Part shown: positions 1-64,000 of the stretch, piece after piece
How positions within the stretch are numbered: the stretch's first letter is position 1
Layout: each line of letters begins with the position of its first letter
Assembly (NCBI GenBank): GCA_041918855.1
Contig: JAYRUX010000014.1
Location: 778-64,777, forward strand
Reading direction: 5' to 3'
Source: Luteimonas sp.
GTDB taxonomy: Bacteria; Pseudomonadota; Gammaproteobacteria; Xanthomonadales; Xanthomonadaceae
Length of the DNA stretch: 64,000 nt
Made by a program: the position numbers and the translations under genes
The notes under the pieces: generated by a model
Told to the model about the DNA's origin: nothing
What the model saw: the letters and a program-made list of their open reading frames with translations, nothing else
Databases searched by the model: none

Positions 1-6
1 CCGCGT

Positions 7-963
7 TCACAGCGTCTGCTCCAGCACGCGCCAGCACAGCTCGGCGTAGTCGCAGCCGAGCTGGGCCGCGGCCTTGGGCACCAGCGAATGGCTGGTCATT
101 CCCGGCGCGGTGTTGACCTCGATCAGCTGCAGGCCACGGTCGCGGTCGCGCATCACGTCCACCCGTCCCCAGCCGCTGCAGCCGGCGGCGCGGAACGCCG
201 CCAGCGACAGCGCGCGGATGGCCGCCTCGTCGTCGCCGTCGAGCCCGGGGCACAGGTATTGCGTGTCCTCGGCGACGTACTTGGCGTGGTAGTCGTACCA
301 CTCGCCCGCCGGCACGATGCGGATCGACGGCAACGCGACATCGCCGAGGATCCCGACCGTGAGCTCGTCGCCCTGGACCATCTGCTCCATCAGCAGCTCG
401 CCGTCGTAGCCGGCGGCGAACGCGATCGCGGGGGCGAGGTCGGCCTCGGCCAGCACCCGGAACACGCCGACGCTCGAGCCTTCGCAGGACGGCTTGACGA
501 ACACCGGGTAGCCAAGGCGCGCCGCGGCCGCGGCCAGGTCGGCGCCCTTCGGCAGCCGCTCGAAGCGCGGCGTCGGCAGGCCGGCCGCGATCCACACCTG
601 CTTGGTGCGCACCTTGTCCATCGTCAGCGCGCTGCCCAGCACGCCGGAGCCGGTGTACGGCACGTGCAGCGATTCCAACGTGCCCTGCAGCACGCCATTC
701 TCGCCGTGGCCGCCGTGGAGGATGTTGAACACGCGGTCGAAGCCGCCCTTGCCGGGCTTCTGCGCCTGGAGCTCGCGCACCAGGTTGGCGACGCCGTCGA
801 CGGCATCGGCATCGACGCCGCGCGAGCGCAACGCCTCGAGCACGTTGCGGCCGGAATCCAGCGACACCTCGCGCTCGCTGCTCGTCCCGCCCATCAGCAC
901 GGCGACATGGCCGAACGCGGACGGCTCGGTGGTGCGCAGCGGCGGCAGCACGTGCCCGCTCAT
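7..963 (-). CDS. ddl: D-alanine--D-alanine ligase
   Basis: C-terminal part of ORF 7..2466, starting at ATG 963 (MSGHVLPP). Motifs [38 protein letters not shown]. Lies after murC. Confidence 0.96.
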
Positions 964-2408
964 GCGCCCTCCCCCGCGAAGCCATCGGCGGCCAGCGCCT
1001 GCGCGGCATGGCCGATGTCGCCCGCGCCCATCAGCAGCACCAGGTCGCCGTCCTGCAGGATGTCGGGCAGCACGTCGCGCAGGTCCGTCGCGCCACCGAC
1101 CACGACGGGATCGATGCGGCCGCGGGCGCGGATGGCGCGCGCCAGCGACTTCGCGTCGGCACCGGCGATCGGCGCCTCGCCTGCCGGGTAGACCTCGGTC
1201 AGCACCAGCGCGTCGACCGACGACAGCACGCCGGCGAAGTCGTCGAACAGGTCGCGGGTGCGGGTGTAGCGATGCGGCTGGAACGCGACCACCAGGCGGC
1301 GGTCGGGCCAGCCGCCGCGCGCCGCGGCAAACACCGCCGCCAGCTCCTTCGGGTGGTGCCCGTAGTCGTCCACCAGCTGCACCGTCGCGCCCTGCGGCGT
1401 GCGCAGTTCCGCGAGCAGGTTGAAGCGGCGGCCGATGCCCTGGAACTTCTCCAGCGCGGCCGCGATCGACGGCGCCGGCACGCCCAGCTGCCAGGCCACG
1501 GCGGCCGCGGCGAGCGCGTTCTGCACGTTGTGCCGTCCGGGCAGCGCGAGCGTGATCGCGCACTGCGTGCCATCCGGGAAGCGCAGCGCGAAGTGCATGC
1601 GCGCGCCGTGCTGCTCGACGTCGGCGGCGCGGATGTCGGCGTCTTCGTGGAAGCCGTAGGTCATGACGTGGCGCGGCACCGCGGCGGCGAGCGTCGCGAC
1701 CTCCTCGTCGTCGATGCACAGCACCGCCAGGCCGTAGAACGGCAGCCGGTGCAGGAACTCGGAGAACGCCGCCTGCACGCGCGCGAAGTCGCCACCGTAG
1801 TTCTCGAGGTGGTCGGCATCGATGTTGGTGACGATCGCGATCAACGGGTTCAGGCGCAGGAAGCTGCCGTCGCTCTCGTCGGCCTCGGCCACCAGCCAGT
1901 CGCCGCCGCCCAGGCGGGCGTTGGCGCCAGCGGCGAGCAGCTGCCCGCCGATGACGAAGGTGGGATCCAGCCCGCCTTCGGCGAGCACGCTCGCAAGCAG
2001 CGACGTGGTGGTGGTCTTGCCGTGGGTGCCGGCGACCGCGATGCCGCGGCGGAAGCGCATCAGCTCGGCCAGCATCTCCGCGCGCGGCACCACCGGGATG
2101 CGCTGCGCGCGGGCCTCCATCAGCTCCGGGTTGTCCGGGCGGATGGCGCTCGACACCACCACGCAGTCGGTGCCGAGCACGTTGGCCGCGCCATGGCCGC
2201 GGTGGACGGTGGCGCCCAGCGTCGCCAGCCGGCGCGTGACCGCATTGTCGGCGGTGTCGGAGCCCGAGACCTGGTAGCCGAGCGTGCACAGCACCTCGGC
2301 GATGCCGCTCATGCCGGTACCGCCGATGCCGACGAAATGCACGCGCGGATAGCGCCTGGCGAAGTCCGCGGTGGACATGCCGTGAGTGTCGAGCAGGCGC
2401 CGGATCAC
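960..2408 (-). CDS. murC: UDP-N-acetylmuramate--L-alanine ligase
   Basis: [43 protein letters not shown] start at 2408 overlaps the ftsW stop, with GGAGG upstream. Confidence 0.96.
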
Positions 2409-3712
2409 CGCACCACCTCCGACCCGAAGCTGGGCTCGATGCGCTTGCGCAGGCGGCTGGTGCCACGGCTGGCCGCGACGGGCGCAGGCTGGCTGGTGGG
2501 CGGCACGGTGGAAGGCCCCGCGTGCACCGCGGCGCCCTCGCCGCGCAGGCGCGCCACCTGGCGCTGGGCGCGATCGAGCTCGTACGACACCCGCAGCAGC
2601 ACGCCGAGCGCGGCGCAGGTCATCAGGATGCTGGAGCCACCCGACGAGATCATCGGCAGGGTGAGGCCCTTGGTCGGCAGCAGGCCGAGGTTGACGCCGA
2701 TCGACACCATGCTCTGCAGGCCCATCCACAGCGCGATGCCGAAGGCGCAGTAGCCGGCGAAGTGGCGCCGCATCTCGACGCAGGCCAGGCCGATCCAGAA
2801 GGCGCGGCCCACCAGCAGCACGTACAGGCCGATCACGCAGCAGATGCCGAAGAAGCCGAGCTCCTCGCCGATCACCGCGAGGATGAAATCGGTGTGCGCC
2901 TCGGGCAGGTAGGACAGCTTCTGCACCGATGCCCCCAGGCCGACGCCGAACCACTCGCCGCGGCCGATCGCCATCAGCGCGTTCGCGAGCTGGTAGCCGC
3001 TGTTGAACGGGTCCGCGAACGGATCCATGAACGAGGTCAGCCGGCGCATGCGGTAGGGCTCGGCGATCGCCACGATCGCCAGCAGGGGCAACAGCACCAG
3101 CACCGGCGCCGCCATGCGCGGCATGTGCACGCCGCCCAGCACCAGCATGCCGGCGGTGATGGCCAGGATCAGCGCCAGCGAGCCGAAGTCGGGCTGGAAC
3201 ACCAGCAGCGCCATCAGCCCCATTGCCACGAACAGCGGCTTCAGCATCGCGCCCCAGGTGGCGTTGACCTCGTCGCGGAAGCGCACCAGGTAGCTCGCCA
3301 GCCACACGATGTACATCAGCTTCACCGCTTCCACGGCCTGGAAGTTGGAGACGCCGAGGTTGAGCCAGCGCTTCGCGCCGTTGACGGTGTGCCCGATGCC
3401 GGGCACGAACACCAGCAGCAGCATCACGAAGCAGGCCAGCAGCAGCAGGCGGTCGTAGCGCTCCACCGTCTTGAGCTCGGTGCGCATGGCCCATACCGCG
3501 AGGCCGCTGCCCAGCACCAGGAACACCAGGTGGCGGGTGAGGAAGTAGAACGGCCCCACCTCGAGATCCTCGCCGATGGCGATGGAGCTCGATGCGACCA
3601 TGACCACGCCGAGCGCGGCCAGCGCGATCGAGACACCGAGCAGCCACGGGTCGAAGCGGCCGGTGATGGCGTCGAGGCGGGTGGCCTGCGAGCTGTCGTG
3701 GCTGCGGTCCAT
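2405..3712 (-). CDS. ftsW: Peptidoglycan polymerase FtsW (SEDS family)
   Basis: MDRSHDSS start; motifs [37 protein letters not shown]. Lies in the dcw cluster. Confidence 0.95.
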
Positions 3713-4797
3713 CAGCGCACCTTCAACGTGGCGAGCCCGACCAGCACCAGGATCACCGAGATGATCCAGAAGCGCACGATCACGCGCGGCTCCGGCCAGC
3801 CCTTCAGTTCGAAGTGGTGGTGGATGGGCGCCATCCGGAACACGCGCTTGCCGGTGAGCTTGAACGACGCCACCTGGATCATCACCGAGAGCGTCTCGAT
3901 GACGAAGATGCCGCCCATCACCACCAGCACCAGTTCCTGGCGCACGATCACCGCGATCGTCCCGAGCACCGCGCCCAGCGCGAGCGCGCCGATGTCGCCC
4001 ATGAACACCATCGCCGGGTAGGTGTTGAACCACAGGAAGCCGAGTCCCGCGCCGGCGATCGCGGCGCAGATGATCACCAGTTCGCCCGCGCCCGGGATCT
4101 GCGGGATCTGCAGGTAGGTCGAGAACACCGCATGGCCCGAGGCGTAGGCGAACACGCCGAGCGCGCACGCGACCAGCACCGTCGGCATGATCGCCAGCCC
4201 GTCGAGGCCATCGGTGAGGTTGACCGCGTTGGAGAAGCCGACGATCCAGAAGTAGGCGATGGCGACGAAGCTCACGCCTACCAGCGGCAGCGCCACGGCC
4301 TTGAACAGCGGGATGTAGAAGGTGGTCGCCGCCGGCACGTCGGCGGTGTAGTACAGGTACAGGCCGGCGCCAAGGCCGAACACCGACTGCAGCAGGTACT
4401 TCCACCGCGACTTCAGGCCGTTCGGGTCGCGCCTGACGATCTTGATCCAGTCGTCGTACCAGCCGATGGCGCCGAAGGCGAGCATGACCAGCAGCACCAC
4501 CCACACGTACTTGTTGCGCAGGTCGCCCCACAGCAGGACCGAGGCGAGCACGGTGAGCAGGATCAGCGCGCCACCCATGGTCGGCGTGCCGGCCTTGGAG
4601 AAATGCGTCTGCGGGCCGTCGCTGCGGATGGGCTGGCCGCCCTTGTACTGGGCCAGGCGGCGGATCACCGCCGGCCCCCACCACAGCGACAGCCCGAGGG
4701 AGGTCAGCGCGGCCAGGATGCCGCGGAAGGTCAGGTAGCCGAACAGGCCGAACAGGCCTTCCAGCTGCACCAGCCAGCGCGTGAGTTCAAGCAGCAT
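3712..4797 (-). CDS. mraY: Phospho-N-acetylmuramoyl-pentapeptide transferase
   Basis: [38 protein letters not shown]. Confidence 0.97.
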
Positions 4798-6226
4798 GCG
4801 CGGCATCTCCTTCCAGCAGCATCGCGACCACGCGGTCCATCGCGCTTCCGCGCGATCCCTTCACCACCACGGTCACGTCCGGCGGCACCGCATCCGCCAT
4901 GGCGGTCGCGCCGGTGGGCGCGGCCATCGCCGCGGGCGCCTGCCGCGCCACCTCGAGATCCCCGCGCAGCGCCTCGGCCAGCGCCGCATGCGAGTCGAAC
5001 ACGCGCCCGCCGTCGCCGAAGGCCTCCGCCGCGTGCGCGCTCAGCGTGCCCAGCGCGTACACGCGCGCGACGCCGGCGGCGCGCGCGCGCCTGCCCGCCT
5101 CGGCGTGCAGCGCCTCGGCGTCGTCGCCCAGCTCGCGCATGTCGCCGAGCACCAGCCAGCGTTCGCCGGCGGTGTCGGCCAGCACGTCGATCGCGGCATT
5201 GAGCGAACCCGGATTCGCGTTGTAGCTGTCGTCGACCAGCACCGCGCCGCTCGACAGGCGGTGGCGCACCAGCCGCCCCGCGACCGCCTGCACGTCGCCC
5301 AGGCCTGCCGCGATGGTGTCGAGGTCCACGCCGCAGCCCAGGGCGAGGCCGGCCGCGGCCATGGCGTTGGCGACGTTGTGGCGGCCCGGCAGCGGCAGGG
5401 CCACTGCCACGTCGCCCAGCGGCGTGACCAGCACGAAGCGCGAGCCTTCGCCGTCGGAGGCGAGGTCGCGCACGGTGATGTCGGGGGAGTCGCCGAAGCC
5501 GAAGCGGATCAGCCGGCGTCCGTGGGCACGCTCGGCGAAGTACGGCGCGAAGGCGTCGTCCACGTTGATCACCGCCACGCCGTCGGCCGGCAGTGCGTCG
5601 TACACCGCGGCCTTGGTCTCGGCGATCGCCAGCAGGCTGCCCATGCGCTCCAGGTGCGCCGGCGCCACGTTGTTGACCAGCGCCACGTCCGGGCGCGCGA
5701 TGGCGGTGAGGTAGGCGATGTCGCCGGGCTTGCCGGCGCCCATCTCGTAGACCGCGGTGTCGGCGTCCTCGGGCGCATCGATGACTGCCAGCGGCAGGCC
5801 GATCTCGTTGTTGCGGTTGCCGGGGTTGGCGTAGGCGCGGCCAGCGCGCGACAGGATCGCGAGCGTGCACTGCTTGACGCTGGTCTTGCCGTTGCTGCCG
5901 GTGACCGCGACCACGCGCGTGCCGCGGGCGCGCTGCATCGCGCCGGCGAGCGCGGCCAGCGCGCGCGTGGTGTCGGCCACCACCACCTGCGGGATCGTGA
6001 TGTCGAGCTCGCGCGCGACCAGCGCCGCGCCGGCGCCCTGCGCGGCCGCGACGGCGACGTGGTCGTGGCCGTCGAAGCGCTCGCCGGCGAGCGCCACGAA
6101 CAGGGTCGCGGCGCCGCTGCCGTCGAAGCCGCGGGTATCGGTGGCGAGCGCGGACACGCTGGCATCGACGCCGACCAGGCGGCCACCGGTCCACTGGGCG
6201 ATCCGCGACAGCGGCAGGGTCATCAT
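4787..6226 (-). CDS. murF: UDP-MurNAc-tripeptide--D-Ala-D-Ala ligase
   Basis: [32 protein letters not shown]. Confidence 0.95.
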
Positions 6227-7698
6227 GCCCGCGCCTCCAGCGCCGCACGCGCCACCAGGCTGTCGTCGAAGTCGTGGCGCACGCCGTGGATCTCCTGGTA
6301 GGGCTCGTGCCCCTTGCCCGCCACCAGCACGATGTCGCCGGGGCCGGCGTCGCCGACGGCGCGGCGGATGGCGGCGGCGCGGTCGCGCTGCACGGTCACG
6401 GCGTCGCGGCGCGCGAAGCCGGCGAGGATCTCGGCGACGATGGCATCGCCGTCCTCGCCACGCGGGTTGTCGTCGGTCACCACCACGGCGTCGGCGCCGG
6501 CTTCGGCCACCGCTGCCATCTGCGGGCGCTTGCCGCGGTCGCGCTCGCCGCCGCAGCCGAACACGCAGACGATGCGCCCGGCGGCGTGCGCGCGCAGGCC
6601 CGACAGCGCCTGCTCCAGCGCATCCGGGGTGTGTGCGTAGTCCACCACCACCAGCGGCTGGCCGTCGCCGCCGCCGAGGCGGTTCATGCGCCCGGCGATC
6701 GGCGCCAGGCGTGCGAGCGTGGCGGCGATGTCGGCCGGGGCTTCGCCCAGTGCGTGCATTACGCCGGCCACGGCCAGCAGGTTGTCGACATTGAAGCGGC
6801 CGAGCAGCGGCGAACGCACCGGCTCGCGGCCGTCGCCGATGCGCAGGTCGAAGCGGATGCCGGCGGCGTCGAGCACCACGTGCTCTGCACGCACCTCGGC
6901 CCCGTCGTCGCCGCGCGCACTGGTGCCGATCCGCCGCAGCGACGGCGCCAGCGCCGCGTGCAGCGCGCGGCCATGGGCGTCGTCGAGGTTCACCACCGCC
7001 GCCTCCAGACCGGGCCAGGCGAAGAGGCGCGCCTTGGCGGCGCCGTAGGCGGCCATGTCGCCGTGGTAGTCGAGGTGGTCGCGGGTGAGGTTGGTGAACA
7101 CGCCGATGCGGAAATGCACGCCGTCGACGCGCCCCTGGTCGAGCGCGTGCGAGCTCACTTCCATCGCCACCGCGTCGGCACCGGCGTCGCGCAGGTCCGC
7201 GAGCAGCGCATGCATCTGCAGCACCAGCGGCGTGGTGAAGCCGGTGGGCGCATGGGCGCCGTACAGTCCGGCGCCGAGGGTGCCGATGGTGCCGGCGCGG
7301 CGACCCCGCAGAGTCCAGGCCTGCGCCAGCAGTTGCACGGTGGAGGTCTTGCCGTTGGTGCCGGTGACGCCAACCGTGGCCATCGCCGCCGACGGCCGGC
7401 CGTGGAAGGTATCGGCCATCGTGCCCATGCGCGCGCGCAGGCCGGGCACCGCGATGGCGTCGGCCGGCGGCGCCGGCACGTCGGCCGGCACCGGCGGCTC
7501 GAACAGGATGGCGGCGGCGCCGGCGGCACGCGCCTGCGCGGTGAAGTGCAGGCCATGGGTGCCGAAGCCACCGATGGCGACGAAGGCGTTGCCCGGGGCG
7601 ATCGCGCGGCTGTCCTGCACCAGGCCGGTGACGGACAGCGTCGGCGGAACCGCCGGCACGTCCGGGAGCAGCTCGGCCAGGGACATGGTGCGGCTCAT
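6223..7698 (-). CDS. murE: UDP-MurNAc-dipeptide--DAP ligase
   Basis: [11 protein letters not shown] start; [36 protein letters not shown]. Confidence 0.96.
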
Positions 7699-9590
7699 CG
7701 CCCTGCCTGCCCGGTCGGGAACAGCGGCGGCAACTCGGGCGCGCGGGCCGCGGTCGCGGCCGCCGGCAGCGGCGCGGTGGCGCGCGGCGCCGGCACCACG
7801 TCGACGCTCGCGGTGGGCGGCGCCTTGCCTGCCGCGCGCGCCGCCTTCGCCTCGGCTTCGGCCTGCGCCGCGAGCCAGGTCTCGATGTCGTCCGGCGGCA
7901 CGTCCATCAGCCGCAGGGCGCCGTCCATCACGCGCTGGAACACCGGCGCCGCGACCATGCCGCCGCCGTAGGTGGAGCCGCCGCGCGACGGGTCGGGATC
8001 GTCGATCACCACCGCCATCGAGAACCGCGGGTTCTCCACCGGCACGAGGCCGGCGAAGAAGGCGAGGTAGCGCCGCGCATAGCCGCCGCCGGAGGCCTTG
8101 CGCGCGGTGCCGGTCTTGCCGGCCACGTGGTAGCCCAGGATCGCGGCGCGGGTGGCGGTGCCGCCGGTCTCGGTGACGGTCTGCATCATGCGCACGACCT
8201 CGTCGGCGATCTCCGGCGCGATCACCTGCCTGGGCTCGTTGTGCTGGCCCTTGACGAAGGTCGGCGCGATGGCGCGGCCGTGGTTGCCGAGCGTGGCGTA
8301 GGCGTGCGCGATCTGCAGCGGCGTCGCCGACAGGCCGTAGCCGTAGGACATCGTCTGCTTGGTGGTGCCGCTCCACTGGTCCGGCGCCGGGAACAGGCCG
8401 GACGCCTCGCCGGGGAAGCCGCTGCCGGTGGGGCTGCCGTAGCCGAACCGGCGCAGGAAATCGTGGAAATCCTCGTTCGGCAGCATCTGCGCGATCTTCG
8501 CGGCGCCGACGTTGGAGCTCTTGGTCAGCACGCCGGTGGTGTCGAGCACGCCGTAGTTCTTGAAATCGCTGGTGCGGTAGCGGCCGTTCGCGATCCAGCC
8601 GGGGCTGGTGTTGAACTTCGTCTGCGGGGTGATCACGCCCGCCTCGAGGCCGGCGGCGACCGTCAGCGGCTTCATCGTCGAGCCCGGCTCGAGCAGGTCG
8701 GTGACGGCGCGGTTGCGGCGTGCGTCGCGGTTCTGCCCGGTCACCGCGTTCGGGTTGAAGGTCGGCAGGTTGGCCATCGCCAGGATCTCTCCGGTGGCGA
8801 CGTCCAGCACCACCACCGAGCCCGCGCTGGCTCCGGTCTCGAGCAGGGTGCGCTTGAGTTCGCGGTGCGCCAGGTACTGGATGCGGCGGTCGATGCTGAG
8901 GGTGAGGTCCTTGCCCGGCTCGGCCGGCCGCACCAGGTCGACGTTCTCCACCGTGCGGCCGCGGCGGTCGCGGATCACGCGCTCGGCGCCGGGGGTGCCG
9001 CGCAGCCAGTCGTCGAACGCGAGCTCGATGCCCTCCTGGCCCAGATCGTCGATGTTGGTGAAGCCCAGCACGTGCGCCAGCGCCTCGCCCTGCGGGTAGA
9101 AGCGGCGGAACTCGCGCTGGCTGAAGACGCCCGGCACCTTGTGCGCGAGGATATTCTCGGCCTCGGCCGGGTTGAGCCGGCGCTTGAGGAACACGAACTC
9201 CTTGTCGGCGCGCTCGCTGAGCTTGCGCGCCAGGTGGTCCTCGGGCACGCCCAGCGCCGCCGCCAGCTGCGGCAGGCGGTCGGGGTGCTTCAGCAGTTCC
9301 TGCGGGTTGCCCCAGATCGTGTCGACCGGCGACGACACCGCCAGCGGCTCGCCGTTGCGGTCGGTGATCATGCCGCGCGAGGTCGGGATCGGGATCTCGC
9401 GCAGGAAGCGGGAATCCGCTTTCTGCTGGTAGTAGGCGTTGTCGATCAGCTGCAGGTCGACCGCACGCGCCACCAGCGCCATGGCGCACAGGCCGAGACC
9501 GCCGGCGACGATCTTCAGCCGGCCGCGCAGGTCGAAGCGCGCGCGGCCGCGCGGCTTGCGGATGCCGTTGCGGGCGGTGGTGAACTTCAT
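7695..9590 (-). CDS. ftsI: Penicillin-binding protein 3
   Basis: N-terminal TM anchor; transpeptidase motifs STMK, SSN, KTG. Confidence 0.96.
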
Positions 9591-9850
9591 GGCCGCACCA
9601 CCACGATCTCGCCGGCTTCCGGGAACTTCATCCCCAGCCGGGCGCGCGCGACCTGGTCGATGCGGTTGCTCTCCGCCCAGGTCGCCTGCTCCAGCTGCAG
9701 GCGGCCGAAGTCGATGTCGAGCTCGTCGCGCTCGTGCGCCAGGCGCGTGAGCTGCACGAACAGCTGGCGGTGCTGGTGGCGCGCATGCACCACGCCGATG
9801 GCGGCGATGACGTTGGCCGCGAGCAGCACCAGGACCAGGAAGCGTGTCAC
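9587..9850 (-). CDS. ftsL: Cell division protein FtsL
   Basis: 87-aa TM plus coiled-coil protein (LQLEQATW...ARARLGM) between rsmH and ftsI, with 4-nt overlaps at both ends. Confidence 0.92.
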
Positions 9851-10836
9851 GCCGCCGCCTCCGGCTTCTCGGCCACGCGAAGCACCGCGCTGCGCGCGCG
9901 CGGGTTGGCGGCGAGTTCGGCGGACGAGGCCTTGGTGGCGTCGCCGACCGCGCGCAGCGTCGGCACGAACGCCTCCGCCACCGGCAGCCTGCGGTTGCCC
10001 GGGGGCGCCTTGGCATGGCGCGCGATGAAGCGCTTGACGATGCGGTCCTCGAGCGAGTGGAAGCTGATCACCGCCAGCCGGCCGCCCGGCTTCAGCGCGG
10101 CGTGGGCGGCGTCGAGTCCGCGCTCGAGGTCGTCGAGCTCGCGGTTGACGTGGATGCGGATGGCCTGGAAGGTCCGCGTCGCCGGGTGCACCTCCTTCTG
10201 CCCGCGCACCGGCTTGCGCCGGGGCATGACCGAGGCGACCAGGTCCGCGAGCTCGGTCGTGGTCGCCAGCGGCGCCTGCGCGCGCGCGGCGACGATGGCG
10301 CGCGCGATGCGACGGCTCATGCGCTCCTCGCCGAAGGTCCACAGCACGTCGGCGATGGCGGCCTCGTCGGCGCGCGCCAACCAGTCGGCCGCGCTCTCGC
10401 CGCTTCCGGGATCCATGCGCATGTCCAGCGGGCCGGCCTTGCCGAAACTGAAGCCGCGGCCGGCGACGTCGAGCTGCGGCGACGACACCCCGAGGTCCAG
10501 CAGGATGCCGTCGAGCCCGGGCGCGACCGCGTCCCAGGCGCCGAGGTCGGCGAAGCTGCCCTGGCGGACCTGCACGCGCGGATCCGCCCCGGACACCTGT
10601 CCGGCTGCCGCGATCGCTTCGGGGTCCTTGTCCATCAGCAGCAGCCGGCCTCCAGGTCCGAGCCCTTGCAGGATTCCGCGCGCATGGCCGCCGCGGCCGA
10701 ACGTGCCATCCAGGTACGTGCCGTCCTTCCGGATCCGCAGCCCTTCCATGACCTGCTCGAACAGCACCGGCACGTGCCCTGCCGGCGGTTGCGGGACCGG
10801 AGGTTGCGCGGACGTGGCATCCGCGCCGCCGGTCAC
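9847..10836 (-). CDS. rsmH: 16S rRNA m4C1402 methyltransferase
   Basis: [44 protein letters not shown] start overlaps the mraZ stop. Confidence 0.96.
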
Positions 10837-11279
10837 AGTTCCAGCCCGACCAGGTCCTCGCCCAGGTCCGCATCCCCGAGGGTCTGCCGGATCTGCGCGT
10901 GGTGCGCCTGCTCGCTCCAGAGTTCGAATTTGTCGCCCATGCCCAGCAGTACCGCCTTCTTCTCGATCCCGACCGCATTGCGGTGGCTGGCGGGGATGGA
11001 GATGCGGCCGTTGCCGTCGGGCTCGACGAAGGTGGCCGCGCCCACCAGCTTCAGCTGCAGGGTCCGGCTCACGCTGCGCGTGCGCGGCAGCGCGTTGACC
11101 TGGTCGCGCACGCGCTCCCAGACGGCAAGGGGATACAGATAGAGGGAGCCGGACTCGAACGGGTTGTAGGTCAGCACCAGGCGATTGCCGCACTCGGCCG
11201 CCACGACGTCCCGGTAGCCGGTGGGGATCGCCAGCCGGCCCTTGTCGTCGATGGTGATGGCGGTCTCGCCCTGGAACAC
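10833..11279 (-). CDS. mraZ: Division/cell wall cluster transcriptional repressor
   Basis: [10 protein letters not shown] and [10 protein letters not shown] repeats, GMGDKFELW; first gene of the dcw cluster. Confidence 0.96.
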
Positions 11280-11329
11280 AACAACCCTGCCCTGTATGCC
11301 CGTCTGCGGCGAGCTTCAACCGCGGAAAA

Positions 11330-11363
11330 CCACTAAACACCAGGTCTTCCCACGTGTCGCCAC
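11330..11363 (-). promoter_or_regulatory. MraZ operator: four 10-bp-spaced GTGG/CTGG boxes
   Basis: Plus strand has CCAC 11330, CCAG 11340, CCAC 11350, CCAC 11360. On the minus strand this reads GTGG-N6-GTGG-N6-CTGG-N6-GTGG, about 50 bp upstream of mraZ, matching the known MraZ repeat architecture. Confidence 0.8.
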
Positions 11364-11460
11364 CTTAGGAGCGACCCCGGGGGTTGTCAACAGCTTTCAA
11401 CAGTCAATTTCATCAATCCCGTCAAGGACTTGCGCCACTCTTGAGAGACTTGTTCAAGCT

Positions 11461-11469
11461 TTATCCACA
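11461..11469 (+). promoter_or_regulatory. Consensus DnaA box TTATCCACA
   Basis: Exact 9-mer in the AT-rich region upstream of mraZ. Function not shown. Confidence 0.55.
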
Positions 11470-11696
11470 ACCTCCTGTTTCGTCTCAAATTTTGAGATCG
11501 AGTCGTCAGAACCGAAGTCAGTCATCGGGCGCGCGCCGGAGCACACAGCGACAACCGGACCGTTCGCAAGTGCGCCACGCATGATTGCGGTGACCCAAAT
11601 CGCCGGCATGACGTTGGCCTTGAGCACGTGCGGCGGGACGCGAGACAGAGCCCGCGGGCGCATCGGCCAGCCGCTCGCGAGCACACGCCTGCCCCA

Positions 11697-11717
11697 GCCC
11701 CCTTTAGCAAAGGGGGC
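11697..11717. repeat. Short palindrome GCCCCCTTT-AGC-AAAGGGGGC
   Basis: Perfect 9-bp stem with a 3-nt loop in the rnpB-mraZ intergenic region. Confidence 0.6.
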
Positions 11718-11783
11718 GCCGCGACAGCGGCGGGGAATTGGAAGCACGGCCGGGGGCCCAAAGTTTGCAGCGCAAGCTTTGGG

Positions 11784-11816
11784 GCTTTGGTTCGAAGCGA
11801 GGCTTCGAACCAAAGC
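11784..11816 (-). terminator. 15-bp perfect hairpin just downstream of rnpB (terminator or processing stem)
   Basis: GCTTTGGTTCGAAGC-GAG-GCTTCGAACCAAAGC, 3 nt from the rnpB 3' end. No clear U-tract. Confidence 0.55.
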
Positions 11817-11819
11817 GGC

Positions 11820-12191
11820 GGAGCCGGCCGATAAGCCGGGTTCTGTCGTGGACAGTCATTCCTCTAGGCGCAGCGTCACCGCTACGCTCGAGCAACCTAC
11901 CCGGACCCGACGCGGGCCACGTCATGAGGTCCCTATTTGGTCTTGCTCCCGGTGGGGTTTGCCGTGCCGGCCTGTTGCCAGGCTCGCGGTGCGCTCTTAC
12001 CGCACCATTTCACCCTTGCCTGATCCGATGCACCCGAAGGTAACCGGCCATCGGCGGTATCTTTCTGTTGCACTTTCCGTCGGCTCGCGCCGCCCAGGGG
12101 TTACCTGGCACCGTGCCCTGTGGAGCCCGGACTTTCCTCGGCATCCGCCCCGCCGAAACAGGATGGATGACGCGACTGCCTGGCCGACTCC
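11820..12191 (-). ncRNA. rnpB: RNase P RNA, class A
   Basis: Minus strand reads GGAGTCGGCCAGGCAGTCGCG...GAGGAAAGTCCGGGCTCCACAGGGCA...ACAGAACCCGGCTTATCGGCCGGCTCC, the conserved P4 elements. Located between rsmI and mraZ. Confidence 0.96.
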
Positions 12192-12281
12192 GCCACCGCC
12201 ATTGTCGCACGCGGCGCCCTCGGCCGGCGCCGCGAGTCCCGATTGAACGAAGCTGTGCCATCCGCACGCTGCGGGCGCAGC

Positions 12282-12372
12282 CCCGTGCGGGCTGTGGCCA
12301 GCGCACATGGATGTGCGCGGTAGGCGAGTCGGCCATGGATGGCCGACCGAGCCGGGCCGCAGCCTGCACGGG
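12282..12372. repeat. Y-shaped palindromic element (REP/MITE-like)
   Basis: 18-bp outer inverted repeat (12282-12299 / 12355-12372) enclosing the hairpins GCGCACA-TGGA-TGTGCGC and GTCGGCCA-TGGA-TGGCCGAC. Confidence 0.7.
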
Positions 12373-12440
12373 GCAGCGCCTCCGGCCGAAGCCCGGGCTT
12401 TTCGCTTTTCGCCCCGACAGTCGCTCGCGCCACACGGGAA

Positions 12441-13295
12441 CTAGTTCGCCTTGGCGCCGTACAGCGCCTTACGCGGCGCCCCCGTGATCTCCGCCGCCAG
12501 CTTCGCCGCCACCGACGGCGGCAGCTGCGCCGCCAGGATCGCGTGCACCCGCCGGCCTTCCGCCAGCACCGCATCCGCGTCCTCGCCCACACCTTCCACT
12601 ACCACCACGAACTCCCCCCGCCGCTGGTTCGCGTCCGCCGCGACCGCCGCGCACAGCGCCCCCAGGCTCCCGTCCAGCACCGTCTCGAACACCTTCGTGA
12701 GCTCCCGCGCCACCACCGCTCGCCGCTCCGGCCCGAACACCGCCGCCATGTCCGCCAGCGCCTCCCCGATCCGGTGCGACGACTCGTAGAACAGCAGCGT
12801 CCGCCGCTCCCCCGCCAGCGCCGACAAGCGCTCCCGCCGCGCCCCCGCCTTCGCCGGCAGGAACCCTTCGAACGCAAAACGGTCGCTGGCCAGGCCTGCC
12901 ACGCTCAACGCCGCCACCAGCGCGCTCGGCCCCGGCACCGGGCTCACCCGCACCCCGGCCGCGCGCGCCGCCCGCACCAGCCGGAACCCCGGGTCGCTCA
13001 CCAGCGGCGTGCCCGCATCGCTCACCAGCGCCAGCGACTCCCCGCCGGCGAGGCGCGCCACGAGCCGCTCCGCCATCTCCGACTCGTTGTGCTCGTGCAA
13101 CGCCAGCAGCGGCCGCTCGAGGCCGAAGTGCGACAGCAGCTGGCGCGTATGCCGCGTGTCCTCCGCACAGATGGCCGAGACCGAGCGCAGGATCTCCAGC
13201 GCGCGCGGCGACAGGTCGCCGAGGTTGCCGATGGGCGTGGCGACGACGTGCAGCGTTCCGGGGCCGGCGGCGCCGGCGGGCTTGGGCGACGTCAT
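12441..13295 (-). CDS. rsmI: 16S rRNA Cm1402 methyltransferase
   Basis: [43 protein letters not shown]. Confidence 0.96.
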
Positions 13296-13355
13296 CGTCA
13301 CTCCGGGGACGGGGCGGTAGAATCCTAGCCGTTCTCGCACCCCGGGCCGGCATCG

Positions 13356-14543
13356 ATGCGTCATTCGTGGAAGAAGTCTCTTGCTGTCGCACTGGGCGGG
13401 CTGCTGCTCGCGGGCTGCGCCACCGTCGAGGTGACGCGCCCTGCGCCGACGCCCGGCGACGTGCCGCAGGAGGTCCCGACGCACCGCGAACACTGGCAGT
13501 TCGACGCCGGCAGCCGTCCGGCCGCGGAGCGCGACGGCTACCGTCCGCCGACGAAGCTCGCGGTGCTGCTGCCGCTTACCGGCAGCCTGGCCACCGCCGC
13601 GGCACCGGTGCGCGACGGCCTGCTCGCCGGGTACTACGGCGAATCCCGCCGCCGCCCGGAGCTGCAGTTCTACGACACCGCGGGCACCGCCGGCGGCGCA
13701 GTCGCCGCGTACGCACGCGCGGTGGCCGAGGGTGCCGACCAGGTGGTCGGGCCGCTCGGCCGCGACGAGGTGGAGGCGGTCTTCCGCCAGACCCAGCCCG
13801 AGGTCCCGGTGGTGGCCCTGAACCGACCCGACGCCCCGCCGCCGCGCAACAGCGCCAGCTACGCACTCGCACCCGAGGACGAAGGCCTGGCCGCCGCCGA
13901 CTACCTGGCCGCGCGCAACGCGTTGCGCGTGCTGGTGCTGAGCTCCGGCGACGACAATGCCCGCCGCAGCATCGACGCCTTCCAGGCGCGGCTGCAGGAG
14001 CTCGGCGGCAGCATCGTCCAGACCTTTGCCGTCGTCGGCGAGGCGCCCGCGGACATGACCGTGCTGCTGCAGGGCGCCGCGCAGCGCGAAGGTGGCATCG
14101 ATGCCGTCTTCCTCGCCGTGCGCGGGCCGCAGGCGCGGCTGGTCGCGCCGCAACTGTCGGCGGCGGGGCTTGCCGGCAAGCCGCGGGTGGCGACCTCGCA
14201 GCTGGTGTCCGGCACCGGCAAGGCCGCCGAGGACAGCGCGCTCGACGGCATCGCCTTCCCCACCGACGCCTGGAGCGCCGGCGGCGTCCCCGGGTTGCCC
14301 GGGGCGGCGGCCACAGGCTCGCGCCTGCCGACCGCGCGCGGGCCGGCGGCGCGCCTGTTCGCGTTCGGCTACGACGCCTGGCTGATCAGCGCCTACCTCG
14401 ACCGCCTTGCAACCGCCGACGGCCGGATCCAGGGCGCCGGCGGCACCCTGCGCATCGACGACGAAGGCCATGTACTCCGCGCGCCCGCGTGGTCCACCTT
14501 CAGCAGCGGCTACGTCGTGCCGCTGGCCGGCAGCGGCGGGTGA
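13356..14543 (+). CDS. lpoA: LpoA/LppC-family PBP activator lipoprotein (short form)
   Basis: Lipobox LAGC; [24 protein letters not shown]. Divergent from rsmI and upstream of yraN, as in gammaproteobacteria. Confidence 0.85.
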
Positions 14544-14908
14544 CCGGAACCCGCCAGCGCGGTGCGCTGGTGGAAGCGGCAGCGCGCACGCACCTGCTGC
14601 GCGCAGGCCTCGCGGACGTGGCGGCCAACGCCAGCTATCGCCTCGGCGAGCTGGACCTGGTGATGCGCGACGGCGACACGCTGGTGTTCGTGGAAGTGCG
14701 CTACCGCCGCGCAAGCGGTTTCGGCGGCGGCGCCGCATCCGTGGATGCGGGAAAGCGCCAGCGCATCGCCCGCGCCGCGGGAATGTTCCTGGCCCGGCAC
14801 CCCCAGTACGCGCAGTGGCCCTGCCGTTTCGACGTGGTCGCCGCCAGCGGCGACCCGGAGGCCCCGACGCTCGACTGGATCCGCGACGCCTTCCGCCTCG
14901 GCGATTGA
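14540..14908 (+). CDS. yraN: YraN/UPF0102 family protein
   Basis: [27 protein letters not shown]; GTG start overlaps the lpoA stop. Confidence 0.92.
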
Positions 14909-14936
14909 GCTGTCGCCCACGGGCTCGGACCAGAGC

Positions 14937-15893
14937 TCAACCCGGACGGAAGTGCTCGTGGCCACTGCCGGCCGGACGCCAGGGCCCACCCGCGGCATCG
15001 GCGGCGCGCACGCCGGGCGTGGCGACGATGCGCCCGATGCAGGCGATGGCGACGCCGGTCGCTTCGGCCACGCCGGCCACCCTGTCGCGCGCGGTTGGCG
15101 CGGTGGTGAAGCAGAGCTCGTAATCGTCACCGCCCGCGCCCTGCAGCGCGCGCCGCGCGTCTCCCATGGCGTACAGGGCGAGCGCCTGCGAACAGGGCAA
15201 GGCGTCGACATCCACCTCTGCGCCGACACCACTGGCCGTACAGACGTGGCCGAGATCGGCAAGCAGGCCATCGGACACGTCGACGCAGGCGTGCGCCACG
15301 CCGCGCAGCGCGCGCCCGGCGGCCAGCCGCGGCGTCGGCCGGTCCAGGCGACCGCGCAGCACCGGATCGACGTCCGTTCCCGAGCGCCACTGCGCCAGCG
15401 CGCCGGCGGCGTCGCCGAGGGTGCCCGTCACCCACACCAGGTCACCGGCGCGGGCGGCGTCGCGGCGCAATGCCGCGCCCGGCTCCACCAGGCCATGCGC
15501 GGTCACGCATATCGACAGCGGGCCGCGCGTGGTGTCGCCGCCGACGAGGGCCACGCCGCAGTCGCCGGCCAGCGCCAGGAACCCGTCGAGGAAGCCCTGC
15601 ACCCACGCCGGGTCGGCCTCCGGCAGCGACAGCGAGAGCGTGCACCAGGCCGGCTCCGCGCCCATCGCCGCGAGGTCGGACAGGTTGACCGCGAGCGCCT
15701 TCCAGCCGATGTCGGCCGGTGACGTCTCCACCGGGAAATGGACGCCGGCGTTCAACGTATCCATCGCCACCACCAGCTGCCGCCCGGGCGGCGGCTGCAG
15801 CAGAGCGGCATCGTCGCCGATACCGAGCACCACGTCGCCGCGCGTCGGCGCGCGCGCGCGGACCAGGGCGACGAGATCGAATTCGGCGGCCAT
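14937..15893 (-). CDS. thiL: Thiamine-monophosphate kinase
   Basis: GIGDDAA, KALAVNLSDLAAMGA, DVSDGL, GGDDYELCFT. Confidence 0.95.
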   Translation of the reverse strand: MAAEFDLVALVRARAPTRGDVVLGIGDDAALLQPPPGRQLVVAMDTLNAGVHFPVETSPADIGWKALAVNLSDLAAMGAEPAWCTLSLSLPEADPAWVQGFLDGFLALAGDCGVALVGGDTTRGPLSICVTAHGLVEPGAALRRDAARAGDLVWVTGTLGDAAGALAQWRSGTDVDPVLRGRLDRPTPRLAAGRALRGVAHACVDVSDGLLADLGHVCTASGVGAEVDVDALPCSQALALYAMGDARRALQGAGGDDYELCFTTAPTARDRVAGVAEATGVAIACIGRIVATPGVRAADAAGGPWRPAGSGHEHFRPG

Positions 15894-15916
15894 GCGCGTG
15901 GTCCGCGTGCGCGGGC

Positions 15917-16387
15917 TCAGCCCTGCCGCGCGCCCTGGATCTCCACCGCGCGCCACTGCGCGGCGGCGCGGTCGAGCACGCCGTTGACGAAGGTGTGGCC
16001 ATGCTCGGAGCCGAAGCGCTTGACCGTGCGCAGGGCCTCGTCGATCACCACCCGGTACGGCACGTCGGGGCGGTGCTGGAGTTCGTACGCCGAGATCCGC
16101 AGCATCGCGCGCTCGATGGCGTCGACCTCCTCCATCGTGCGATCGAGGAACGGCTGCAGCGCGACGTCGAGTTCGCGGTAGTGGCGGGAGACGCCTTCCA
16201 CCAGGTCCTCGAAGTAGGCGAGGTCCGCGGGCTCGTGCAACTGCTCGTGGGCGAACTGCGCAATGATGTCCTTCACCGGCGCGCGCGAGATCTGCATGGC
16301 ATACACCGCCTGCAGCGCGCGGCGGCGCGAACGCGATCGCGCCACCGGATCGACGCCATCCCGGCGCGGGCCGCGCGGCCCGGTCAT
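15917..16387 (-). CDS. nusB: Transcription antitermination factor NusB
   Basis: [30 protein letters not shown]. Follows ribH. Confidence 0.95.
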
Positions 16388-16851
16388 GGCAACGCCTCCA
16401 TCAGGCTCGCCATCTCGATCGCCACCAGCGCGCACTCCTCGCCCTTGTTGCCGTGGCTGCCGCCGGCGCGGTGCTCGGCGTCGACCTGCTGGTCGACCGC
16501 GAGCACGCCGTTGGCCACCGGCACGCCGCTGTCCAGCGCCACCCGCATCAGCGCATCTGCGCAGCAGTCGGCGACATGTTCGAAGTGGCGGGTGTCGCCG
16601 CGCACCACGCAGCCGAGCGCGACGATGGCATCGTGGGCGTTGCCGGCGGCGATGCGGGCCGCGGCCACCGGGATCTCCCAGGCGCCGGGCACCCGGACCA
16701 CGTCGATGGCGGCTTCGGCGACGCCGTTGTCGGCAAAGGTGCGGCGCGCGCCGGCGACCAGCGCATCCGTGATGCGCGGGTTCCAGCGGCTGGCAATGAT
16801 CGCGAAGCGGGCGCCGGCGGGCGCGCGCAGTGCGCCTTCGTGAAGTGTCAT
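16384..16851 (-). CDS. ribH: 6,7-dimethyl-8-ribityllumazine synthase
   Basis: [31 protein letters not shown]. Confidence 0.96.
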
Positions 16852-16857
16852 GCGGTC

Positions 16858-17778
16858 CTATGCGGCAATGCGTGCGTTGAGTGGGATGGGCGGTGCGTCC
16901 GACAGGCCGAGGCCGGGCACGTCCTGGTGCCTGCGGTGCATCCAGTACGCCCCGGACTCCGGCACCAGGGTCACGTCCTGGGCGATGCAGTCCTCTTCGG
17001 AGTAGTAGTGGAACACCACGCTCTTGCGCGTCTTCGACGCGTCCGCGATCGGACTGCCTCCGTGCAGCAGGTAGGCGCTCCAGATGAAGACATCGCCCTT
17101 GCGCGCAGCGAACGTCTCGGGCTGCAGTCCGCGCGCGGCGCATTCGCGCTGCATGTAGTCGGCCCACTGGCCCATTTCTTCCTGTACGAAATGGTTGCTG
17201 CCGGTGCTGAACACGTGAGGCGGGATCCTGTGGCTGCCGGGGAAATAGCGCAACGGTCCGGCGTCCACGTGGCAATCCTCGAGCGCCACCCAGATCGCGA
17301 TCAGGTGGTGCTGGCTGCGCGGCGTCATGTAGAGCGCATCGACGTGGTCGATCTGGCCACTGCCCTGCTCGAAGCTCAGCGAGTTGCAGAGCACCGGCGT
17401 GTGCCCGAGAAGTGCGGCCAGGATCGGCGTGATGCGATCGTTGAGCGCGAGCGCGCGCACTGAAGCGCTCTCGAGGTAGAGGTCGTTGGTCTTGAATCGG
17501 TGCTGGCGACGCGCCTGTTCGTCGACATCGCACAGGCGCAGGCGCTGGTTGGTCACCAGGTCGTCGACCACGATACGCGGGGCCTTGTCGTCCCAAGCGT
17601 TGCGTACCTCGGCTTCCGCGGGCTCGAGTTCCGCAGCGCCATAGAACGCCGGGAGCACCACGAAACCCTGCGCGTCCCATTCGCCACGCAGCCTGGCCAG
17701 TGCATCGCCGGTGTCCACGGCCGGCGCCGTGGCGGCTTCGCCGGCGCGCTGCCAGGGCCATCTCAGCCTGAGTCCCAT
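16858..17778 (-). CDS. PhyH-family Fe(II)/2-oxoglutarate dioxygenase (paralog 1)
   Basis: GFVVLP, H-x-D in DHVDALYM, WVALED, GPLRYFPGSH, LLHGGS...R..VVFHY. Confidence 0.85.
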   Translation of the reverse strand: MGLRLRWPWQRAGEAATAPAVDTGDALARLRGEWDAQGFVVLPAFYGAAELEPAEAEVRNAWDDKAPRIVVDDLVTNQRLRLCDVDEQARRQHRFKTNDLYLESASVRALALNDRITPILAALLGHTPVLCNSLSFEQGSGQIDHVDALYMTPRSQHHLIAIWVALEDCHVDAGPLRYFPGSHRIPPHVFSTGSNHFVQEEMGQWADYMQRECAARGLQPETFAARKGDVFIWSAYLLHGGSPIADASKTRKSVVFHYYSEEDCIAQDVTLVPESGAYWMHRRHQDVPGLGLSDAPPIPLNARIAA

Positions 17779-17879
17779 GTCGCCCTGCCTCGTCTCTTCC
17801 GGTCGCCTAGTCTAGCTGCCGCGACCCCGGATCGCCGAGGTGCCGGTGGCGGATGCGCAGCGCAAGGCGCGCGCGCCCA

Positions 17880-18818
17880 TCAGCCGCGCGGTGGCAGCTC
17901 GCCCTCGCCGTCGCCGACCGGCTGATGCCTGCGATGCAGCCAGAAGCCGCCCTCGTACGGCACCAGGTCGAAGCCGACGCTGCGGCTGTCGGACTCGGTG
18001 AAGTAGTGGAACACGATGCTGCGGCGGGTCCTGGAGCGATCGATGATCTCGCTGCCGCCGTGCATCAGGTACGCGCTCCAGATGAACACGTCGCCCTTGC
18101 GCGCGGCGAACGACTCCGCGCGCAGGCCACGCAGGCCGGACTGTTCGTACATGTACGCCGTCCACGCGGGCATTTCGTCCTGGATCGCGCGGGTGTCTCC
18201 GTTGGAGAAGCGGTACTGATCGATCCTGTGGCTGCCCGGGTAGTAGCGCAGCGGTCCTGCCTCCGGGTGGCAATCCTCGAGCGCCACCCAGATGGCGACG
18301 AGCTTCCCGGGCGTGATCGGCGCCATGTACAGCGCGTCGACGTGGTCGGGCTGGCCGCTGCCCTGCTCGAAGTTGAGCGAATTGCAGATCACCGGGGCCT
18401 CGCCGAGCAGGGCCGCGAGGATCGGCGTCAGCCGGGGGTTGAGCGCGAGGCGGCGGACCGCATCCAGCTCCATGTACAGGTCGTTGACCTTGAAGCGGTG
18501 CTCGCGCGCATGCTCGGCGGGGACGTCAGACAGGCGCAGGCGCTGGTTGGTGATGAGATCGTCGACCACGATGCGCGGCGCGCGCGTGCGCCAGGCCTCC
18601 TGGACCACCTCGCGGGCGGCGTCGATCTCGGCATCGTCATAGAACCCGGGCAGCACGAGGTAGCCGTCGCGCTCCCAGGCCTCCAGCTGCCCGCTGGCGA
18701 TGCCGGCCACCGCTTCCGGCGGCGCGGCCGGAACCGGGGTGGCCGGAACCGGGGCGTCCTGTATCGGGCCACCGCCCTGCGCGCCCAGCATCGAACGCAG
18801 CCTCTGCATCAGGCCCAT
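17880..18818 (-). CDS. PhyH-family Fe(II)/2-oxoglutarate dioxygenase (paralog 2)
   Basis: Same motifs (DHVDALYM, GPLRYYPGSH, LMHGGS). ATG at 18818 with an AAGGAG RBS. Confidence 0.85.
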   Translation of the reverse strand: MGLMQRLRSMLGAQGGGPIQDAPVPATPVPAAPPEAVAGIASGQLEAWERDGYLVLPGFYDDAEIDAAREVVQEAWRTRAPRIVVDDLITNQRLRLSDVPAEHAREHRFKVNDLYMELDAVRRLALNPRLTPILAALLGEAPVICNSLNFEQGSGQPDHVDALYMAPITPGKLVAIWVALEDCHPEAGPLRYYPGSHRIDQYRFSNGDTRAIQDEMPAWTAYMYEQSGLRGLRAESFAARKGDVFIWSAYLMHGGSEIIDRSRTRRSIVFHYFTESDSRSVGFDLVPYEGGFWLHRRHQPVGDGEGELPPRG

Positions 18819-18859
18819 GACACGACTCCTTTCCGATGGCCCGCCGGCCGGCGGCGCGA

Positions 18860-20017
18860 TTATCGCACCGGTGGTGCCGGTCCAGCGCCCGACCGCGCAC
18901 GCGCGGCGGATTCGGCACCGGGGAAGGCCACGTGTTCGACCACCTCCAGGCCGAAGCCCGCCAGCCCCACCTGCTTGCGCGGCGTCCCCAGCACGCGCAG
19001 GCGGCCGAGGCCGAGGTCGGCCAGGATCTGGCTGCCGGCGCCGTTGCGCCGCCACTCGGCCAGGCCGCCGCCCCGGCGCGGGCGGGTCTCGGGCTGCTCG
19101 CGGATGCGCGCCAGCAGGGTGTCGGGATCGACCGCTTCGCCCAGCAGCACCAGGGCACCGCTGCCGTCGGCGGCGATGGCCTGCAGCACGTCGGCCACGG
19201 CGGGGCCGAAATCGGCCCGCCGCCACTGCAGCGCATCGGCCAGCGGGTTCTGCATCGCCACGCGCACCAGCGTCGGCCGCGCTGGATCCGGCGCGCCGCG
19301 GAGCAGCGCGAAGTGCAGCGAATGGCTGACGCGGTCGCGGTAGGTGAACAGGCGGAAGGGGCCGTGGTCGGTCTCGATGTCGCGCTCGTCCACGCGTTCG
19401 ACGGTGTGCTCGGTGTCCAGGCGGTGGCGGATCAGGTCCTCGATCGAGCCGATCTTCAGTCCGTGCTCGCGCGCGAACACCTCGAGCTCCGGCCGCCGCG
19501 CCATGCTGCCGTCGGGGTTGAGGATCTCCACCAGCACGCCCGCGGGTTCGAGCCCCGCCAGCAGCGCCAGGTCCGCTGCCGCCTCGGTGTGGCCGGCGCG
19601 GTTGAGCACGCCGCCGGGCTGCGCCTGCAGCGGGAAGATGTGGCCGGGCTGCGACAGGTCCGCGGGCGTGGCATCGGGGCGCACCGCGGTGCGGATGGTG
19701 TGCGCGCGGTCGTAGGCGGAGATGCCGGTGGTGACGCCTTCGGCGGCCTCGATGCTCACGGTGAAGTTGGTGCCGTGCGACGAGGTGTTGTCGCGCACCA
19801 TCGGCGGCAGCCCGAGCTGGCGGCAGCGCTCTCGGGTCAGCGACAGGCAGACGAGCCCTCGGGCGTGGGTGACCATGAAGTTGATGTCGGTCGGCTTCAC
19901 CAGCTCGGCCGCCATGATCAGGTCGCCCTCGTTCTCGCGGTCCTCGTCATCGACGATGACCACCATGCGCCCGGCGCGCAGTTCTTCCAGCAGTTCGGGG
20001 ATCGGGGCGAAGGGCAT
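18860..20017 (-). CDS. ribB: DHBP synthase fused to a degenerate GTP cyclohydrolase II domain (RibBX type)
   Basis: DDEDRENEGD, RAGHTEA. The C-terminal domain lacks the Zn-binding cysteines (VRVAMQNPLADALQWRRADFG). Confidence 0.92.
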   Translation of the reverse strand: MPFAPIPELLEELRAGRMVVIVDDEDRENEGDLIMAAELVKPTDINFMVTHARGLVCLSLTRERCRQLGLPPMVRDNTSSHGTNFTVSIEAAEGVTTGISAYDRAHTIRTAVRPDATPADLSQPGHIFPLQAQPGGVLNRAGHTEAAADLALLAGLEPAGVLVEILNPDGSMARRPELEVFAREHGLKIGSIEDLIRHRLDTEHTVERVDERDIETDHGPFRLFTYRDRVSHSLHFALLRGAPDPARPTLVRVAMQNPLADALQWRRADFGPAVADVLQAIAADGSGALVLLGEAVDPDTLLARIREQPETRPRRGGGLAEWRRNGAGSQILADLGLGRLRVLGTPRKQVGLAGFGLEVVEHVAFPGAESAARARSGAGPAPPVR

Positions 20018-20041
20018 GTCGGAGTCCTGGAAGAATGCGGC

Positions 20042-20656
20042 TCAGCCGCCGCGTGCCGACAGCAGGCGCTCGACGTAGCGCGCCACCATGTCGACCTCGA
20101 GGTTGACGGCATCGCCCTCGCGCGTGGAAGCGAACGCGGTGTGGGCGATCGTGTGCGGGACCAGCGCGACGCCGAATCCGGCGTCGTCGACCTCGTTGAC
20201 GGTGAGGCTCACGCCGTCCACGCAGATCGAGCCCTTGGGCGCCACGTAGCGCGCGAGCGCCGGCGGCATCGCGAAGCGCCAGCGCTGCGCGCGACCGTCG
20301 TCGGCGACCGACAGCACGCGGCCGACGCCGTCCACATGGCCGCTGACGAGGTGTCCGCCAAGGCGGTCGCCGGCGCGGGTGGCGCGTTCGAGGTTGACCG
20401 CGGACCCCACGCCGAGGCCGCCGAGCGTGGTCAGCGCCAGGGTCTCGTTGGAGGCATCGGCCTCGAAACCGTCGTCATCGAAGGCGACGACCGTCAGGCA
20501 GACGCCGTTGACCGCGATGCTCTCGCCGAGCGTGATCGGGTCGCCGTCGCCGCGGAAGCCGCGGAGCGTGCCGGCGGCGATGGCCAGGCGTGCGTCGCCG
20601 CCGCGCAGCTCGCGTGCGGCGAGCGCGCCGACGCCTTCGATGAGACCTGTGAACAT
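20042..20656 (-). CDS. ribE: Riboflavin synthase alpha chain
   Basis: MFTGLIE start; GESIAVNGVCLTV, GGHLVSGHVDG, GSICVDGVSLTVN, VNLEVD. Confidence 0.96.
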   Translation of the reverse strand: MFTGLIEGVGALAARELRGGDARLAIAAGTLRGFRGDGDPITLGESIAVNGVCLTVVAFDDDGFEADASNETLALTTLGGLGVGSAVNLERATRAGDRLGGHLVSGHVDGVGRVLSVADDGRAQRWRFAMPPALARYVAPKGSICVDGVSLTVNEVDDAGFGVALVPHTIAHTAFASTREGDAVNLEVDMVARYVERLLSARGG

Positions 20657-20729
20657 GGCAACCGTCCTGCGCGTGGAAAGCGGAGGACGCCCACGGGCGG
20701 GCATCGCGCGGCGAGGCCGCGCAGTGCCG

Positions 20730-20912
20730 TCTTCTTCCATCCGGACTTTCCGGCGGCTCGCGCCACCGACCGTCGGCCCCGGAGTCCGACCGGGTCTGCT
20801 GACCTCCAGCGCCGGCCCTCGCGGGTGGCACCGAAGCGCTCGCGGGCTCGTGCGGGGCGCCGTGGCGCCGCACCTACCGCCGGTGGGGAATCGCACCCCG
20901 CCCTGAAGACGT
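20730..20912 (-). promoter_or_regulatory. FMN (RFN) riboswitch
   Basis: Minus strand TCTTCAGGGCGGGGTGCGATTCCCCACCGGCGGT...AGCCCGCGAGCG...GGTCAGCAGACCCGGT...CCGGGGCCGACGGT...AGTCCGGATGGAAGAAG, upstream of ribE. Confidence 0.93.
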
Positions 20913-20943
20913 CTCGTGTTGCCGGCGAACCGGCGCGCGCAGC

Positions 20944-21714
20944 TTACCACCCGCCCGGCTTGCGCCGGGCGTGCACGAACAGCGGCCAGCGCAGACGCTG
21001 CGTTGCAGCGGCGTCGCCCCAGGCGGCGGCGATCGCGGGGGCGAAGCGGGCGACGGGGTCGTCGCCGGTGCGCACGCGGTGGCGCCGGGTGGCCGAGTAG
21101 CTGGACAGGTAGCCGAGCAGCCGCGCCAGCGGCCAGTCCGCCTCCAGCGCCAGTGCCGGCGGGGCGAGCGGCTCGAATGGCCAGGCGTATCCCGCGTAGC
21201 CGGCATCGACGTCAGCCCGTTCGGGTGGCCAGTCGCAGGCAATGGCGGCATGGAATGCGGCGAAGGCGTCCTCCAGGCCTGGCGGCGGCCGGATGTCCTG
21301 GTAGCCCCATGCAATCAGCACGCCACCCGGCGCCAGCACGCGCTCGCACTCGGCGAACCAGGCCGCACGGTCGAACCAGTGCAGCGCCTGGGCCACGCAG
21401 GCGGCATCGGCCGTCGCGTCGCCGAGGCTGCAGCGTTCGCCGGGTTCCACCGCGAAGGCGACGTTGGCGGGCGCGGTCGCGGCGGCCACCTGCGCCGCAC
21501 TGGGGTCGGTGGCGAAGACGCGGTCGAAGTGCGCGGCGAGGGCGCGGCTGGCCTGCCCGCTGCCACATCCGGCTTCCCAGGCCAGCCGGCGCGCCGGCGC
21601 GACCGAGGCGATCCAGTCGAACAGGTCCGCCGGGTACTCCGGCCGCGCCTGGGCGTAGTCGGCGGCGACTGCCGAGAAATGGTCCTTGAAGACCGGCGCG
21701 TGGTCCGCTGTCAT
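20944..21714 (-). CDS. Class I SAM-dependent methyltransferase
   Basis: AWEAGCGSGQAS motif I; VAQALHWFD; LAPGGVL. Confidence 0.88.
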   Translation of the reverse strand: MTADHAPVFKDHFSAVAADYAQARPEYPADLFDWIASVAPARRLAWEAGCGSGQASRALAAHFDRVFATDPSAAQVAAATAPANVAFAVEPGERCSLGDATADAACVAQALHWFDRAAWFAECERVLAPGGVLIAWGYQDIRPPPGLEDAFAAFHAAIACDWPPERADVDAGYAGYAWPFEPLAPPALALEADWPLARLLGYLSSYSATRRHRVRTGDDPVARFAPAIAAAWGDAAATQRLRWPLFVHARRKPGGW

Positions 21715-21775
21715 GGCGCTTCCCTCCCCGCCGTCACCGCAACGCGGCCCGGCTTCCCGTCAGCCCGGTTTGCCG

Positions 21776-22900
21776 TCAGCCCGGATTCCCCGTTGCGACC
21801 CTGGCGTCCACCGCGCCGGGCCGCAGCAGGACGCGCAGGTCGTCGCCCACGCGCAGGCTCTCCACGATCCGCAGCTGCAGCCGTTGCGCCATGTCGCTGA
21901 TGCCGAGCCCGCCGAACAGGGGGCGCGACAGGTCGCCGAGCAGGACCGGGGCCACGTACAGCAGCAGCTCGTCGACCAGCCCCGCGCGCAGGAAGGCGCC
22001 GGCGAGCGTGGCACCGGTTTCCACCTGCACCTCGCCAATGCCGCGCGCGGCCAGAAGCCGCAGCACCGCGTCAAGGTCGAGCTGGCCGTTGCTGGTCGCC
22101 ACCGCGACGTGCTCCAGCTCGAGGCCACGCGGCGGCTTGACGTCGGGCGCGTGCAGGTACAGCGTGGGTGCATCGCCTTCGCGGATGCGGCCGCGGGCCA
22201 CGGTGGCGAGCCCCGGGTCGAGCACCACGCGCAGGGGCGGCACGAAGTCCGCCGCCTCGTCCATCCGCACGGTGAGCTGCGGGTCGTCGGCCAGCACGGT
22301 GCCGGAGCCGGTCAGCAGCGCGCCGCTGCGCGCGCGCCAGCGCATCACGTCGGCGCGCGCGGCAATGCCGGTGATCCACTTCGACTCGCCGCTGGCGAGC
22401 GCGGTGCGGCCATCGATGCTCATGCCCAGCTTCACCCGCAGCCACGGCCGGCCGCGTTCGACGCGCGACAGGAAGCCGCGGTTGAGATCGCGCGCCTGGG
22501 CTTCCATCAGTCCCGAAGCCACCTCGATGCCGGCGGCTGCCAGGCGATCGAAGCCGCGGCCGTCGACCTCGGGGAACGGATCGCGCATCGCCGCCACCAC
22601 GCGCGCGACGCCGGCGGCAATGAGGGCGTCGGCGCAGGGCCCGGTGTGGCCGGTGTGGGCGCAGGGCTCGAGGGTGACGTAGGCCGTCGCACCACGGGCG
22701 CGGTCCCCGGCCGCGGCAAGCGCCAGCACCTCCGCATGCGCCTCGCCCTGGCGCCGGTGCCAGCCCTCGCCGACGATGGCGTCGCCGTGGGCGAGGACGC
22801 AGCCGACCATCGGGTTGGGCCTGGTGGTGTAGGTGCCAAGGGCCGCCAGCTGCAGGGCGCGCGCCATCATGGCGTGGTCGGTGGCGCTGGATTCACTCAT
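21776..22900 (-). CDS. ribD: Bifunctional pyrimidine deaminase/reductase
   Basis: PNPMVGCV, HAEV, TLEPCAHTGHTGPC, DGRTALASGESKWIT. Confidence 0.96.
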   Translation of the reverse strand: MSESSATDHAMMARALQLAALGTYTTRPNPMVGCVLAHGDAIVGEGWHRRQGEAHAEVLALAAAGDRARGATAYVTLEPCAHTGHTGPCADALIAAGVARVVAAMRDPFPEVDGRGFDRLAAAGIEVASGLMEAQARDLNRGFLSRVERGRPWLRVKLGMSIDGRTALASGESKWITGIAARADVMRWRARSGALLTGSGTVLADDPQLTVRMDEAADFVPPLRVVLDPGLATVARGRIREGDAPTLYLHAPDVKPPRGLELEHVAVATSNGQLDLDAVLRLLAARGIGEVQVETGATLAGAFLRAGLVDELLLYVAPVLLGDLSRPLFGGLGISDMAQRLQLRIVESLRVGDDLRVLLRPGAVDARVATGNPG

Positions 22901-22983
22901 CGCGGTTCCTTCATTGGGGGCCGGGCCGGATGCCGGCCGCGCGCCCCACGCCGACGGCGGGATCGCGTCGCCGGTCCATCCGC

Positions 22984-23505
22984 CTACCGCTTGCGACCCT
23001 TGCCGGTGGTGGCTTCGTCGCCGCCGAGCAGGGGCAGCTGGCCTTCGCCGGGCAGTTCGCGCTCGAGCCGGTCGAGTTCCTCGCGGAAATCGGCGACATC
23101 CTCGAACGAGCGGTACACCGATGCGTAACGCACGTAGCCGACGTGGTCGAGCTTGCGCAGCTCGGCCATCACGAACTCGCCCACGCGCCGCGACGCCACT
23201 TCACGCTCGGTCGTCATGCGCAGCTGGTGGATCACCGCACGCACCGCCGACTCGATCTGCTCTTCGGACACCGGGCGCTTGTTGAGCGCGCGGTCGAACC
23301 CCGCCCGCAGCTTGCGCGCGTCGAAGGTGTCCCGGCGGCCGTCGGACTTGATGATCGCGGGCAGCTTGAGTTCGATCGTCTCGATGGTCGAGAAGCGCTC
23401 GCCGCAGGCCTCGCACACCCGGCGCCGGCGGATGGTGGCGCCGTCGTCGCTCACCCGTGAATCGATGACCCGGGTGTCCTGGTGCTGGCAGAAAGGACAG
23501 TGCAA
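22984..23505 (-). CDS. nrdR: Transcriptional repressor NrdR
   Basis: TTG start (M)HCPFC; [16 protein letters not shown]; ATP-cone; [13 protein letters not shown]. Confidence 0.95.
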
Positions 23506-23518
23506 AGGTGCAGCCGGG

Positions 23519-24063
23519 TCAGATGTCGTAGTTGAAGGGCAGCATGAAGGCGCTTCGCGCCGGCGTACCGGCGCAGGTCGAGGGGGCATAGCCGATGGCG
23601 CGGGCGGTCGCCTCGGCGGCCTCGGCGAAGCGCTCGTCCGTGGCGCACACCGCATGCGCCGCGTGCACCGCCCCATCCCGGTCCATGAGCACCAGCACGT
23701 GCGCCGCTCCGGACACGCGCCGTGCCTGCAGCAGTGCGGGATAGTCCGCACTGGGCGGAACCTCCAGTTTGCGCGGGTCGGTACAGCCCGGCGCGTGCTC
23801 CGACCACCCGTCCTTCAGGCGGTCCAGTTCGTCTTTCGACAGCAATTGGCGGGAGCCCGCGGCGCATTGGCCGGTCTTTCCGTCGTACCGGGCCGCGAAG
23901 TGTGCCGTGTCGAAACGCTCCGGGCTGCGGAGTGGCGCCTCGCCTGCAATTGGCCTGTGGCCACCGGCCCGTTCCCCTGTGCCGGGCGTGCCGGCGCAGC
24001 CCGCCACCAGCGCCGCCGAGACCGCCAGGGCCGCCCCGGCGCGGCACGCGCCACGGGCAGCCA

Positions 24064-24064
<1 letters not shown>
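23519..24064 (-). CDS. Predicted lipoprotein with a TonB C-terminal-like domain
   Basis: Lipobox LVAGC after ATG 24064; C-terminus [24 protein letters not shown]...LPFNY resembles TonB_C. Start overlaps the glyA stop. Confidence 0.65.
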
Positions 24065-25317
<1,253 letters not shown>

Positions 25318-25388
25318 GGTGGCCTCGTTGCTGCGCGGGGACGGCCAGTGTAAGTCCGGACCCCGGGCAGGTCACGGAAACCCGCTTC

Positions 25389-25458
25389 TGTAGGAGCGGC
25401 CCATGGCTGCGACCGGATGTCCCGGCCCCAGCGGTCGCGGCCATGGGCCGCTCCTGCA
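25389..25458. repeat. GTAG-family REP doublet (REPIN-like)
   Basis: TGTAGGAGCGGCCCATGGCTGCGACC (25389-25414) and an inverted copy (25433-25458), 24/26 identical, with an 18-bp spacer. Confidence 0.8.
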
Positions 25459-25480
25459 GGGAGGCGTCGGCGTCCGGCGG

Positions 25481-26011
25481 TCAGCGGCCGCCGTGCAGGA
25501 TCAGGTCGGCGATGATGCCGGTCGCCGCGGCCACCAGCAGGAAGTCACCGGCGTCGCTGCGCCGCCAGTAGTGGCCACGCGGCGGGGCACGCAAGCCGTA
25601 CGGGCGGTAGTCGTGGACCACGTAGGTCGGGTAACGCTCGTAGTGATGGTAGGCACGGCCGCGGGCCCACGGCGGCGGGCCGGGGCGGTACGCAGGCACG
25701 TGGTAGACGACGCGCGGCGGCGGGCGGTGATGCACGACGCGGACCGGACGGTCATAGCGGTCATAGCGGTCGTAGCGGTCATGCCGGGCGTGGCGACGGT
25801 CGTCGCGGCGGTCGTCGCGGCGATGCTCGCGCGGGTCGCGGCGGTCGTCCCAGCCGCCACGGCGGCCCCGGTCGACGTGCCAAGCACGGTCGTTGCCGCC
25901 GCGGTCGTGGCCGCGGCCGCGGTCGTGGTCGCGCGCCATCGCAGGCGTGGCCAGCACCGCCGACAACGCCAGCACCAGCGCACCCAGGCCCAAAGCCCTG
26001 CTCTTGTCCAT
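25481..26011 (-). CDS. RcnB-family secreted protein
   Basis: Signal peptide ending AMA; Arg/Asp/His-rich linker; YGLRAPPRGHYWRRSDAGDFLLVAAATGII C-terminus. Confidence 0.8.
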   Translation of the reverse strand: MDKSRALGLGALVLALSAVLATPAMARDHDRGRGHDRGGNDRAWHVDRGRRGGWDDRRDPREHRRDDRRDDRRHARHDRYDRYDRYDRPVRVVHHRPPPRVVYHVPAYRPGPPPWARGRAYHHYERYPTYVVHDYRPYGLRAPPRGHYWRRSDAGDFLLVAAATGIIADLILHGGR

Positions 26012-26134
26012 GTCGATCCTCCTCGGGGGTGGCGCCACTATCCGACGCCGTGACTGAATCGTGACGGTCCCGGGGCCGTGCCCCCGGCGCCCGTTCACCC
26101 ACCGGCCAGCCTGCGGCCGGGGCCACGCCCCCGG

Positions 26135-26140
26135 TATAAT
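26135..26140 (+). promoter_or_regulatory. Candidate sigma70 -10 element for ettA
   Basis: Perfect TATAAT about 70 bp upstream of the ettA start. No convincing -35. Confidence 0.5.
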
Positions 26141-26208
26141 CGCCCTATCCCCGCCTTTCGATTCCGCCCGCGTTCCCGCGGGCGGCGGCGGCGTCCATTG
26201 GAGCCCCC

Positions 26209-27873
<1,665 letters not shown>

Positions 27874-27886
27874 CGGCGGCCCGCTG

Positions 27887-28744
27887 ATGGCCGCGGCCGG
27901 CGCAGGCGTGGCACCCGGCTTCATGGCGCGCCTGCGGGCGCGCTGGCAGGCAGCGGATTCGCTGGTCTGCGTCGGGCTCGATCCCGAGCCGGCGAAGTTC
28001 CCGGCGCGTTTCGCCGGCGATCCCGATGCGGTCTTCGCCTTCTGCCGCGACATCGCCGACGCCACCGCCGCGCACGCCTGCTGCTTCAAGCCGCAGTTCG
28101 CGCATTTCGCGGCCCTCGGTGCCGAGGGCGCGCTGGCGCGGCTGGTGCGGCACCTGCGCACGCACCATCCGGCGGTACCGGTGATCCTCGACGCCAAGCG
28201 CGGCGACATCGGCAGTACGGCGGTGCAGTACGCGGCGGAAGCCTTCGACCGCCACGAGGCCGATGCGGTCACGCTCAACCCCTACCTCGGGCGCGACTCG
28301 CTGCAACCGTTCCTCGATCGCGGGGACCGTGGCGCGGTGATCCTCTGCCGCACGTCGAACCCCGGTGCCGCCGACCTGCAGGACCTCGCGGTCGCCAGTG
28401 CCGACGGCCGCACGCGGCCGCTGTACCAGCACGTCGCCGCCACCGTGGCCGCGGAGTGGAACGGCAACGGCAACTGCGCGCTGGTCGTCGGGGCGACGTG
28501 GCCGGCGCAGCTGCGCGAGGTGCGCGCGATCGTCGGCGACGACATGCCGTTGCTGGTGCCTGGCGTCGGTGCCCAGGGCGGCGACGTCGCGGCCGTGGTC
28601 CGCAACGCGGCCTCGGTCGACGGTACCGGCCTGATCGTCAGTTCCTCGCGCGCGATCCTCTATGCATCGGCGGGCGACGACTATGCCGACGCCGCGGCGG
28701 CCGCCGCGAAGGCGCTGCGCGACGCGATCAACCGCTGCCGCTGA
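27887..28744 (+). CDS. pyrF: Orotidine-5'-phosphate decarboxylase
   Basis: [39 protein letters not shown]. Confidence 0.95.
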
Positions 28745-29897
28745 GCCCGAACACCTGCCGCAGGTAGGCCAGGTACCCGGGGTCGTCGCACATCCCCTTC
28801 CCCGGCGAGTCGCTGACCTTGGCGACCGGCTGGCCGTTGCAGCGGACCATCTTGATCACGATCTGCAGCGGCGTGGGGCCGAGGTCGTTGGTGAGGTTGG
28901 TGCCGACGCCGAAGGCGACCCTGGCGCGGCCACTGAAGCGCGCATGCAGCGCCAGCACGCGCTCGACGTCGAGGCTGTCGCTGAACACCAGGGTCTTGGT
29001 GCAGGGGTCGATCCGCCTCGCCTGCAGGTGGCCGATGATGCGTTCGCCCCAGTCGAACGGGTCGCCGGAATCATGGCGGATGCCGTCGAACAGCTTGCAG
29101 AAGTACAGGTCGAAGTCGCGCAGGAAGGCCTCCAGCCCGACCACGTCCGACAGCGCCACGCCGAGGTCCCCCCGGTATTCGTGCGCCCAGGCCTCGAACG
29201 CCGCCTTCTGCGAGTCCACCAGGCGCGGGCCCAGGGCCTGGAAGGCCTGCAGGAACTCGTGCGCCATGGTGCCGTGCGGGGTCATGCCGAAGTCGCGCGC
29301 GAAGCCGACGTTGCTGGTGCCGGAGAACTGCGCGCCCAGTGCGTCGCGCAACCGCGGCAGGATCCGCGCGTGCCAGTCGCGCGAGTAGCGCCGGCGCGTA
29401 CCGAAGTCGGACACGACGCACTCCGGCACCTCGCGCAGGCGCGCGATTTTCGCGTCGAGGCGGCGCAGCCCCTCGCCCTCGTCGGCAGGCGGCTGGTTGC
29501 GGAACCAGACCTCGTTGATGATCGCCAGCAGCGGCACTTCGAACAGGATCGTGTGCAGCCATGGGCCTTCGATCCCGAGCAGCAGCTCGCCGGGCACGTC
29601 CGGCGACGGGCGGAGGTCCAGGTAGCGCGCGTCCATGTGGAACAGGCCAAGGAAGTCGACGAAATCGGGCTTCATGTAGCGCAGGCCACGCAGCCACTCG
29701 AGCTCCTCCGGCCGGAAGCGGAGCGCGCACAGCGATGCGATCTCGTCGCGGATCTCGTCGATGTGCCGCGCGAGGTCGATGCCCGGCGTGCGGCACCTGA
29801 AGCGGTACGTCACCTGCGCCGCGGGGTGCTGGTGCAGCACCGCCTGCATCATCGTGAACTTGTAGAGGTCGGTGTCGAGCAGCGACTGGATGATCAT
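28728..29897 (-). CDS. pncB: Nicotinate phosphoribosyltransferase
   Basis: [40 protein letters not shown]. Confidence 0.96.
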
Positions 29898-29973
29898 GCA
29901 GGGCCGGCCTGCGCGCGGTGGCGGGCCGCCAGTATGGAGGCACGTGGCCGGAGGCGGCCGTGAGCGATCTCGG

Positions 29974-30849
29974 TCAGCGCAGCGCGCGGATCGCGTCGAC
30001 CAGGAAATGTGCGGCCACCGCGGCCAGCACCGCGGCATGGGCGACCGGACCATGGCGATGGCCATCAAACCTGCGGAAGTAGCGCCACAGGCCGCGATGC
30101 TTGTGCCAGGCGACGAACAGCGGCCGCGCACGGCTGGACACGCCGCGCAGGTGCACCACGCGCACGTCGTTGGCGACCGCGACACTGGCCCCGGCCGCGC
30201 GCGCGCGACGGCACAGGTCGAGGTCCTCCGCGTGCAGCCGGTACTTCTCGTCGAAGCCGCCGATGCGCACGAACAGGGCGCGCGGCATCAGCACCAGCGC
30301 GCCGGAGATCGCATCGACCTGCTGCAGTGGCGCGGCCTCGTCCACGGGGATGCCCAGCTGGCGCGCCGCGGGCGATGCCAGCATGGCGACGAAGTCGGGG
30401 TCGCGCCGCCGCGCGGCGGCATCGCGCAGCCCGTCTTCGTCCACGAGGTCTGCACCGATGACGGGCTCTGCCCCGGTGGCGGCAAGGGCCACGGCGTGCC
30501 CGCGCAGCGCCGCGAGCGCGTCGGGCTCCAGCAGGCAATCCGGATTCACGAACGCAAGCCACGGCGCGCGCGATTCCGCCGCGCCACGGTTGCAGGCGAC
30601 GGAGAAGCCGGGGTTGCCCGGCTCGGCCACGAAGCGCAGGCGCGGGTCGGCCAGTGCATGGCGCTGGACGATCTGGACCGTCGCGTCGCGCGAGCCGTTG
30701 TCGACCACCCGGATCTCGGCGACGCCGTCGCAGGCACGCAGCCGCGAGAGGCAGTCGTCGATGGTGGCGGCGCTCTCGTGGCTGACCACGATCGCGGCGA
30801 TGCCGGCATCGCCGGCAGCCACGGCCGCACCGTGTGCGTCAGTGGCCAA
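29974..30849 (-). CDS. Family 2 glycosyltransferase
   Basis: [42 protein letters not shown]. Start codon uncertain. Confidence 0.88.
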
Positions 30850-31747
30850 GTGCCGGAGCCTCCTCCGCGCCGGCGCCGGACGCCTCCGCCGGGAGCGCCC
30901 CGGGCGCCTCCGCCGCCGGGAACAGGTCGCGTTGCGGTGGCAGCGCGGCGTCGCGCGCGAGCCGGCGCGCGAGGTCCGCGCGCAGGTCCGCGAGCGGATC
31001 GTCCATCAGGAACGTCGCCAGCCGCGCGTGCCAGGTGGGCCAGCGGCCCGCGAGCGCCTCCATGTCGCCGTCGAGCGGGCCGCCCTCGCCGCCCCGGGCC
31101 ACGAACGCGGTCCCGCACAGCGCGTTGCGCCAGCCGAGCCCGGACAGGCGCAGCGACAGGTCGATGAGCGCCGCGTACCAGGAGTCGAAGCTCGCGGCAT
31201 CGAGGCCACCGGCGCGGCGGCGTGCGCTGCCGCGCAGGAGCACGGCATGGTCCACGGCGGAGGGCAACTCCGGGTGCACCGGGGCCATGCCGGCGGCGGC
31301 ACGGGCGAGGCTGTCGAGATCCTGCGGGATCGGCGCGATCTCGCCCGGACGTGGCCACGACGCCGCCTCGCCTGCATTGCACCAGGGCGTGGCGGTGGCG
31401 ATGGCCGCGTCGCGCTCGAAGCAGGCGCAGAGCTGCGCGAACCACCCCGGCGCGGGGATGGCGTCCGGCGCGAGCACGACGACATCGCCGCCATCGCAGG
31501 CACGGAGCATGTCGTCGAGGTGCGCGACCTGCCCCACCGGGCGCGGGCGCCGCGTGTAGTCGGCCTGCAGCCGCGTCGACGCCAGCCAGCGTTCGATGAT
31601 CGCAAGGCCCCGCGGACCAGCCTGGGCGTCGTCGCCCAGCCACACCCGCGTTCCCGGCGGCGTCCCCCGCTCCAGCGCCGCGAGGCAGGCGTCGAGGGCG
31701 TCGTCGTCGACCCCTACCGGGAGCAGCACGACCGGCGCGTCAGCCAT
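30839..31747 (-). CDS. GT2-like protein (divergent)
   Basis: GT-A-like fold cues (LGDDA, GDVVVLAPD, ATATPWCN, DLSLRLSGLGWRN). Confidence 0.7.
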   Translation of the reverse strand: MADAPVVLLPVGVDDDALDACLAALERGTPPGTRVWLGDDAQAGPRGLAIIERWLASTRLQADYTRRPRPVGQVAHLDDMLRACDGGDVVVLAPDAIPAPGWFAQLCACFERDAAIATATPWCNAGEAASWPRPGEIAPIPQDLDSLARAAAGMAPVHPELPSAVDHAVLLRGSARRRAGGLDAASFDSWYAALIDLSLRLSGLGWRNALCGTAFVARGGEGGPLDGDMEALAGRWPTWHARLATFLMDDPLADLRADLARRLARDAALPPQRDLFPAAEAPGALPAEASGAGAEEAPALGH

Positions 31748-31768
31748 GCGCGCGCTCCCGCGCCGGGA

Positions 31769-34021
31769 TCATTCCGGCGTCCGGTTCAACGGCTCCAGGG
31801 CGCGGAAGCGGCGGCCGTATTCGTCGGTGAGGTCGCGCGATTCCTGCGGGTTGCGCACGAGCGTCGGGGTGATCAGCACGATGATCTCGCTGCGCATGGT
31901 GTTCGACGTCTGGGTCCCGAACAGTCCGCCGATCACCGGGATCCGGCTCAGACCCGGCAGGCCGCGCGAACCGCGCTCGACGCCGTCGGTGATGAGGCCG
32001 GCCAGCATCACCGTGTCCCCGCTCTGGACGATGGCGTTGGTCTTCATTCGGTTGGTGTTGATGCGCACGTTGCCGCGCTCGTCCGGCGTTCCCGCGGGGC
32101 TGCTGACTTCCTGGACGATGTCGAGGAACACGGTGCCATCGCGGGTCACGCGGGGTCGCACCTTGAGGATGGTGCCGGTGTCCAGGTACTGCACCTGGCC
32201 GATGGTGCCCGAGTCGCCGAAGCCGGGGTTGAAGGAGACCGAGTTGATCGGGATGCGGTCGCCGACGTTGAGCGTGGCCTCGTAGTTGTTGCGCACCATG
32301 ATCGAAGGCGTCTGCAGCATCTGGACGTCGGACACCTCGTCGAGGGCCCGGACGACGGCCACCGCATCGTTGCGCGCCAGCGACCAGACGGCTCCCGGAC
32401 CGCCGACGCCGCCGATGCTGCCGGCGAGGGTGCTCCAGGCACTCGGTCCGCCTGCGCCGGGCGCGGGGAAGACCGGGAAGCCGTTGTCGGTGATGGCGCG
32501 CTCGAGGAACCAGTTCACGCCGTAGTTCAGGTCGCCGCTCAGGTCGACCCGCACCACCTGCGCCTCGATGTGCACCTGCAGCGGCATCACGTCCAGGCGC
32601 TCGATCACGTCGCGGATGGAGCGCCAGGCCTGCGCACTGGAGCGCACCAGCAGGGTGTTGCTCTCGTCGACCGCGGACACGCCGACACGGGTGCCGTCGA
32701 CCTCGAGCGTCAGCGAGGCGTTGCCGCCCTGGCGCTCGCCGAGCGACAGCGAGCCACCGCCCATGCCGCTGCCGCTTCCGCTACGGCTTCCGCCGCCGAG
32801 GCCATCGCTGGACCCACCCAGGCTGTCGCCACCGCCCACCTGCGCCGAGCTGATGCCGCCGCCATCCATCCCGCCGTCCTTGATCTCCGTCGAGTTCAGC
32901 CCCGGCATCAGCGACGCACCGCCACCGGTCTGGCCACCGCTGCGGCCGGCGCCGTAGACCTCGGCCAGGCGCTCGGCCAGGTCCTTGGCGGTCACGTACT
33001 TGAGCTCGTACGAGAACAGCTGCACGCCTTCGCCGGCGCCGTCGATGCGGTCGATCCACTGCTGGATGTCGTCCAGGTACGACGGCTGCGCGGTGATCAC
33101 CAGCACCGCGTTGGCACCCTCCAGCGGCATGAAGCGGAACATGCCGGCGACCGGCGATTCGCTGCCGGCGCCGAACACCTGCTCCAGGCTGCCGACGATG
33201 TCGCTGGCCTTGCCCGACTTCAGCGGGAACACGCCCACCGACATCCCGGCCAGCCAGTCGACGTCGAAGATCTCGATCGTGCGCAGGTAGTTCTCGAGTT
33301 CCTGGCGGGTCCCGGCGATCGTGATGATGTTGCGGCCGTTGTCGACGCTGACGATGGCGTTCGGGCGCGCATACGGCTTCAGCAGCTTCTCCATCTCGGT
33401 GGCCGAGATGTAGCGCAGCGGAACCACCCGCGATTCGAAGCCGCGCGCGGCCGTGGCGCCGCCGGTGCGCGGGGCGACGGCGCCGGTGGCCATGGCCTGG
33501 TCGCCGGGGACGATGTTGTAGCGTCCATCGGCCCAGATCATGCGGGCGTTGTTCCAGCCCAGCACCATCTCCAGCAGGCTGAGCGCCTGCGCCGGGCTCA
33601 CGGTCTTCGGCGTCGCCAGGGTCACCGTGCCCTGCACCCCGGGCGCGATCACGTAGTTCTGGCCGAGCATGTCGCCGAGGATCGCCTTGACCACGGCGTG
33701 CAGCGCCTCGCCTTCGAAATTGAACGTGGCCTCGCCGGTGCTCCCGGCGAGGTTGGGCGGCGGCGAGGACGCCGCACCCTGGTTGATCACCTGGCCGCTG
33801 CCGCGACGGATGTGCGGGACCGGCCCATCGGGCGGCTCCGTACCCAGCGGCTGGGCGGTGACGCCGCCGGCGTTGGTCGCGGGGCCGGCGGCCTGCGCGC
33901 GCTCGTCCGCCGGGGCGACGCCGTCGCGCCGCACCGACGGCGGCGGCATGGCCGCGCAGGCGACGAGGGTGGTGAGCAGGCACGCGGACAGCGCCGCCTT
34001 CAGGAATCGGGGAAGGGTCAT
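31769..34021 (-). CDS. xpsD: T2SS secretin
   Basis: Lipobox LVAC; NFEG N0 domain; QVHIEAQVVRV; GLPGLSRIPVIGGLFG. Confidence 0.95.
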   Translation of the reverse strand: MTLPRFLKAALSACLLTTLVACAAMPPPSVRRDGVAPADERAQAAGPATNAGGVTAQPLGTEPPDGPVPHIRRGSGQVINQGAASSPPPNLAGSTGEATFNFEGEALHAVVKAILGDMLGQNYVIAPGVQGTVTLATPKTVSPAQALSLLEMVLGWNNARMIWADGRYNIVPGDQAMATGAVAPRTGGATAARGFESRVVPLRYISATEMEKLLKPYARPNAIVSVDNGRNIITIAGTRQELENYLRTIEIFDVDWLAGMSVGVFPLKSGKASDIVGSLEQVFGAGSESPVAGMFRFMPLEGANAVLVITAQPSYLDDIQQWIDRIDGAGEGVQLFSYELKYVTAKDLAERLAEVYGAGRSGGQTGGGASLMPGLNSTEIKDGGMDGGGISSAQVGGGDSLGGSSDGLGGGSRSGSGSGMGGGSLSLGERQGGNASLTLEVDGTRVGVSAVDESNTLLVRSSAQAWRSIRDVIERLDVMPLQVHIEAQVVRVDLSGDLNYGVNWFLERAITDNGFPVFPAPGAGGPSAWSTLAGSIGGVGGPGAVWSLARNDAVAVVRALDEVSDVQMLQTPSIMVRNNYEATLNVGDRIPINSVSFNPGFGDSGTIGQVQYLDTGTILKVRPRVTRDGTVFLDIVQEVSSPAGTPDERGNVRINTNRMKTNAIVQSGDTVMLAGLITDGVERGSRGLPGLSRIPVIGGLFGTQTSNTMRSEIIVLITPTLVRNPQESRDLTDEYGRRFRALEPLNRTPE

Positions 34022-34031
34022 CGCATGCATT

Positions 34032-34880
34032 CTAGGGATTCTCGTCCGGCGGGGCCGCCGGCGGTTGCTGGGCCTGCTGGCGCTGTTGCGCGCGCCGCGC
34101 CTCGATGCGCCTGCGGATGGCCTCGACCTGGGCCTCCGGCGTGCGCACCTCTTCCGCATCGCTGGCGGCGTCGGCGGCATCGGCCGCGTCGCCCTCGCCA
34201 GGTTCCGCCACGGTCACCTGCACCGGCGCGGGCGAGCTCGAGGTGGTGACGGGGATCACCGCACCCGCCTCGCGCGCACCCGGGCGTGGCGTGGGCTGGC
34301 GGCGCACGCGCGACCCGTCCGGCCGCGCGCGCGGGGTGTCCGCCGGCGCTGCCGCGACCGGCGTCGGCGGCTCGCCACCAACGCCGTCGAACACCCGGAG
34401 TTCCAGCGTGGTTTCGCCCTTGGGACCGTCGAAGACCACCGAACGTGGCGCGATCGAGGCCAGCCGCCAGCCGGAGGCGCCCGCGGGCGACTCCCCGACC
34501 CGCAGCCGCACCGGCTCGCCGCCCTCCTGCGGATGCAGGATCGCCATCTCCAGCCCCGGCACAAGCAGCACGCTGGTGAGCACGTACTCGAAGGTTTCCG
34601 GCTCCTCGCCCTCGCCCTGCGGGTTGATGAAGAACGGCTGCGGGCGGCGGTCGCTGGTGAACAGCGGACGGTCGCCGATCTCGGCGTACTGCGGCAGCGG
34701 GCCGAGCCGCTCGTCGACCGCCGGCACGCCCCGCGGCAGGGACTGCAGCAGCGAAGGATCCTCGGCCAGGCGCTCGATGCGCCCGCCCAGGCCGAACAGG
34801 CCCAGCGCCCACACCACCAGCGCCCACAGCGCCACGGCGCCGAGCAGCCAGGTCTTCGCACCCGCGGAGTCAGCGCGCAT
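34032..34880 (-). CDS. xpsN: T2SS protein XpsN (GspC-like)
   Basis: N-terminal TM; RPLFTSDRRP; position between xpsM and xpsD. Confidence 0.85.
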   Translation of the reverse strand: MRADSAGAKTWLLGAVALWALVVWALGLFGLGGRIERLAEDPSLLQSLPRGVPAVDERLGPLPQYAEIGDRPLFTSDRRPQPFFINPQGEGEEPETFEYVLTSVLLVPGLEMAILHPQEGGEPVRLRVGESPAGASGWRLASIAPRSVVFDGPKGETTLELRVFDGVGGEPPTPVAAAPADTPRARPDGSRVRRQPTPRPGAREAGAVIPVTTSSSPAPVQVTVAEPGEGDAADAADAASDAEEVRTPEAQVEAIRRRIEARRAQQRQQAQQPPAAPPDENP

Positions 34881-35478
34881 CGGCGGCGGCTCCCGGCTGC
34901 GGCTGCAGGTAGCCGTAAAGGTTGAAGGTCACCTGCAGGCCGCCGCCGCCCTGGGTGGCGCCGAAGAACTGCTTCTGGACCAGCACGTCGAGGTTGTCGA
35001 CGAACAGCCGCGGCGTGCCGCTCTCGAGCGAATGCAGCACCGCGGCGAGTTCCGGGTTGCCGCAGCGCAGCCGCACCTGCACCACCGCGCGCGGGAATCG
35101 CTCCTGGCGCGGGTCGGTCATCGGCGAGCGGTTGTCGATCGCGCAGCTGGCATTGCCGGGGCTGGCCTCGAGCACCGCCGTTTCCAGGCGCTGCACCAGG
35201 GCCGCGGTCGCGAGTTCGAGGCTGCGCTCGTCCATGAAGCCCGGCACGCGCGCGACCTGGCGCTGCACCTCCTCGAGGCGCTCGCGGACCTGCGGCGCCT
35301 GGCGGAGCTCCATGCGCACCCGGAGGTCGCGCGCCTGCAGGGTCTCGATACGGTCGTCGAGCGCCAGCATCGGCGCCGTCCACCACGGATGCACCAGCAC
35401 CAGGTAGGCCACCAGCACCACGCCGGCGAGCACGCCGAGCGCAAGCCAGCGGTCGCGGTCAGGGCGCGCTGCGCGCAT
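34870..35478 (-). CDS. xpsM: T2SS protein XpsM
   Basis: TM plus coiled coil plus ferredoxin-like domain; cluster position. Confidence 0.85.
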   Translation of the reverse strand: MRAARPDRDRWLALGVLAGVVLVAYLVLVHPWWTAPMLALDDRIETLQARDLRVRMELRQAPQVRERLEEVQRQVARVPGFMDERSLELATAALVQRLETAVLEASPGNASCAIDNRSPMTDPRQERFPRAVVQVRLRCGNPELAAVLHSLESGTPRLFVDNLDVLVQKQFFGATQGGGGLQVTFNLYGYLQPQPGAAADAR

Positions 35479-36634
35479 CGGCGTCCTCCGCTGCGGTCGC
35501 CGCGGGCGCGGCCACCGCCAGTTCCGCGGTGAGCGTGAAGCGGTCGCGGCCGCTGCGCTTGTCGGGCTGCAGGGCTCCGGCGAGCGCGGGCGAGCGCCAC
35601 AGGGGCGAGCCTTCCATGCGCCGCACCAGCGACGAGGCTTCGTTGCTCAGCCCGATCAGCAGGATGCGGTCGTCCTCGATCGAGAGCTTTTCGACGTAGG
35701 TGCTGTCGGGGAGCCGGCGCGCCAGTTCGTCCAGCACCTCGACCGTGGTCGGGCGGCCGCTGCGCGCGGCCTGCAGGAAGGCCATGCCCTCCACGAGGTC
35801 GAGCAGCTGCTTCTTCTCCGCCGACACCGCGCGGGCCTCGACGGCGCGCCGCGCGACCTCCGCCTCGAAGGCGTCGGCGGCAGCGGCGCGGTTGGCGAGC
35901 ACCTGCCACAGGCCGGCTGCGAACGCGATCGCCGCCACGGCGAGCAGGGCGATGTTCCAGCCCATCCAGGGATCGCTGCGGCGATGGCGACGCGCACCCG
36001 GGAGGAGATTGAGCCCGAGGGTGCGGGCGTCGTCGCCGGCGACGTCGACGCCGGCAAGGGTGCGTGCGAGCGGTCCCAGCGCGGCCAGGCGTGCGTCCAG
36101 CACCGTCCGCGGCACCACCACCAGCTCGGCGTCGATCTGCCCGTCGCCGCGGCGGCCGGTCACGCGGGCGTCGTACTCGACGCCGGTGGCGGCGAACGGC
36201 GTCTGCCGCTCGATCTCGAAGGCGAGCACCTCGCGCAGGCGGTCGGCCGCCGCCGCGGGCAGCTGCATCCGGCGGCGCAGCGCGGCGGCGGCCGGAAGCA
36301 CCAGCCAGCGCGGCAGCTCCGCGACGCGTTGCACGAGCAGCGGCGCCAGCGGGTCGTCCAGGCCGGTTTCGCCAGCGCCCCAGGGCAGCTGACCGAGTTC
36401 GCGCGAAGCGTCGCCCCGCTCCAGCGACAGCCGCAGGCTGTCGCCGTCGACCTGAAGCAGCACGCGCTCGCGCGCAAGGCCGAGCAGTTCGCGCACGCGC
36501 AGCGGCAGCCAGCTCGCCAACGCGTGCGTCCACCACGCCCAGAAGCCGGCGAACCCGGGGCGCAGGCGTCCGCCGGCGCGGCCAAGGCGCTGGCGGATCG
36601 GTTGATCGGCCATGGTGTCTCCGACGGCGGGCAT
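35459..36634 (-). CDS. xpsL: T2SS protein XpsL (PilN domain)
   Basis: FEIERQTPF, TM segment, PilN-like C-terminus. ATG 36634 overlaps the xpsK stop; alternative start 36613. Confidence 0.87.
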   Translation of the reverse strand: MPAVGDTMADQPIRQRLGRAGGRLRPGFAGFWAWWTHALASWLPLRVRELLGLARERVLLQVDGDSLRLSLERGDASRELGQLPWGAGETGLDDPLAPLLVQRVAELPRWLVLPAAAALRRRMQLPAAAADRLREVLAFEIERQTPFAATGVEYDARVTGRRGDGQIDAELVVVPRTVLDARLAALGPLARTLAGVDVAGDDARTLGLNLLPGARRHRRSDPWMGWNIALLAVAAIAFAAGLWQVLANRAAAADAFEAEVARRAVEARAVSAEKKQLLDLVEGMAFLQAARSGRPTTVEVLDELARRLPDSTYVEKLSIEDDRILLIGLSNEASSLVRRMEGSPLWRSPALAGALQPDKRSGRDRFTLTAELAVAAPAATAAEDADARSAP

Positions 36635-37482
36635 TATCGCGGTGTCGCTCCTTCTTCCCAACGCAGCGTCGTGTAGGCCGTGCCCGGCACGCCACTGCCC
36701 CCCGCGCGAACCACCGCCCGCAGGACCGCCTGGCGGCCATCGGAGAGCCGCGCGCGGCTGTCGATACTATACGTGCCGCTGCCGCCCCCCACGAGGGCGG
36801 AGTCCGGCTGCGTCCCCTGCGCGCGCTGCGCCAGGATCGGTTCCGGGTCGATGCCCGAGGCCTGGAGCACGGGGCCGCTTGCAAACAGCTGGTCCGGCTG
36901 CGACTGGCCGCTGTGCACGGTGAGGTGCTCCGCCGCGGCCCGGAACAGCGCCGGGGTCATCCCCAGGACCTGCTCCACCTCGGCGACGGTCTCGAAGGGC
37001 GCATCCTTGGCGCCGTAGGGCAGCCCCGCCTGCGCGTAGTCCGGATCCTCGGCACCGCCCGACGGCTGGGTCAGCGGGTCTTCGTCGCGCCAGTCGACGA
37101 TGGCGGCCGCGACCTGGCGGGCGGCCTCCGGCTCCGCGCCCACCACCTGGAACAGCGCCTCGAGCAGCGCCGGGTCGGCCGCGTTGAGGTCGACCTTTGC
37201 CGCTTCGTCGACGATGCGAACCTCCACCTGGGCCGGGCCGAAGCGCCAGGCGTAGGGACGCCCGTCGGCCAGCCACTGCAGGTCCGGTTGCGGGTCGGCC
37301 AGCCGCGTCAGGGCGTATTCGAGGCCGGCGCGGGCGGCCTGTTCGGCCGAGAGCCCACGGCTGATCACGCGGCCCTGCATGTGCTCGACGCGCGCGGTCA
37401 TCGCGTAGGCCCCGACCAGCGCCGTGAGCAACGCCACCAGCCACATCACCAGCACCAGCGCCGCGCCGCGGGCGGACCTCAC
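36634..37482 (-). CDS. xpsK: T2SS minor pseudopilin K
   Basis: RG|AALVLVMW prepilin site; KVDLNAAD; EVEQVLGMT. Confidence 0.9.
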   Translation of the reverse strand: MRSARGAALVLVMWLVALLTALVGAYAMTARVEHMQGRVISRGLSAEQAARAGLEYALTRLADPQPDLQWLADGRPYAWRFGPAQVEVRIVDEAAKVDLNAADPALLEALFQVVGAEPEAARQVAAAIVDWRDEDPLTQPSGGAEDPDYAQAGLPYGAKDAPFETVAEVEQVLGMTPALFRAAAEHLTVHSGQSQPDQLFASGPVLQASGIDPEPILAQRAQGTQPDSALVGGGSGTYSIDSRARLSDGRQAVLRAVVRAGGSGVPGTAYTTLRWEEGATPR

Positions 37483-38243
37483 GGCCGCCGGCTCCGCAGC
37501 CGGTTGCGGCCGCTGCCGCTGTTCCCCGGAGCGGTGCGCGAGCCGCGCAGCAGGCCTCGCCCGCCGCGCAACTTGTTTCCGCCGCGGTCGATGCGGCCGG
37601 TTCCCAGCGCGTCGTCGCCGCTGGCCTGGGGCAGCGCCACCACCAGCGGGGGCCAGGCCGAGCCGTCGCCTTCGATCTCGATCGACACCTGCAGCGGCAA
37701 CTGGTCGACCACGTCCCACTGGTCGGTCCATTCGCCCAGGACGTTGTCGGCGTCGAGGCCGCGGTAGCGGAACCGCGCCTGCGCCAGGTCGCGCACCAGC
37801 GGTTCGGGCGGCCGCGGCTGTGCCTCCTCGAACGTCTCGCCGGCGACCACGGTGGCGAACGACACCGCCAGCATCGGTCCCCCGGCGCCATCGACGACCG
37901 CGATGTCGTGCAGGTGCGGCCCGCCACGCCCCAGATAGTCCGGGAGGTCGGCGACGAATCGCATGCGGCCGGGCTCGCCGAAGAACCGCAGCGGGTCCCC
38001 GGTTTCGGGAACGGTGGCGAAGGCGACCGGCACGGCGGATGCCAGGCGCCGGCGCAGGAAGGTCTGCACCGCGCGCATGCGTTCGCTGCGGGCGGCGAGG
38101 GTCTCGCCGCGGTCGACGGTGGCGGTGGACGCACGCAGGGTTGCGAAGGCGAGCGCCAGGCCCGAGGCGAGCAGCACCGTGGCCAGCAGGACCTCGATCA
38201 GGGTGAAGCCGGCCTCGGGCCGCCGGGGCGCGCGCGCGGTCAT
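37479..38243 (-). CDS. xpsJ: T2SS minor pseudopilin J
   Basis: G|FTLIE prepilin motif. Confidence 0.9.
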   Translation of the reverse strand: MTARAPRRPEAGFTLIEVLLATVLLASGLALAFATLRASTATVDRGETLAARSERMRAVQTFLRRRLASAVPVAFATVPETGDPLRFFGEPGRMRFVADLPDYLGRGGPHLHDIAVVDGAGGPMLAVSFATVVAGETFEEAQPRPPEPLVRDLAQARFRYRGLDADNVLGEWTDQWDVVDQLPLQVSIEIEGDGSAWPPLVVALPQASGDDALGTGRIDRGGNKLRGGRGLLRGSRTAPGNSGSGRNRLRSRRP

Positions 38244-38668
38244 GGCGGCGCCTGCTGCGTCGGGTCGGGCTGCACCAGGCGCAGCGTGTCGACCTGCATG
38301 CGCTGCGCAGGCCCGGCCTCGCCCCAGGTCACCGCCAGCCGCACCTGGAGCAGTTGCGCCGCGAACGGGTCGTCGAGCACCTCCGGCGGACGCAGGGGGT
38401 CGACGTAGGGCGCCACCTCCAGCTGCCAGCGGTAGCGGCCGTCGTCGAACTCGCCTTCGGCCTGCCCAGGCTGCAGGGCCTCGCCGACGCCGAGTTCCGA
38501 CAGCAGCGATTGCGCGTACAGCGAGGCCCGTCCGGCATCGGCCGCCCAGCGCACCTGGCGCGTGGCGCCCGACAGCGTGCCGAGCAGAAGGGTCAGGGCC
38601 ATCGCCAGCACCGCGAATGCGACCAGCACCTCGATCAGGGTGTAGCCGCGCTGGCGGCCCGCGCTCAC
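38240..38668 (-). CDS. xpsI: T2SS minor pseudopilin I
   Basis: G|YTLIE prepilin motif. Confidence 0.9.
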   Translation of the reverse strand: MSAGRQRGYTLIEVLVAFAVLAMALTLLLGTLSGATRQVRWAADAGRASLYAQSLLSELGVGEALQPGQAEGEFDDGRYRWQLEVAPYVDPLRPPEVLDDPFAAQLLQVRLAVTWGEAGPAQRMQVDTLRLVQPDPTQQAPP

Positions 38669-39144
38669 CTCGCCACCTCGGCGCGGTGCAGGCTGACCTC
38701 GCCGGTGAGCCAGGCGACGTCGACGTTCCAGGCGGCGGTGCGGTAGTTCACCTGCACCCGGCCGCCGGTCGAGGCGCCGTCGCCGAAGAACAGGATGGCG
38801 CCCTCGCCTTCGCCCGGCTGGACCTCGCGGGCACCGGTGAAGACGATGCCCAGGCGCTCCGGGACGTCGCCGTCACGGCCATTGGCGCCGCGCCAGGCGT
38901 GCGCCGCGGGATCGATGACGAACGATTGCGGGACGCCCGTCGACAGCGCATGCGCCCGGGCGTACCGCAGTTCGGAAGCGATCTCCTTCGCGCTCGACCG
39001 CAGTTGCATGCGCTCGAGGCCACCGGCCAGCACGCCCGCAGCCAGCAGCCCGGTGGCCGCGATCAGCGACACCACCAGCAGCATCTCGAGCAGCGAGAAG
39101 CCGCGCGCCCGGCGCGGCCCGCGATGGCCGGCAGCGGCGCGCAC
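38665..39144 (-). CDS. xpsH: T2SS minor pseudopilin H
   Basis: G|FSLLE prepilin motif; FFGDGASTGG. Confidence 0.9.
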   Translation of the reverse strand: MRAAAGHRGPRRARGFSLLEMLLVVSLIAATGLLAAGVLAGGLERMQLRSSAKEIASELRYARAHALSTGVPQSFVIDPAAHAWRGANGRDGDVPERLGIVFTGAREVQPGEGEGAILFFGDGASTGGRVQVNYRTAAWNVDVAWLTGEVSLHRAEVAR

Positions 39145-39148
39145 GTCC

Positions 39149-39580
39149 TTACTCGTACGCGATGTCCGCGTCGACGCTCTCGCCGCCCGACTTGCGGTCG
39201 GCGCCCAGGCTCATGATGTCGAAGCGCTGGCTGTCGCCGGGGACGCGGTACTCGAACGGGGTGTTCCAGGGGTCGTTGAGTTCGGCGGCCTTCGCGTACG
39301 GGCCGAGCCAGCCGCTGGCGTTGCCCGGCTGCGTCACCAGCGCGTCCAGCGAATCGGGCAGGGTTCCGGTGTCCATCTCGTACTGCTGCACCTTCTCGGC
39401 CAGGGTCTGCACCTGGGCCTTGGCCAGGTTGACCCGGGCACGGTCGCCGCCGCCGAGGATGCGGGTGGCCGCGAACGCGACGATGCCGCCGATCAGCACC
39501 ACGACCAGGATGATCTCGATCAGGCTGAAGCCGCCCTGGGCCGCCCGCATCGGGGCACGGAATGTTCGCTTGCTGCGCAT
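39149..39580 (-). CDS. xpsG: T2SS major pseudopilin G
   Basis: G|FSLIE; WLGPY; DPWNTP; SLGADRKSGGE. Confidence 0.94.
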   Translation of the reverse strand: MRSKRTFRAPMRAAQGGFSLIEIILVVVLIGGIVAFAATRILGGGDRARVNLAKAQVQTLAEKVQQYEMDTGTLPDSLDALVTQPGNASGWLGPYAKAAELNDPWNTPFEYRVPGDSQRFDIMSLGADRKSGGESVDADIAYE

Positions 39581-39667
39581 CGGGGGGTGGTCCTCTCGGG
39601 TTCGGTTCTGGTTCGGGCAATTCTAGGGGCGGGTGCCGGAGCCTGCCGGCCTGCGGCGGGTCGCGGT

Positions 39668-40885
39668 TCAGCCGATCACGTTGGTGAGGTCGTAGATCGG
39701 GATCAGGACCGCCAGGATGACGACCATCACCACGCCCGCCAGCAGCATGGTGATCACCGGCACCAGCGCCGCCAGCATCCGGTCCAGCGCCTGCCCTGTT
39801 TCCTGCTCGAAGGTGTCCGCGGTCTTCAGCAGCATGGTGTCGAGCGCGCCGGACTCCTCGCCCACCTGCACCATCTGCAGCGCCAGCCTCGGGAAGCGCT
39901 TGCCCCGGGCCAGTGCCGTCGACAGCCCGACGCCGTTCTTGACCTCTTCCGCCGCGGCTTCGACATCGGCGGCGAGCGCGCGGTTCCCCAGCACGTTGCG
40001 GGCGATGCCGAGCGCGACCAGCATCGGCACGCCGTTCTTCAGCAGCGTGCCCAGGGTGCGCATCAGCCGGGCCGTCTCCAGCCGTGCCACCAGCACGCCC
40101 GCGATCTTCTGCCGCAGCAGCCAGTCGTCGAACGCGGCGCGGAACGCCGGATCGCGCAGCCTGCGGTCGAACCACCACAGCCCGAGCGCCGGCACCACGA
40201 TCAGCAACGGCCACCAGTCGCGCACGAACAGGCCGATGCCGAGCACGATGCGGGTGAAGAACGGCAGCGTCGCATCCAGGCTCTCGTACATCACCGCGAA
40301 CTGCGGCACCACGTAGCCGAGCAGGAACAGCAGCGACAGGCCCACCATCACCAGCAGGATCGCGGGGTAGATCAGCGCGTTGATCACGCGGCCGCGCAGG
40401 GCGCGGGTGCGTTCGAGGTAGTCGCCCAGGCGCTGCAGGGTGTCCTGCATGCTGCCGCCGGCCTCGCCGGCGCGGACCATGTTGATGTACAGGCGGGAGA
40501 ACGTCCCGTGCTGGCGCTCCAGCGCCGTCGACAGGGCGGTACCGCCGCGCACGGCGTCGCGGACGTCGGTGACGATGCGCCGCGCGGCCTCGTCCTCCGG
40601 CAGTTCCAGGAGGATGGTCAGCGCGCGGTCGAGCGGCTGGCCGGCGCCGAGCAGGGTCGCCAGCTGCTGCGTGAAGCGGACCAGGCGTTCGCCGGCGAAT
40701 GGCTTGGGCTTGAACAGCGCCTTCCAGGCGCCATCGCCGCCACCCTCGCTCGCCAGCCGCGCCTCGACCGGCAGGTGGCCCTGCTCCTGCAGGCGGAGCA
40801 CGACCTCGCCGTCGCTGGCGGCCTCCATCTGGCCGTCCAGCGTCTCGCCACGGGAGTTGAGGGCCTTGTACCGGTAGAGCGGCAT
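39668..40885 (-). CDS. xpsF: T2SS inner membrane platform protein F
   Basis: MPLYRYKAL start; YINMVRAGEAGG; VGEESGAL. Confidence 0.94.
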   Translation of the reverse strand: MPLYRYKALNSRGETLDGQMEAASDGEVVLRLQEQGHLPVEARLASEGGGDGAWKALFKPKPFAGERLVRFTQQLATLLGAGQPLDRALTILLELPEDEAARRIVTDVRDAVRGGTALSTALERQHGTFSRLYINMVRAGEAGGSMQDTLQRLGDYLERTRALRGRVINALIYPAILLVMVGLSLLFLLGYVVPQFAVMYESLDATLPFFTRIVLGIGLFVRDWWPLLIVVPALGLWWFDRRLRDPAFRAAFDDWLLRQKIAGVLVARLETARLMRTLGTLLKNGVPMLVALGIARNVLGNRALAADVEAAAEEVKNGVGLSTALARGKRFPRLALQMVQVGEESGALDTMLLKTADTFEQETGQALDRMLAALVPVITMLLAGVVMVVILAVLIPIYDLTNVIG

Positions 40886-40935
40886 CGTTCGCCTGCAGGC
40901 GCGCATCGCGGGGCCGCCACGTTACCGCAGGTCGC

Positions 40936-40980
40936 GGTGCCGCTGGGTGCCGCTGGGTGCCGCTGGGTGCCGTCGGGTAC
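40936..40980. repeat. 10-bp tandem repeat (GGTGCCGCTG)x3 plus degenerate units
   Basis: Read directly in the region upstream of xpsF. Confidence 0.85.
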
Positions 40981-41026
40981 GGCGCGCGGGCGCGGGCGCG
41001 AGCCGACGCCTTCGCGTGCCGGCGAA

Positions 41027-41053
41027 ACGCCGCCGCCGCAAAGGCGGCGGCGT
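41027..41053 (-). terminator. GC-rich hairpin after the inserted secreted-protein gene
   Basis: ACGCCGCCGCC-N5-GGCGGCGGCGT, 11-bp stem, short U-tract on the minus strand. Confidence 0.5.
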
Positions 41054-41060
41054 GTCGGCT

Positions 41061-41567
41061 TCAGCCGATGACTTCGGAGTAGTACAGCCAGAAGTCGTTC
41101 AGGCCTGTACCCGGGGCCAGGTTGCACGACAGCGCGATGTAGCTGCTCGGGAAGACGTCGACGCTCTGGAAGTCCTCGGCCTCCCACACCAGGCCGGTCC
41201 AGTCGCCGTCAGCGCTGGTGACCACGGTCTGCGGCACGTAGAGGTTGGTGCCGCCCTTGTAGCCGGTGACCGCGGTGCAGGTGACCTCGGACGCACTGCC
41301 GTCGTGCGAGGACGCGTACATCTCCAGCGCCTCGACGCGGCCCTGGGTCGGGATCGCACACGTTACGTAGGCGCTGGTGGCGCCTTCGTTCTGCAGCGCC
41401 AGCGGGCGCTTGCGCAGCGATCCCTCGAAGTTCGGCAGCGCACCCTGGCAGTGCGCGGGTGCGTTGAAATACTGGGTGCGGTTGGCGGTGACGACTTCGC
41501 CGGCCTGGGCGATGCCCGAGGCGAGCAGGGCCGAGCCCAGCACGGAGCTGATCAGAAGCTTCATCAA
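41061..41567 (-). CDS. Hypothetical secreted protein
   Basis: 168 aa; signal peptide ending IAQA; 4 Cys; normal amino acid composition; purine-rich RBS (AGGGGGA). Confidence 0.8.
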   Translation of the reverse strand: MMKLLISSVLGSALLASGIAQAGEVVTANRTQYFNAPAHCQGALPNFEGSLRKRPLALQNEGATSAYVTCAIPTQGRVEALEMYASSHDGSASEVTCTAVTGYKGGTNLYVPQTVVTSADGDWTGLVWEAEDFQSVDVFPSSYIALSCNLAPGTGLNDFWLYYSEVIG

Positions 41568-41644
41568 GATGTTCCCCCTGGTGCCAGCGGATCAATGGCG
41601 CGCCGGCTTCGCCACGTGCGTTTTACCATGAATCCACCATGAAC

Positions 41645-41660
41645 CGTGTGTGCGGTCACA
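41645..41660. promoter_or_regulatory. Clp/CRP-like site CGTGT-N6-TCACA
   Basis: 8/10 match to TGTGA-N6-TCACA, about 80 bp upstream of the 41567 start. Confidence 0.45.
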
Positions 41661-41685
41661 ATCCGCGCATCCGGAAAGGCGTCGG

Positions 41686-43416
41686 TCAGGCGTCCTCGGT
41701 GACGCGGAGGACTTCCTCGATCGTAGTCATGCCGTCGAGCGCCTTGATGATGCCGTCCTCGTACATGGTGCGCATGCCGGCGTCGCGGGCCAGCTGCTCG
41801 AGTTCGCCCATGCCGGCGTGGCGCATGACCGCGCGGCGGAGCGCGTCGTTCATGACCAGGAACTCCATGATCGTGGTGCGCCCGAGGTATCCCGTCGGGG
41901 CGATCGCAGACCCGCGCGGCCGGTACAGGAAGATCTCGCCCTCGGGCTGGTACTTGCGCAGCGTGAATTTCTCGATTTCCTCCGGCGACGCCGGGTACTT
42001 CTCCGCGTGCGTGGGCTCCAGCCTGCGCACCAGGCGCTGGGCGAGGATGCCGTTGATGGTGGAGGTGAGGAGGTAGTCCTCGACGCCCATGTCGAGCATG
42101 CGGGTGATGCCGCCGGCGGCGTTGTTGGTGTGCAGCGTCGACAGCACGAGATGCCCGGTGAGTGCCGACTGGATCGCGATGCGCGCGGTCTCCAGGTCGC
42201 GCATCTCGCCGATCATGATGATGTCCGGGTCCTGGCGCACGATCGAGCGCAGCGCGTGCGAGAAGTCCAGGCCGATCTGCGGCTTGGCCTGGATCTGGTT
42301 GATGCCCTCGATCTGGTATTCGACCGGGTCCTCGACGGTGATGATCTTGACGTCGGCGGTGTTGAGCTTGGACAGCGCCGTGTACAGCGTCGTGGTCTTG
42401 CCCGAGCCGGTGGGCCCCGTGACCAGCAGGATGCCGTGCGGCTGCTGCAGCACGGCCTCGAACTGCGGCAGGAAGTTGTCGGTGAAGCCCAGCCTGTGGA
42501 AGTCGAACACCACGGTCTCGCGGTCGAGCAGGCGCATCACCACGCTCTCGCCGTGCGCGGTGGGCACGGTGCTGACGCGCAGGTCCAGCTCCTTGCCCTG
42601 CACGCGCAGCATGATGCGGCCGTCCTGCGGCAGGCGGCGCTCGGCGATGTTGAGCTTGGCCATGATCTTGATGCGGCTGATCACCGCGGCGGTGAGGTTG
42701 GTGGGCGGGCTCTCGCCCTCCTCCAGCACGCCGTCGACGCGGTAGCGGACCTTCAGGCGATTCTCGAACGGCTCGACGTGGATGTCCGACGCGCGCAGTT
42801 CGACCGCGCGCTGGATCACCAGGTTCACCAGCCGGATCACCGGCGCTTCGGACGCCAGGTCGCGCAGGTGCTCGACGTCGTCGACGTCGCCGCTGCCCTC
42901 GCCGTCCGCGGTCTCGACGATCGCGCCCATCGCGCTGCGGCCCTGGCCGTACCAGCGCTCGATCAGGTCGCCGATCTCCGAGCGCAGGGCGACGCTCGCG
43001 CGCACCTCGCGGCCCGTCGCCAGCGCGACCGCGTCGCGTGCGTAGGTGTCCTGCGGGTCGGCGACCAGCACCTGCACCGTGGTCTCGTCCTCGGCCACGG
43101 GCACCACGTCGAACTGCTTCATGAACTTGAGCGTCAGCAGCACGCCCTCGGGCGGAAGCTCAGGTGCGTCCTTCACGCTCACCAGCGGCAGCCCGAGCAC
43201 CTCGGCCGCGGTCTCGGCGTGGTCGCGCTCGGACACCAGGCCGAGGCGGGTCAGCAGCGACAGCAGGCTGCCGCCGGTCTCTTCCTGCAGCCGGCGCGCG
43301 CGCGCGAGGTCGGTCTCCTTGAGCCGCGACTTGGCCAGCAACGCGGCGACGATGCGCTCGTCCGCCGACGCCTCGACGGCGCCGGATCCTGCGGGTTCCA
43401 GTACTGCTGCGTCCAC
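41686..43416 (-). CDS. xpsE: T2SS ATPase E
   Basis: GPTGSGKTTTLY, TVEDPVE, RQDPDIIMIGEMRD, TGHLVLSTLH. GTG start at 43416 inferred. Confidence 0.95.
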   Translation of the reverse strand: MDAAVLEPAGSGAVEASADERIVAALLAKSRLKETDLARARRLQEETGGSLLSLLTRLGLVSERDHAETAAEVLGLPLVSVKDAPELPPEGVLLTLKFMKQFDVVPVAEDETTVQVLVADPQDTYARDAVALATGREVRASVALRSEIGDLIERWYGQGRSAMGAIVETADGEGSGDVDDVEHLRDLASEAPVIRLVNLVIQRAVELRASDIHVEPFENRLKVRYRVDGVLEEGESPPTNLTAAVISRIKIMAKLNIAERRLPQDGRIMLRVQGKELDLRVSTVPTAHGESVVMRLLDRETVVFDFHRLGFTDNFLPQFEAVLQQPHGILLVTGPTGSGKTTTLYTALSKLNTADVKIITVEDPVEYQIEGINQIQAKPQIGLDFSHALRSIVRQDPDIIMIGEMRDLETARIAIQSALTGHLVLSTLHTNNAAGGITRMLDMGVEDYLLTSTINGILAQRLVRRLEPTHAEKYPASPEEIEKFTLRKYQPEGEIFLYRPRGSAIAPTGYLGRTTIMEFLVMNDALRRAVMRHAGMGELEQLARDAGMRTMYEDGIIKALDGMTTIEEVLRVTEDA

Positions 43417-43472
43417 GTCTGCCGCCTCGCTTTCCTCGCCCGACTTCACAGGGTACCCCGGGACCGCCGGCG

Positions 43473-46400
43473 TCAGCCGACCGCCACGCGCGCGTTGCGG
43501 AACATGCGCAGCCACGGGGAATCCTCGCCCCAGGCGTCCGGTGCCCAGCTGAAGTTGTCGCGCCGGAGCGTGCGCTCCGGGTGCGGCATCAGCAGGGTCA
43601 CGCGGCCGTCGTCGCTGCAGAGGCCGGCGACGGCGTGGTCGGAGCCGTTCGGGTTGGCCGGGAACGCCGCGGCCGGGGCCCCATCGGGCGCCACGTAACG
43701 CAACGCAACCCGTGCCGACGTCGGGTCCCCGGCGTCGTCGAAGCAGGCCCGGCCCTCGCCGTGCGCGACCACGGCCGGGATGCGTGATCCCGCCATGCCG
43801 GCCAAGAACAGCGACGGCGATTCCAGCACCTCCAGCATGCCCAGGCGGGCCTCGTACTGCTCGCTGCGGTTGCGCAGGAAGCGCGGCCAGTGCGTGGCAC
43901 CGGGCACGATGTCCTTGAGCTGCGACAGCATCTGGCAGCCGTTGCACACGCCCAGGGCGAAGGTACCGTCGCGGTCGAAGAAGGCCGCGAACTGTTCGCG
44001 CAGCGCCGGGCGCTCGAGGATCGAGGTCGCCCAGCCACGGCCGGCACCGAGCACGTCGCCGTAGCTGAAGCCGCCGCAGGCGGCGAATCCGTCGAAACCA
44101 TCGAGGCGCAGCCGGCCCGCGACCAGGTCGCTCATGTGCACGTCGACCGCCTCGAACCCCGCGCGGTGGAAGCCCCAGGCCATCTCCACCTGGCCGTTGA
44201 CGCCCTGCTCGCGGAGGATGGCCACGCGCGGCCGCGCGCCGGTGGCGACGTACGGAGCGGCGATGTCCTCCGACGGGTCGAACGCCAGCACCGGCTGCAG
44301 CGGAGCCGCGTCGAAGCGGCTCACAGCGGCGCGCTCGGCGTCGGCGCTCTCCGGGTTGTCGCGCAGGCGCTGCATGGCGTGGCTCACCGACCACCAGGCC
44401 TCGAACAGCTCATGCCAGCGCCATTCGGCCAGGACCTCGTCGCGGCCCAGCACGCGCACGGCGGCGGCGGAGGTCGGGCGCGCGATGCGCTGCGCGCACT
44501 CGACCAGGCCATGGCGCGCGACCAGGTCCGCGAATTCCACGCGGTCGGCGGCGTCGATCTGCACGATGGCGCCGAGTTCTTCGTTGAACAGGGTGCGGAA
44601 GACGTCCTCGGCGCGGTCGTCGCCCCAGCCGTCGAGGTCGATGTCCAGGCCCAGGTGGGAGCAGAAGGCCATCTCGCACAGCGCGGCGAACGCGCCACCG
44701 TCGGAACGGTCGTGGTAGGCGCGCAGGAGGCCTGCCGCGCGCGCGTCCCGCACCAGCTCGAAGAAGCCGCGCAACCGCTCCGGGTCGTCCAGATCCGGGC
44801 AGGCGCCACCGAAGGCCCCGTGGCACTGGCCGAGGATCGACCCGCCCAGCCGCTGCCGGCCGCCGCCCAGGCCGATGAGCCAGAGCTCGGTGTCCGGCTC
44901 CCGCGACAGCAGCGGCGTCAGTTGCGCGCGCACGTCGGACACCGGTGCGAACGCGCTGACCACCAGCGACACCGGCGACACCGAACGCTGCGGGCCATCC
45001 TCGCCCTGCCACTGCGCCTGCATCGACAGCGAGTCCTTGCCGACCGGGATCGACAGCTCGAGCTCCGGGCACAGCTCCATGCCCACCGCGCGCACCGCGT
45101 CGTAGAGTTTCGCGTCCTCGCCGGGATGGCCTGCGGCCGCCATCCAGTTGGCCGACAGCTTCACCTGGCGCAGGTCCTCCACCGGCGCCGCGCACAGGTT
45201 GGTGATGGCCTCGCCGACCGCCATGCGCGCGGCGGCGGCCGAGTCCAGCAGCGCCAGCGGCGTGCGCTCGCCGATCGCCATCGCCTCGCCGGCGTGGCCT
45301 TCGAAGCCCGCGAGCGTGATCGCACAGTCGGCCACCGGCAGCTGCCATGGCCCGACCATCTGGTCGCGCGCGCTCAGGCCGCCGACGGTGCGGTCGCCGA
45401 TCGTGACCAGGAAGTTCTTGGAGGCGACCGTCGGATGCGCCAGCACGCGCAGGCCGGCGTCGTGCAGGTCGACCGCCGCGCCGTCGAAAAGCGGCCAGCG
45501 CGACGCCTGCTCGCGGTTGGCATCGCGATGCAGCTTCGGCGCCTTGCCGAACAGCACGTCCATGGGCAGGTCGATGGGCCAGGGCGATGCCGGCGCGCCC
45601 GCTGCCACCGCGTCGGGCGTCGCGCCATGCCCCACCACCAACCGCTCCTCGGCGGTGGCGATACCGACCACCGCGAACGGGCAGCGTTCGCGCTCGCAGA
45701 GGGCGGCGAACTCCGCCACCCGCGCCTGCGCGATGCCGAGCACGTAACGCTCCTGCGATTCGTTGCACCACAGCTGCATCGGCGACAGCGACGGGTCGTC
45801 GCTGGGCACGCGGTCGAGGTCGATGATCCCGCCGACGCCGGAGTCGTGGAGCAGCTCCGGGATCGCGTTCGACAGACCGCCGGCGCCGACGTCGTGGCAC
45901 CACAGGATCGGGTTGCCATCCGCGAGCGCGACACAGCCGTCGATCACCTCCTGGCAGCGGCGCTCCATCTCCGGGTTGTCGCGCTGCACGCTGGCGAAGT
46001 CGAGTTCCGCCGCGCTCTCGCCCGATGCGACCGAGCTGGCGGCACCGCCGCCGAGGCCGATCAGCATCGCCGGGCCACCCAGCACCACCACCGCGTCGCC
46101 CGCGGACAGGGTCTTCTTCTCGACCATGCCGCGGTCGATCGCGCCGAGGCCACCGGCGAGCATGATCGGCTTGTCGTAGGCGCGCACGAGCGCCGGGCCG
46201 CCGGCGATCCCCGGCTCCTCGATTTCGAAGGCGCGGAAGTAGCCGGTGAGGTTGGGCCGGCCGAACTCGTTGTTGAACGCCGCCGCGCCGAGCGGCCCGT
46301 CGAGCATGATCTCCAGCGCCGGCGCCATGCGCGGGTTCAGCGCGCGCGGGCGCTCCCAGGGCTGGGGCAGGCCCGGGATGCGCAGGTCGGACACGCTGAA

Positions 46401-47381
46401 GCCGACCAGGCCGGCCTTGGGGCGGCCGCCGCGGCCCGTGGCGCCCTCGTCGCGGATCTCGCCGCCGGCGCCGGTGCTGGCGCCGGCGAACGGCGAGATC
46501 GCCGTGGGGTGGTTGTGGGTCTCGACCTTGATGCAGAACGCGCTGTCGACCTCGTCCTCGGCACGCCAGGTGCGGCTGCCGGGGTCGGGCCGGAAGCGGC
46601 GCGACGGCCGTCCCTCCACCACCGCGGCGTTGTCGCTGTACGCCGACAGCGTGTGCGCGGGCGTGGTGGCATGGGTATGGCGGATCATCGCGAACAGCGA
46701 GCGCGGCTGCGATTCGCCGTCGACGCTCCAGCTGGCGTTGAAGATCTTGTGCCGGCAGTGCTCGGAATTGGCCTGCGCGAACATCATCAGCTCGACGTCC
46801 GACGGGTCGCGGCCGAGCGCGCCGAAGCGCGTGCGCAGGTAGTCGATCTCGTCCGGGGCGAGGGCGAGCCCCAGGCGCGCGTTCGCCGACTCGAGCGCGT
46901 CGACGGGCACGCGCTCCAGCACGACCCGGGCGGGCACGTCGAACAGCGCCCGGGCCTCGGCGTGCGAGGCCAGCAACGACTGGGTCATGGGATCGTGCAG
47001 GAGGCCCGCGAGCGCGGCCTGTGTCGCCGGATCCGCCGGCCAGCCGGCCAGGTCCAGGCGCAGCCCGCGCTCCACCCGGTGCACCGGCAGGGCGGCGCCG
47101 TGGAGCAGTTCGGTCGCCTTGCTCGCCCATGGCGAGATCGTCCCCAGGCGCGGCGACACGTAGCGCGTGGCCGTACCTTCCGCCGCCGGACTGGCGTCGT
47201 CGCCTGCCTGGAGGATGCGATGCAGCGCCGCGCGGTCGGGCGTGGCACCGGGCGTCGGATCGACCCAGTAGACGTGCCACGCCCCGGCGATGCGCAGGGC
47301 GGGCGTAACGGTGCGGAGGCGGCGTTCGAGCCGTTCGCGACGGAACGGCGACAGGGCCGGCAGGCCCTCGAGGACGATCAT
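43473..47381 (-). CDS. purL: Phosphoribosylformylglycinamidine synthase (large type)
   Basis: [37 protein letters not shown]; MIVLEG start. Confidence 0.97.
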
Positions 47382-47448
47382 GTCCGGGGTTGACCGTGGA
47401 ACGGGCCCGCCATTGTAGCGAAGCCGGCGCGGGCGGGCCCTGCCGGGG

Positions 47449-48273
47449 TCAGCGCGCCCCGGCCGCTGCCGCGGCACCTGCCGGGGCGCGCTCGGCCGCC
47501 AGCGTGTCCAGCGCCGCGCGCAGGGCACTGGGCGGCATGTAGCCGGGCATCTGGATGCCCTCGGCGGTGATGATCATCGGCGTGCCGGTCAGGCCGGCGC
47601 GCTGGCCGATGTCGTAGTGCATCGACACCGGGTTGGTGCAGGCCTTCGTCGGCACCGGGCGACCGGACTTGGCCGCGGTCAGCGCCGCGCGGCGGTCGGC
47701 CGCGCACCACACCGACACCATCTTCTCGTGATCCGGGCTCCCGGGGCCCATGCGCGGGAACGCCAGGTACTCGATCGCGATCCCCAGGCGGTTGTACTCG
47801 GCGATGTCCTCGTGGAGCTTGCGGCAGTAGCCGCACTCGACGTCGGTGAACACGCTCACGGTGTACTCGGGGTCCGCCGGCGCGAACACGATGCGGTCCT
47901 TCTTCGGCACCGTCGCCAGCAGTTCGCGGCGCACCTCGGCCAGGCCCGCCTGGCTCAGGTCCTTCTTCCGGACCACGTCGAACAGCGCGCCCTGCAGCAG
48001 GTAGCGGCCGTCGTCGCTGACGTAGATGACCTGGCCGCCGACCACGACCTCGCGGAACCCGGGCAGCGGTGCCTCGACGATGCGATCCACCTGGACCTGT
48101 GCGTTCAGCGACCGGATCGCCGCCAGCGCGCGCTCTTCGGGCGTCCCGGGCGCCACGGCCGGGGCCTCCCCCGCCGGCGGGACGGCGGCCTGGTCCGAGG
48201 CAGGTGCCGTCGGCTGGGCACAGGCGGACAGGCTGGTGAGGCAGAGCAGCATCGGCAACAGGCAGGACTTCAT
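47449..48273 (-). CDS. dsbC: Thiol:disulfide isomerase DsbC
   Basis: [19 protein letters not shown]; signal/lipobox LSAC; follows xerD. Confidence 0.92.
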
Positions 48274-48385
48274 CCGGATCCTCTGGAGGGCAGGCGCGGG
48301 GGCGCGGCAGCCGGGGGGCATGTGCGGATTCTCGCATGCCACGCGTGGCCGCCCGGGCACCCTCGCCGACGCCGCGGCGACTGGT

Positions 48386-49339
48386 TCAGGCGCGGGGATG
48401 ATGCGCGGCATGCAGCCGCTTGAGTTGCTCGCGCGCCACGAGGGTGTAGATCTGGGTGGTGGACAGCGAGCTGTGGCCGAGCAGCATCTGCAGGGCACGC
48501 AGGTCGGCGCCGTGGTTGAGCAGATGGGTGGCGAAACTGTGGCGCAGGCCATGGGGGCTCACCCGCGCCGGGGGGATGCCGGCGGCGGCCGCGTGCCGCT
48601 TGACCAGCCGCCAGAACGCCTGCCGGCTCAGCGGCTCCCCGCCTGGCGCGAGGAAGAGCGGCGCGACGGCGCGTCGCCCCGCGAGCTGCGGGCGCGCACT
48701 GGCGAGGTAGGACTCGAGCCAGTGCCGCGCCTCGTCGCCCAGCGGCACCAGCCGCTCCCGTCCGCCCTTGCCGGTCACCCGCAGCACGCCCTGGCGCAGG
48801 TTGACCGCCGTGGCCACGAGGCCCACGAGTTCGCTCACGCGCAGCCCGCAGGCGTACATGAGCTCCAGCATCGCGCGGTCGCGCAGGCCCTCGGTGGCGG
48901 CGGTGTCCGGCGCCGCGAGCAGGGCCTCGATCTCGCGCTCGGACAGTGCCTTGGGCAGCAGCCTCGGCAGGCTGGGTGGGTCGAGGAGCGCCGTCGGGTC
49001 GTCGTCGCGCACGCCGCGGCGCACCAGGTGGGCGTGGAAGGCGCGCAGCGCCGACAGCAGGCGCGCGTTGCTGCGTGCCGAATAGCCTTCGCGCGTGCGC
49101 CACGCCAGGTAGTCGAAGAGGCCGGCGCGGTCGGCATGGACCAGGCCGCCGTCGCGCCCGTCGCGCCAGCGCGCCAGGCCCTCGAGGTCGCGCCGGTAGC
49201 CGTCCAGCGTCTGCCGCGCGACGCCGGCTTCCGCCCACCAGGCGTCAAGGAAGGCATCGATGGCGGCGCGGTCGGCCTCGGCCAGCGGCGGCATGCCCAT
49301 GGCGCGGATGCGGCGTTCGGCAGGGCTCGTGGATGGCAT
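48386..49339 (-). CDS. xerD: Site-specific tyrosine recombinase XerD
   Basis: [46 protein letters not shown]; xerD-dsbC synteny. Start may lie slightly downstream. Confidence 0.94.
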
Positions 49340-49384
49340 CGGGGCAGCTTAGCGACGCGCCGCGGCCGCGACTATGCTCTGCCG

Positions 49385-49858
49385 ATGCCAGAGGACACTC
49401 CCGCCCCGCCCAGCCCCCATCGCGCCCTCGTCGGCTGGCGCATGCTGGCGCTGTTCTACGACCTGTGGCCGGCGCTGGCGCTGTGCTTCGCGCTCGGTTT
49501 CGCATTCGCGCTTGCGCACATGGCGGCCGGGCACGCGCCGCGGGAGAACATCGAGCCGTTCAGTGCGCTGCAGTGGCTGCTCTGGCTGGCCTGCTGGCTG
49601 GCTGCCGGCCTCTATGCCACCGCCAGCTGGCGACGCGGCGGCCAGACGCTGGGCATGCGTCCCTGGCGGCTGCGGCTGGTGGCCGCGGATGGCGGCGCGG
49701 TGAGCGCACGCGCGGCCTGGCTGCGCTACGCGGTGGGCACGCTGTCCCTGCTGGCCGCCGGCGCCGGGTTCTGGTGGGCGTGGATCGACGCCGGGCGCCT
49801 GTCCTGGCACGACCGCGCCAGCGGCACCCGCCTGGTGCGCGAGCCGAAGCGGGCGTGA
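49385..49858 (+). CDS. RDD family membrane protein
   Basis: R..ALFYD, GQTLGMRPWRL, WHDRASGT. Confidence 0.88.
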   Translation: MPEDTPAPPSPHRALVGWRMLALFYDLWPALALCFALGFAFALAHMAAGHAPRENIEPFSALQWLLWLACWLAAGLYATASWRRGGQTLGMRPWRLRLVAADGGAVSARAAWLRYAVGTLSLLAAGAGFWWAWIDAGRLSWHDRASGTRLVREPKRA

Positions 49859-49874
49859 GCGCCCGGTCCCGCCG

Positions 49875-50984
49875 TCAGCCGCTGCGGCGGCGGAACAGCA
49901 ACCAGGACACGGTGAGCATCAGCGCCGGCGGCACCAGGTAGGCGAGGCGGTAGTCGAACCTGTACACCGCCGCGAGCTTCACCACCTGGGTCTGCAGCAG
50001 CCAGAACCCCAGTGCGAACACGATGCCGACGAACAGCCGTCGCCCGAGGCCGCCGCTGCGCAGCGAGCCGAACGCGAACGGGATCGCCGCCAGGCACAGC
50101 GCGAGCACGTTCACCGGGTAGAACCAGCGCCCCCAGAAGTGCTCCTCGAATTCGCTGGCGTCCAGGCCATTGCGGCGCCGGTACTGGATCCCCTCCTGGA
50201 GCTCCGCCGCGGACATGTAGCGCGGGCGCCAGACATTGCTCGCGTTGGCGGCGAGCGCCGCGGCGTCGAGCTGCGACTGCCAGCGCTCCTCCAGCACCTC
50301 GGTCTGCGTGACCGAGCGCGCCTCGAAGTAGCTGCGACGCACGTCGCGCAGCAGCCAGCCGCTCTCGCGATGCTCGGCGATGCCGACGTGCGCGATCGAT
50401 TCCAGGCGTCCGGCGTCGTCGAACTCGAACAGGCGCACGTCGTCCAGCTCCAGCCACGCCTCGCCGCCCTCGCTGCGCTCGCGGCCGTTGCGGGCGTTGA
50501 GGAAGGTGTTGCCCTCGCGCGCCCACAGCCCCGAATAGCGGGCCACGATCATGTCGTTGGAGCGCGCCGCGGCCTTCATGCCGTCGGCGGCCTTCTGCGC
50601 CACCGGACCCAGCGTCTCGCCGTTGGCCATCATCGCCAGCGTCAGCAGCGCAAGCGGCGCCGCGACCGACAGCGCCAGCCGTCGCCGCGACAACCCCAGC
50701 GCGCGCAGCGCGGTCAGTTCCGAGCTCGCCGCAAGCTGCCCCAGGCCCATCAGCGAACCGATCACCGCGGCAGTCGGGAACATCGTGTAGGCGCGGCGCG
50801 GCAGGGTGTAGACGATGTAGTTGACGACGTTGAAGAAGCCGTAGCTGCCCTCGCCGATGTCGCCGATCTCGTCGACGCCGGCCAGCACCGCGTCGAGGCC
50901 CACCAGCACCATCCAGGTGAGCAGCACCGTGCCGGTGACCACGCGCGCCGCGTACAGGTCGTGGATCTTCGGGAACGGCATCAT
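49875..50984 (-). CDS. lptG: LPS export permease LptG
   Basis: LAASSELTALRALG, periplasmic jellyroll, three C-terminal TMs. Confidence 0.93.
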   Translation of the reverse strand: MMPFPKIHDLYAARVVTGTVLLTWMVLVGLDAVLAGVDEIGDIGEGSYGFFNVVNYIVYTLPRRAYTMFPTAAVIGSLMGLGQLAASSELTALRALGLSRRRLALSVAAPLALLTLAMMANGETLGPVAQKAADGMKAAARSNDMIVARYSGLWAREGNTFLNARNGRERSEGGEAWLELDDVRLFEFDDAGRLESIAHVGIAEHRESGWLLRDVRRSYFEARSVTQTEVLEERWQSQLDAAALAANASNVWRPRYMSAAELQEGIQYRRRNGLDASEFEEHFWGRWFYPVNVLALCLAAIPFAFGSLRSGGLGRRLFVGIVFALGFWLLQTQVVKLAAVYRFDYRLAYLVPPALMLTVSWLLFRRRSG

Positions 50985-52075
50985 CCCGTCGCCCTCGCCT
51001 TGCGCAGCCGCGGCGCCGCAACCCGGCCGTCGTCGAAATACATCCAGGCACCCACCGCCAGTACCGGCAGCACCAGCCACCACAGGCCCAGGACCTGCGG
51101 GATCTTGCCGTCGGCCAGCCATTCGGTGCCGAGCAGCATCAGGTTAGTGCCGACGACGTAGGCCAGGAACCCCAGCACGATGCGGCCGTAGCGCGCCTGC
51201 CTCGGCGGGCTTCGCGCCAGCGGCACGGCCAGGAGCGCGAACGCCAGCGCCAGCAACGGCGGCGCGAACCGGGCATGCAGCTCCGCGTTGGCCTCGGGCC
51301 GGGGATCACCGAACAGCGCCAGCGTGGTCGCGAGCTCGGGATCGTCCTCGCGCGCCCGTTCGACGCCGTCGGGCAGGCGCAGCTCGTTGCTGTCGTAGCG
51401 CATCAGGCGGAAGTCCAGCCCTTCCTCGAGCGGCCCTTCGACCCGGAAGCCTTCGTCGAGGGTCAGGTAGCGCTCCGTCCCCTCCACCCTGAGCGCGCCG
51501 CCCCGGGCGGTGGTGACGTCCAGGCGCTCCTCGTCCTGCTGGTACACGAACACCCGACCCAGCCGGGTGCCGTCGTTCGACATCGCACCGACATAGACCA
51601 CCCCGCCACCGCCCGGCAGCTCCACGAAGCGCCCGGCCTCGAGGCCCGCCACCAGCAGGCTGCGGTTGCCCTCGTCGATCATCCGCTGCGAGAAGTCGCG
51701 CGCCCAGGGGCCCAGCCACAGGGAGCACAGCGCGATCACCCCGACCACGGGCACCACGATCATCATCAGCGGCCGCAGCAGGCGCCGCGGGCCGACGCCG
51801 GTGGCGATCAGCACCGGCATCTCGGAGTCGCGGTACAGCCGCCCCACCGCCAGCAACAGGCCCAGCATCAGCCCCAGCGGCAGGATCAACGGCAGGTAGT
51901 TCAGCACCTGCAGGCCCAGCTGCGACAGCATCATCCCCGCCGGCACCCGGCCGCGGGCGATGTCGCCCAGCACGTCGGCGAACACGCCGCCCAGGCTCAC
52001 GATCATCAGGATCACCAGCGCGGCGAACGTCGACTGGGCGAATTCCCCGAACAGGTAACGGTCGAGCTTCGGCAT
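50981..52075 (-). CDS. lptF: LPS export permease LptF
   Basis: MPKLDRYL start; RLYRDSEMPVL; PRQARYGR. Confidence 0.93.
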   Translation of the reverse strand: MPKLDRYLFGEFAQSTFAALVILMIVSLGGVFADVLGDIARGRVPAGMMLSQLGLQVLNYLPLILPLGLMLGLLLAVGRLYRDSEMPVLIATGVGPRRLLRPLMMIVVPVVGVIALCSLWLGPWARDFSQRMIDEGNRSLLVAGLEAGRFVELPGGGGVVYVGAMSNDGTRLGRVFVYQQDEERLDVTTARGGALRVEGTERYLTLDEGFRVEGPLEEGLDFRLMRYDSNELRLPDGVERAREDDPELATTLALFGDPRPEANAELHARFAPPLLALAFALLAVPLARSPPRQARYGRIVLGFLAYVVGTNLMLLGTEWLADGKIPQVLGLWWLVLPVLAVGAWMYFDDGRVAAPRLRKARATG

Positions 52076-52214
52076 CCGGCGGCCTTGCATTAGAATCGGG
52101 GGTCCTTCCATTCCTGCATCGGCCGCGCAGGCGCCGCGCGTGCGACGCCCCGTGGCGTGCGTGCCGCGCATTGTGGATCGCCGATTGTAAGGAACACTTC
52201 ACGGAATCTGTTTG

Positions 52215-53699
52215 ATGACCCTCGAATTCGCCCTGAACCAGGCTTCCCCCGCCACCGCCACCGTCGACTGCGTCGTGGTAGGCGCCTTCGCCGACCGCAC
52301 GCTGCCGCCCCCGGCACAGGCGCTCGACGAGGCCAGCGGCGGCCGGCTGGCCGCGTTGCTGGCCCGGGGCGACATCGATGGCGCCACCGGCAAGACCACC
52401 TTCCTGTCCGATGTCGCCGGCGTGGCCGCGCCGCGGGTGCTGGTGGTGGGCCTGGGCGAGCGCGCCAAGTTCGGGGTGCCGCAGTACCTCAAGGCCGTGG
52501 GCGACGCCGCGCGTGCGCTGCGCACCGGCCCCAGCCGCTCGGCGCTGCTGACCCTGCCGGAGATCGAGGTCGCCGGCCGCGACGCGGCCTGGACCCTGCG
52601 CCAGGCGGTGGTCGCGGCCAGCCACGCCCTCTACCGCTACACCGCGACCCTGGGCGAGAAGAACAAGAAGCGCAACGAAAAGGGCGTGGAGACGCTGTCT
52701 TTCTCCGGCGGCGACGCCACCGCGCTCGCCCAGGGGAAGGCCATCGCCGCCGGCGTCGCCTTCGCCCGCGAGCTCGGCCACCTGCCGCCGAACATCTGCA
52801 ACCCGGCCTACCTCGCCGAGCAGGCGGTGGCGTTCACGTCCCGGTTCGACCGCGCCGAGGTCGAGATCCTCGAGCGCGAGGACATGGAGGCACTGGGCAT
52901 GGGCTCGCTGCTGGCGGTCGCCCGCGGCTCGGCCAACGCCCCCAAGCTGGTGGTCATGAAGTGGAACAACGGCGGCGACGCGCGGCCGTACGTGCTGGTG
53001 GGCAAGGGCATCACCTTCGACACCGGCGGCGTCAACCTGAAGACCCAGGGCGGCATCGAGGAGATGAAGTACGACATGTGCGGCGCCGCCGGCGTCATGG
53101 GCACCTTCGTCGCCGCCGTGGGCCTGGAGCTTCCGATCAACCTGGTGGTGGTGGTGCCCGCGGTGGAGAACGCCATCGACGGCAACGCGTATCGTCCGTC
53201 CGACGTCATCACCTCGATGTCGGGCAAGACCATCGAGGTCGGCAACACCGACGCCGAAGGCCGCCTGATCCTGTGCGACGCGCTCACCTACGCGCAGAAG
53301 TTCTCGCCGCAGGCGCTGGTCGACGTCGCCACGCTCACCGGTGCCTGCATGGTGGCGCTGGGACGCTTCGCAAGCGGCCTGATGAGCAAGCACGACGACC
53401 TGTCCGAGGAACTGCTGGCGGCCGGTGAGCAGACCTTCGACCGCGCCTGGCGCCTGCCGCTGTGGGACGAGTACCAGGGGATGATCGATTCCAGTTTCGC
53501 CGACGTTTACAACATCGGTGGCCGCTGGGCCGGCGCCATCACCGCGGGCTGCTTCCTGTCGCGCTTCACCGAAGGCCAGCGCTGGGCGCACATCGACATC
53601 GCGGGCTCCGCCAGCGGCGACGGCAAGAACGGCCTCGCCACCGGGCGTCCGGTCGGCCTGCTGTCGCAGTGGCTGATGGACCAGGCCGCACGGGCCTGA
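52215..53699 (+). CDS. pepA: Leucyl aminopeptidase
   Basis: [35 protein letters not shown]. Confidence 0.96.
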
Positions 53700-53709
53700 C
53701 AGCCGCACG

Positions 53710-54132
53710 ATGCCGCGCGCCGACTTCTATCTGATCGCGAAGGACCGCTTCAGGGCCGAGCCGCTGCGCCTGGTCTGCGAGCTGGTGCGCAAGGCGCACG
53801 ACGCGGGGCTGTGGACGCTGGTGCTGGCGCGCGACGCCGCGCAGGCCGAGGCGCTGGACGACATGCTGTGGGACATGGGCGACGACGCCTACATCCCGCA
53901 CCAGCTCGCCGGCGACGACGAGGACGAGCTGACGCCGGTGCTCATCGCCACGCCGGACATGGACATCCCGCTGCGCCCGCTGGTGGTGAACCTGCGCGAC
54001 GCCGCGGTCGAGGGCGCGTTCGACCGCGTGCTCGAGGTCGTCCCCGACGACGAGGCGGCGCGCGCGCCGCTGCGCGAGCGCTGGAAGCAGTACAAGGCCC
54101 GCGGCCTGGCGCTCGCCAAGCACGACATGTAG
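53710..54132 (+). CDS. holC: DNA polymerase III chi subunit
   Basis: [28 protein letters not shown]; pepA-holC-valS synteny. Confidence 0.93.
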
Positions 54133-54190
54133 GCGCGCACCGCGCCGGCACCCGACCGCCCCACCCCCACTGCAGGGCCCCGCACACGCC

Positions 54191-56977
54191 ATGACCAGCA
54201 CGCTCCCTTCCGGCTACGACCCCACCCAGTTCGAGTCGCGCCTGTACGCGCAGTGGGAGTCGGGCGGCATGTTCGCGCCCCGTGGCGAGGGCCCGGCGTA
54301 CACGATCCTGCTGCCGCCGCCGAACGTCACCGGCACCCTGCACATGGGCCACGCGTTCCAGCACACGCTGCAGGACGCGCTGGTGCGCTACCACCGCATG
54401 CTGGGTGACCGCACGCTGTGGCAGATGGGGACCGACCATGCCGGCATCGCCACCGAGATGGTGGTGTCGCGCAACCTCGCGCTCGAAGGCACGGGCGAAA
54501 CCCGCGACTCGCTGGGCCGCGATGGCTTCATCGACAAGGTCTGGGAGTGGAAGGGCCGCTCCGGCGACACCATCGAGCGCCAGATGCGCCGCCTGGGCAC
54601 CTCGGGCGACTGGTCGCGCACGGTGTTCACGATGGATGCGGCGCCGTCGGCGGCCGTCGTCGAGGCGTTCGTGCGCCTGCACGAGGCCGGACTCATCTAT
54701 CGCGGCCAGCGACTGGTCAACTGGGACCCGGTACTGAAGACCGCGATCTCCGACCTGGAGGTGGTGAACGAGGAGGAGGACGGCTTCCTGTGGTCGATCG
54801 CCTACCCGCTCACCGACGGCAGCGGCCAGCTGGTGGTCGCCACCACGCGCCCTGAAACCATGCTCGGTGACACCGCGGTGATGGTGCATCCGGACGACGA
54901 ACGCTACGCGCACCTGGTGGGCGGCACGGTGACGCTGCCCTTGACCGGGCGCGAGGTGCCGGTGATCGCCGACGCGCATGTCGACCGCGAGTTCGGCACC
55001 GGCGTGGTCAAGGTGACGCCCGCGCACGACTTCAACGACTACGCCGTGGGCCAGCGCCACGGCCTGCCGATGATCAACCTGTTCACGCCGGACGCGGCGC
55101 TCAACGACAACGCACCGGCGAAGTACCGCGGCCTCGACCGTTACGCGGCACGGACGGCGGTGCTGGAGGACCTCGACGCGCTCGGCCTGCTGGTGGAGAC
55201 GAAGCCGCACAAGCTCCAGGTGCCGCGCGGCGACCGCACCGGGCAGGCGATCGAGCCCTACCTCACCGACCAGTGGTTCGTGCGCATGGACGACCTGGCC
55301 GCGCGCGGGCTGGAGCGCTTCGAGGGCGGCGACGCCGGGATCCGCTTCGTGCCGCCGAACTGGATCAACACCTACCGCCACTGGATGCAGAACATCCAGG
55401 ACTGGTGCATCAGCCGCCAGCTCTGGTGGGGCCACCGGATCCCGGCGTGGTACGACGACGCCGGCACCGTCCACGTCGGCCGCGACGAGGCGGACGCGCG
55501 CGCCCGCGCCGGCCTCGGCGCCGATGTCCCGCTGCGCCAGGACCCGGACGTGCTGGAAACATGGTTCTCGTCGGGCATCTGGCCGATCAGCACCATGGGC
55601 TGGCCCGACCCGGAGGCGATGCGGACCCGCGGCTACGACGCCTTCATGCCGTCCAGCGTGCTGGTGACCGGCTTCGACATCATCTTCTTCTGGGTGGCGC
55701 GCATGGTCATGATGACCGACCGCCTCACCGGGCAGGTGCCGTTCCGCGACGTCTACATCACCGGCCTTGTCCGCGACAAGGACGGCCAGAAGATGTCCAA
55801 GTCCAAGGGCAACATCCTCGATCCGATCGACATCATCGACGGCATCGATCTGGAAGCCCTTGTCGCCAAGCGCACCACCGGGCTGATGAAGCCGAAGGAC
55901 GCCGCGCGCATCGAGAAGGCCACGCGCAAGGAGTTCCCGGAGGGCATCCCGGCCTTCGGCGCCGACGCCCTGCGCTTCACCATGGCCGCCCTCGCCGGTC
56001 CCGGGCGCGACATCAAGTTCGACCTCGGCCGGGCCGAGGGCTACAAGAACTTCTGCAACAAGCTGTGGAACGCCACCCGCTTCGTGTTGATGAACACCGA
56101 AGGCCAGGCGGCGCCCGCGGGCGGCGCTCCCGCGCCGGTGACCGATGCCGAACGCTGGATCCTCGCGCGCCTGGATGCGGTGAGTGCGCAGGCCGCCGGA
56201 CACTTCGACAGCTACCGCTTCGACCTGCTCGCACAGGCGCTGTACGAGTTCGCGTGGAACGATGTCTGCGACTGGTTCGTGGAGCTCGCCAAGCCGGCGC
56301 TCAACGGCGACGACGCCGATGCCGCCGCCAGCACCCGGCGTACCCTGCTGCACGTGCTCGAGGCGCTGCTGCGCCTGCTGCATCCGCTGGTGCCGTTCGT
56401 GACCGAGGAACTGTGGCAGCAGGTCGCCCCGCGCCTGGGCATCGAGGGCGGGTCGATCATGCTGCAGCCCTATCCGCGTGCGGGCGACGTCGACGTCGCC
56501 GGCTTCGGGCAGGCCGCGACCGACGTCGAGTGGCTGAAGCAGATGGTGTCGGCGGTGCGGCGCGTGCGCAGCGAACTGCAGGTCGCGCCGATGAAGACGG
56601 TGACGCTGCTGGTGCAGGGCGGCAGCGACGACGACCAGGCGCGGCTGCGGCGTTTCGACTCGCAGCTGCGATTCCTCAACCGGCTGGAGCGCATCGCCCC
56701 AATCGAGGGCGAGCCGCCGCCGGCGGCCGCGGCGCTGGTCGGCGAGCTCCGGCTGTTCGTGCCGCTCGCGGGCCTGGTCGACCTCGACGCCGAACGCGCG
56801 CGCCTGGACAAGGAACTGCGCCGTGTGGAGGGCGAACTGGCGAAGTCGCAGGGCAAGCTCGGCAACGCCACCTTCGTGCAGAACGCGCCCGAAGCGGTGG
56901 TGGCCCAGGAGCGCCAGCGCCTGCTCGACTGGACCGCGCAACGCGACGCGCTCGCCGCGCAGCGCGCCCGCCTGTAG
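54191..56977 (+). CDS. valS: Valine--tRNA ligase
   Basis: [33 protein letters not shown]. Confidence 0.98.
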
Positions 56978-57460
56978 TCAGTCCACCAGCTCCATCGCCA
57001 TCACGATCGCGTCTTCGCGACCGTTGCGCGCCGGGTAGTAGCGCGGGCGGCGCCCGATCTCGTTGAAGCCCTCGTCGTGGTACAGGGCGATGGCGTTCGG
57101 GTTGGACGGCCGCACCTCGAGGTAGACGCGCCGCGCGCCGTTGCCGCGGGCGATGTCGACCAGCGCGCGCAGCAGGCGCCGGCCATGGCCGCGCCCGTGC
57201 AGCATCGGTTCGATGCAGATGTTGAGCACGTGCGCCTCCTCGGCGGCGATGCTCACCACGCCATAGCCCATGATCCGGCCTCCGTCGTGCATCACCCAGG
57301 CCGGATAGCCGGCACGGAGGCAGTCGCGGAAGATGCCGGGCGTCCACGGGTAGGGATACGCCCGGCGCTCGATCGCCATCACGGTGTCGAGATCGTCCTC
57401 GCGCATTGCCCTCAGCGCGGCCCGCGGGGGGCCCACGGCGTCGGCGGGCAGCGCCGTCAT
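56978..57460 (-). CDS. rimI: Ribosomal protein S18 alanine N-acetyltransferase
   Basis: EEAHVLNICI, GRGHGRRLL, LEVRPSN, RPRYY...EDAIVM. Confidence 0.94.
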   Translation of the reverse strand: MTALPADAVGPPRAALRAMREDDLDTVMAIERRAYPYPWTPGIFRDCLRAGYPAWVMHDGGRIMGYGVVSIAAEEAHVLNICIEPMLHGRGHGRRLLRALVDIARGNGARRVYLEVRPSNPNAIALYHDEGFNEIGRRPRYYPARNGREDAIVMAMELVD

Positions 57461-57726
57461 CGTGGCTCCGGCGCCCGCCTGCGCAGGGTCCGCAGCCGCG
57501 GCCACAGCGCGCGCTTGGCAGCCGCGTCGCCGCGCAGCGCGGCAACGGGTGGCCACGTGCGGTGCAGGTCCCAGGCGTCGCCGTCGTCGGCCGTGCGTCC
57601 GGCCGCGCGCAGCAGCGCATGCAGCAACGGGTCGTCGGGGAGCACCGGACGCATCGGCGCGGCCCGCTCCAGGACCACGTGCCCCAGCGCCTCCAGGACT
57701 ACGCGCTGCAGCGGATCCCAGTTCAC
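57457..57726 (-). CDS. 89-aa protein, candidate minimal DNA Pol III psi subunit (HolD-like)
   Basis: GTG start overlaps the pssA stop and its stop overlaps the rimI start. Motifs LEALG, DPLLHALLRA and LRGDAAAKRALW resemble HolD. The CDS is more certain than the function. Confidence 0.65.
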   Translation of the reverse strand: MNWDPLQRVVLEALGHVVLERAAPMRPVLPDDPLLHALLRAAGRTADDGDAWDLHRTWPPVAALRGDAAAKRALWPRLRTLRRRAPEPR

Positions 57727-58496
57727 GCGGCCCCGTCCTCCGTCCGCGCGCGGCGGCGCCACAGCCACTGTGCCGGCCCGGACAGCGCATACAGCACCGA
57801 CACCGCCAGCAGCGTCTTCGGCGGATCGATCCACAACGCGATCAGCGCCGCCACCGCGATCAGCAGCGCCACGAACGGCACCCGGTCGGAACGCGGACCG
57901 GTGCCGCTGCCCTTGAAGCTGGTGTAGCGGATGCGGCTGACCATGAGCAGCCCGCAGGCGATGGTGATCGCCAGGGCAACGTAGCGCAGGGAGCTGCCGC
58001 CGAGCCCCAGCTGGTGCAGGGTCCAGACCGAGCTGGCCATGACGCCGGCGGCGGCGGGGCTCGCCAGCCCGATGAACCAGCGCTTGTCGACGCTGCCGAC
58101 CTGGCTGTTGAACCGCGCCAGCCGCAGCGCCGCGCATGCGGCGTAGAGGAATGCCGCCAGCCAGCCCACCTTGCCCATGGTGTTGCCGTCGAGCTTCATC
58201 GCCACCAGCGACCAGTGGTACATGACCAGCGCCGGCGCCATGCCGAAGCTCACCAGGTCGGCCAGCGAGTCGTACTGGACGCCGAACTCGCTCTGGGTAT
58301 TGGTGAGCCGCGCCACGCGCCCGTCGAGGCCGTCGAGGATGCCGGCGACGAAGATGGCGATGCAGGCGGCGTCGAAGCGGCCCTGCGACGCCGCGATGAT
58401 GGCGAAGAACCCCGCGAACAGGCCGCCGGTGGTGAACAGGTTCGGCAGCAGGTAGATGCCGCGACCACGGGTCGTCGGCGGGCGGGGTGCGTCCAT
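57723..58496 (-). CDS. pssA: CDP-diacylglycerol--serine O-phosphatidyltransferase
   Basis: LLPNLFT, DGLDGRVAR, QYDSLADLVSFG, RLARFN. Confidence 0.94.
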   Translation of the reverse strand: MDAPRPPTTRGRGIYLLPNLFTTGGLFAGFFAIIAASQGRFDAACIAIFVAGILDGLDGRVARLTNTQSEFGVQYDSLADLVSFGMAPALVMYHWSLVAMKLDGNTMGKVGWLAAFLYAACAALRLARFNSQVGSVDKRWFIGLASPAAAGVMASSVWTLHQLGLGGSSLRYVALAITIACGLLMVSRIRYTSFKGSGTGPRSDRVPFVALLIAVAALIALWIDPPKTLLAVSVLYALSGPAQWLWRRRARTEDGAA

Positions 58497-58632
58497 CGGC
58501 GCAGTGTAGCCGCTCGTCCGCGGCGTCCGCACGGCCGCCATGGCGTGCGGTCACGGATCCGGGCGGGGGCGCTTGCGCCGCCGGGGCGCGGGTGCTGCAA
58601 TCGCCGCCTCGCATCCCGCTGGAGTGGTTCCC

Positions 58633-59022
58633 ATGCAACGCATCCTCTTCGGCGCCCTTCTCGCCGCCGCCGGCCTCGGCGCCGCGCACGCGCAACAGCC
58701 GGCCGCCGAGGTCTACCAGTGGCAGGACGCGAACGGTGTCACCCATTTCTCGCAGACGCCACCGGCGAAGGGTGCGTACCAGCAGCGTGCGATCACCAAC
58801 ACCGGCAGCGCCGCGCCGGTCGCGCAGGCGACGACGGCGGCGGCCGCCGAGAGCAGCCAATGCACCACCGCACGCGGCAACATCGAGGCGCTGCAGGGCG
58901 ACACCGCGGTGCAGCAGGACACCGACGGCGACGGCACCCCGGACAAGGTCCTGGATCCCGCCGAGCGCGCCGCGCAGCTCGAGTTCGCGCAGGCGGCGGT
59001 CAAGGCCTTCTGCGCCAGCTGA
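58633..59022 (+). CDS. DUF4124-like secreted protein
   Basis: Signal peptide; VYQWQDANGVTHFSQTPP; Cys pair. Confidence 0.82.
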   Translation: MQRILFGALLAAAGLGAAHAQQPAAEVYQWQDANGVTHFSQTPPAKGAYQQRAITNTGSAAPVAQATTAAAAESSQCTTARGNIEALQGDTAVQQDTDGDGTPDKVLDPAERAAQLEFAQAAVKAFCAS

Positions 59023-59040
59023 TCCCGGGAGATCGCCCGC

Positions 59041-59337
59041 GTGCGCCTGGGCTGGGCCATCGCCGCCGGACTCGCCGCCGGCATCGCGGTCGCATGGTGG
59101 CTGTCGCGGGAATCGCCTGAAGCGGCCGCCGAAAAACGCCTGCGCGCCGAACAGGCCGCCTCCGCCGGAGCCGCCGACGCACGACCCGTACTCTACCGCT
59201 GGACCGACGCCGGCGGCGTCGTCCAGGTCACCGACACCCCACCGCCCGGCGGCCAGCGCTACGACACCGTCGACCTTTACCCCCGCGACGGCATCGAAGT
59301 CCACGGCGGTCGCGAAGCGTCGGCCCTGCCGGACTGA
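59041..59337 (+). CDS. DUF4124-like membrane-anchored protein
   Basis: N-terminal TM; LYRWTDAGGVVQVTDTPP. Confidence 0.78.
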   Translation: MRLGWAIAAGLAAGIAVAWWLSRESPEAAAEKRLRAEQAASAGAADARPVLYRWTDAGGVVQVTDTPPPGGQRYDTVDLYPRDGIEVHGGREASALPD

Positions 59338-59374
59338 CCGCCCCGCTGGCAGAGGCGCTGGCGGCACGCCTCCG

Positions 59375-59635
59375 CGCCATCGGAGGCGCAACTGCAGGGT
59401 GACTCCGCGCTCCAAGGCTCGCGCGATCGGAGGCGGACCTGCGGGGTGACTCCGCCGACTGGTCCCTTCGGGCCCTTTATGTCGGCTGCGCACCCCGCAG
59501 CCCCGCCTCCTCGACGAGACAGCGCGGCACATGCTGTTTTCAACTGCCCGGACCCGTCGGCGGGCGGGTGGTGTGTTCCGCAGCGGACATAAAGGTCCCG
59601 AAGGGGCCAGTCCGCGGAGGAATTCACCACTCGCC
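59375..59635. repeat. Composite structured repeat (34-bp direct repeats plus 41-bp inverted repeats)
   Basis: Direct repeats 59375-59408 / 59422-59455 (30/34 identical); inverted repeats 59450-59490 / 59579-59619 (37/41 identical). Confidence 0.8.
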
Positions 59636-59766
59636 AGCCCGCGCCGCGCCCGCTACAGGCTGTTGACACCGGGTGCGTCATTTCACGTGACGTTTGCCGC
59701 ATCGGCGGCACCCTCGCCACGGGCGCAGGCGCGCGGAGCCACGACATCGCCAGGATCGTCCCCACT

Positions 59767-60768
59767 GTGACCGGCGGCGCGACCGCTGGCCCTGCGGTGG
59801 CCATTTCGGCCGCGCTGCTGCTGTGTGCGTGCGGAGGCAACCAGTCCGCGCTGCTGCCGGCCGGTAGCGAAGCGACCGCGGTCGCGCGGCTGTTCTGGGT
59901 CATGGCCGCGGGCGCGGGCCTGGTCTGGCTGGTCGTAATCGCGCTGGCGCTCTACGCCTCGCGCAGCCGCGCCCACGCGCCTGCGGCCGGCCGACGCCTG
60001 ATCGTCATCGGCGGCGTCATCGTCCCCACCGTCGTCCTTGGCACGCTGCTGGTGTACGGCCTGCGGCTGATGCCACCGCTGCGTGAGCCCGGCGCCGCCG
60101 ACGGCCTGGTGGTCGAGGTGTCCGGCGAGCAATGGTGGTGGCGCGTGCGCTACGTCGACCCGCGGAACCGCACGGGTGCTGTCGACGCGGCCAACGAGGT
60201 CCGCCTGCCGGTCGGCGAGCGCACGACGTTCCGCCTGTCCAGCCCGGACGTGATCCATTCGTTCTGGATCCCCGCGCTGGGCGGGAAGATGGACATGATC
60301 CCCGGCCGGGTGACCACCCTGGTGCTGGAGCCGGACCGCGTGGGGCGCTGGCGCGGCGTGTGTGCGGAGTTCTGCGGCGCATCGCATGCGCTGATGGCGT
60401 TCGACGTCGAGGTCATGGCGCGGGCCGATTTCGATCGCTGGCTCGCCGCGCAGGCGGCCCCGGCCGCCGTGCCAGCCGATGACCTCGCCGCGCATGGGCG
60501 CACGCGTTTCATCGCGAGCGGCTGCGGCGCCTGCCATGCCGTCCGCGGCGATCCTGGCGTCGGCCGCGGCCGCTACGGCCCCGACCTCACCCACGTCGGC
60601 AGCCGTCCGAGCCTGGCCGCGGGCACCCTCCCCAACGACGCACGCGCCTTCCGCACCTGGATCGAGCGCACCCACCGCATCAAGCCGGAGGCGCTGATGC
60701 CGGCGTTCGACATGCTCCCCGCGGACGAACTCGATGCCATGGCGGCCTACCTGGAGTCGCTGCAATGA
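59767..60768 (+). CDS. coxB: Cytochrome c oxidase subunit II with fused cytochrome c (caa3-like)
   Basis: Lipobox-like LCAC; QWWWRVRY; CuA motif HSFW...CAEFCGASHALM; CGACH heme c site. Confidence 0.92.
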   Translation: MTGGATAGPAVAISAALLLCACGGNQSALLPAGSEATAVARLFWVMAAGAGLVWLVVIALALYASRSRAHAPAAGRRLIVIGGVIVPTVVLGTLLVYGLRLMPPLREPGAADGLVVEVSGEQWWWRVRYVDPRNRTGAVDAANEVRLPVGERTTFRLSSPDVIHSFWIPALGGKMDMIPGRVTTLVLEPDRVGRWRGVCAEFCGASHALMAFDVEVMARADFDRWLAAQAAPAAVPADDLAAHGRTRFIASGCGACHAVRGDPGVGRGRYGPDLTHVGSRPSLAAGTLPNDARAFRTWIERTHRIKPEALMPAFDMLPADELDAMAAYLESLQ

Positions 60769-63290
60769 GCGCCGGAGCCGAACTCGCCCCGCCCGCCCCG
60801 CCTGCCGAAAGCCCGGAGGCACGGCGGCTGATGGCGGCATGGGAGACGCCCACCGGCTGGCGCTACCTGTCCGCGGTGAACAACAGCGAGGTCGGGCGCT
60901 GGTACACCGCGATGTCGTTCGTGTTCTTCCTGTTCGCGGGCGTGCTCGCGCTGCTGATGCGGGTACAGCTCGCGGTGCCCGACAACGACTTCGTCGACGC
61001 CGACACCTACAACCAGCTCTTCACCCTGCATGGCTCGGCGATGATGTTCCTGTTCGCGGTGCCGGTGTTCGAGGCGTTCTCGATCCTGATCCTTCCGCAG
61101 CTGCTCGGCGCGCGGGAACTGCCGTTCCCGAGGCTGTCGGCGTTCGGCTTCTGGTGCTTCTTCATCGGCGGCATCTTCGTGTGCGGCTCGATCTTCTTCG
61201 GCGCCGCGCCCAAGGGCGGCTGGTTCATGTACCCGCCGCTGGCCACGGACTACCAGGACGGCCTCGGCGCCGACATCTGGCTGCTCGGCCTGTCGTTCAT
61301 CGAGATCGCGTCGATCGCGGCCGCGGTCGAGCTGATCGTGGGCGTGCTGAAGACGCGGCCGCCGGGCATGCGCATCAACCTGATGCCGCTGTATGCGTGG
61401 TACATCCTGGTGGTGGCGGCGATGATCCTGTTCGCGTTCCCGCCGCTGATCGCCGGCGACATCCTGTTCGAGCTGCAGCGCGCGCTGGACTGGCCGTTCT
61501 TCGACCCGGCGCGCGGCGGCGACCCGGTGCTGTGGCAGCACCTGTTCTGGATCTTCGGCCACCCCGAGGTCTACATCGTGTTCCTGCCGTCGATCGCGCT
61601 GGTGGCGATGATCGTGCCCACCTTCGCGCGCCGCCCGATGATCGGCTACAGCTGGATCGTGCTGGCGGCCGTGGGGACCGGCTTCCTCAGCTTCGGCCTG
61701 TGGGTGCACCACATGTTCACCACCGGGCTGCCGAACATCTCGCTGGCCTTCTTCTCCGCGGCGTCCGAAGCGGTGGCGCTGCCCACCGGGGTGCAGATCT
61801 TCGCCCTGCTGGCGACGGTCCTCGCCGGTCGCGTGGTGCGCTCGGTGCCGATGCTGTTCGTGATGGGTGCGCTGGCGATCTTCGTCCTCGGCGGCCTCAC
61901 CGGGGTGATGGTCGCGGTGGCACCGTTCGACTTCCAGGCGCACGACACCTACTTCGTCGTCGCCCACCTGCATTACGTGCTGGTCGGCGGCATGCTGTTC
62001 CCCGTCATCGCGGGCACCTACTACTACTTCCCCGTCGCCACCGGGCGGCAGCTCTCCGAACGCGCCGGTCGCTGGGCGTTCTGGCTGATGTTCGCCGGCT
62101 TCAACGTCGCCTTCCTGCCCATGCACCTCACCGGGCTGCACGGCATGCCGCGCCGCGTGTACACCTATGGCGCCAGCCAGGGCTTCGACGTGCTCAACAT
62201 GGTGTCGACCGTCGGCGCCTTCGTGCTCGCGGCGGGCGTGGTCGTGATCGTCGTGGATGCCGTGCGCGCCGCGCGCAGCCGCACGCTGTCGCCGCGCAAT
62301 CCCTGGGGCGCGGGGACGCTCGAATGGCTCACCGAGATCCCGGGCCGGCCATGGGGCGTGCGCTCGATCCCGATCGTGCGCAGCCGCTACCCGCTGTGGG
62401 ACCAGCCGGGGTTCGTGCGCGACGTCGACGCCGGGCGCTACTACCTGCCCGATGCCGCCGAGGGCCTGCGTGAAACGCTGGTCACGAGCACCATCGACGC
62501 GCATCCGATCCAGTGCCTGCGCGTCCCCGGCCCCACCTTCCTGACCCTGTGGGCGGCTGCCTTCACCGGCGGGGCCTTCATCTTCCCGGTGTTCCAGATG
62601 TACGGCGCGGCGGCGGTGAGCGGGGTACTCGCCCTGGTGGCGATCACCGCATGGACGTGGACCGGCACCGCGCTGCAGCCGGAGAAGCCGGAGAAGGACG
62701 TCGGCCTCGGCCTCACCCTGCCGCTGTACGCGTCGGGCCCGGTGTCGGTGGGCTGGTGGGCGATGTTCATCACCATGATCGGCGACATGACCGCGTTCGC
62801 CAGCCTCGTGTTCGGTTACTTCTTCTTCTGGACGATCCACGACGATTTCCCGCCGGGCCCGGCCATGGGCCCGGGCCTCGCGTGGCCGCTGCTGGCGCTT
62901 TCCCTGCTGCTGGCGTCGTGGCTCCTCACGTGGCTGGCGCGCGGGCTCAACCGTCGCGACGCGGGCACGGGCTTCCACCTCGCGACCGCGCTCGCGGCGC
63001 TGTCCGCGCTCGGGGGTGCCACGGCGCTGCTCGCCGGGCCCTGGAGCCACGGGATGGACCCGACGGCGCACGTCTATCCGGCAACGGTCTGGGTGCTGTC
63101 GGGCTGGGCGGCACTGCATGCGGTGGCCGGCGCGCTGATGCAGCTGTATTGCATCGCTCGCCGCATCGCCGGGCGGATGACGGCAGCGCACGACATCGAC
63201 ATCCACAACGTGACGCTGTACTGGCACTTCGTGGCGATCACGGCGCTGGTGACGGTCGGCGTCACCGCCGGGTTCCCGAGGGTCGCCTGA
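60765..63290 (+). CDS. coxA: Heme-copper oxidase subunit I fused to a subunit III-like domain
   Basis: HGSAMMF, GHPEVY, WVHHMF, AHLHYV, GMPRR; C-terminal about 180 aa with YWHFV resemble subunit III. Confidence 0.93.
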   Translation: MSAGAELAPPAPPAESPEARRLMAAWETPTGWRYLSAVNNSEVGRWYTAMSFVFFLFAGVLALLMRVQLAVPDNDFVDADTYNQLFTLHGSAMMFLFAVPVFEAFSILILPQLLGARELPFPRLSAFGFWCFFIGGIFVCGSIFFGAAPKGGWFMYPPLATDYQDGLGADIWLLGLSFIEIASIAAAVELIVGVLKTRPPGMRINLMPLYAWYILVVAAMILFAFPPLIAGDILFELQRALDWPFFDPARGGDPVLWQHLFWIFGHPEVYIVFLPSIALVAMIVPTFARRPMIGYSWIVLAAVGTGFLSFGLWVHHMFTTGLPNISLAFFSAASEAVALPTGVQIFALLATVLAGRVVRSVPMLFVMGALAIFVLGGLTGVMVAVAPFDFQAHDTYFVVAHLHYVLVGGMLFPVIAGTYYYFPVATGRQLSERAGRWAFWLMFAGFNVAFLPMHLTGLHGMPRRVYTYGASQGFDVLNMVSTVGAFVLAAGVVVIVVDAVRAARSRTLSPRNPWGAGTLEWLTEIPGRPWGVRSIPIVRSRYPLWDQPGFVRDVDAGRYYLPDAAEGLRETLVTSTIDAHPIQCLRVPGPTFLTLWAAAFTGGAFIFPVFQMYGAAAVSGVLALVAITAWTWTGTALQPEKPEKDVGLGLTLPLYASGPVSVGWWAMFITMIGDMTAFASLVFGYFFFWTIHDDFPPGPAMGPGLAWPLLALSLLLASWLLTWLARGLNRRDAGTGFHLATALAALSALGGATALLAGPWSHGMDPTAHVYPATVWVLSGWAALHAVAGALMQLYCIARRIAGRMTAAHDIDIHNVTLYWHFVAITALVTVGVTAGFPRVA

Positions 63291-63291
63291 G

Positions 63292-63720
63292 ATGGCGCGG
63301 GCACAGACGCCGCGGCAGGACGCCGAGCAGCTCCGGCATCGCGACCCGGCGCTGCCCGAAGGCGACGCCAGCCTGTGGCGGCTGACGACGGGCCCCGTGA
63401 TCTGGGCGCTGCATTTCCTCGCCTGCTACGTCATCGCCGCCGTGTACTGCGCGAAGGCGGCGTCCGCGGCCACGCCGCTGGACGACATCCGCCTGCAGCT
63501 CGGCGCGGCCACGGTGCTCGCGCTGGCGGCCATCGCATGGTCCGGCTGGCGCGGCTGGCGCCAGCACCGCCGGGGCGCCGAGCCCGCGCCACACGACGCC
63601 CCCACCGCGGGCGACCGCCACCGGTTCCTGGGGTTCGCCACCATGCTGCTGTGCGGGCTGTCGTTCGTGGCCGTGGTGTACTCGGGCTTCGTGCTCCTGG
63701 TCATCGGGACCTGCCGGTGA
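63292..63720 (+). CDS. Hypothetical membrane protein of the oxidase operon
   Basis: Three hydrophobic segments; coupled to coxA (1-nt gap) and to the next gene. Confidence 0.75.
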   Translation: MARAQTPRQDAEQLRHRDPALPEGDASLWRLTTGPVIWALHFLACYVIAAVYCAKAASAATPLDDIRLQLGAATVLALAAIAWSGWRGWRQHRRGAEPAPHDAPTAGDRHRFLGFATMLLCGLSFVAVVYSGFVLLVIGTCR

Positions 63721-64000
63721 GCCGCCGCGTCCCGGCACGGAGGGTCCATGGGCGGCAGGCGTCGCTGGCTGCAGGCATGGCGATCCTGCTGCTGGCGTGG
63801 CTGGGGCCGTTGCCGGCGATGGCGCGGCATGCGTTTGCCGCGCACATGGGGATGCACCTGCTGGTCGTGGCGGTGGCGGCGCCCCTGCTCGCGGTCGGCG
63901 TGGCGCGGAGCGGCCTCGATCCGGTGCACCGCTGGCCCGCCGCCTTCCCGGCACTGCCGGCGACGGTGGTTGAGTTCGTGGTGGTGTGGGCATGGCATGC
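63717..64000 (+). CDS. caa3-type CtaG-like oxidase assembly protein (5' part; runs off the window)
   Basis: My translation from GTG 63717 gives ...FAAHMGMHLLVVAVAAPLL, matching the HM.QHLL...APLL motif of Caa3_CtaG. Not in the ORF track because it is incomplete. Confidence 0.7.
   Translation, partial: MSRRVPARRVHGRQASLAAGMAILLLAWLGPLPAMARHAFAAHMGMHLLVVAVAAPLLAVGVARSGLDPVHRWPAAFPALPATVVEFVVVWAWH

Follow-up and report, generated by a model that had tools for sequence, protein, structure and literature searches.

Two PhyH-family genes between ribBA and ribH in a Luteimonas-like bacterium, with a possible role in surface-glycan tailoring

Introduction

Hydroxylation of envelope glycolipids by Fe(II)/2-oxoglutarate (2OG) enzymes is known from KdoO and LpxO, which face the cytoplasm and act on the LPS core and on lipid A, respectively; KdoO belongs to the Pfam family Kdo_hydroxy and LpxO to Asp_Arg_Hydrox. 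The PhyH/PAHX superfamily (PF05721), with the human proteins PAHX (2a1x) and PHYHD1 (2opw/3obz), has a double-stranded beta-helix (DSBH), an iron-binding triad and a 2OG-binding Arg in common with the two proteins described here. Within this fold, EvdO2 and HygX (orthoester formation), SnoK and SnoN (carbocyclisation and epimerisation of the nogalamycin sugar) and KanJ (kanamycin B dioxygenase) represent a precedent for C-H oxidation on carbohydrate units. In the LPS cassettes of Xanthomonas, PhyH-family genes are variable accessory genes whose presence depends on the strain (bioRxiv 10.1101/2022.03.02.482478). One gene of the superfamily, XAC3597, adjoins wzt/wzm and rfbC in the LPS cluster of X. 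citri, and its disruption by a Tn5 insertion led to a defect in biofilm formation and swimming (PMC3130047). Here, we describe PhyH1 and PhyH2, a tandem of PhyH-family genes found inside a riboflavin (rib) operon.

Organization and predicted expression of the operon

The window, i.e., the whole stretch of 64,000 nucleotides that was analyzed, comes from a Luteimonas-like member of the Lysobacteraceae found in activated sludge. The features considered are the following:

16858..17778, minus strand: PhyH1, open reading frame with translation, 306 aa; adjoins ribH
17880..18818, minus strand: PhyH2, translation of 312 aa; adjoins ribBA
17779..17879, minus strand: spacer of 101 nt between PhyH2 and PhyH1, defined from the sequence; holds the hexamer TAGACT (17814-17809)
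16384..16851, minus strand: ribH, lumazine synthase (Pfam PF00885 and TIGR00114)
18860..20017, minus strand: ribBA, fusion of DHBP synthase and GTP cyclohydrolase II (Pfam PF00926 and PF00925)
20042..20656, minus strand: ribE, riboflavin synthase, first gene past the riboswitch (Pfam Lum_binding, NF006767)
20725..20914, minus strand: FMN riboswitch aptamer (RF00050 match)
15917..16387, minus strand: nusB, directly downstream of ribH (tblastn conservation in relatives; Pfam NusB on the ortholog in loci L081/L083)
14937..15893, minus strand: thiL, end of the co-oriented run examined (open reading frame; AIRS and AIRS_C on the L081/L083 ortholog)
20944..21714, minus strand: class I SAM methyltransferase, flanked by ribD and the riboswitch (Pfam Methyltransf_11/25)
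21776..22900, minus strand: ribD, co-oriented with the cluster and located upstream of the riboswitch (Pfam RibD_C and deaminase; TIGR00326)

The resulting operon order on the minus strand, a tightly spaced run of co-oriented genes, is FMN riboswitch-ribE-ribBA-PhyH2-PhyH1-ribH-nusB-thiL. A preliminary description of this DNA had reported two co-oriented PhyH-family genes between rib genes, in agreement with the open reading frames listed above. It had also stated that the pair splits ribB and ribH, and while the position is right, the upstream gene is not ribB alone: as DHBP synthase and GTP cyclohydrolase II domains are both present, it was identified as a ribBA fusion, scoring 492.8 bits against NCBIfam NF010626, slightly below the 513-bit cutoff. 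ribBA and PhyH2 are separated by 41 nt and the two PhyH genes by 101 nt, and the distance from the PhyH1 stop codon to ribH, previously given as 7 nt, measures 6 nt. Further downstream, the ribH stop and the nusB start overlap in the sequence ATGA, and the sequence places the true start of ribE at the ATG at 20656. An AAGGAG Shine-Dalgarno sequence lies 5' of PhyH2, and a GAGG Shine-Dalgarno-like element 5' of PhyH1. In the spacer between them, fold stability was not above that of shuffled sequences (z = 0.62), and the scan detected neither a terminator nor a promoter-like pair.

Regarding regulation, the RF00050 match reached 62.9 bits (E = 1e-12; gathering score 66.2) and covers model positions 1-138, with an intact core and long inserts in variable stems. 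Orthologous aptamers scored 70-93 bits in L002, L003, L081 and L095, above the gathering threshold in all four relatives; the FMN riboswitch implied in the preliminary description is real. A CGUCCU...AGGACG pairing upstream of ribE is a possible candidate for sequestration of the Shine-Dalgarno sequence, and the interval between aptamer and ribE has no T-run terminator. Moreover, scanning of positions 14500-24500 revealed no minus-strand terminator-like site between the riboswitch and the PhyH genes, and zero sigma-70 promoter-like hexamer pairs. Two hexamers, TAGACT (in the spacer) and GATAAT (18864-18859), had been proposed as -10 elements allowing expression independent of the riboswitch; both do exist in the sequence, but they remain unsupported in that role, since no promoter-like pair was found in the scanned region. 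PhyH2 and PhyH1 are predicted, from the gene layout, to be probably co-transcribed with the complete run from the riboswitch and ribE to thiL. The sequencing runs containing the window sequence are DNA metagenomes only.

Catalytic residues, fold and family of PhyH1 and PhyH2

Both proteins matched the Pfam family PF05721, with 64.8 bits for PhyH1 and 84.4 bits for PhyH2 (cutoff 22), and are 61% identical across 264 aa (E = 3e-120), well within the 55-65% core identity that had been estimated by eye. The intact H-x-D...H triads and the common FEQGSGQxDHVDALYM motif noted earlier were likewise found in both of them: the motif spans residues 136-151 in PhyH1 and 150-165 in PhyH2, the iron triad is composed of H145, D147 and H239 in the former and of H159, D161 and H253 in the latter, and the 2OG-binding Arg corresponds to R251 and R265, respectively. 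Triad and Arg were invariant in the 27 family members aligned, and the charged residues R82, D86, D87, R93, K110, D113, E117 and R122 are also invariant in the family.

The AF2 model of PhyH2 (pLDDT 89, pTM 0.85) shows a DSBH fold, with a Foldseek probability of 1.00 to PAHX, PHYHD1, EctD, H11 and others. The best Foldseek matches (E = 1e-12 to 1e-15) comprised the proline hydroxylase H11, EctD, PHYHD1 and GriE, but also the sugar-acting SnoK/SnoN and HygX, and a profile search of the PDB additionally returned EvdO2 and KanJ. The H-x-D of the PhyH proteins aligns with that of PHYHD1 and EvdO2, even if the nearest solved structures share only 16-21% identity. Identity as EctD or as the methylphosphonate hydroxylase PhnY* was considered and rejected, as equivalog scores were far under the cutoffs: PhyH2 scored 19.6 bits against the ectoine hydroxylase model TIGR02408 (cutoff 336.5), for which PhyH1 gave no match, and the score against NF052437 (PhnY*) was 31.7 bits (cutoff 500). 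Judging from sequence and predicted structure, PhyH1 and PhyH2 are divergent, intact members of one PhyH-fold Fe(II)/2OG dioxygenase subfamily that is without any characterised member.

This family comprises 467 representative clusters at E <= 1e-30, with a mean column identity of 53% from Gammaproteobacteria to Planctomycetota, and further relatives in cyanobacteria and Acidimicrobiia; in 50 dereplicated sequences, 42 columns were more than 95% conserved. Some relatives are 426 aa long, and their N-terminal domain (approximately 130 aa) had no Pfam or PDB sequence match. The N-terminal extensions of PhyH1 and PhyH2 had been described as basic or amphipathic and possibly membrane-binding. They do open with a short basic/hydrophobic stretch; nevertheless, their hydrophobic moment was not better than that of shuffled sequences for either protein, the extension is not conserved across the family, in which variable basic N- or C-terminal tails occur, and the AF2 model of PhyH2 shows its extension (residues 13-37) as disordered. 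Support for membrane binding was not obtained.

Rib linkage, neighbourhoods and origin of the genes

Neighbour genes of the homologs were taken from database gene calls, tblastn label transfer and pooled Pfam scans, and family groups were dereplicated at 80% identity. In this survey, which the preliminary description had suggested, adjacency of homologs to rib genes was rare: it occurred at 13 of 124 loci and, after dereplication, in 6 of 51 groups, each of which looks Luteimonas/Lysobacter-type. A single PhyH gene fills the same ribBA–ribH slot in Luteimonas sp. Y-2-2-4F, Lysobacter sp. Root690 and metagenome contigs. Rib-linked genes formed an exclusive clade in only one of 100 bootstraps, and not a single core column was specific to them in the 50 dereplicated sequences. 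Neither family-wide co-location nor rib-specific sequence features, as would befit members of a rib functional module, were observed, and the rib position is more likely an insertion into a housekeeping operon, specific to this lineage, than a sign of flavin chemistry.

For the 36 non-rib dereplicated loci, Pfam matches of open reading frames within 5 kb were counted per open reading frame. In both resulting lists, methyltransferase families came first, with Methyltransf_23 (9+3) and Methyltransf_11 (6+5), which are overlapping models often matching one and the same open reading frame; the counts included Epimerase (5+3), Acyl_transf_3 (5), RgpF (5), ABC_tran (3+5), Wzt_C (4) and GT2 (3+2), so that SAM methyltransferases are the most frequent neighbours of the family. 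Loci P0078, P0088 and P0022 contain Wzt(+Wzt_C)/Wzm, Acyl_transf_3, sulfotransferase, RgpF, epimerase, GT2 and Polysacc_synt_2 genes, and an equivalent set was found in L007, L101, L108, L128, L133 and L024/26. Membership in a Wzm/Wzt-type locus was observed for L007/L166, L101, L128, L133, L167, L168 and L024, relatives whose core columns show 47-64% identity to PhyH1; the window genes themselves lie in the rib operon, outside any such locus. In Polaromonas, rml genes and an APS kinase are located upstream of PhyH; P0005 is divergent from GT4 and PAP2 genes; and methyltransferases border P0020 and L088 (approximately 65% identical each) on both sides, where Acyl_transf_3 and a beta-helix protein are also encoded close by. 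Domain fusions were also detected, namely PhyH with methyltransferase, in three architectures, and sulfotransferase with PhyH. Recognisable polysaccharide loci account for only about one quarter to one third of the non-rib loci, and others, which adjoin genes for two-component systems, secDF/rapA, GST or a tailocin repressor, are uninformative.

The SAM methyltransferase at 20944-21714 is conserved in rib-linked relatives. As a counterpart of the methyltransferases fused or adjacent to PhyH in other relatives it was rejected, since comparison with these showed no similarity, and it counts as context only.

Concerning the origin of the two copies, a recent tandem duplication was rejected, since none of 100 bootstraps recovered PhyH1 with PhyH2 as exclusive sisters and PhyH2 grouped with the gene of a Luteimonas MAG in all 100. 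In this MAG (L001/L085), the ortholog, 87% identical to PhyH2, is found directly upstream of ribH. The nearest relatives of PhyH1 are the single-copy, rib-linked genes of L095 and L089, with 74% and 71% identity over trimmed core columns (71% and 66% by tblastn). Base composition was also examined for signs of recent transfer. Both PhyH genes have a lower GC content, mostly in GC1, a deficit attributed to amino-acid composition, and a small reduction of GC3 was seen in PhyH1 alone. In L081 and Variovorax, GC3 of the PhyH gene is clearly under that of the neighbours.

Possible roles of the PhyH pair

An envelope-glycan role is likelier than a flavin role, given that relatives lie mostly beside surface-polysaccharide and methyltransferase genes. 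Our best explanation, held with about even confidence, is that PhyH1 and PhyH2 would be Fe(II)/2OG hydroxylases tailoring a surface glycan and hitch-hiking in the rib operon. Cargo for envelope modification had been one of the options in the preliminary description; it is favoured by the Wzm/Wzt and methyltransferase contexts of relatives and by the fusions, although no glycan-biosynthesis gene adjoins the window pair. Speaking against the glycan explanation, the rib slot is kept in several dereplicated lineages, with spacing that resembles translational coupling, an arrangement that is also compatible with a functional connection to the operon.

The reaction and the substrate that we infer are as follows. 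Fe(II) would be held by the H-x-D...H triad and 2OG by the conserved Arg, and decarboxylation of 2OG would generate an Fe(IV)=O species that oxidises, most likely by hydroxylation, a C-H bond of the substrate. The target is most likely a sugar of an undecaprenyl-linked O-polysaccharide or exopolysaccharide, or a substituent on such a sugar, modified at the cytoplasmic side; products formed in relatives would subsequently undergo O-methylation, sulfation or acylation. If so, the modifications known for bacterial surface polysaccharides would be extended by C-H hydroxylation, which may provide the positions capped by methyltransferases and sulfotransferases that are encoded nearby or fused to PhyH.

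The alternative put forward in the preliminary description, oxidation of a flavin, lumazine or ribityl metabolite under control of the FMN riboswitch, with riboflavin, 6,7-dimethyl-8-ribityllumazine, the ribityl chain or ARP as our candidates, would agree with the precise location of the genes between ribBA and ribH, with gaps of 41 nt and 6 nt, with the filling of the same slot in six dereplicated lineages, in one of which (L081) the PhyH stop and the ribH start overlap by 4 nt, and with the conserved riboswitch upstream of ribE. Moreover, in MAGs of Flavihumibacter and Flavipsychrobacter (Chitinophagaceae), ribD is directly preceded by a gene of a distant PhyH subfamily. Nevertheless, we regard flavin tailoring as improbable: 45 of the 51 dereplicated groups are without rib linkage, the rib-linked genes form no supported clade, with the non-rib L078 and L088 nesting among them in NJ trees, rib-specific core residues are lacking, and relatives with 58-65% identity sit in polysaccharide or methyltransferase loci, all of which largely refutes the earlier suggestion. 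In addition, operon position alone does not imply flavin chemistry, as nusB and thiL, which are unrelated to flavins, belong to the same predicted transcription unit. A literature search returned no flavin-linked PhyH enzyme, and nothing specific on a link of PhyH to riboflavin or ribH, on Lysobacter rib operons or on Wzt/sulfotransferase chemistry. A new branch of flavin/lumazine metabolism would follow if flavins were the substrate after all. We give still less credence to the more specific proposal that the tandem encodes FMN-controlled enzymes making a hydroxylated lumazine from 6,7-dimethyl-8-ribityllumazine or another ribityl-pyrimidine/lumazine, by two successive or alternative oxidations, which would provide an enzymatic origin for such bacterial lumazine by-products.

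A rather unlikely, yet considerably better founded, alternative is hydroxylation of another widespread substrate, unrelated to flavins and surface glycans (for instance the head group of a membrane lipid, a protein or a small, polar metabolite), in which case the operon position would still be hitch-hiking. Very high conservation combined with mostly monocistronic and variable contexts is consistent with it, as are the many invariant charged residues, suggestive of a polar or charged ligand, the variable basic N- or C-terminal tails, lipid-type neighbours (LPG_synthase_TM and 4HBT in Variovorax, PAP2 in L078), and the presence of amino-acid and ectoine hydroxylases among the best structural matches. 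However, Wzt_C in four and RgpF in five open reading frames of the 36 loci point to an enrichment, roughly estimated with no background control, the methyltransferase and sulfotransferase fusions suggest multi-step tailoring rather than a lone metabolic enzyme, and the EctD and PhnY* scores are, as mentioned, far too low. It is hardly credible, finally, that one or both genes are decaying passengers of a past insertion or duplication. GC3 of PhyH1 (0.85) is slightly under that of its neighbours (0.89-0.92), and the close relative L001 retains only the PhyH2-type gene beside ribH; on the other hand, both open reading frames are full-length, with all family-invariant residues intact and a Shine-Dalgarno of their own, GC3 of PhyH2 (0.917) matches that of the neighbours, and the identical tandem is also present in an independent activated-sludge assembly.

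Returning to the glycan explanation, its implication for annotation is one of caution: a position in an operon preceded by a riboswitch need not reveal function, and guilt-by-association would mislabel the PhyH pair. The single-copy version in the cultured Lysobacter sp. Root690 and Luteimonas sp. Y-2-2-4F makes the question directly testable.

Comparison with known systems

Compared to the solved members of the PhyH/PAHX superfamily, among which PHYHD1 was matched in the PDB profile search with E = 1e-7, the window pair is 16-21% identical and lacks any acyl-CoA-related context, and its own subfamily is marked by the conserved N-terminal segment PRIVVDD...HRFKxNDLYLE. EctD, H11 and GriE head the Foldseek matches (E about 1e-14, TM 0.55-0.7); unlike these ectoine and amino-acid hydroxylases, the window pair has no ect or amino-acid pathway genes nearby.

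The host of XAC3597 belongs to the same order as the window host (Lysobacterales/Xanthomonadales), and the two systems are likened at the level of the PhyH superfamily only. XAC3597 may come from another PhyH branch, since no locus from Xanthomonas turned up in a pattern scan that covered one genome per species. KdoO and LpxO would be functional analogues of the role proposed for the PhyH proteins, from different Pfam families; Kdo_hydroxy and Asp_Arg_Hydrox were both absent among the Pfam matches.

Among the best sequence and fold matches are the sugar-acting enzymes EvdO2/HygX, SnoK/SnoN and KanJ (4xab with E = 4e-7; 5ep9, 5epa, 4xca and 6s0u). These act on secondary-metabolite glycosides of Actinobacteria and are approximately 17-21% identical to the window family, which is found instead in Wzm/Wzt-type polysaccharide loci and, in the window, in the rib operon.

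Organization of the rib operon

The two predicted PhyH genes lie within a run of co-oriented genes, all on the minus strand, in the order nrdR-ribD-SAM methyltransferase-FMN riboswitch-ribE-ribBA-PhyH2-PhyH1-ribH-nusB-thiL.

Features of the co-oriented run in the window
nrdR, minus strand, first gene of the run
21776-22900, minus strand, ribD
20944-21714, minus strand, class I SAM methyltransferase (Methyltransf_11/25), between ribD and the riboswitch
20725-20914, minus strand, FMN riboswitch aptamer (Rfam)
20042-20656, minus strand, ribE
18860-20017, minus strand, ribBA
17880-18818, minus strand, PhyH2, 312 aa (Pfam PF05721)
16858-17778, minus strand, PhyH1, 306 aa (Pfam PF05721)
16384-16851, minus strand, ribH
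15917-16387, minus strand, nusB
thiL, minus strand, end of the run

The preliminary description had placed two co-oriented PhyH genes between ribBA and ribH, and both are indeed present and pass Pfam PF05721. The gaps around the pair are 41 nt (ribBA-PhyH2), 101 nt (PhyH2-PhyH1) and 6 nt (PhyH1-ribH), the last one nucleotide short of the 7 nt given. The hexamers proposed as -10 elements (TAGACT and GATAAT) exist, but no sigma-70-like hexamer pair was found in 14500-24500, nor any minus-strand terminator; the 101-nt spacer showed nothing unusual in its structure. PhyH2 and PhyH1 would be co-transcribed with ribE-ribBA and ribH-nusB-thiL. The riboswitch covers the full Rfam model, with its conserved core matched, and scores 62.9 bits, slightly below the gathering threshold of 66.2 because of long inserts in variable stems; its orthologs in four relatives reach 70-93 bits. 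Altogether, the sequence shows two intact predicted Fe(II)/2OG dioxygenases, both from one conserved subfamily, whose genes are packed tightly into an operon preceded by a riboswitch.

Additional features were observed in this region. The SAM methyltransferase keeps its position between ribD and the riboswitch in rib-linked relatives, and does not resemble the methyltransferase domains found in fusions with PhyH relatives. The ribH stop and nusB start share ATGA (16384-16387), which suggests that the two genes may be translationally coupled. An Rfam RF02820 ('Vibrio RNA AS9') match at 19817-19920 on the plus strand (53.1 bits; gathering score 50) lies antisense to ribBA, within its conserved 5' part, and is probably due to conservation of the ribB coding sequence, not to an sRNA. 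Moreover, a bacterial RNase P RNA class A gene (11816-12191, minus strand, 309 bits) also occurs in this neighborhood in the relative L081.

PhyH1 and PhyH2 belong to an uncharacterized subfamily

PhyH1 and PhyH2 are 61% identical over 264 aa, within the 55-65% core identity previously estimated by eye. The FEQGSGQxDHVDALYM motif and the H-x-D...H triad noted at that time are intact in both proteins, which also have the 2OG-binding Arg in common. Analysis of their terminal extensions spoke neither for nor against the proposed membrane binding. An exhaustive profile search returned 467 representative clusters at E <= 1e-30, and no characterized subfamily member was found in databases or literature. 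As the NCBIfam equivalogs EctD and PhnY* were also missed by a wide margin, PhyH1 and PhyH2 are new, uncharacterized members of a well-known enzyme superfamily.

Linkage to rib genes is lineage-restricted

In total, 73 homolog loci from one genome per species and 80 metagenome loci were searched for the rib proteins of the window, with gene-called contexts added for eleven homologs and one window protein. Only 13 of 124 loci with a homolog at least 40% identical were rib-linked, or 6 of 51 groups after dereplication at 80% identity. All six groups share the order nrdR-ribD-MTase-riboswitch-ribE-ribBA-PhyH-ribH-nusB-thiL; in the relatives, one PhyH fills the slot (in L081, the PhyH stop and the ribH start overlap). 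The named members of these groups are Luteimonas or Lysobacter. Rib linkage is therefore not a family property, and the operon position is unusual but lineage-restricted. That homologs seldom lie near rib genes counts against the flavin tailoring suggested earlier, as the preliminary description itself had foreseen for such a result.

In neighbor-joining trees, whose deep nodes are poorly supported, rib-linked genes formed an exclusive clade in 1 of 100 bootstraps, and the non-rib L078 (beside GT4 and PAP2) and L088 (beside a methyltransferase) nest among them. Across all 50 dereplicated sequences, 42 columns are >95% conserved, and no catalytic-core column separates rib-linked from closely related non-rib members. 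Rare linkage, the lack of a supported clade and of a discriminating core column together argue that rib-linked enzymes would perform the same chemistry as the rest of the family.

In MAGs of Flavipsychrobacter and Flavihumibacter (L052 8001-9745; L054 1324-2951; L062 8001-9462; L063 1217-2768), ribD is immediately preceded, on its own strand, by a distant PhyH homolog (~30% identical). As these are only two genera of one family, this arrangement may be synteny shared by descent and not another, independent link to rib genes.

Origin and maintenance of the tandem

Recent in situ duplication was rejected, as none of 100 bootstraps paired PhyH1 and PhyH2 as exclusive sisters. PhyH2 grouped in 100/100 with a gene from a Luteimonas MAG, to which it is 87% identical by tblastn and 88% identical in core columns; in that MAG, ribH follows the gene directly, after 46 nt. 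PhyH1 grouped loosely (67/100) with single-copy rib-linked genes (L002, L089, L095). The occurrence of both types in one slot in different genomes implies that an old duplication was followed by differential loss, or that this site acquired a PhyH gene a second time.

It is highly improbable that the genes are non-functional passengers: every invariant residue is kept in both, an identical tandem occurs in an independent activated-sludge assembly, and the GC3 of PhyH2 matches that of its neighbors (PhyH1 is slightly lower, 0.85 vs ~0.9). Judged from these features, decay is unlikely. In several other genomes, PhyH GC3 is clearly below that of the neighbors, as in L081 (6001-6924; 0.75 vs 0.83-0.89) and Variovorax (L074 6001-6903; 0.71 vs 0.84), which hints that the family may move horizontally.

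Genomic context and proposed function

Three of four further homolog contexts are Wzm/Wzt (ABC-transporter-dependent) polysaccharide loci, which comprise Wzt with a C-terminal domain, Wzm, a sulfotransferase, two RgpF transferases, an epimerase/dehydratase, GT2 and Polysacc_synt_2, with Acyl_transf_3 immediately upstream on the same strand. By tblastn label transfer, the same gene set occurs in L007 (Rhodanobacter), L101, L108, L128 and L133, and in the Acidimicrobiales loci L024/L026; in Polaromonas, rml genes and an APS kinase lie upstream. ORFs within 5 kb in 36 dereplicated non-rib loci were then pooled, counting Pfam hits per ORF, with heuristic ORF selection and the 80% dereplication as sole phylogenetic correction. 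SAM methyltransferases head the lists for both nearest neighbors and farther ORFs (Methyltransf_23, 9 + 3; Methyltransf_11, 6 + 5; overlapping models, often on one ORF). Also present are Epimerase (5 + 3; two further models for sugar epimerases/dehydratases, Polysacc_synt_2 and GDP_Man_Dehyd, overlap with it), Acyl_transf_3 (5), RgpF (5), ABC_tran (3 + 5), Wzt_C (4) and GT2 (3 + 2). The close relatives P0020 and L088 (~65% identical) are flanked by methyltransferases, P0020 having three, besides Acyl_transf_3 and a 1184-aa beta-helix protein, and Paraburkholderia copies have a ~400-aa methyltransferase on either side. Domain fusions (P0178, P0172, P0266, P0257, P0236, P0167) point the same way, with PhyH joined to an N- or C-terminal SAM methyltransferase in three architectures or to a sulfotransferase, as well as double PhyH-PhyH proteins; the latter echo the tandem genes of the window. 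Close relatives of ~426 aa (P0012, P0020; L169 2508-3800) carry a conserved N-terminal domain (residues 1-~130) for which Pfam and PDB sequence searches gave no match.

By the chemistry usual for such enzymes, PhyH1 and PhyH2 would couple 2OG decarboxylation to formation of Fe(IV)=O, which would hydroxylate a C-H bond. Based on these contexts, the target may be a lipid-linked surface polysaccharide, modified on one of its sugars or substituents while it is assembled at the cytoplasmic face; methylation, sulfation or acylation of the product would follow in relatives. Their rib position would represent hitch-hiking in an operon already mixing unrelated housekeeping genes. We give this complete proposal, co-transcription included, an even chance of being correct. 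Only a minority of the loci in the family can be recognized as polysaccharide loci, and the PhyH genes of the window have no glycan genes beside them. The remaining contexts (two-component systems, secDF/rapA, GST, a Pseudomonas tailocin repressor) are uninformative. Action on another non-flavin substrate is a possible, if less probable, explanation, and a flavin or lumazine substrate is improbable. Of the two readings in the preliminary description, flavin tailoring finds no support in comparative evidence, and envelope modification is the better lead, still unproven.

The AlphaFold model of PhyH2 (pLDDT 89, confident apart from residues 13-37) best matches PhyH-fold hydroxylases in the PDB (proline hydroxylase H11, EctD, PHYHD1, PAHX and GriE), although at only 16-21% sequence identity. 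Sugar-acting members are also matched: the fold search returned SnoK/SnoN and HygX, and the profile search EvdO2 and KanJ. In Xanthomonas, LPS cassettes carry PhyH-family genes as a variable accessory part. One of them, XAC3597, belongs with wzt/wzm to the LPS cluster of X. citri, and its disruption by insertion causes defects in biofilm formation and swimming (PMC3130047; bioRxiv 10.1101/2022.03.02.482478; PMC2238763). XAC3597 is comparable to the window genes as a PhyH-family member, and may belong to another branch of that family.

What the first reader, a model, noticed from the sequence alone, without database searches (positions are those of the whole stretch)
60765..62300. Heme-copper oxidase with an intact active site but rewired proton channels
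Seen: all six His ligands, the HPEVY Tyr and the A1-type Glu are present. The K-channel Lys (PTGVK) is Gln (PTGVQ, Q344), and a new Glu appears on the same helix (SAASEAVA, versus SATMIIA). The D-channel entry DMAFPRxN is ELPFPRLS (E118, S125). Established: in canonical A-family oxidases, loss of the K-channel Lys nearly abolishes turnover, and changes at the D-channel Asn can uncouple pumping. Inference: a natural variant with an alternative proton route, reduced pumping, peroxidase-like activity or another coupling ion. Similar sequences likely exist in other proteobacteria, but I know of no biochemical characterization.
Basis: partly seen in the sequence, partly recalled or inferred. Interest (0 to 1): 0.75.

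Follow-up and report, generated by a model that had tools for sequence, protein, structure and literature searches.

The report
Cytochrome oxidase clade with rebuilt proton channels
This gene encodes an intact oxygen-reducing cytochrome c oxidase from a large, widespread but biochemically unstudied branch of the family, in which one textbook proton pathway (K) has been dismantled and the other (D) re-lined with glutamates, so it is a natural test of how these enzymes move protons.

Summary
ORF 60765-63290 (841 aa) is a fused subunit I+III of an A-family heme-copper oxidase. All six His ligands, the HPEVY Tyr and the Glu are present; Q344 replaces the K-channel Lys, and E118 and S125 sit at the D-channel entry.

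It is not strain decay. Q344 is found in 314 of 315 relatives, from Xanthomonadaceae to Chloroflexota.

- The subunit II Glu at the K-channel entrance is hydrophobic in 78/78 partners, and the other K-channel residues (Pd S291, H/E292, S357) are also lost.
- The D-channel Asn gate is gone: N113→I107, N131→S125, N199→E189.
- Three new Glu are essentially invariant: E103, E180 and E189.
- E118 is only a D/E variant. E335 is conserved only within a sub-clade.

The gene lies in a syntenic five-gene module: coxII-cyt c, coxI+III, orf142, Caa3_CtaG and a triheme cytochrome c. This module is catalogued as "COX operon type a".

I found no channel analysis, solved structure or biochemistry for it. One survey even lists it as "K-channel: yes".

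Most likely it is an O2 reductase fed only through a carboxylate-lined D pathway; its coupling efficiency is unknown.

The parts
59767..60768 (+). coxII fused to a C-terminal cytochrome c domain (333 aa). CuA ligands are in DVIHSFW (60247-60267) and CAEFCGASHALM (60361-60396); the heme c site CGACH is at 60523-60537.
   Evidence: PF00116 COX2, PF00034 Cytochrom_C and TIGR02866 (158.4 bits > 147.7 cut-off). The best PDB match is T. thermophilus caa3 subunit II, 2yev_B, E=1.8e-45.
60004..60006 (+). CoxII V80, the position of the K-channel entrance Glu (Pd E78(II) / Rs E101(II)).
   Evidence: It aligns with the Glu of ..LEIAWTIVP.. / ..RLEVVWTLIP.. in PDB chains. It is L/I/V/F/A in 76/76 close-clade CoxII and W or I in 2/2 distant-clade CoxII.
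60765..63290 (+). coxI+III fusion (841 aa; about 12 + 7 predicted TM helices by my reading of the sequence).
   Evidence: The homologous R. palustris BisA53 'COX1-3' protein is also 841 aa, with residues 550-841 aligning to COX3 (PMC4013037).
61794..61796 (+). Q344 (CAG), in place of the K-channel Lys (Pd K354 / Rs K362).
   Evidence: Q in 314/315 clade members.
61329..61331 (+). E189 (GAG), in place of the D-channel neck Asn (Pd N199 / Rs N207).
   Evidence: Ungapped alignment anchored on RPPGM/RAPGM. E in 315/315 clade members versus N in 28/28 canonical sequences.
61302..61304 (+). E180 (GAG), in place of Pd G190 in helix IV, next to S189 in the upper D channel.
   Evidence: E in 315/315 versus G in 27/28 canonical.
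61071..61073 (+). E103 (GAG), helix II, four residues before the N113-equivalent (Pd G109 register).
   Evidence: E in 312/315 versus G/A/S and others in canonical sequences. The register depends on a one-residue indel near P100, which I checked by hand.
61083..61085 (+). I107, in place of the Asn-gate residue Pd N113 / Rs N121.
   Evidence: I/V/M/A in 310/315; N only in 5 distant members.
61116..61139 (+). D-channel entry ELPFPRLS, with E118 (Pd D124) and S125 (Pd N131 / Rs N139).
61560..61574 (+). HPEVY: H266 (CuB ligand), E268 (Pd E278) and Y270 (cross-link Tyr).
   Evidence: Y 315/315; E 302, D 13.
61767..61769 (+). E335 on helix VIII (Pd M345). This is a sub-clade feature.
   Evidence: E 145 / Q 44 / other 9 in 198 close sequences and no E in 117 distant ones. 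The same column is Glu in several unrelated K-less oxidases such as P0201, P0207, P0237, P0247 and P0265.
61605..61610 (+). A281-M282, in place of the K-channel residues Pd S291 and H292 (E/H/D in canonical enzymes).
63292..63720 (+). orf142, a small membrane protein that always follows coxI+III. No family match; conserved LW..P..WA.HF..CY, DR.RF and a C-terminal Cys.

Best explanation
The ORF is the catalytic subunit (fused I+III) of a caa3-type, A-family heme-copper cytochrome c:O2 oxidoreductase.

It belongs to a large, old and horizontally mobile subfamily. This is the fused 'COX1-3' protein of 'COX operon type a', found from Chloroflexota to Proteobacteria, Planctomycetota and Verrucomicrobiota.

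Shown:
- The active site, the CuA site, the Mg-site residues and the Arg pair above the hemes are canonical.
- The N-side proton input is not canonical.
- The K pathway is dismantled. The Lys is Gln throughout the clade. The subunit II entrance Glu is hydrophobic in every partner examined. Pd H/E292 is M/A/T/S, and Pd S357 is mostly C/A/V. Pd S291 is Ala in the close clade.
- The Asn gate of the D pathway is replaced: N113 by Ile, N131 by Ser, N199 by Glu.
- Two further Glu (E103, E180) are essentially invariant.

Inferred:
- All substrate protons, and any pumped protons, enter through the remodelled D pathway.
- The protons pass along carboxylates spaced roughly one to two helical turns apart: D/E118, then E189, E103, E180 and finally E268.
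- The K region is left as at most a dielectric well.
- Extra carboxylates at the neck uncouple canonical enzymes. Coupling here may therefore be lower, unless co-evolved changes compensate.
For: Identity:
-.
- Ligands and Tyr are conserved in 315/315.
- Pd W164, W272, D399, H403, D404, R473 and R474 equivalents are conserved.

K pathway loss:
- Q344 in 314/315.
- A281, M282 and A/C/V347.
- CoxII Glu absent in 76/76 plus 2/2 partners.

D pathway remodelling:
- E189 in 315/315, E180 in 315/315, E103 in 312/315, non-Asn at position 107 in 310/315.
- The signature clade is monophyletic in a neighbour-joining tree.

The module includes the CuB-insertion factor Caa3_CtaG and c-type cytochromes, and is syntenic in about 80 genomes from at least 7 phyla. 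That fits a working oxidase.

Precedent for working A-family oxidases without a K channel: the Acidithiobacillus rus-operon aa3 (bioRxiv 10.1101/2020.03.01.968255).

The roles of the K and D channels and the uncoupling by N131D/N139D and N199D/N207D are described in PMC7196763. The Asn gate is N121 plus N139 in Rs numbering (PMC10341450).
Against: - No coordinates were available. The AlphaFold model was poor (mean pLDDT 63), so the claim that E103, E180 and E189 face the channel rests on helical periodicity relative to known lining residues.
- E180 is about 120 degrees off the centre of the D-channel face.
- The column aligned with E103 is not uniformly small in canonical enzymes; it is Trp in the actinobacterial subunits aligned.
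- In canonical enzymes the D pathway cannot substitute efficiently for the K pathway in the reductive phase.
- T341/S, Y270 and, in the distant clade, S291 are retained, so a neutral K-like wire is not excluded.
- There is no expression or activity evidence for any member. The RNA check was inconclusive.
Confidence: 0.5

Rival explanations
1. The K pathway still works, but as a neutral hydrogen-bonded wire like the K-analogue of B- and C-family oxidases. It would run Q344-T341-Y270 with waters, helped by T305 and S309 on helix VII, and use a different entrance. The new Glu residues then only tune the D pathway.
For: - B- and C-type oxidases use Lys-free K-analogue channels (PMC3084760; PMC11214002).
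- Gln is strictly conserved rather than replaced by arbitrary hydrophobics as in the Acidithiobacillus type, which suggests a polar role.
- T305 is new in the clade, and S309 occupies a KC-channel position.
Against: The entrance residues are all hydrophobic or small: CoxII V/L/I, A281, M282, A/C/V347. No new ionisable residue appears in helices VI-IX clade-wide.
Confidence: 0.2
2. The enzyme is a naturally decoupled (non-pumping) or poorly electrogenic oxidase. It would be used for O2 scavenging or redox balancing rather than energy conservation.
For: - A carboxylate at the N199/N207 position abolishes pumping in P. denitrificans and R. sphaeroides at near-normal turnover (PMC7196763).
- The module behaves as a mobile accessory cassette (>60% identity across phyla).
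- From my own knowledge, many of the host genera also carry a canonical aa3.
Against: The P-side elements used for pumping are conserved. D132N/N139D double mutants regain pumping, so charge balance rather than a single residue decides the outcome. The clade has many co-evolved changes. This rival is compatible with the best explanation's proton route and differs only in stoichiometry.
Confidence: 0.2
3. The main substrate is not O2 (NO or H2O2 reduction), or the coupling ion is Na+ moving along the glutamates.
For: - K-channel mutants of canonical enzymes keep peroxidase-type partial reactions (own knowledge).
- Several hosts are halophiles or alkaliphiles, such as Billgrantia, Nitrosococcus halophilus and Thiohalomonadaceae.
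- Buried carboxylate ladders occur in cation transporters (own knowledge).
Against: The three CuB His and the cross-link Tyr are invariant. The newly described NOR families lack the Tyr or alter the CuB site (PMC11214002). CuA and cytochrome c input are typical of oxidases. The clade is just as common in soil rhizobia, Sphingomonas and Chloroflexota.
Confidence: 0.07
4. The substitutions are strain-specific decay of a redundant oxidase gene.
For: None found.
Against: The 841-codon ORF is intact and GC3 is 0.95, like its neighbours. The same residues are invariant in 315 sequences down to about 40% identity.
Confidence: 0.01

Closest known systems
Thermus thermophilus caa3 oxidase (PDB 2YEV; subunit I+III fusion, subunit II-cytochrome c fusion)
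   Same: It has the same subunit architecture: an I+III fusion and a II-cyt c fusion. It is the best PDB match for CoxII (E=1.8e-45) and a strong match for CoxI (E=1.2e-117).
   Different: The Thermus enzyme is an A2 type (YS instead of the helix VI Glu; own knowledge) with a canonical K pathway. Its subunit II has the entrance Glu, and the 'Thermus COX13 fused' group is tabulated as 'K-channel: yes'. The window protein has E268, Q344 and V80(II), plus E103, E180 and E189.
Canonical A1 aa3 oxidases (P. denitrificans 1AR1/3HB3, R. sphaeroides 1M56, bovine 1OCC)
   Same: The fold and all metal ligands are shared, as are HPEVY, the Arg pair, the Mg site, Y35, D124 (as D/E) and S193.
   Different: Of the fingerprint residues listed by Sousa et al. 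(PMC3084760), N113, N131, N199, S134, K354 and S291 are replaced, and so is E78(II).
K-less A-family oxidases of acidophilic iron oxidisers (Acidithiobacillus rus-operon aa3 and relatives)
   Same: K354 and E78(II) are both replaced (table). Several K-less representatives also have a Glu at the column of E335.
   Different: It is a separate lineage in the NJ tree. These enzymes keep the N-D-N-N D channel, replace Lys with Ile/Val/Leu/Met rather than Gln, and lack E103, E180 and E189. Many have extra N-terminal TM helices.
B-family ba3 oxidases (T. thermophilus 1EHK)
   Same: They are working oxidases with a single proton input pathway and no channel Lys.
   Different: The single pathway there is the K-analogue and the D pathway is missing. 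Here the pattern is the reverse. Sequence relation is remote (E about 1e-13).
Engineered decoupled mutants N207D / N139D (R. sphaeroides) and N199D / N131D (P. denitrificans)
   Same: They carry a carboxylate in the Asn neck of the D channel, and E189 sits exactly at N199/N207.
   Different: Those are single changes in a canonical background. Here the change is Glu rather than Asp, is fixed in a whole clade, and comes with many co-changes.

Membership tests
Heme-copper oxidase superfamily, O2-reducing branch | Six His ligands (heme a x2, heme a3, CuB x3) and the helix VI cross-link Tyr | tested here: met
   H89, H403, H401, H266, H315, H316 and Y270 are present. They are invariant in 315 clade members.
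A family (homology definition) | Subunit I scores above the curated cut-off of the CtaD/CoxA equivalog model | tested here: met
   TIGR02891 scores 696.9 bits against a cut-off of 670.75.
A family, type A1 (channel fingerprint of Pereira/Sousa) | D-channel residues D124, N199, N113, N131, Y35, S134, S193, E278 (Pd numbering) | tested here: not met
   Present: E118 (D/E), Y47, S183, E268. Replaced: N199 by E189, N113 by I107, N131 by S125, S134 by G128 (fingerprint from PMC3084760).
A family, type A1 (channel fingerprint of Pereira/Sousa) | K-channel residues K354, T351, S291, Y280, plus E78 of subunit II | tested here: not met
   Y270 and T341 are present. K354 is Q344, S291 is A281 and E78(II) is V80.
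caa3-type oxidase | Subunit II carries CuA and a C-terminal class I cytochrome c domain | tested here: met
   COX2 and Cytochrom_C domains, CuA motif and CGACH are present.
caa3-type oxidase | Heme A in both heme sites | not testable with these tools
   No ctaA or ctaB lies in the module. Heme type needs spectroscopy.
'COX operon type a' with fused COX1-3 (Degli Esposti 2014) | COX3 fused to the C terminus of COX1; Caa3-type ctaG appended or prepended to the core genes | tested here: met
   841-aa fusion with a PF00510 C-terminal domain. Caa3_CtaG lies two genes downstream. Synteny holds in about 80 loci. The definition is in PMC4013037 and PMC4986455.
sNOR / eNOR / gNOR / bNOR / nNOR nitric oxide reductases | Loss of the cross-link Tyr and/or an altered CuB/FeB ligand set; relation to the B or C branches | tested here: not met
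   The Tyr and three His are invariant and the protein is placed in the A family (definition in PMC11214002).
B family | No D channel; K-analogue with Thr/Ser/Tyr; close sequence relation to ba3 | tested here: not met
   ba3 matches only at E about 1e-13, against 1e-125 for A-type enzymes.

The most novel reading that the evidence does not exclude
This subfamily would be the mirror image of the B family. It would be an A-type oxygen reductase that has given up the K pathway. All its protons would run through a D pathway rebuilt as a ladder of carboxylates, without the Asn gate. If so, it is a natural experiment on two open questions: why A-type oxidases need a K channel in the reductive phase, and how the D-channel neck controls pumping. 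Its H+/e- stoichiometry might differ from 1.
Probability: 0.4. Interest if true: 0.75.

Novelty: new variant of a known kind. Interest (0 to 1): 0.62.

Why it matters
Textbook mechanism for A-type oxidases rests on mutants of a few canonical enzymes. In those, the K-channel Lys is needed for the reductive half-cycle, and the Asn neck of the D channel decides whether protons are pumped.

Here a very common environmental oxidase has naturally removed the Lys, its entrance Glu and the Asn gate, and has fixed three new glutamates. It was confirmed in 80 species-level genomes from at least seven phyla. Many metagenomic sequences also belong to it.

Measuring its turnover and H+/e- ratio, or solving its structure, would show one of two things. 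Either a D-only A-type oxidase can work and pump, or a large share of environmental 'caa3' genes encode low-coupling oxidases.

It also matters for annotation. These genes are routinely counted as ordinary caa3/aa3 oxidases when respiratory energy yield is inferred from genomes.

Tried and rejected
- **Structure prediction.** The AlphaFold2 model built from a 30-sequence alignment was poor (mean pLDDT 63, pTM 0.53). It gives no coordinates, so I did not use it for geometry and ran no fold search on it.
- **RNA evidence.**
  - There are no RNA runs for the window itself.
  - For the Rhizobium leguminosarum homolog, the runs labelled 'RNA' carry 5-7 kb contigs over the operon at flat depth. They look like genomic DNA.
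  - A soil metatranscriptome gives only short fragments at 90-95% identity.
  - I count this as inconclusive.
- **FNR/ANR box.** There is no TTGAT-N4-ATCAA match with up to 2 mismatches upstream of coxII.
- **sNOR or another new NOR family.** Rejected, because the Tyr and the CuB ligands are intact.
- **E335 as the general replacement for the Lys.** Rejected, because it is absent from the distant clade and is Gln in 44 of 198 close members.
- **Literature.**
  - Searches for natural K-to-Q variants, Nitrosococcus locus tags and 'subunit I+III' gave nothing relevant. One search for Bradyrhizobium bll4479-81 was swamped by an unsuitable term, and its listed hits held none of the locus tags.
  - The Nitrosococcus oceani genome paper and Degli Esposti 2020 (BBA) are not held.
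Full report
**What is there**

The finding lies in an 841-codon ORF (60765-63290, + strand). Its ATG overlaps the stop of the upstream gene (ATGA), and a 142-codon ORF starts two bases after its stop.
- The N-terminal ~545 residues match Pfam COX1 (479.9 bits) and the NCBIfam equivalog CtaD_CoxA (696.9 bits, cut-off 670.75).
- The C-terminal ~290 residues match COX3 weakly (23.9 bits, cut-off 23.8). They hold seven hydrophobic segments by my reading.
- The upstream gene (59767-60768) is subunit II with a complete CuA motif and a fused C-terminal cytochrome c. Its closest solved relative is subunit II of the Thermus thermophilus caa3 oxidase.
- A public contig carrying the identical protein shows what follows beyond the window end: orf142, then a Caa3_CtaG copper-insertion factor, then a 406-aa membrane-anchored cytochrome c with three CxxCH sites.
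- The rest of the window is ordinary chromosomal housekeeping of a ~72% GC gammaproteobacterium. It includes the dcw genes, rib genes, glyA, a type II secretion cluster, purL, xerD, dsbC, lptFG, pepA, holC and valS.
- The closest relatives are Lysobacter-like Xanthomonadaceae. The sequence occurs in an activated-sludge metagenome.

**Checking the observation**

- The ligands are H89 and H403 (heme a), H401 (heme a3), and H266, H315 and H316 (CuB). Y270 and E268 lie in HPEVY.
- Ungapped phmmer alignments to solved actinobacterial aa3 subunits put Q344 under the Lys of PTGVK. They put E118 and S125 under the Asp and Asn of GAPDxAFPRLN.
- For standard numbering I used a library protein whose numbering coincides with that of P. 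denitrificans subunit I from about residue 85 onward.
- The equivalences are Q344=K354, T341=T351, Y270=Y280, E268=E278, E118=D124, S125=N131 and E335=M345.

**Is it clade-wide?**

Yes, and the clade is much larger than expected.
- In the 120 best database homologs (at least 70% identity), Q344 and S125 are invariant. Position 118 is D in 101 and E in 19. Position 335 is E in 81, Q in 32 and other residues in 7.
- A search of 50%-identity representatives showed the same Gln in many ~840-aa I+III fusions sharing only 37-48% identity with the query.
- A profile of those distant members recovered 117 more. The named ones are mostly Chloroflexota (Roseiflexaceae, Caldilinea, Anaerolineae), with Sulfomarinibacteraceae, Azospirillum and Noviherbaspirillum.
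The best 80 share 61-79% identity. They come from Gamma- and Alphaproteobacteria, Planctomycetota, Verrucomicrobiota, Acidobacteriota, Myxococcota, Binatia and others.
- Such high identity across phyla points to horizontal spread.
- The five-gene order coxII(c)-coxI+III-orf142-ctaG-triheme cytochrome c is kept in nearly all of these loci.

I compared 34 close members, 14 distant members and 28 canonical Lys-containing sequences column by column. I then recounted on 315 clade members. The clade signature is the following.

| Window residue | Canonical equivalent | Count in clade |
|---|---|---|
| Q344 | Pd K354 | 314/315 |
| E189 | Pd N199 / Rs N207 (N in 28/28 canonical) | 315/315 |
| E180 | Pd G190 (G in 27/28 canonical) | 315/315 |
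| E103 | Pd G109 register | 312/315 |
| I107 (non-Asn) | Pd N113 / Rs N121 | 310/315 |
| E236 | Pd L246 | 272/315 |

- Position 125 is S, N, G or T.
- Pd H/E292 is M, A, T or S.
- Pd S357 is C, A or V in the close clade and mostly A (some S) in the distant one.
- Pd S291 is Ala in the close clade only.
- In subunit II, the Glu that forms the K-channel entrance (Pd E78, Rs E101) aligns with V80. It is L/I/V/F/A in 76/76 close partners and W or I in the two distant partners examined.
- By contrast, the P-side elements are kept: Pd W164, W272, D399, H403, D404, R473 and R474.
- A neighbour-joining tree groups all sequences with the Glu/Glu/Glu/Gln signature together. They are separate from canonical A1/A2 enzymes and from a second K-less group.

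The rewiring is therefore real but differs from the first description:
- The K pathway has lost its entrance, its Lys and most of its lower lining.
- The Asn gate of the D pathway (N121 and N139 in Rs numbering, PMC10341450) and the facing N207 are replaced by Ile, Ser and Glu.
- Two more Glu are fixed higher up.
- E118 is only a D/E alternation.
- E335 is a sub-clade trait.
- The E335 column is also Glu in several other representatives that lack the Lys (for example the motif STEAISIPF), which suggests convergence. Most of these group together in the tree, apart from the window's clade. By their N-D-N-N channel and hydrophobic replacement of the Lys they resemble the K-less oxidases of acidophilic iron oxidisers described.

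**How it most likely works**

Shown: this is an intact member of the O2-reducing heme-copper oxidases. It has CuA and cytochrome c input and a dedicated CuB assembly factor.

The next steps are inferred from helical periodicity, with no coordinates available:
- E189 sits at the neck.
- E103 lies one turn above the N113 position, on the same helix face.
- E180 lies nine residues (about 13 Å) above E189 on helix IV, next to S189 and near the level of E268.
- Together with D/E118 and E268 this would give a series of carboxylates spaced about 6-7 Å apart along the D pathway.
- I therefore propose that all protons enter by this remodelled D pathway and that the K region is not a proton conductor.

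Background and precedent:
- In canonical enzymes the K channel delivers substrate protons only in the O to E to R steps, and the D channel delivers the rest (PMC7196763).
- A-family oxidases without K354 and E78(II) exist in Acidithiobacillus and its relatives, and are described as possibly lacking a functional K channel.
- N199D/N207D and N131D/N139D abolish pumping at near-normal turnover, while D132N/N139D restores it.
- So coupling in this clade could be reduced or could have been re-balanced. Sequence alone cannot tell.

Caveats:
- E180 is about 120 degrees from the centre of the channel face.
- The E103 equivalence depends on where a one-residue indel near P100 is placed.
- The E103 column is not uniformly small in canonical enzymes; it is Trp in the actinobacterial subunits.

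**Rivals**

- A neutral, B-family-like K wire through Q344, T341 and Y270 remains possible. Gln is strictly conserved, and T305 and S309 are polar. However, every known entrance residue is hydrophobic.
- A change of chemistry (NO or H2O2) is unlikely with an invariant Tyr-His-Cu site. The recently defined NOR families lack these features.
- Na+ coupling is speculative.
- Gene decay is excluded.

**Comparison with what is known**

- The gene cluster has been catalogued as 'COX operon type a' with a fused 'COX1-3' protein. The example given is the 841-aa protein of R. palustris BisA53 (PMC4013037, PMC4986455). Those papers never use the word 'proton' in their main text.
- A later survey of K-channel variation excluded the COX1-3 fusions from its trees. 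It has no Lys-to-Gln row in its residue table. [quoted passage not shown] If that subtype is the present clade, as its fusion, taxa and Caa3_CtaG suggest, the entry disagrees with the alignments here.
- No solved structure belongs to the clade. The best PDB matches are actinobacterial aa3, B. subtilis aa3-600 and Thermus caa3. The three displayed alignments, all actinobacterial, show the Lys.
- Genome papers simply call the gene 'caa3'.
- I found no purification, mutant or H+/e- measurement, but the library does not hold much of the subscription literature.

**Verdict**

This is a distinct channel variant of a known enzyme family. It is very common in nature and apparently uncharacterised. Interest is moderate to high because simple experiments on it bear directly on the roles of the K channel and the D-channel neck.

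Noticed in passing
window 63292-63720; L083:6053-6427: orf142 always follows coxI+III. It has no family match but has conserved motifs (LW..P..WA.HF..CY, DR.RF, C-terminal Cys). A homolog follows the distant-clade oxidase in a metagenomic contig. It may be a clade-specific fourth subunit or a metal-handling factor.
   Followed up: partly
L001:4749-5969 (downstream of the window end): A 406-aa membrane-anchored cytochrome c with three CxxCH sites ends the module in nearly all genomes. It may be the dedicated electron donor. Whether it takes electrons from quinol or from a soluble carrier is unknown.
   Followed up: partly
window 58540-59022 and 59041-59337: Two adjacent small genes, each with a DUF4124 domain, lie just upstream of coxII. 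They are not part of the conserved module.
   Followed up: no
window 59380-59408 and 59427-59455; 59676-59692: The coxII upstream region holds a ~29-nt imperfect direct repeat (tcggaggcg..ctgc.gggtgactccgc). It also holds an inverted repeat CGTCA-N7-TGACG, 8 nt downstream of a TTGACA hexamer. These may be regulatory or REP-like elements.
   Followed up: no
proteins P0136, P0156 (also P0157, P0182, P0197, P0205, P0230): A group of subunit I relatives has HPWVY instead of HPEVY (Trp at the E278 position), a canonical N-D-N-N D channel, and Ala, Val or another non-Lys residue at the Lys position.
   Followed up: no
proteins P0144, P0183, P0250, P0147, P0150, P0208, P0267: These relatives, 560-920 aa long, have lost several heme or Cu ligands or the Tyr. 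They branch near the clade and may be non-catalytic paralogs or misassemblies.
   Followed up: no
PMC8239418 Supplementary Table S1 versus this clade: The published survey lists 'subtype a COX13 fused' as having a K channel. The alignments here show Gln at K354 and no E78(II) in the fused I+III clade that matches that description.
   Followed up: yes
whole window: Matches to TTGATNNNNATCAA with up to 2 mismatches number 12, against 2.6 expected; no shuffle reached 12. Most contain GATC and lie inside genes, so this may reflect composition or codon usage rather than FNR sites.
   Followed up: no
runs X23, X24 laid on L042: Runs labelled as RNA-Seq hold 5-7 kb contigs over the whole operon at uniform depth, and their longest contigs reach 26-30 kb. 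They look like genomic DNA rather than transcripts.
   Followed up: partly
L082:6386-7312 and 11599-15665: In a Caldilinea genome the distant-clade oxidase is flanked by a Rieske/DUF2231 protein, two amine-oxidase-like flavoproteins and further c-type cytochromes. It lacks the orf142-ctaG-triheme arrangement.
   Followed up: no
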